From an uncultured virus (IMG/VR IMGVR_UViG_3300030388_001635) (lineage: Duplodnaviria; Heunggongvirae; Uroviricota; Caudoviricetes; Crassvirales), in IMG/VR virus record IMGVR_UViG_3300030388_001635: DNA of 20,000 bases. One strand, 5' to 3'. Each line of letters begins with the position of its first letter. Within the stretch, counting starts at the first letter, position 1. Below the pieces are notes generated by a model. That model saw only the letters and a list, made by a program, of their open reading frames with translations. It searched no databases and had not been told where the DNA came from. Of the stretch, positions 1 to 20,000 are shown piece after piece. A program made the translations under genes and the position numbers.

Positions 1-3000
1 GTTGTGCCTCCACCTAATATAGGAGCTAACCATGCAAGTGTTACAATACCTACTTGTTCTCCTAATTCTACAGTAAATGATTGAGGTTCAGCCGGTTCTA
101 GTAAATCATATTGAGTAGTTATGCCACATTTCTCTGTTTGAGCCTCTGCAGGTAACTTTATACAATTGCTTCCTAAAACATATTCATTCATGTAAGGGTC
201 ATAACCACCTAGTTTTTGTGTAGAAAAAGAATCAATAAACAAATCTCTAAACCAACCTCTCATTCCGCTTTCTGAAATAACAGTTAGTTTTTCATTTTGA
301 GCACTTGTTCCTTTAAGTTGTAACACAGCACCTCTTTTAGAATCAGTAAAATATTTGTCATAACCATAACACACAAAACTTTCAGGATTATTACTAATAC
401 CATAAACTTCTTCTCTTGCAATTTGAGTTCCTAAAACTTGCGGATTAGTAGTTATAGCACCACCCCCTGCAGCATCAGAAATTAAATTCTTGCCCGCTAA
501 AACATATGAAATTTTATCTTCTTGTAACACAAGTATATCAGTCTTACGACCAAATAATTTTTGTACAGGACCAAATGAGTCTTCTAAATTTTTAAAGTTT
601 TGTGTACTAAAATTAAATTCATTTAATCTATTAACATTAGCTTCATCACTATAACGCCCACTAAAAGTTAAATCAGAAAATCTATGTGCTTCTCTATAGT
701 CTTGTTCTGCTACAGTTATAACTCTATTACCAATAAAAACTTCCGGACCTTGAATAGAATCTCTTATTTGTATACTTTCTGCTCCATTACCAAAAGCATA
801 ACAATTAAACAGCGTAGTTTTTATAATAGCTGAAACAGTTGTAGTTTGAGTTCTATTACCTGCTAATATTTGCGCATTTGTTCCACCACCATGTAACCCT
901 GTTGAAGGTATAATAGGATAACTTTGGTCTCCTTCATACCACACATCTTGTATAGCAGGTTGTGGTTCAGTTTCAAATATCATTGTATCGTCAGTTCTGA
1001 ATATTGTATATTCTACAGTTGCTGTAGACCTTCTCTTATCTCTTTGACCTACACCTGAACAAGATATTGTACCTGTACAAGCTAAAAATATTTCACCATT
1101 TGTTTGGTTAATTACAAAACGCCATTTATTATTATCTAAATCACCTGCATTAAACCCACTCATTTGAGCCTGAGCTCTTGTAGGACCTAACTCTGATACA
1201 GCGAACGTAGGTGTTGCTACAGTAGCTAAATAAGTATTATTAGGAGGATTTGCTGCAGATGTAGAACCACCTGTCCATGAACCATCATTTAAATATTGAG
1301 CAATATTTTCACCAACCCAAAAATTTATAATATCTGTATAAGCCGCATTAGATACTACATTAATTTCTAATTTATATATACGTCTATTACAATTATTATT
1401 ACCATCTCCCGTACCTCTTCTTTTAAACTCAAACTCAAATCTAACTTTTGAGCCTGCAGGAATATCTATATTTGTAGATGGACTAGCTTGATATAATTTT
1501 TCAGCAAATGACACCGTTACAAAAGAACTTGTGCCTGAGTTGTCAGTAAAATCACTTCTCTTTCTACTAAAAGACGATTTAGGGTCTACAACAGCATTAA
1601 AATCATTTGTATTCATTTTTACATAAACACCTGCAGGAATAGTTAATACATTGGGTAATTCAATAAAATCTTCTGCTTGAGCTTTTTTCTCTAATACAAC
1701 AGTAGTTGCACATCTTAATAAAGGACCACTTGTATCTGATTTAACTGAAAGTCTTGTTCCTTCAGAAACTTTTTGAGCATTCTCTCCTTCTAATAAAAAA
1801 TATGAAGCAACTGAAGCAGGGTCATTAAAAAACTGATTACAATAAATAGTTTCATAACTTCCTGCTGATGGTTTTAAAACAAATTTATATCTTTTTGCCC
1901 AAAAAGGAGGTTTCATGTCCACAGGTATATTTGCTGTAATAGTGTTTTTTGTATCAGATAATCCACAAGAAACATGAACTGTAGAATTAGGAGCTAATAT
2001 AGCTGTAGATGAACGATTAAATTCATCCATATAAACAATACCAAGAGAATAATCTCTATCACTATGTAAACTTTCTGTTTCACTAATATCTTGCCATGTA
2101 GCAGATGCTATGGCTATAGTAAAAAACTCAAATACAGTATTAGTTGGTGTTGCTATATTATCAACCCAAACCATAGCAGGAAATTGAAAAGAAACAACAT
2201 TACCAACAACAGTACTTTGTATAGCACCAACTCCCGGATATGGATTGCCTGTATTAATTCCGGAGGTATATGCAAATAATGTATCTAATGTATTAGGCAT
2301 ATCACAGTTCCATATGTCTGTCCATGTAGTGCCCAATGTACAAGCGTTTGCTATAGCTTGATTTACTCCCACAGCTCCAATTAAAGCTTGAAATTCAACT
2401 GAGTTAATCATGTTGTTTACACTAGTATAGTTTGTTGCTAATGTAAAAACAAAACTCATGTCTACATTATTTACAGTTGAACCCGGAGCTGTACCACCGG
2501 TAAAACTATCATGATTAAATGTAAAATCTAGTGTAAACTGAGCTCCTACTTTTAATAATAAATTTGATAAATCTATTGATGCAACAGTTTGTGCAATAGT
2601 TACTGAACTTCCACTAATAGTATAATCACCATCTGAAAGTGTTGGCGTTACGTCAGAAACACCAATTGATTGACTGACTAATGTAGGTGTGTAAGTAAAA
2701 TTACAAACCTCTTTATTTACATCAACTAAATCATATCCTTCATAATAATTTCCGTAAATTAAACGATTACCAATTAAAGTTTGTGCTTTTGCTAACAAAG
2801 GAACATTATCATATAAACGTCCTAATTGGTCTACAGGTAATATAGTAAATATTTGATTTGAATCAAATACTATACTTACCTCTTCATTATCATTATATCC
2901 TTCTTGTATTTTTACAAATTTATCTATAACATTTATTAATGTACCACCTGATTCTTTAAATAATACTTCTATAGATTTTACTAAAGAACTACCTGTGTTA

Positions 3001-3788
3001 AAAGATACGTTTACAGTATTTCTATTGTTTAACATACCGTCATTTAAGATATCACCGTTTAATAAAAAACCTTTAGGCAAAAAAGCAGGTTTAGACCATT
3101 GAGATGTTGCCGAAAAATCGTCATCAGAATATTCATATCTGTAAGCAAAACATAAAAACTTGTTTTCTAAATAATTATTACTAGCTTGACTTTGTATTAA
3201 TGTTATAGGTGGACTAGCAATAGGTGGTTTTTTTATAACCAATATTGATTCAGCTGTAAATACATCTATTAAGTTAAACGGGTTTTCATAATTTCTAGTT
3301 ACGTTAAAAAATCTTGGAGGATTTATATTGTCTGTAAAAAATATTAAATTTTCTACTTTATTAATCCCTGTAATTAAATTAGCAGGATTAAAATTTAAAG
3401 TAGTGTTTACTCCTGATGCACCTTCTTTTAAAGATATTAAATGGTATGTTGTTGTATTAGATTGTACATCAAAAGAAACTATCATATCAAGTTTTCCTGT
3501 TGTCCCTACAGTATAAGCAGGGTCATGTACAAAAAAGTAAATAGTTTCTTCTGCACCATCTTCAAAAGCTCCAATACATCTTGCCGATGCACTTAAAGCT
3601 GTTCCATTGAATGAAAGTGTAGTTATTTGAGTATTTCCTTTTGAGTTTTCTACTGAACCTATTTCTGATGCCTCTGTTGAGCCTAGCCTTACATTTAACG
3701 CATCTATATATTGTCCATTAGGAATTAAGCGTTCATCAACGCTTTTATTCATTTTACCTTGTATAAAATTTCTTTGAGTAGTAGCCAT
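1..3788 (-). CDS. Tail stabilisation / muzzle protein (crAss-like, P22 gp10-analogous), 3'-truncated by window edge, >1262 aa
   Basis: Not in the ORF track. ATG at 3788 (CAT 3786-3788), 3 nt after the previous stop. Hand translation begins MATTQRNFIQGKMNKSVDERLIPNGQYIDALNVRLGSTEASEIGSVENSKGN. The same frame reads QKLGGYDPYMNEYVLG near 170-220 and is still open at position 3 (spot-checked, not every codon). N-terminal MNK..DERL.P.G.Y.DA.N motif and position after ring genes fit this family. Confidence 0.85.
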   Translation of the reverse strand, partial: MATTQRNFIQGKMNKSVDERLIPNGQYIDALNVRLGSTEASEIGSVENSKGNTQITTLSFNGTALSASARCIGAFEDGAEETIYFFVHDPAYTVGTTGKLDMIVSFDVQSNTTTYHLISLKEGASGVNTTLNFNPANLITGINKVENLIFFTDNINPPRFFNVTRNYENPFNLIDVFTAESILVIKKPPIASPPITLIQSQASNNYLENKFLCFAYRYEYSDDDFSATSQWSKPAFLPKGFLLNGDILNDGMLNNRNTVNVSFNTGSSLVKSIEVLFKESGGTLINVIDKFVKIQEGYNDNEEVSIVFDSNQIFTILPVDQLGRLYDNVPLLAKAQTLIGNRLIYGNYYEGYDLVDVNKEVCNFTYTPTLVSQSIGVSDVTPTLSDGDYTISGSSVTIAQTVASIDLSNLLLKVGAQFTLDFTFNHDSFTGGTAPGSTVNNVDMSFVFTLATNYTSVNNMINSVEFQALIGAVGVNQAIANACTLGTTWTDIWNCDMPNTLDTLFAYTSGINTGNPYPGVGAIQSTVVGNVVSFQFPAMVWVDNIATPTNTVFEFFTIAIASATWQDISETESLHSDRDYSLGIVYMDEFNRSSTAILAPNSTVHVSCGLSDTKNTITANIPVDMKPPFWAKRYKFVLKPSAGSYETIYCNQFFNDPASVASYFLLEGENAQKVSEGTRLSVKSDTSGPLLRCATTVVLEKKAQAEDFIELPNVLTIPAGVYVKMNTNDFNAVVDPKSSFSRKRSDFTDNSGTSSFVTVSFAEKLYQASPSTNIDIPAGSKVRFEFEFKRRGTGDGNNNCNRRIYKLEINVVSNAAYTDIINFWVGENIAQYLNDGSWTGGSTSAANPPNNTYLATVATPTFAVSELGPTRAQAQMSGFNAGDLDNNKWRFVINQTNGEIFLACTGTISCSGVGQRDKRRSTATVEYTIFRTDDTMIFETEPQPAIQDVWYEGDQSYPIIPSTGLHGGGTNAQILAGNRTQTTTVSAIIKTTLFNCYAFGNGAESIQIRDSIQGPEVFIGNRVITVAEQDYREAHRFSDLTFSGRYSDEANVNRLNEFNFSTQNFKNLEDSFGPVQKLFGRKTDILVLQEDKISYVLAGKNLISDAAGGGAITTNPQVLGTQIAREEVYGISNNPESFVCYGYDKYFTDSKRGAVLQLKGTSAQNEKLTVISESGMRGWFRDLFIDSFSTQKLGGYDPYMNEYVLGSNCIKLPAEAQTEKCGITTQYDLLEPAEPQSFTVELGEQVGIVTLAWLAPILGGGT

Positions 3789-3791
3789 ATA

Positions 3792-4715
3792 TTACTTTAT
3801 CCATTTATCTTGACCTCTCATATTTTGTATAAGACGACCCGGATGAATATTACTTAATCTAATTTTAGCATTTCTTAATAAAGCACTTTTGTTTTTCTTA
3901 GCTCTATTAACAATATATTCTTGAACGCCTAATTTACTATTTAATATTGCATATTGTATGTATGCATAAACATAATCTTCAAACATTTTATTAACTGTAA
4001 CTAAACTGTCATCTCCATTTTCCATACCATCAGTAATATATTCTAAAATACACAACTGATTATTCATAGCAGAACTAAAATTAATTACACCTGCTTTTTT
4101 ATCTATACGAAATGTAGGATTGGAATTAGCTGTTTCTGTGTTTAATCCCCAAGATGCACCTATACTCATATCAAAAGCCCATGCACCATTTATATTATAA
4201 CCCATTCGCCCATTAAAAGGTGAGTTTTGTTGTATATACATTGTTCTTTGTGTGCTAGCTAATCTTTCTTTTGTAAACTCTGAATTTTCAGGTTTTAAAA
4301 TATTGCCATTTTGGTCAAACAATATGTTTGCATTATTATCTTGCAGATAAGCTGATGCACTATTAATTTGTATGTTTTCTTGCAATGGTCTTAAAACACC
4401 ATTTATAGATAATGATATTCTCACCCAACTCACATAATCAGCGGGTAAGGTAAATCTTAGTTGGTCTCCAACTTGTAGTTCTAATGCTTTTATTTCTTTA
4501 AATGCATCATAATTTAATTCCATTACAGCTCGTTTTGCATGAAATAATATTTTGTATCTTTCTTCGTTATTTACTAAAGAATGATTTCCATCATACATTA
4601 ATAAAAAGTTAGTCACGATATCAGCTAAACTTACATACTGATACGAACCCCAATTAGCATCCTGTGGAGTTGTATTATCGTTTGTCCAATATTTATATTC
4701 TGATATATATGCCAT
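3792..4715 (-). CDS. Virion structural protein, probable tail ring/tubular (adaptor) protein, 307 aa
   Basis: Full ORF coupled to the upstream gene (TAATG overlap at 4715). The helix-beta(LP.DYV)-helix layout and position immediately before the stabilisation protein resemble crAss-like tail tubular/ring proteins. Confidence 0.65.
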   Translation of the reverse strand: MAYISEYKYWTNDNTTPQDANWGSYQYVSLADIVTNFLLMYDGNHSLVNNEERYKILFHAKRAVMELNYDAFKEIKALELQVGDQLRFTLPADYVSWVRISLSINGVLRPLQENIQINSASAYLQDNNANILFDQNGNILKPENSEFTKERLASTQRTMYIQQNSPFNGRMGYNINGAWAFDMSIGASWGLNTETANSNPTFRIDKKAGVINFSSAMNNQLCILEYITDGMENGDDSLVTVNKMFEDYVYAYIQYAILNSKLGVQEYIVNRAKKNKSALLRNAKIRLSNIHPGRLIQNMRGQDKWIK

Positions 4716-5455
4716 TATTGTTCGTCTTGGTTTTCAATTTGTTCTTGTCCTAAAGCGTATTGAACAACTTCAGTTTCTCTAATTTCCATTCCTGCAAATT
4801 GTAAAATTTTATTTACTAAATCTTGAAAGTAATCTAATGGAAGCTCAAAATCTTGATAACTTGGAGTTATACTAAATTGCGGTTGTTGTGCAGCTCCTAA
4901 TGATACATATGTCCATATAGGAGTAGCGGGATATCTTATGTATTGAGCTTGTAATTGATTTGCTGCGTTTATAGATGATGGAAAAATAGTTAATGTAGAT
5001 GATTCGGTAGTGTACGCAGGGTATGTAATTGTTGGTGCTGTGTATAAAGAATTGTTCAACAAAGTTATTTTACTGTGACTAGCTCTTTCAGCCTCACCCG
5101 TAAAAGTAACACCATCAGCTTTAAATGCTAAAACTTTATTTATAAAATAAAAATCTGAACCCGTTGTTACTACTGAAGGAAGTTGATAGGTATTAATACC
5201 ACCTATATTAGTCAATGCAGCTGTTACCGAAAACATATCAATAACTTCTACTAAACCTTTTTTTATGTCAGCATATCCTGTTCCTTGAGCTCTTGCATTT
5301 TCTTTATTTACCTGATTGTTATATTGATAGAACACATCCTCAAATAAATCTAACTGAGCTTGTTGTGCATATAAGTTAAAATCAGTAGGTGTTAAGTATC
5401 CGTAATTATTCTTATTTAAGATAGCTAAAACAGCCTCATATACTTGTTGAATCAT
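4715..5455 (-). CDS. Virion structural protein, probable tail ring protein, 246 aa
   Basis: N-terminal LNKNNYGYLTPTDFNLYAQQAQ and C-terminal YIRYP..P.W...DFELP motifs resemble the ring-type protein encoded two genes after MCP in crAss-like phages. Has its own TAnnTTTG box upstream. Confidence 0.65.
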   Translation of the reverse strand: MIQQVYEAVLAILNKNNYGYLTPTDFNLYAQQAQLDLFEDVFYQYNNQVNKENARAQGTGYADIKKGLVEVIDMFSVTAALTNIGGINTYQLPSVVTTGSDFYFINKVLAFKADGVTFTGEAERASHSKITLLNNSLYTAPTITYPAYTTESSTLTIFPSSINAANQLQAQYIRYPATPIWTYVSLGAAQQPQFSITPSYQDFELPLDYFQDLVNKILQFAGMEIRETEVVQYALGQEQIENQDEQ

Positions 5456-5470
5456 TTGTAATCTTTTTTA

Positions 5471-5478
5471 CAAAGATA
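5471..5478 (-). promoter_or_regulatory. Bacteroidota-type -7 promoter element TATCTTTG upstream of the ring/muzzle genes
   Basis: Plus strand CAAAGATA = TATCTTTG on minus, exact TAnnTTTG match, 15 nt before the ATG at 5455. Confidence 0.7.
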
Positions 5479-5481
5479 ATC

Positions 5482-5513
5482 AAAAAAAAAAGAGGCTTAA
5501 TTATTAGCCTCTT
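5482..5513 (-). terminator. Rho-independent terminator after the 248-aa gene
   Basis: Stem AAGAGGCT/AGCCTCTT (5490-5497, 5506-5513), 8-nt loop, with a run of 10 T on the minus strand (5491-5482); 10 nt after the stop. Confidence 0.85.
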
Positions 5514-5523
5514 CTTATATTAA

Positions 5524-6270
5524 TTAGTTTTCTAATCGTTTTTCTAAAAGTTTTAAAGCTTCTATACCCTCGTCTGATTGAAGATATGATGCCATTATAA
5601 ATAATGGGTCTTCACCAAATGGTATTGTAAGCATTCTTTTTTTATTAGAAGTAGTATTAAAATGTACATCCCTTTTATTGTTTTTAAATATCAACAATTT
5701 ATTATCTACAAACAATTGAACTTTTGACTGCAATATTAACATTGGGTCATTAGTCATGTTTAATAAATCTGCAGGGTATTTTCTTGCAAACACAAGCATA
5801 TCTCTTTTTAATTCAGATGTTGAGATTTTACTTATATCTCCAAACAATACTCTACCAATCATTTCTAATTGAGATAAAGACATTTGTCTTGCTAAAATTA
5901 ATGCATCCACTTCTGAATTCATTATATCCACATCTTCTTGCGCATCTTTTGCTTGATTTATTACTTCAAACTGCACTCCGAAACCCGGATGCATATTTAA
6001 AAATAATTGTAACACTTGATTTGTTCTTGGTACTGCTAACATCCCATCTTCAAAAATAATAGGGTCTAAAACCACATTCCCATCTTGTTCATCTATAAAT
6101 GGAGATTTTTGATTTTTAGCATAACGAAGAGGTCTATTAATACCTTGTTCTTCATCAAAATGCATTAAGGGAAATCTTTTACTATGTTGGGAAGCCAACA
6201 TGTATGATAAGGGAGTTTTATCTCCCGCTAGTCTGTAGACTTGGTCTACGAATTTGTTGCTTTTATTCAT
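5524..6270 (-). CDS. Phage protein immediately downstream of MCP (positional equivalent of crAss-like gene 75), 248 aa, function unknown
   Basis: Full ORF with ATG preceded by AATCAA. Size and position after MCP match crAss-like capsid modules; homology not verified. Confidence 0.7.
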   Translation of the reverse strand: MNKSNKFVDQVYRLAGDKTPLSYMLASQHSKRFPLMHFDEEQGINRPLRYAKNQKSPFIDEQDGNVVLDPIIFEDGMLAVPRTNQVLQLFLNMHPGFGVQFEVINQAKDAQEDVDIMNSEVDALILARQMSLSQLEMIGRVLFGDISKISTSELKRDMLVFARKYPADLLNMTNDPMLILQSKVQLFVDNKLLIFKNNKRDVHFNTTSNKKRMLTIPFGEDPLFIMASYLQSDEGIEALKLLEKRLEN

Positions 6271-6293
6271 TTGATTATAATTTAATTAAAGTT

Positions 6294-6323
6294 AAAAAAA
6301 AGGGGAGAAATTAATCTCCCCTT
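6294..6323 (-). terminator. Rho-independent terminator after the major capsid gene
   Basis: Stem AAGGGGAGA/TCTCCCCTT (6300-6308, 6315-6323), loop AATTAA, T8 tract on the minus strand (6301-6294); 14 nt after the MCP stop. Confidence 0.9.
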
Positions 6324-6337
6324 AATAATTGTTCTAC

Positions 6338-7792
6338 TTATGCTTGAAATAAGAAGAAATTGTTAGCACCTAAAGTACAAACACATCTTTCAGAAAGGTA
6401 GTTGACTGTCATAGCATCTAACTCTTGATTTTGTGCTCCACCTGCTGAACCTGTAATCCAAGACTTGTAACGTCTATCTTCAGTTTCAGAAGCTCTGTAT
6501 CTAACATGTAAGAAAGGTCTCTTAGCGTTTTTACCAAGTATTTGGTCATAAACAGTAGTTGAACCTGCAGGAACTAAAAGTCCATTGATTGAACCACCTA
6601 CTAATCCACCTCTCATTGTTGGGTCATTTAGATATTTCCACTCTGATTTGTAAAAGTCATAACCTCTTCTAAATCCTGTGAATCCTAAATTTAACGCCAT
6701 TTCTTCATCGTTGTCAAATAATCCGTAAGACGAACCACCTGCACCGTAAGAATTTTGAGCTGCTAACATATCATCTATATCAAATGAGAAGTTTCTATTA
6801 ACGAATATTACGTTTTCTTCAATAGAACCTTGCTTATCTAATCTTGAGATAATGCTATCAAAACCTGCTAAATCAACAGGATTTCCTGCACCCCAAATAT
6901 TCCCTCTGTTTCCTACAACGTAGAATACACCTTCAGAACCTTTGTTACCTGCATCAGCATAAACAGCTTGTGTTGCCACACCTGAACCTGCTTCAGCCGG
7001 AACTGCTTCTACCATAGAAGTTTCTAAGTAATCATCAAAACGTAGTCTTGTTTCATGCTCAGACTTCATGTACCACATGTATCCTGATGCTCCGTCTTCA
7101 GTAGTAATTTCAATCCATCCAATTTGTGCCATATCAGAACCTGATACTTGGTACTTATCTTTTAAGATAATTGGAGAATTTTCAAAAATGAAATCAGAAG
7201 AAATTAATCCGCCTTCCATTCCTGTAACACCTTTTTTGAATTCAGAACCATAAATAAATACAGATACTGTTCCTGCATAAGCTGCAAGTCCTGCTGCTTC
7301 GTAAAAACTAACTGTAAAACTATCAGCTGTAACTGCAGTAATAATACCTTTGTTAGTTAATGTAGAAGCTGCAGTATCATCTGATACCATAACTGTTTGA
7401 CCTTTTCTGAAACCAATCTGTCCTGCTGCTCCTGCGGGAGCTACTGAACCTGATGGTTGTCTTGCCGGGTCAATTTGAGCTACAGGAACTGTAAAAGTTT
7501 CATTAGGATTTCCTGCTGCTGCTCCACCTAATACACACGCTGTATATTTAATGTGAAGTCTTCCTTGTTCTGCCCATTTTATAAGGTCAGAATTTGAAGG
7601 CATTTCTGCACCAACCATTCTTAAGAATGATGATACTGTTCTATTACCATATCTCTCAAACTCTTTTTCAAAAGTATCCGGTAGATACTGATTCAAATAG
7701 TTAAATTGAGTATTGCTAATGTAATTTGATGACAACGCCACCTGTTGAGCACTTGGCTGCAACTGAAACGTTGGGTTTGCTAATACTGCCAT
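6338..7792 (-). CDS. Major capsid protein (crAss-like HK97 fold), 484 aa
   Basis: Follows portal and scaffold-like genes and is followed by a strong terminator. Motifs LNQYLPD..EKEFERYGNR, IKWAEQGRLH, NLGFTGFRRGYDFYKSEWKYLND and RPFLHVRYR resemble environmental crAss-like MCPs. Confidence 0.88.
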   Translation of the reverse strand: MAVLANPTFQLQPSAQQVALSSNYISNTQFNYLNQYLPDTFEKEFERYGNRTVSSFLRMVGAEMPSNSDLIKWAEQGRLHIKYTACVLGGAAAGNPNETFTVPVAQIDPARQPSGSVAPAGAAGQIGFRKGQTVMVSDDTAASTLTNKGIITAVTADSFTVSFYEAAGLAAYAGTVSVFIYGSEFKKGVTGMEGGLISSDFIFENSPIILKDKYQVSGSDMAQIGWIEITTEDGASGYMWYMKSEHETRLRFDDYLETSMVEAVPAEAGSGVATQAVYADAGNKGSEGVFYVVGNRGNIWGAGNPVDLAGFDSIISRLDKQGSIEENVIFVNRNFSFDIDDMLAAQNSYGAGGSSYGLFDNDEEMALNLGFTGFRRGYDFYKSEWKYLNDPTMRGGLVGGSINGLLVPAGSTTVYDQILGKNAKRPFLHVRYRASETEDRRYKSWITGSAGGAQNQELDAMTVNYLSERCVCTLGANNFFLFQA

Positions 7793-7813
7793 AATTTTTA
7801 ATTTTTAATTTTT
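7793..7813 (-). repeat. Perfect (AAAAATT)x3 tandem repeat abutting the MCP start codon
   Basis: Plus strand AATTTTT AATTTTT AATTTTT at 7793-7813, directly adjacent to CAT 7790-7792. Confidence 0.8.
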
Positions 7814-7819
7814 GTTAAA

Positions 7820-8920
7820 CTAATTTATTTTTCTTGTACTTTTAATCCTTAAACCCGAACCTGAATCCGAATTTAAAGCTCTAACTTTCATGCCTCCCTT
7901 TTGAGTTGAAACTTCAGGTGTTCTACGGACATTCATATTGACATTTTTTGTCTTACGAACTAATCCATCTACACCTTCAGATTTGCCTTGCTCATAAAAG
8001 AACTTAGCATACTTTTCGGGATTCATTGCAAGTGATAAAGCTCTGTGGTAACCTTTGGCATCATCAATCATTCCTGTTTCTTGATTCATATATTTATTTA
8101 TGAAATTTAAAACATTAGATTGTTTACTTTTTAACTCTGATGCATCACCGGGACTATAGGTAATTTTTTTATCGCCTAACTCAAACTCAAAACCTTTGAA
8201 CTCGTTAGAAAAAACTTCATTAGTTTTTTGTCTAAACCAATCTTGTTTTTTCTTAGTCACTTCCTCATTACTCTTTGCACTCTTCAACCTTTGCTCCTGC
8301 TCTTCTTTATATTTACTAGCTTCAGAATTTTCAACCGTTCTTGACTCAAGAGGTTGTTTATATTGTTCTTTCTGCTGTGTAAAATAATTTCTTGCTTTTA
8401 CAACTGCTCTTTTCTTTGCTAACTTTTTCTTCTTTATAGCTTTTTCATCATCTACATCTTCATCATATGTATAATCGTCTAATAACGCATCTACATCTTC
8501 AGAATCAATAGCTTCATCAGTAGCTAAAAAATACTCTGCTAACAAATTATCAGGCTGCATAGCTTCAAAATCTCTATTTAAAGAAACATAATCTGCTATA
8601 CCTCTGCCTGTATCTTTTTTAAACTTTAAAAAAGCTGTAACATCTTCCGGTAAGTCAGGTGTTACTTCTTTTTCTTGCATTAACTCATCAAATGAATTAA
8701 TTTCTTTATTATATCTTTTACCTAAAAAATTTAAAACTGACTCATCAGTTAATTCTTCTTTAAGTTCGGTATTTTTTTCTTCAAGAACTACTTCTGCTGT
8801 CTCACCTTGTTCTTCTTTTAATTTGTGAGTATCTAATAATTCTTGTTCTATTTCAGCTGTACCTTTTTCAGGTCCACTTACTTCTCTTACCTTAATGTTC
8901 TCTAGATTCATTTTATTCAT
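7820..8920 (-). CDS. Putative capsid scaffolding protein, 366 aa
   Basis: Lies between portal and MCP; very E/D/K-rich, predicted helical, with a basic C-terminal tail (GLRIKSTRKIN). Start could be Met1 or Met4. Confidence 0.7.
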   Translation of the reverse strand: MNKMNLENIKVREVSGPEKGTAEIEQELLDTHKLKEEQGETAEVVLEEKNTELKEELTDESVLNFLGKRYNKEINSFDELMQEKEVTPDLPEDVTAFLKFKKDTGRGIADYVSLNRDFEAMQPDNLLAEYFLATDEAIDSEDVDALLDDYTYDEDVDDEKAIKKKKLAKKRAVVKARNYFTQQKEQYKQPLESRTVENSEASKYKEEQEQRLKSAKSNEEVTKKKQDWFRQKTNEVFSNEFKGFEFELGDKKITYSPGDASELKSKQSNVLNFINKYMNQETGMIDDAKGYHRALSLAMNPEKYAKFFYEQGKSEGVDGLVRKTKNVNMNVRRTPEVSTQKGGMKVRALNSDSGSGLRIKSTRKIN

Positions 8921-8941
8921 TTGATTTTATTTTAATTTATA

Positions 8942-8949
8942 CAAAGTTA
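8942..8949 (-). promoter_or_regulatory. Bacteroidota-type -7 promoter element TAACTTTG for scaffold-MCP
   Basis: Plus CAAAGTTA = TAACTTTG on minus, intergenic, 21 nt before the ATG at 8920. Confidence 0.72.
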
Positions 8950-8978
8950 CATAATATATTAGAAAAAATTTAACCCGT

Positions 8979-11414
8979 TTATCTAGGGTCAAATTCTGCC
9001 ATATCAAAACCATCTAAGCTATCTTCATTAGACTCAAATGATTGAGGTGGTAAATTATTTTTCTTTTGATTTATAAGATTTGATTGTTGAGTATTTTGTT
9101 GGCTTATTCTTGCTGACTTAGATGTTTCTCTTTCTTTTTCTCTAGTTTGCATTAATTCTGCATCTACATTTCTAAGTTGCATGTTCATTTCAAATTCTTT
9201 ATCCATTAAACCTGCTTTTAATTCAGCTTCAACTTTTAATTTTTCAATTTCAAAAGCAACATCAGCTTGACGATATTGCATTTTCGCTTGAGCTTCCATT
9301 TGAATTTTTTGTTGAGAAATTTGACCTGCCATTTGTTGAGACTTTAAATTTTGAGCTGCAGCCATAGCTTGCTTCATAGCTTCTTTTTTATCGTCTTCTT
9401 CTTGCTTTCGTCTTCTTTTTAATTTTAATAATTGATTAGCTAATTTTAGATTTTTTAATTGTCTAATATCAATAGCATCTTCAAGGTTTATATCTCCTTT
9501 AGATAAAGCCATATTAATATTTTGCTCTAACAATTGTCTTTGTTCTTCATCAGGTGCTACTTCAATAAATATTCCAAAGTCATATATATATAAGTCTTGT
9601 ATATCATTTAAAATAGAAACATTAAACTTGCCTATTTGATTTATAAACTCATCTTTGAAATCCGAATACTCTAAAACATCTGCAACCCTATAAGATAAAG
9701 CTTCTGCTAAAGTTCTATATACATATAAACTTGCATCTAAAATATGTCTAGTTGCTGTGTTAGAATTTAAAGCTGCTAATTTCTGTACACCAACTAAAGC
9801 GTTAGGGTCAGGAGTAGAGCCATCTCTAGCTTCATTTAAACCTGTAACAGTTCTAATCATATCCATATAATGATTATAATTAGTAATTAACATTTGTGTT
9901 TTACTTGCACCACTACTAGATGTTAATTGTTGTATAGGAACTCTTGCTTGATTAAACTCTCCGTCTTGAGTATAACTTCTACCAACAACACTACCTGTTT
10001 GAAAATATAAACGTAAAGCATCTTCAGGATTATATGCTGCTCCCGTACCTAAATCTACTTCATTCAAACCATCAGCATCAATAAAGACTCCATCAGGAAC
10101 AACTTTAGCTATTACTTGTTGGAGTTTTAAATGTGTAATTTGAATTAAATCTGCAAATGGTATCATTCTTCTAGTTAAAGATTCTATAGAACCTTTATAC
10201 ATTCTTGGAGCTACAGCTACATAATTAGGTATAGCATGTTGTGAAGCGGATTTGGGACGTACCATGTTTTCTGATAACTTCCATTTTAAGATAAAATTAG
10301 TACCCATTACCATTACACCTTCATACCATACATCAATACGTTTGCTAACTTTTTCAAAATTACCTTCTTCCATTACATCTTCAGGAGGATTAAATTGGTC
10401 ATCTTTTTCAATTACCTTACTTCCTCCACCATCATATTTTTTCTTTTTATATACAAATTCTTTAGTAGTTTTATAATTAAAATACATAAGTGTTGCTGTA
10501 TCTCTATAAAAAATACTATTTTGAAAATATTGTGCAGTATTAAAATAATCATACCAACTTTGACTGTATTTACTTATTTCTTCTAAATCTTCTACAGTTA
10601 ATGTTGGCTGTATTTTTATCAATTCTGTTATTGGAACTGTTTTAATTTCGCCCCAATAAAAACAATCTTTAAAATGCTTATCTTCTGTATAACTATAAAC
10701 TACGTTTGCAGGGTCTACATATGAAATCTCAACACCTGAACCTAATAAAAATTCATGTTTTGCAACTCCAATACCTAAAACAGTAATATCATAATCAATT
10801 TGTTTTCTAATATCTTCGTAATGATTATCTTGAAACAAAGTATTAATAGCCTCTTCTTCAGCTATTTCAATAGCAGGCTTATAATTTAAATTCATATATA
10901 ATGACAACTCTTCATCTGTAGTTGGCAAACTATCTGCATTAACTATAAACGGGTCTACATTAAAATCTTTTTGTATATCTTGTAATATATCTTTTGCAGC
11001 CATTTGACCTTCCACTACATCTTGATATTTGCTTCTTTTTTGTTGAGACATTGCATCTTGCGCATACGCCTGTACTTTAAATAATCTGTCAGACATTCCA
11101 TTAACAACTATGTCTACAAACTTTGGTATAATTGGAACAATAGACCAATCTAAGTTTAGATAACTTAAATCTCCATCAATTGCTAATTCGTTTTTATATT
11201 TTCCTATTGACTGTTCACCTCTTGCATAAAGTCTTAATCGGTTGAACATTTGCCATTGACTATAATATCTACAACCAACTCCGTCTTTTCTAAACCACTC
11301 GTATTGAATAGCCTGTCCTATTTGTAACCCAAATGTTTCTGTTTCTTTTTCGGCATCTGTAACAAATTGACTAGGGAATCCTGCGGAAGTGATATCTATA
11401 TTAATTTCTTTCAT
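8979..11414 (-). CDS. Portal protein (crAss-like), 811 aa
   Basis: Directly follows TerL (TAA-ATG). Motifs RLYARGEQS..KYK, PIIPKFVDIVVNG and TGLNEARDGS.PD, plus a long Q/E/K-rich C-terminal coiled coil consistent with a portal barrel. Confidence 0.88.
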   Translation of the reverse strand: MKEINIDITSAGFPSQFVTDAEKETETFGLQIGQAIQYEWFRKDGVGCRYYSQWQMFNRLRLYARGEQSIGKYKNELAIDGDLSYLNLDWSIVPIIPKFVDIVVNGMSDRLFKVQAYAQDAMSQQKRSKYQDVVEGQMAAKDILQDIQKDFNVDPFIVNADSLPTTDEELSLYMNLNYKPAIEIAEEEAINTLFQDNHYEDIRKQIDYDITVLGIGVAKHEFLLGSGVEISYVDPANVVYSYTEDKHFKDCFYWGEIKTVPITELIKIQPTLTVEDLEEISKYSQSWYDYFNTAQYFQNSIFYRDTATLMYFNYKTTKEFVYKKKKYDGGGSKVIEKDDQFNPPEDVMEEGNFEKVSKRIDVWYEGVMVMGTNFILKWKLSENMVRPKSASQHAIPNYVAVAPRMYKGSIESLTRRMIPFADLIQITHLKLQQVIAKVVPDGVFIDADGLNEVDLGTGAAYNPEDALRLYFQTGSVVGRSYTQDGEFNQARVPIQQLTSSSGASKTQMLITNYNHYMDMIRTVTGLNEARDGSTPDPNALVGVQKLAALNSNTATRHILDASLYVYRTLAEALSYRVADVLEYSDFKDEFINQIGKFNVSILNDIQDLYIYDFGIFIEVAPDEEQRQLLEQNINMALSKGDINLEDAIDIRQLKNLKLANQLLKLKRRRKQEEDDKKEAMKQAMAAAQNLKSQQMAGQISQQKIQMEAQAKMQYRQADVAFEIEKLKVEAELKAGLMDKEFEMNMQLRNVDAELMQTREKERETSKSARISQQNTQQSNLINQKKNNLPPQSFESNEDSLDGFDMAEFDPR

Positions 11415-13658
11415 TTACAATATTTCGCTAATAGTTCCTGTGTTCGTGTATCTTGCAAAGTTAATGCTTATTTTTGACTCTTTTTTGATTGGTAAATATA
11501 AGTGTTTTTGATTTGCCATTATAGCTAACCCTGAACTAATCGTAGCATCAAACTTTGTTCTGTTAGATATATCAAATTTTGCCCAATCTTCTAATGTTCT
11601 TGTAAAGTACATAGAGCCCATATCATCTAGCTCTCTAAAGGACTCATCTAAATCCAATCCTACATGTTTTTCTATGTATGATTCTACAGCTGATGCATGT
11701 GATTGTTTTACATCTTCACTAGAGTTTGGAATACCTCCTAGTTCTCTTTCAGTTTTTGATAATTTATTAAATACTTTATCAGGTCTATTCATACTAAACC
11801 CTCTATATCCTCTATTTTTAAAGTGATACAATAATCTTGGCTTATTGTTTTCACACAATATAGGCATGCCATAAAACACACAAGCCATCAAAACTTCTTC
11901 AAAAAATATTTCAGCTGTTTGTGGTCTAGCTACATATTCTAAAAAAAATTCATTACTAGGTGCTTCGTCCATATTAAATTTAGTCATTCCATGCAAAGCT
12001 CCGTTAGAACCACCTCCACCAACAACTCCGGATATATCATATGAATCACAACCAAAAGAACCTATGTGTTCATTAGCAGGATATTTAATTCCATTTTTTA
12101 AATAAAATCTATTTTGCATTTCTTTTTTAGGAGTCCATCCTACATTAAATCTTCCTTTCTTGTCAGGTCTAAATATTACTTCTGTATCTTTAATACCGTC
12201 TTTCCAATAAAAACTTCCTCTTGTTGTATGATGTTCTATTATTAAAGAATCATTATAATCAATCTGTTGATATATCTTAGTTAAATTAAACAAAGACTGT
12301 TTACTTTCATCTCTAAATGCATGTGATTCTGTTCTAGGAAATTGTCTGTAGTATTCATTAAGAGCATCAGCATCATTTTTTAAAGAATCAACTTCGTTCT
12401 GCCAATACTCTATAGCACCGACTCTAATCTTCTGATTATCAATGCCTAACACAGGAGTTGAAGGAGAATGTAAAACAGGCATACCGTATCTGTCAATAAA
12501 CCCTTCCATATTCCATTCCATAGGAATAAACAAATTATATAAACCACTTTTAGTTTGACCGTTGGCATTTCTTTTTGTAGGGTCAGAGTCTTCAAATAAA
12601 TTTTTAAAATTATCTCCACCTTTACTTAATGCATTAGATGTTGAACCCATCATACATTTGCCAATTATTTTACTACCTAATCTTAAACAAGTTTTTGTAA
12701 CTCTCCAATTATTTAAAATATTATTAGGCTTTAACCATTTTCCACTTTCATCGTGAACTAATAATAAAAGTTTTTCACCATCATAGGAATTATCATCAGT
12801 ATTTTTCCAATCTATTGTAGTATCTAATCCATCAAGCTCTTCGCTTTCAACTAGATACATATTTTTTTTTGTAATTTTAGATGCAGGAATTCTAAATGCT
12901 AATTCAGTTTTTGGCTTATCCATTCCATCTTGAATAGGTTTAAAAAAGAAAGGTAAATTATTCCCAATAGGAACAACTTTATCTGTAAACATTTTTTTTG
13001 CATCAGAACCTGTTTTAGATAAAATACCTACTCTAGCATCCTTAGCTAATGTTCCTGTATTTATACATTCAGATGAACCCATAAAAGAAAACCCTGAACG
13101 TCTTATTTTTAAATAACATAATCCAAAACTTCTTTTATCAGCTTTGCATGCTTCCCAATAAATAAAAAACAACCTGTTTGCCTCTCTATAATCAGGAAAA
13201 CCTATATCTATTTTAGTCCATTGTAAATACACATAATGAGAACCTGTAATATATGTTGGTTTACCTTTATTATAAAACCAAAAACCTTCTTCTCTAAAAT
13301 CAAATTCCTTTTCAATATAATCAATCCATTGATTTTTAAAAACTGAGTTTTGATTGTTCCATTGAAATATAGAAGGAATTCTTTTTAAAACTTTAGGATA
13401 TTCATGTCTTTCCCAATACTGTTCGCTTGTCTTTTCCTTTCTTTTATTTATAAATTCAGGCTGTTTAGGAAGTGCAATATCTACACCATTCATTTGAATA
13501 ATCTTACCTATAGTTCCATTAGTTGATATAACAACGATTCCATATTTTTCGTCAAATCCATACTCCCAACTCTTTCTTTTGTTTTTATTAGTAAGAACAG
13601 ATTTTGGAATTACATCATATAATTCTGTATATAGTTTACTTAGACCTTCTTTCTGCAA
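11415..13658 (-). CDS. terL: Terminase large subunit, 747 aa (start uncertain: TTG at 13658)
   Basis: Walker A-like LKIRRSGFS, Walker B LLLLVHDESGKW, coupling motif MMGSTSN, RNase H-like nuclease motifs FGCDSYD, CENNK and FDATISSGLA. Size typical of crAss-like TerL. First in-frame ATG only at 13493. Confidence 0.92.
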   Translation of the reverse strand: MQKEGLSKLYTELYDVIPKSVLTNKNKRKSWEYGFDEKYGIVVISTNGTIGKIIQMNGVDIALPKQPEFINKRKEKTSEQYWERHEYPKVLKRIPSIFQWNNQNSVFKNQWIDYIEKEFDFREEGFWFYNKGKPTYITGSHYVYLQWTKIDIGFPDYREANRLFFIYWEACKADKRSFGLCYLKIRRSGFSFMGSSECINTGTLAKDARVGILSKTGSDAKKMFTDKVVPIGNNLPFFFKPIQDGMDKPKTELAFRIPASKITKKNMYLVESEELDGLDTTIDWKNTDDNSYDGEKLLLLVHDESGKWLKPNNILNNWRVTKTCLRLGSKIIGKCMMGSTSNALSKGGDNFKNLFEDSDPTKRNANGQTKSGLYNLFIPMEWNMEGFIDRYGMPVLHSPSTPVLGIDNQKIRVGAIEYWQNEVDSLKNDADALNEYYRQFPRTESHAFRDESKQSLFNLTKIYQQIDYNDSLIIEHHTTRGSFYWKDGIKDTEVIFRPDKKGRFNVGWTPKKEMQNRFYLKNGIKYPANEHIGSFGCDSYDISGVVGGGGSNGALHGMTKFNMDEAPSNEFFLEYVARPQTAEIFFEEVLMACVFYGMPILCENNKPRLLYHFKNRGYRGFSMNRPDKVFNKLSKTERELGGIPNSSEDVKQSHASAVESYIEKHVGLDLDESFRELDDMGSMYFTRTLEDWAKFDISNRTKFDATISSGLAIMANQKHLYLPIKKESKISINFARYTNTGTISEIL
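11456..11463 (-). promoter_or_regulatory. Candidate internal -7 promoter TAACTTTG in the terL 3' end, upstream of portal
   Basis: Plus CAAAGTTA, identical to the 8942-8949 box, 41 nt before the portal ATG, overlapping the codons for INFA. Confidence 0.5.
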
Positions 13659-13914
13659 AACCTTGATTGGTGTTAGTTTTAGTTAGACCTTTACTCTCAA
13701 TATTTATAACTTCTTGTTCTTGTTCTATTCTAGCTAATATTTCAAACGCATCAAATATAGCAAGTTTTTTTGTTGCAGCTGCATTTTTTAATCTATCAGC
13801 TGACACATCATCTTCAGTTCCTGTAACAATTTTTTCTTTTGCAACATTAATTAATTCTTCTACAGCTTTTTTTGCTGCATCGATAATTTTTAATTTTACT
13901 TCGTTGCTATTCAT
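13636..13914 (-). CDS. Putative terminase small subunit, 92 aa
   Basis: Small helical protein immediately upstream of and overlapping terL; ATGA overlap with the GroES-like gene. Function inferred from position only. Confidence 0.55.
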   Translation of the reverse strand: MNSNEVKLKIIDAAKKAVEELINVAKEKIVTGTEDDVSADRLKNAAATKKLAIFDAFEILARIEQEQEVINIESKGLTKTNTNQGFAERRSK

Positions 13915-14474
13915 AATTTAACTGTTATGAATTGTGACATAATACGATACATTAAAACTCCATCAACAGTAAATTCATATTCACTTTCGGGTTTAAAAAC
14001 AACTTCATCTCCGGCTTTTATTCCATGATAAATTAATTCTTTATTTGGATATCTAACAACACCAACTAATGGTTCGTATTTAACTATCTTATCTATATAA
14101 TATTCTTTACTCAATATAGGTTCTACAAAACAATATTTATCATGAGCATGCCATTCATTATTAGTCTTGTATAAAAAAAATTGGTCGTTTTCTATAAAAA
14201 ATAAATTGTCTTTAAAATAACTTTTACCACTTTTTTCAACGCCTTTCATGTCATAATATATTTTAAAAACATTATGATGAACTAAAAGAGTATCTCCTAT
14301 TTTTATAGGACCACAATAATTTAAAGGTAAATGTTTTACAACAGCATAACGGTTTGAAAATTTGTGGTCTTCCTGTGAAGTACTTACAATTAGTTCTACA
14401 TCGCCATGTGTTCTTGTGTTATCGTATCGTTTTCCTTTTAAAGGTTCTACGATAAAGCTGAAAGGTGATTGCAT
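13911..14474 (-). CDS. GroES/Cpn10-like co-chaperonin with two tandem domains, 187 aa
   Basis: Two copies of the GroES pattern: FIVEP...YAVV...IKIGDTLLV and CFVEP...VGVV...GIKAGDEVVFKPESEYEFTVDGVLMYRIMSQFI (compare typical GroES VKVGD.V.F..Y...E..IDGEE.LI....DI). Confidence 0.7.
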   Translation of the reverse strand: MQSPFSFIVEPLKGKRYDNTRTHGDVELIVSTSQEDHKFSNRYAVVKHLPLNYCGPIKIGDTLLVHHNVFKIYYDMKGVEKSGKSYFKDNLFFIENDQFFLYKTNNEWHAHDKYCFVEPILSKEYYIDKIVKYEPLVGVVRYPNKELIYHGIKAGDEVVFKPESEYEFTVDGVLMYRIMSQFITVKL

Positions 14475-14483
14475 TTGATTTCA

Positions 14484-14711
14484 TTAATTAAAGTTTATAT
14501 TAAATTCTATAGAAACAGGCATTGTTTCATTAAATTGTTTCCATAGTTTGATTTCGTTTTTTTGAATAACATAGATATTGTAACAAGAAATATCTGAGTC
14601 ATATTTAATTAAATGAATAGAATAGCTTCCACCTAAAACTTCTTGTCCTACTAAGTAATGCATAGCACCTGACTTATAATCAGGACCAACTGAAATTTTT
14701 CTAATATCCAT
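14484..14711 (-). CDS. Hypothetical phage protein, 75 aa (beta-rich)
   Basis: Fills the gap between the fibre and GroES-like genes on the coding strand, ATG start, short spacers; begins MDIRKISVGPDYKSGAMHY. Confidence 0.75.
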   Translation of the reverse strand: MDIRKISVGPDYKSGAMHYLVGQEVLGGSYSIHLIKYDSDISCYNIYVIQKNEIKLWKQFNETMPVSIEFNINFN

Positions 14712-14728
14712 TATATTAAATTTATAGA

Positions 14729-17563
14729 TTAGCTTAAGTTTTCTATTCTATATTGTATTTTTATTTTTACTGTACCACCACCTGTAGCTGTATTCGGTCC
14801 ACCTAAGTCTAACGCTTCATTAACTCTACATTGTCCATTATTATTATTGTCTGTATCAACTTTTGAGAGGTTTACATAAACATCAGCAGAACTATTTGCA
14901 ATCGTACTGTTAATAGCAGCAAAGGGTCTGTATATAGTTGCAGACGAACCTGAATAGCTAATGAATAAATCTGATGGTAAATTAAAAGCAGGAGATACAA
15001 AGTCTAAATAAAACAAAGCACTATCAACTACAAGAACTTGATTTGCACCCGGTGCAGCTACTAACTCTACCGGACTTGAACTTAAAGTTTTCATTGCTGC
15101 ATTAGAAATACTAATTGTTTTTGTTAAAAGGTCACTTGAACTTGCTTGAGCTTGCCATTCTAAACCTGAGTTTGATGCATTTTTAGCTAGTACCTGATTG
15201 GCTGTACCTACACTATTTGCTTCATCATTGATTTGGTCAACAAAAATATTCAACCATTTTTTAGTTGTTGTTCCTAAATTAACAGCTGAGTCTGTAACAG
15301 GAATAATTGCTCCTGTTGAATTTAACTGACCATTTGTAGTAATGTTAGTAGGTAAAGCAATTGTTAATGCTTGACCACTACCTGAAGTTACTATTTCATT
15401 AGTTGTACCACTTATAGTGAATGATTGACTAGATAAATTAACCGAAGGAGTTCCTGTATTAGAATCTCCTAAAAACTCTAATGAACCACTAACATAATTA
15501 GGAATATTTAATACTCCTGCAGATAATGTTGAGACTCCTGATGAACCTGTAGTTGTTAAACTTGTAAAATTTATAGCAGGAAAATCTAATAAATTACCTT
15601 GACCTGATATATATTCAGCTGCAGTACCTGCAAATGAAAACTCTAAAGAAGCAGCTACAGTAGGAGTTGTAACTGAAACATCTAATGCATCACCCGCTGT
15701 TGTTGCCGCTACACTTGTAACTGTTCCACTCCCCGATGTTGCATTCACCCACTCTAAACCGGTGTTAGCTGCATTTTTAGCCAATACTTGAGCCGCTGTT
15801 CCTAATCCGTCATTAGCATCTGCAATATCTTTTGTCCATGTAGTTTTCCATCTATTTCCGTCACCACCTAAATCTATCAGTTGGTCAGTAACAGGAATTA
15901 CATCACCCGTACTACTTAGTGTACCCGGTATTGTTAAAGCAGTAGGAATAGAAAATGTAACAGTACCACTTGCTTGTGTTGTTGTAATTTGGCTTGTAGT
16001 TCCTGCTAAAGTAACTACTTCACCATTAGCGATTGTTTGAGCTGTTGTACCATCAGTAATGTCCCATGAGGTCATTGAGCCTCCACCTGCTTGTGCTTGC
16101 CATTCTAATGCATTTGATGCATTTTTAGCTAGTACTTGATTTGCAGTACCTGAACTATTTGCACCATCCGCTATGTCTGTTGAAAATAATTTAGCCCATT
16201 TGTTACCCGTAGTACCTATGTTATATGTATCATTAGCTGTAGGCACTAATGCACCCCCACTATTGAATTGACCCGGAGTTGTTATGTTTGTAGGAAACGC
16301 AAATGTAACTTCTTGATTTAAAACAGTAGCTGTAAGTTGGTTTGTAGTTCCTGTAAATTTTAATTGTTCTGTTGGTAAATCTATAGCTCCTGTTGTAGTA
16401 CCGTCAGATATAGTTAATGTTTTATCGTTAGTGTTAGCTTCTTGCCTCCATTCTAAACCGGTGTTACCTACGTTCTTAGCTAAAATTTGATTTGCAACTC
16501 CAAAATTCCCTGTAGCATCAGCAATTTCTTTAGTGAAAAAGTTTAGCCACCTGTTTACTGAACTACCTAAGTTTGCAGATATATTAGTTGTAGGAATTAT
16601 TGCTCCTAATGAATTTAACTGACCTCTTGTAGTTATGTTTAGAGGTAAACGAATTGCAACTGATTGACCTGCAGGATTTGAAGTATCTATCTCATTGGAT
16701 GTTCCAACAACAGATAATGATTGTGTAGATAAGTCAACAGTAAAACTTCCTGAATTACTTGTTAGTACATTTAATGAATTACCTATTCCAACTGATGACC
16801 ACTCTAATGCATTTGCTGCACTTTTTCTTAAAAATTGATTTGCAGTACCTGAACTATTTGCATTATCTGCTATATCTGTTGAAAATAATTTAGCCCATTT
16901 CAATGCTGTTGTTCCTATATTAAAAGTTGTAGCTGTAGGAATTATTGGTCCTCCACTATTAAGTTGACCCGGAGTTGTTATGTTTGTTGGGAAAGCTATC
17001 TGCATTGTTTGTGCACCATCACCTGTTGTAGTGATTTGATTAGCTGTTCCTAAAATTCTTAAAGATTGTGTTGGTAAATTTACTGATGTAGTACTTGTAT
17101 CATATGAACCACCTAAATCATCAACAGTTGCTATAGCTGTATCTACATAAGTTTTAATAGCTAAGGTGCTAGCAATATTTGTGTTACTAGCACCTGTTAA
17201 AGCTATACTTGTTATAAATGATGTCCCTGATATTGCTCCATTGAAAACAGTTGTTCCATTAGTTGTGAAACTTGTTGGAACAGTTAATGTTATTACAGAG
17301 CCAACATCAGCAGATAAACTATCTATATTAGCAATTCCATCTATATATAAATTTCTCCATTGTAATGTTGGACTACCAATATCATATGTATCATCAATTG
17401 TAGGAATTAGCGAACCTCCTATATTACCAAATAAATAAACACTTAAAGCATCTACAGTAACTGTTTTAGTTGCTAAGGATGAATTGTAATCTGTTAATAT
17501 TAAATAATCGTCAGCTACCGGTGCTATATTTGGGTAACTTGTAGTATCGCTAATTTTTGCCAT
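14729..17563 (-). CDS. Repeat-containing tail fibre/spike-like structural protein, 944 aa
   Basis: T/S/G/N-rich, five ~116-117-aa repeats each ending GxAxQxLxK...LEW, short N-terminal anchor-like region and a ~135-aa beta-rich C-terminal domain. Confidence 0.75.
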   Translation of the reverse strand: MAKISDTTSYPNIAPVADDYLILTDYNSSLATKTVTVDALSVYLFGNIGGSLIPTIDDTYDIGSPTLQWRNLYIDGIANIDSLSADVGSVITLTVPTSFTTNGTTVFNGAISGTSFITSIALTGASNTNIASTLAIKTYVDTAIATVDDLGGSYDTSTTSVNLPTQSLRILGTANQITTTGDGAQTMQIAFPTNITTPGQLNSGGPIIPTATTFNIGTTALKWAKLFSTDIADNANSSGTANQFLRKSAANALEWSSVGIGNSLNVLTSNSGSFTVDLSTQSLSVVGTSNEIDTSNPAGQSVAIRLPLNITTRGQLNSLGAIIPTTNISANLGSSVNRWLNFFTKEIADATGNFGVANQILAKNVGNTGLEWRQEANTNDKTLTISDGTTTGAIDLPTEQLKFTGTTNQLTATVLNQEVTFAFPTNITTPGQFNSGGALVPTANDTYNIGTTGNKWAKLFSTDIADGANSSGTANQVLAKNASNALEWQAQAGGGSMTSWDITDGTTAQTIANGEVVTLAGTTSQITTTQASGTVTFSIPTALTIPGTLSSTGDVIPVTDQLIDLGGDGNRWKTTWTKDIADANDGLGTAAQVLAKNAANTGLEWVNATSGSGTVTSVAATTAGDALDVSVTTPTVAASLEFSFAGTAAEYISGQGNLLDFPAINFTSLTTTGSSGVSTLSAGVLNIPNYVSGSLEFLGDSNTGTPSVNLSSQSFTISGTTNEIVTSGSGQALTIALPTNITTNGQLNSTGAIIPVTDSAVNLGTTTKKWLNIFVDQINDEANSVGTANQVLAKNASNSGLEWQAQASSSDLLTKTISISNAAMKTLSSSPVELVAAPGANQVLVVDSALFYLDFVSPAFNLPSDLFISYSGSSATIYRPFAAINSTIANSSADVYVNLSKVDTDNNNNGQCRVNEALDLGGPNTATGGGTVKIKIQYRIENLS
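15155..17095 (-). repeat. Five intragenic ~350-nt repeat units in the 944-aa fibre gene
   Basis: Terminal Trp codons of the LEW motif at 16799, 16448, 16100, 15749 and 15155 (spacings 351, 348, 351, 594 nt). 16835-16900 and 16136-16201 are identical at 62 of 66 nt. Confidence 0.9.
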
Positions 17564-17833
17564 TTATTCTACTTTTTCTAAAGGTTTAGTCTCGGATTCT
17601 GCAGCTACATCTTCAGCAGATTTTACTTCTCCTGTTTGCATATTAATACTGCTATCTTTTCCGTATTTCTTAATCATACTGTTTTCAATAACTGCAAACT
17701 CTTCTTTAATAGTATCTATTCCTTTACATAACTGATATTGCATTAATATGCCATCAGCTATTTGAATTTTAGCTTTGTTAAATTCTGTTTGTTTGTCTTG
17801 AATTGATTTTAATTCTTGGTCTGTTAATTTCAT
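17564..17833 (-). CDS. Small coiled-coil protein, 89 aa, possibly a fibre assembly factor
   Basis: Heptad-like helical N-terminal two thirds then KYG...INMQTGEV; lies between fibre genes, stop directly adjacent to the next ATG. Confidence 0.7.
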   Translation of the reverse strand: MKLTDQELKSIQDKQTEFNKAKIQIADGILMQYQLCKGIDTIKEEFAVIENSMIKKYGKDSSINMQTGEVKSAEDVAAESETKPLEKVE

Positions 17834-17871
17834 AATTGATTTAATTTTATTTGTTATACATTAATTTGCAA

Positions 17872-17879
17872 CAAAGATA
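17872..17879 (-). promoter_or_regulatory. Bacteroidota-type -7 promoter element TATCTTTG
   Basis: Plus CAAAGATA, intergenic, 38 nt before the ATG at 17833. Confidence 0.7.
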
Positions 17880-17902
17880 AGAAAAAATAAATTAGAAATA
17901 AT

Positions 17903-18388
17903 CTAACAGCTAGTCAAAGCTGAAGTCCATGAAGACCCGTTCCAACGTCTTGCGGATATGCCATTAGAATACCAACCACCACTAGCGTTTAAAGTACCTG
18001 CGGAGTTAGCGTAAAGATTTGTTTGAGACATAAAATTAGCGAAAGTTCCCGAAGTATATACTGTTGTATTAAATCCTTCTTGTTCACATACAGAACTAGC
18101 ACTTGCACCTCTACCACCGTCATATTTAACATTTATAGCTACTATTGATGAAGCATCTTTATCATATTCATAAAATGAATCAACTGTTACCGGTGTTGTG
18201 TTAGGGGGGAATGATGGACTTGATGTATTAATAGCGGGATAACTTTGTCCTGAACCAAATGAATTACCACCTGCGACTAAATCTCTTATTGATATAGCTC
18301 CTGTTATATTTCCTGACCCCCATGTACCATAAGCACATTCTCTAGCCATATTTTGAAAATCTAAAGCTCCTGAAGCAGGTATTGCCAT
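17903..18388 (-). CDS. Putative tail-fibre tip adhesin / fibre-associated protein, 161 aa
   Basis: Coupled (TAATG) to the S74 fibre. N-terminal MAIPASGAL...DSFYEYD module of the kind seen downstream of S74 fibres; G/S- and aromatic-rich C-terminal domain. Confidence 0.6.
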   Translation of the reverse strand: MAIPASGALDFQNMARECAYGTWGSGNITGAISIRDLVAGGNSFGSGQSYPAINTSSPSFPPNTTPVTVDSFYEYDKDASSIVAINVKYDGGRGASASSVCEQEGFNTTVYTSGTFANFMSQTNLYANSAGTLNASGGWYSNGISARRWNGSSWTSALTSC

Positions 18389-20000
18389 TATTTATTTTTT
18401 AATAAATCAACCTCAGCTTTAAGCTCTTTAATTGACTCAATTAATAAAGGTACTAATTTAGCATAATCTACTGTTAAATATTCTACACCATCTGCTTCTT
18501 CATTATAAGATATAGGTGCTATTTCTACAACTTCAGGCATTATTTTTTGAATTTCCTGAGCATTAACACCAACTTGTCTTTCGTAATTCTCATAACCTAA
18601 TTCTGCAGCTTTCTCATTTTGCTCGTAATAATAACCACCAATCTGACAAACTTTATCTAAGGCATTTGGAATAGCTCCTTTAAAATCTTTTAATCTTTCA
18701 TCAGAATAATAAGCTATTATATTACCTGTACATCTTATGGTATTACTTGCTGCAGCAGACGTTCCTACTGAAAGACCATGTCCACTTGCTACATAAAAAT
18801 GTGCACCGTCAGCAGAAATTGCGCCTTCCCCTATAGTTAGAGTACCATCACCGGCAAATCCTACAATTTTTGTACCAACATCTTCTTGACCACTATTTAA
18901 TTCGAAAAAATCACCTGAACTATCTAAAGCCATTTCATATAACCCACTAAATACAAGAGAATTACCTGATGAATTAGTTGATAAACCGGAACTACTGTCT
19001 AAACTACTAGAGCCACTCCATAGAGCTATTCTATTGTTTGAACCTGAACCTGTTACAGTTCCTGTGTTTGTTGTATAACCTGCTCCGTTAGTAAGTTGAT
19101 TGTTATTAGTTATATTATTTGCATTAGTTGCTCCTGTGTAACCTAAGTTAGCTAATGTCAATGTTCTAGTAGTAAAAGCAGTTATAACACCCTGTGTTAA
19201 AGCTACAGTAGATAGAACTGCTGCACCTGCACTAATACCAATATTAGTTGATGTTCCTATAGTAGTGTTTCCTGAACTAGTAACGTAACCTGCTCCGTTT
19301 GATAACTGATTATTGTTAGTAATAGTACAATTTAATGTAACAGTACCTGATGTACCACCACCACTCATATTTGTCCCTGCAGTAACGCCTGTAATATCAC
19401 CTACACTTGTAGTATAACCTGCTCCATTTGTAAGTTGGTTGTTGTTTGATATACCATTAGTTATTGTAACTGTATTGGCAGAACGAGATGTAGTTATATT
19501 TGTTCCTCCTGCAATATCAACTGTTTCAGCATTATCAACCACCGCAGTTCCACCACTATCAGCTGTAATTTTCCAACTTGACATTGAACCTCCTGAAGAT
19601 GTAACGTATCCTGCACCATTTGAAAGTTGGTTGTTATTTGATATAACCGGCACAGTACAGTTTAATGTAACCGTACCACTTGTTCCTCCGCCTGACATGC
19701 CTGTTCCTGCTGTTACTCCTGTAATGTCTCCTACGTTAGTTGTATATCCTGAATTATTAGTCCATTGTGATATGTTACCTCCTTTATTAGTAAAAGTTTG
19801 AGTATTACTAGCTGTAGTAGTACCTGTATTGGTTGTATAGCCCGCACCATTTGTTATTTGGACATTGTTAATTGCAAAACTAACGTTAGATAGTCCGCTT
19901 CTGTTTAATGTTAATGTTCCACTTGTTACGTTACCACCTGTTACAAAATTATTAGAACCTTCTGAAGTAACATAACCTGCACCATTTGTAAGTTGATTAT
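18388..20000 (-). CDS. Tail fibre protein with C-terminal Peptidase_S74 intramolecular chaperone; 5' end beyond the window (>537 aa)
   Basis: The frame of the 436-aa ORF stays open to 20000 (NQLTNGAGYVTSEGSNNFVTGG...), so the ATG at 19698 is internal. C-terminus has SDERLK, GVNAQE and VDYAKLVPLLIESIKELKAEV, the S74 signature (Ser codon 18703-18705). Confidence 0.9.
   Translation of the reverse strand, partial: NQLTNGAGYVTSEGSNNFVTGGNVTSGTLTLNRSGLSNVSFAINNVQITNGAGYTTNTGTTTASNTQTFTNKGGNISQWTNNSGYTTNVGDITGVTAGTGMSGGGTSGTVTLNCTVPVISNNNQLSNGAGYVTSSGGSMSSWKITADSGGTAVVDNAETVDIAGGTNITTSRSANTVTITNGISNNNQLTNGAGYTTSVGDITGVTAGTNMSGGGTSGTVTLNCTITNNNQLSNGAGYVTSSGNTTIGTSTNIGISAGAAVLSTVALTQGVITAFTTRTLTLANLGYTGATNANNITNNNQLTNGAGYTTNTGTVTGSGSNNRIALWSGSSSLDSSSGLSTNSSGNSLVFSGLYEMALDSSGDFFELNSGQEDVGTKIVGFAGDGTLTIGEGAISADGAHFYVASGHGLSVGTSAAASNTIRCTGNIIAYYSDERLKDFKGAIPNALDKVCQIGGYYYEQNEKAAELGYENYERQVGVNAQEIQKIMPEVVEIAPISYNEEADGVEYLTVDYAKLVPLLIESIKELKAEVDLLKNK
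19065..20000 (-). repeat. Interspersed NNNQL[TS]NGAGY[TV]T repeats (7 copies incl. variants) and two VGDITGVTAGTxMSGGGTSGTVTLNCT copies
   Basis: Read in translation near 19070-19110, 19280-19320, 19408-19450, 19600-19640, 19740-19775 (variant NISQWTNNSGYTT), 19830-19870 (NNVQITNGAGYTT) and 19965-20000. 27-aa copies at 19324-19404 and 19654-19734. Confidence 0.88.

Follow-up and report, generated by a model that had tools for sequence, protein, structure and literature searches.

The terminase large subunit (TerL) encoded here is very probably a separate 747-residue protein whose translation initiates at a UUG codon (13658), 20 nt before the stop of the small gene upstream, judging from how the junction is conserved among homologs. 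The original prediction had offered either a weak TTG start or a low-frequency +1 frameshift producing a fusion of the small and large subunits. The first of these was supported by selection on the codon and by the replacement starts found where the codon was lost. The overlap is an ordinary arrangement of a known kind; long phase-1 overlaps are described in the relevant part of PMC3887535 as common, with no need for special selection, and the annotation of GenBank MW202828 already has TerL starting at the TTG.

The window, the whole 20,000-nt stretch of DNA that was analysed, comes from a marine tailed phage and covers its packaging and head module, with all genes on the minus strand in the order 75-aa gene, GroES-like gene, 92-aa gene, TerL, portal and structural genes (Table 1). 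Its DNA is present in marine sequencing runs from several studies. TerL matched phrog_6681 across residues 35-744 (E 2.5e-178), and Foldseek matched an AlphaFold model of its residues 1-440 to T4 gp17 (E 3e-8), P74-26 and HK97, consistent with a packaging ATPase fold. TerL had no PDB match by sequence, and positions 11000-15000 of the window had no Rfam match. Homologous TerL proteins occur in 87 phage records: phages of Flavobacterium, Cellulophaga, Tenacibaculum and Maribacter, with identities of 32-46%, plus one uncultured genome at 75.6%. Because the homologs sit in phages of flavobacteria, we infer a host among the Flavobacteriia.

Table 1. Features of the TerL locus and of the junction with the upstream small gene
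Feature	Position	Strand	Match or remark
TerL (terminase large subunit), 747 aa from TTG	11415..13658	minus	phrog_6681 and ATPase-fold model match
Small gene (92 aa); candidate TerS-like partner with a predicted hairpin of two helices and a conserved GFAE tail	13636..13914	minus	
GroES-like gene, ATGA-coupled to the small gene	13911..14474	minus	phrog_13932, E 2.9e-23
Portal protein, directly after TerL	8979..11414	minus	phrog_6547, E 1e-137
TTG start codon of TerL, made by the Phe86-Ala87 codons (TTT GCA) of the small gene	13656..13658	minus	
23-nt dual-coding overlap, TerL in the +1 frame	13636..13658	minus	
TAA closing the TerL frame upstream	13683..13685	minus	
First in-frame ATG, Met56, an internal codon	13491..13493	minus	not a conserved ATG in homologs
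AGA-AGG Arg pair, the proposed shift site	13645..13650	minus	not conserved
AATCAA in an A-rich, weakly folded stretch before the TTG	13663..13668	minus	not a conserved motif

The layout of the junction was as originally described. On the minus strand the small gene ends GGT TTT GCA GAA AGA AGG TCT AAG TAA, and TerL does overlap it in the +1 frame, by 23 nt. The TerL frame is open from 13682, the TAA at 13685-13683 closing it upstream, and the TTG is the sole ATG, GTG or TTG ahead of the ATG at 13493 (codon 56). The 55 codons before that ATG had been taken for real protein; they align with homologs, and residues 11-60 were modeled with a pLDDT of 95-97 in a model that falls below 50 only at residues 1-5 and 272-274. 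The AATCAA motif had been likened to the one preceding other starts. It does lie 4 nt before the TTG, at 13668-13663, but its register differs, as it directly abuts the ATG at 6270, 8920 and 14474; the minus strand holds 36 occurrences. As a signal for the TerL start the motif did not hold up, being present at the same position in just 7 of 130 +1/TTG junctions. An assembly error was ruled out, since contigs from two DNA runs of different studies (X10, covering 13075-14275, and X13, covering 13264-13768) span the junction with 0 mismatches and 0 gaps, and hundreds of homologs also contradict it. RNA contigs of X19 and X20 did not bridge the TTG. Transcriptional slippage was rejected, as no A/T homopolymer of at least 6 lies near the junction.

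We gathered 505 loci in addition to the window through protein-based scans, a codon-neutral pattern scan (among the matches listed) and two scans aimed at TTC. Thirteen of the 506 lacked a small-gene match and 1 lacked TerL; the other 492 gave 328 distinct junctions, 278 of which came from scans unbiased for the Phe codon (hereafter unbiased junctions). Four junctions with insertions or frame errors were removed before codons were counted. The small gene is conserved directly upstream, with TerL downstream, within the DNA available, in 492 of 493 small-gene loci (the window counting as one row). Two arrangements dominate: ordinary TAATG/ATGA coupling, and a +1 overlap with a TTG supplied by TTT-G. 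In the ATG-coupled class (n = 144) TerL starts at the small-gene stop, with TAATG in 121 and ATGA in 16. A tree built with FastTree from 284 junctions plus 4 outgroups, from which the small-gene tail and the TerL N-terminus were left out, placed the +1 junctions, including the window, in one clade (support 91), sister to an ATG clade (94) of similar size; locus L487 fell just outside the +1 clade (support 87). Inside the +1 clade, ATG has returned in a few junctions, in frames +2 and 0. Homologs with ordinary ATG starts in varying frames are what the original prediction had named as speaking against a frameshift.

Codon counts across these junctions showed the T that makes the TTG to be under selection. 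Among the unbiased +1 junctions (n = 134) the Phe86 codon was TTT in 130, TTC in 3 and TGG in 1, versus 110 TTT and 29 TTC at the same codon in the ATG (+2/ATG) clade (n = 139). A first set of 242 junctions had given TTT:TTC ratios of 117:1 (+1) and 96:27 (ATG), with a Fisher p of 5.5e-8 that ignores kinship. Other Phe codons in the +1 loci are 22% TTC (1011:291), and the invariant Phe54, which also stands in a TTT-G context, is divided 79:20. Counted as changes on the tree, Phe86 changed 3 times over 125 tips, two other Phe codons 14 over 93 and 9 over 90, and the ATG-clade equivalent 11 over 111. The Poisson p values for the slow change at Phe86 were 1e-4 and 2e-3, with the caveat that an unrelated two-fold site, Asp55, changes as rarely (3 over 93). 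Third positions changed 30 times at Gly85, before the TTG, and 15 and 6 times at Ala87 and Lys92, after it. Slower sites only after the TTG are the pattern expected if dual coding begins there. The stop moves while the TTG stays, the Phe codon lying at -21 in 105 junctions, -24 in 3, -27 in 1 and -30 in 9. Begun at the TTG, the N-terminus has 30 residues before a conserved Trp in 91 of 130 junctions, compared with 26-27 residues in 130 of 144 in the ATG clade, and this usual length counts for a TTG start. The codon is thus a standard alternative start that is under selection and sits at the expected N-terminal position.

The junctions that had lost the TTG point in the same direction. The original prediction had asked whether the +1 overlap is kept in such cases, and it persists in 47 junctions with TTC. 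Another ATG, GTG or TTG lies within -70 to +16 of the stop in 45 of them (ATG in 32), as against 37 of 130 junctions that kept the TTG (ATG in 10). The replacement starts vary, with ATG at -59, -53, -50, -38 or +4, TTG at -38 and GTG at -14, and sister sequences often have the substitute yet retain TTT (L522, L325 and L227). In the remaining two, L116 and L431, the first standard start comes at +43, but both have an in-frame CTG, found in only 7 of 130 TTG-class junctions. Overall, only 2 of 178 +1 junctions have neither the TTG nor a replacement for it. By eye, the tree contains about 16 lineages of loss, and a substitute is present in 14 of them (binomial p 1.5e-6 assuming independence); some neighbouring lineages may represent a single event. 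Well-supported branches provided only 4 pairs for a strict independent-pairs test, which did not reach significance (median p 0.5).

The sequence around the TTG suggests how such a start would function. The upstream 15 nt contain 7.7 A in the +1 clade versus 4.2 in the ATG clade, and local folding is -3.3 versus -6.45 kcal/mol, a contrast of one clade against one clade. The +1 junctions have A at -6 in 97% and at -13 in 85%, and G at -3; the part of PMC6847099 on Flavobacterium johnsoniae reports that adenines at -3, -6, -12 and -13 aid initiation. In a position matrix built from 343 ATG starts in these loci, the TTG had a median score of -0.9 and the ATG starts 2.6, with +0.46 for the non-start TTG at Phe54. 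Since the TTG scores below this non-start control, context does not single it out, and the TTG would appear to be a weak start.

We propose that, with the small gene and TerL coupled by TAATG/ATGA in relatives outside the clade, one large clade took up a TTG that was already available in the +1 frame from the conserved Phe-Ala codons. TTT would then have become nearly fixed, and the TTG would decay mainly once another start arises nearby. TerL would be made either by newly initiating ribosomes or by ones that reinitiate after completing the small gene; in their sections on coupling, two reviews describe both unfolding and scanning models and a strong dependence on distance (PMC12548453, PMC10666635). 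Because the start appears weak (UUG with G at -3, yet with an A-rich, unfolded upstream region), less TerL than small protein is probably made.

A rival reading is that TerL starts elsewhere, at ATG 13493 or at a near-cognate ATT or ATA, with the TTG a by-product of the conserved Phe-Ala codons. ATG 13493 does outscore the TTG of the window in the start matrix (1.8 versus -1.9). The conservation of GFAE at the protein level in distant homologs would fit a by-product, and the terminases with a fused-type N-terminus discussed below have no counterpart of roughly the first 20 TerL residues. Against this, TerL residues 11-55 are conserved, were modeled with high confidence and fold with the domain, and the TerLs of the ATG clade contain the segment before Met56. 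A by-product TTG would also permit TTC at about 20%, which was not seen. We therefore consider a start elsewhere improbable.

The original prediction called the small gene a putative TerS; its position upstream of TerL stands, but the assignment was a positional guess, with no Pfam or PHROG match behind it. As outlined in part in PMC9611059, TerS proteins share a helical-hairpin oligomerisation core, a TerL-binding tail, an N-terminal HTH common to all and a protomer of 15-21 kDa. The AF2 model of the small protein (mean pLDDT 84) has helices at residues 3-26 and 39-74 and a flexible tail ending in GFAE. It thus has the hairpin core, weak evidence since the fold is generic. Its two long helices begin at residue 3 in the model, with no HTH module, and at 92 aa it does not reach the TerS protomer size of about 15-21 kDa; its homologs are mostly about 90-110 aa. 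Among the matches listed, structure and profile searches against solved or annotated TerS returned only generic hairpins. No named family was found in Pfam, PHROG, Atlas, Foldseek or VIA, an absence that excludes nothing. The small protein may work like a minimal TerS, and the resemblance of its GFAE tail to a TerL-binding tail is suggestive only; membership of the TerS family is unproven.

Cultured relatives show a different arrangement. A TerL of 876-879 aa comes immediately after the GroES-like gene in elemoB, Panino and phi38:1, which lack a separate small gene, and the portal gene comes next; the GroES-like gene marks the synteny between the window and these fused-type phages. The 155-aa N-terminal extension of their TerL aligns with small-protein profiles end to end, over 81-88 columns, with hhalign probabilities of 70% and 76% (E 4e-5 and 2e-5). 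The alignment finishes with the GFAE of the small protein opposite G[YF][PA]E, immediately ahead of the TerL portion. Controls were negative: a reversed profile scored 10.8 versus 33, the best of 100 block shuffles got no further than 28, and the highest score among non-overlapping windows of these proteins was 12.7. The fused-type frame was open in all 38 loci examined. The small protein is thus probably homologous to the N-terminal extension of the Elemovirus, Callevirus and Panino terminases. These cultured phages would then probably carry a natural fusion, in which a hairpin partner lacking an HTH is joined to TerL, a milder and likelier proposal than a recoded fusion; whether the partner acts as TerS we regard as evenly balanced.

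No in-frame fusion of the small gene with TerL was present in the 492 loci of close relatives. A search for longer small-gene proteins scored 8000 candidates and returned 43 proteins, 9 with TerL sequence. These 9 read as assembly errors, being single-member, single-contig proteins of at most 678 aa with differing joins, 2 of them in reversed order. Two of the 9 (P0163 and P0158) retain GFAE in frame. Internal duplication of the fused extension was not supported by hhalign (probability 1.7%), with only faint hints from HMMs. As for stand-alone forms of the extension, 23 short matches look like cut fragments and the Atlas gave no usable match. The part of PMC9855967 that treats the terminases of these families structurally makes no mention of a fusion under the terms searched. 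Among the titles and abstract openings listed from the literature searched, with few subscription journals, we found no description of a recoded or fused terminase in these phages.

These fused-type proteins bear on the possibility that some ribosomes of the +1 clade shift frame, most plausibly at the Phe codon, where tRNA-Phe would slip from UUU to UUG, and so produce by recoding, as a main or minor product, the kind of fusion apparently encoded in frame by Elemovirus, Callevirus and Panino. Slippage at UUU-G would explain both the fixation of TTT and the appearance of a replacement start when TTT is lost, if it were the sole route to TerL, and the probable in-frame fusions of cultured relatives fit it. 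According to part of PMC10798248, prfB shifting in Flavobacteriales can work without a Shine-Dalgarno (SD) sequence. Several features of the site nevertheless speak against slippage there. The A-site codon GCA is a common Ala codon at which no pause is expected, the preceding Gly codon varies freely (30 changes) and the 60 nt that follow form no strong structure (-4.1 to -4.6 kcal/mol). Re-pairing of tRNA-Phe on UUG requires a G:G wobble mismatch under the decoding rules and would be poor. The shift would also remove Ala87-Glu88, a pair that all 63 homologs share without variation and that has a counterpart, [PA]-E, in the natural fusions, and the absence of a frame-0 fusion among the close loci counts against it as well. 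We consider both the UUU-G shift and a recoded fusion in this clade to be quite unlikely.

Less likely again, and very doubtful, is a low-frequency +1 event that would yield a fusion of about 830 aa, either at AGA-AGG, as originally proposed, or at the Lys-stop codons. The window does contain the Arg pair, and of the 159 Arg codons in 13 of its genes only 8 are AGG. In E. coli, over-expressed AGG_AGG and AGA_AGA do shift, as reported in part of PMC5009743, the same source noting that this shifting drops greatly at low mRNA levels. AAA-TAR closes 96 of 118 +1 junctions. Against the Arg pair, AGA is the major Arg codon here (129 of 159 in the same genes), AGA-AGG occurs in only 46 of 133 unbiased +1 junctions, and the two Arg codons, with 30 and 32 synonymous changes, behave as ordinary sites. 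With the pair unconserved, no synonymous suppression and plain ATG coupling in the sister clade, this branch of the original prediction was not supported. Against the Lys-stop codons, the window reads AAG TAA and 9 junctions end CGT TAA yet retain the TTG; a shifty stop AAA-TAA is absent from the window and lost in those 9 junctions, and the low variation of Lys92 is explained by dual coding. Neither site would account for the fixation of TTT. More generally, instead of a conserved, suppressed shift site we found only the TTT constrained, which is the candidate start codon. There is no slow A-site codon after a re-pairable P-site codon (AGA is common and the stop context varies), and the downstream frame has a start of its own, with the TTG conserved or replaced. 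What survives of the proposed fusion is its viability, for which the in-frame fusion apparent in cultured relatives provides independent support; the Arg-pair route to it does not.

Initiation at the TTG, as favoured here, assigns the TerL start for a large clade of marine phages. It would also be a clear case, in nature, of selection maintaining a weak start within a second gene and relaxing once a substitute has arisen. In itself the finding has little significance; the side result on the small protein counts for more. Should the 92-aa family be the terminase partner in these flavobacterial phages, a conserved hypothetical gene would gain a name. It would further imply that cultured, testable phages (elemo, phi38:1 and Panino) have single-chain small-large terminases, at odds with the unequal stoichiometry that is usual between a TerS ring and few TerL copies. 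Were a recoded fusion true, one phage lineage would show coupled, recoded and fused terminases.

The junction can be compared with several known systems. Similar to nu1/A of phage lambda (NC_001416), the large-subunit gene starts with a non-ATG codon inside the gene upstream and in the +1 frame; the lambda start is GTG with a 26-nt overlap, whereas here it is TTG with 23 nt, the upstream product is a 92-aa hairpin rather than the 181-aa Nu1, and the likely host group would lack SD-led initiation. Genes 16 and 17 of T4 (NC_000866) also overlap in +1, by 17 nt, and T4 gp17 is the best structural match of the TerL ATPase fold, but gene 17 starts with ATG. Podoviridae sp. ctfjg026 (MW202828), with the 75.6%-identical TerL, shares the gene order and the TTG junction, and differs in its Arg codons (AGA CGC) and in a small gene annotated as hypothetical. 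The Pachyviridae phi13:2 and Gundel_1 likewise have a separate gene, of 99 or 103 aa, directly before a homologous TerL, and within a small local set the small-protein profile matches them (E 6.5e-6 and 1.8e-4); unlike the window, they use ATGA or TAATG coupling and an ATG start. Elemovirus elemoB, Callevirus phi38:1 and Maribacter phage Panino differ further, with the small gene absent and a single frame of 876-879 aa. Programmed +1 frameshifts (prfB, and tandem AGG/AGA in E. coli) resemble the junction in having a downstream frame in +1 without an ATG. Unlike them, the junction has no conserved re-pairing site, slow A-site codon or stimulator, and it does contain a conserved standard start.

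At two of the homologous terminase loci in other phage DNA, L081 and L169, an insert of about 300-390 nt separates the small gene from a TerL that starts with ATG, which indicates that the small gene need not be in contact with the TerL gene. The insert itself apparently contains a small ORF. In the clade comprising L040-L044, L053, L068 and L074, the small-gene stop is displaced 9 nt downstream with the TTG in place, and the small protein has the C-terminus ...ISNR. At L116 and L431 the first standard TerL start lies only at +43 relative to the small-gene stop, and the overlap holds an in-frame CTG that is a candidate TerL start.

The 163-aa protein P0001 matches the small-protein profile twice in tandem; either a duplication or an artefact of assembly may account for this. 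Within the N-terminal 155 aa of the 876-885-aa terminases, residues about 65-153 appear to be homologous to the 92-aa protein, and a further 60-aa helical segment precedes them. Two fused-type terminase genes likewise appear to start at TTG (L157:2495 and L158:1268).

Features of the window and of the homologous terminase loci (L)
Feature	Position (nt)	Remark
Tail-fibre-like ORFs	window 18388-19998 and 14729-17563	repeated peptide units
GroES-like gene	window 13911-14474	adjoins terminase genes
876-885-aa terminases	L123:2036-4666, L124:1306-3942, L126:1324-3963	also L128-L163

The repeat unit of the first-listed tail-fibre-like ORF is NNNQLTNGAGY-like. In Gundel_1 the GroES-like gene does not adjoin the terminase genes; in the window phage, elemoB, Panino, phi13:2 and phi38:1 it does.
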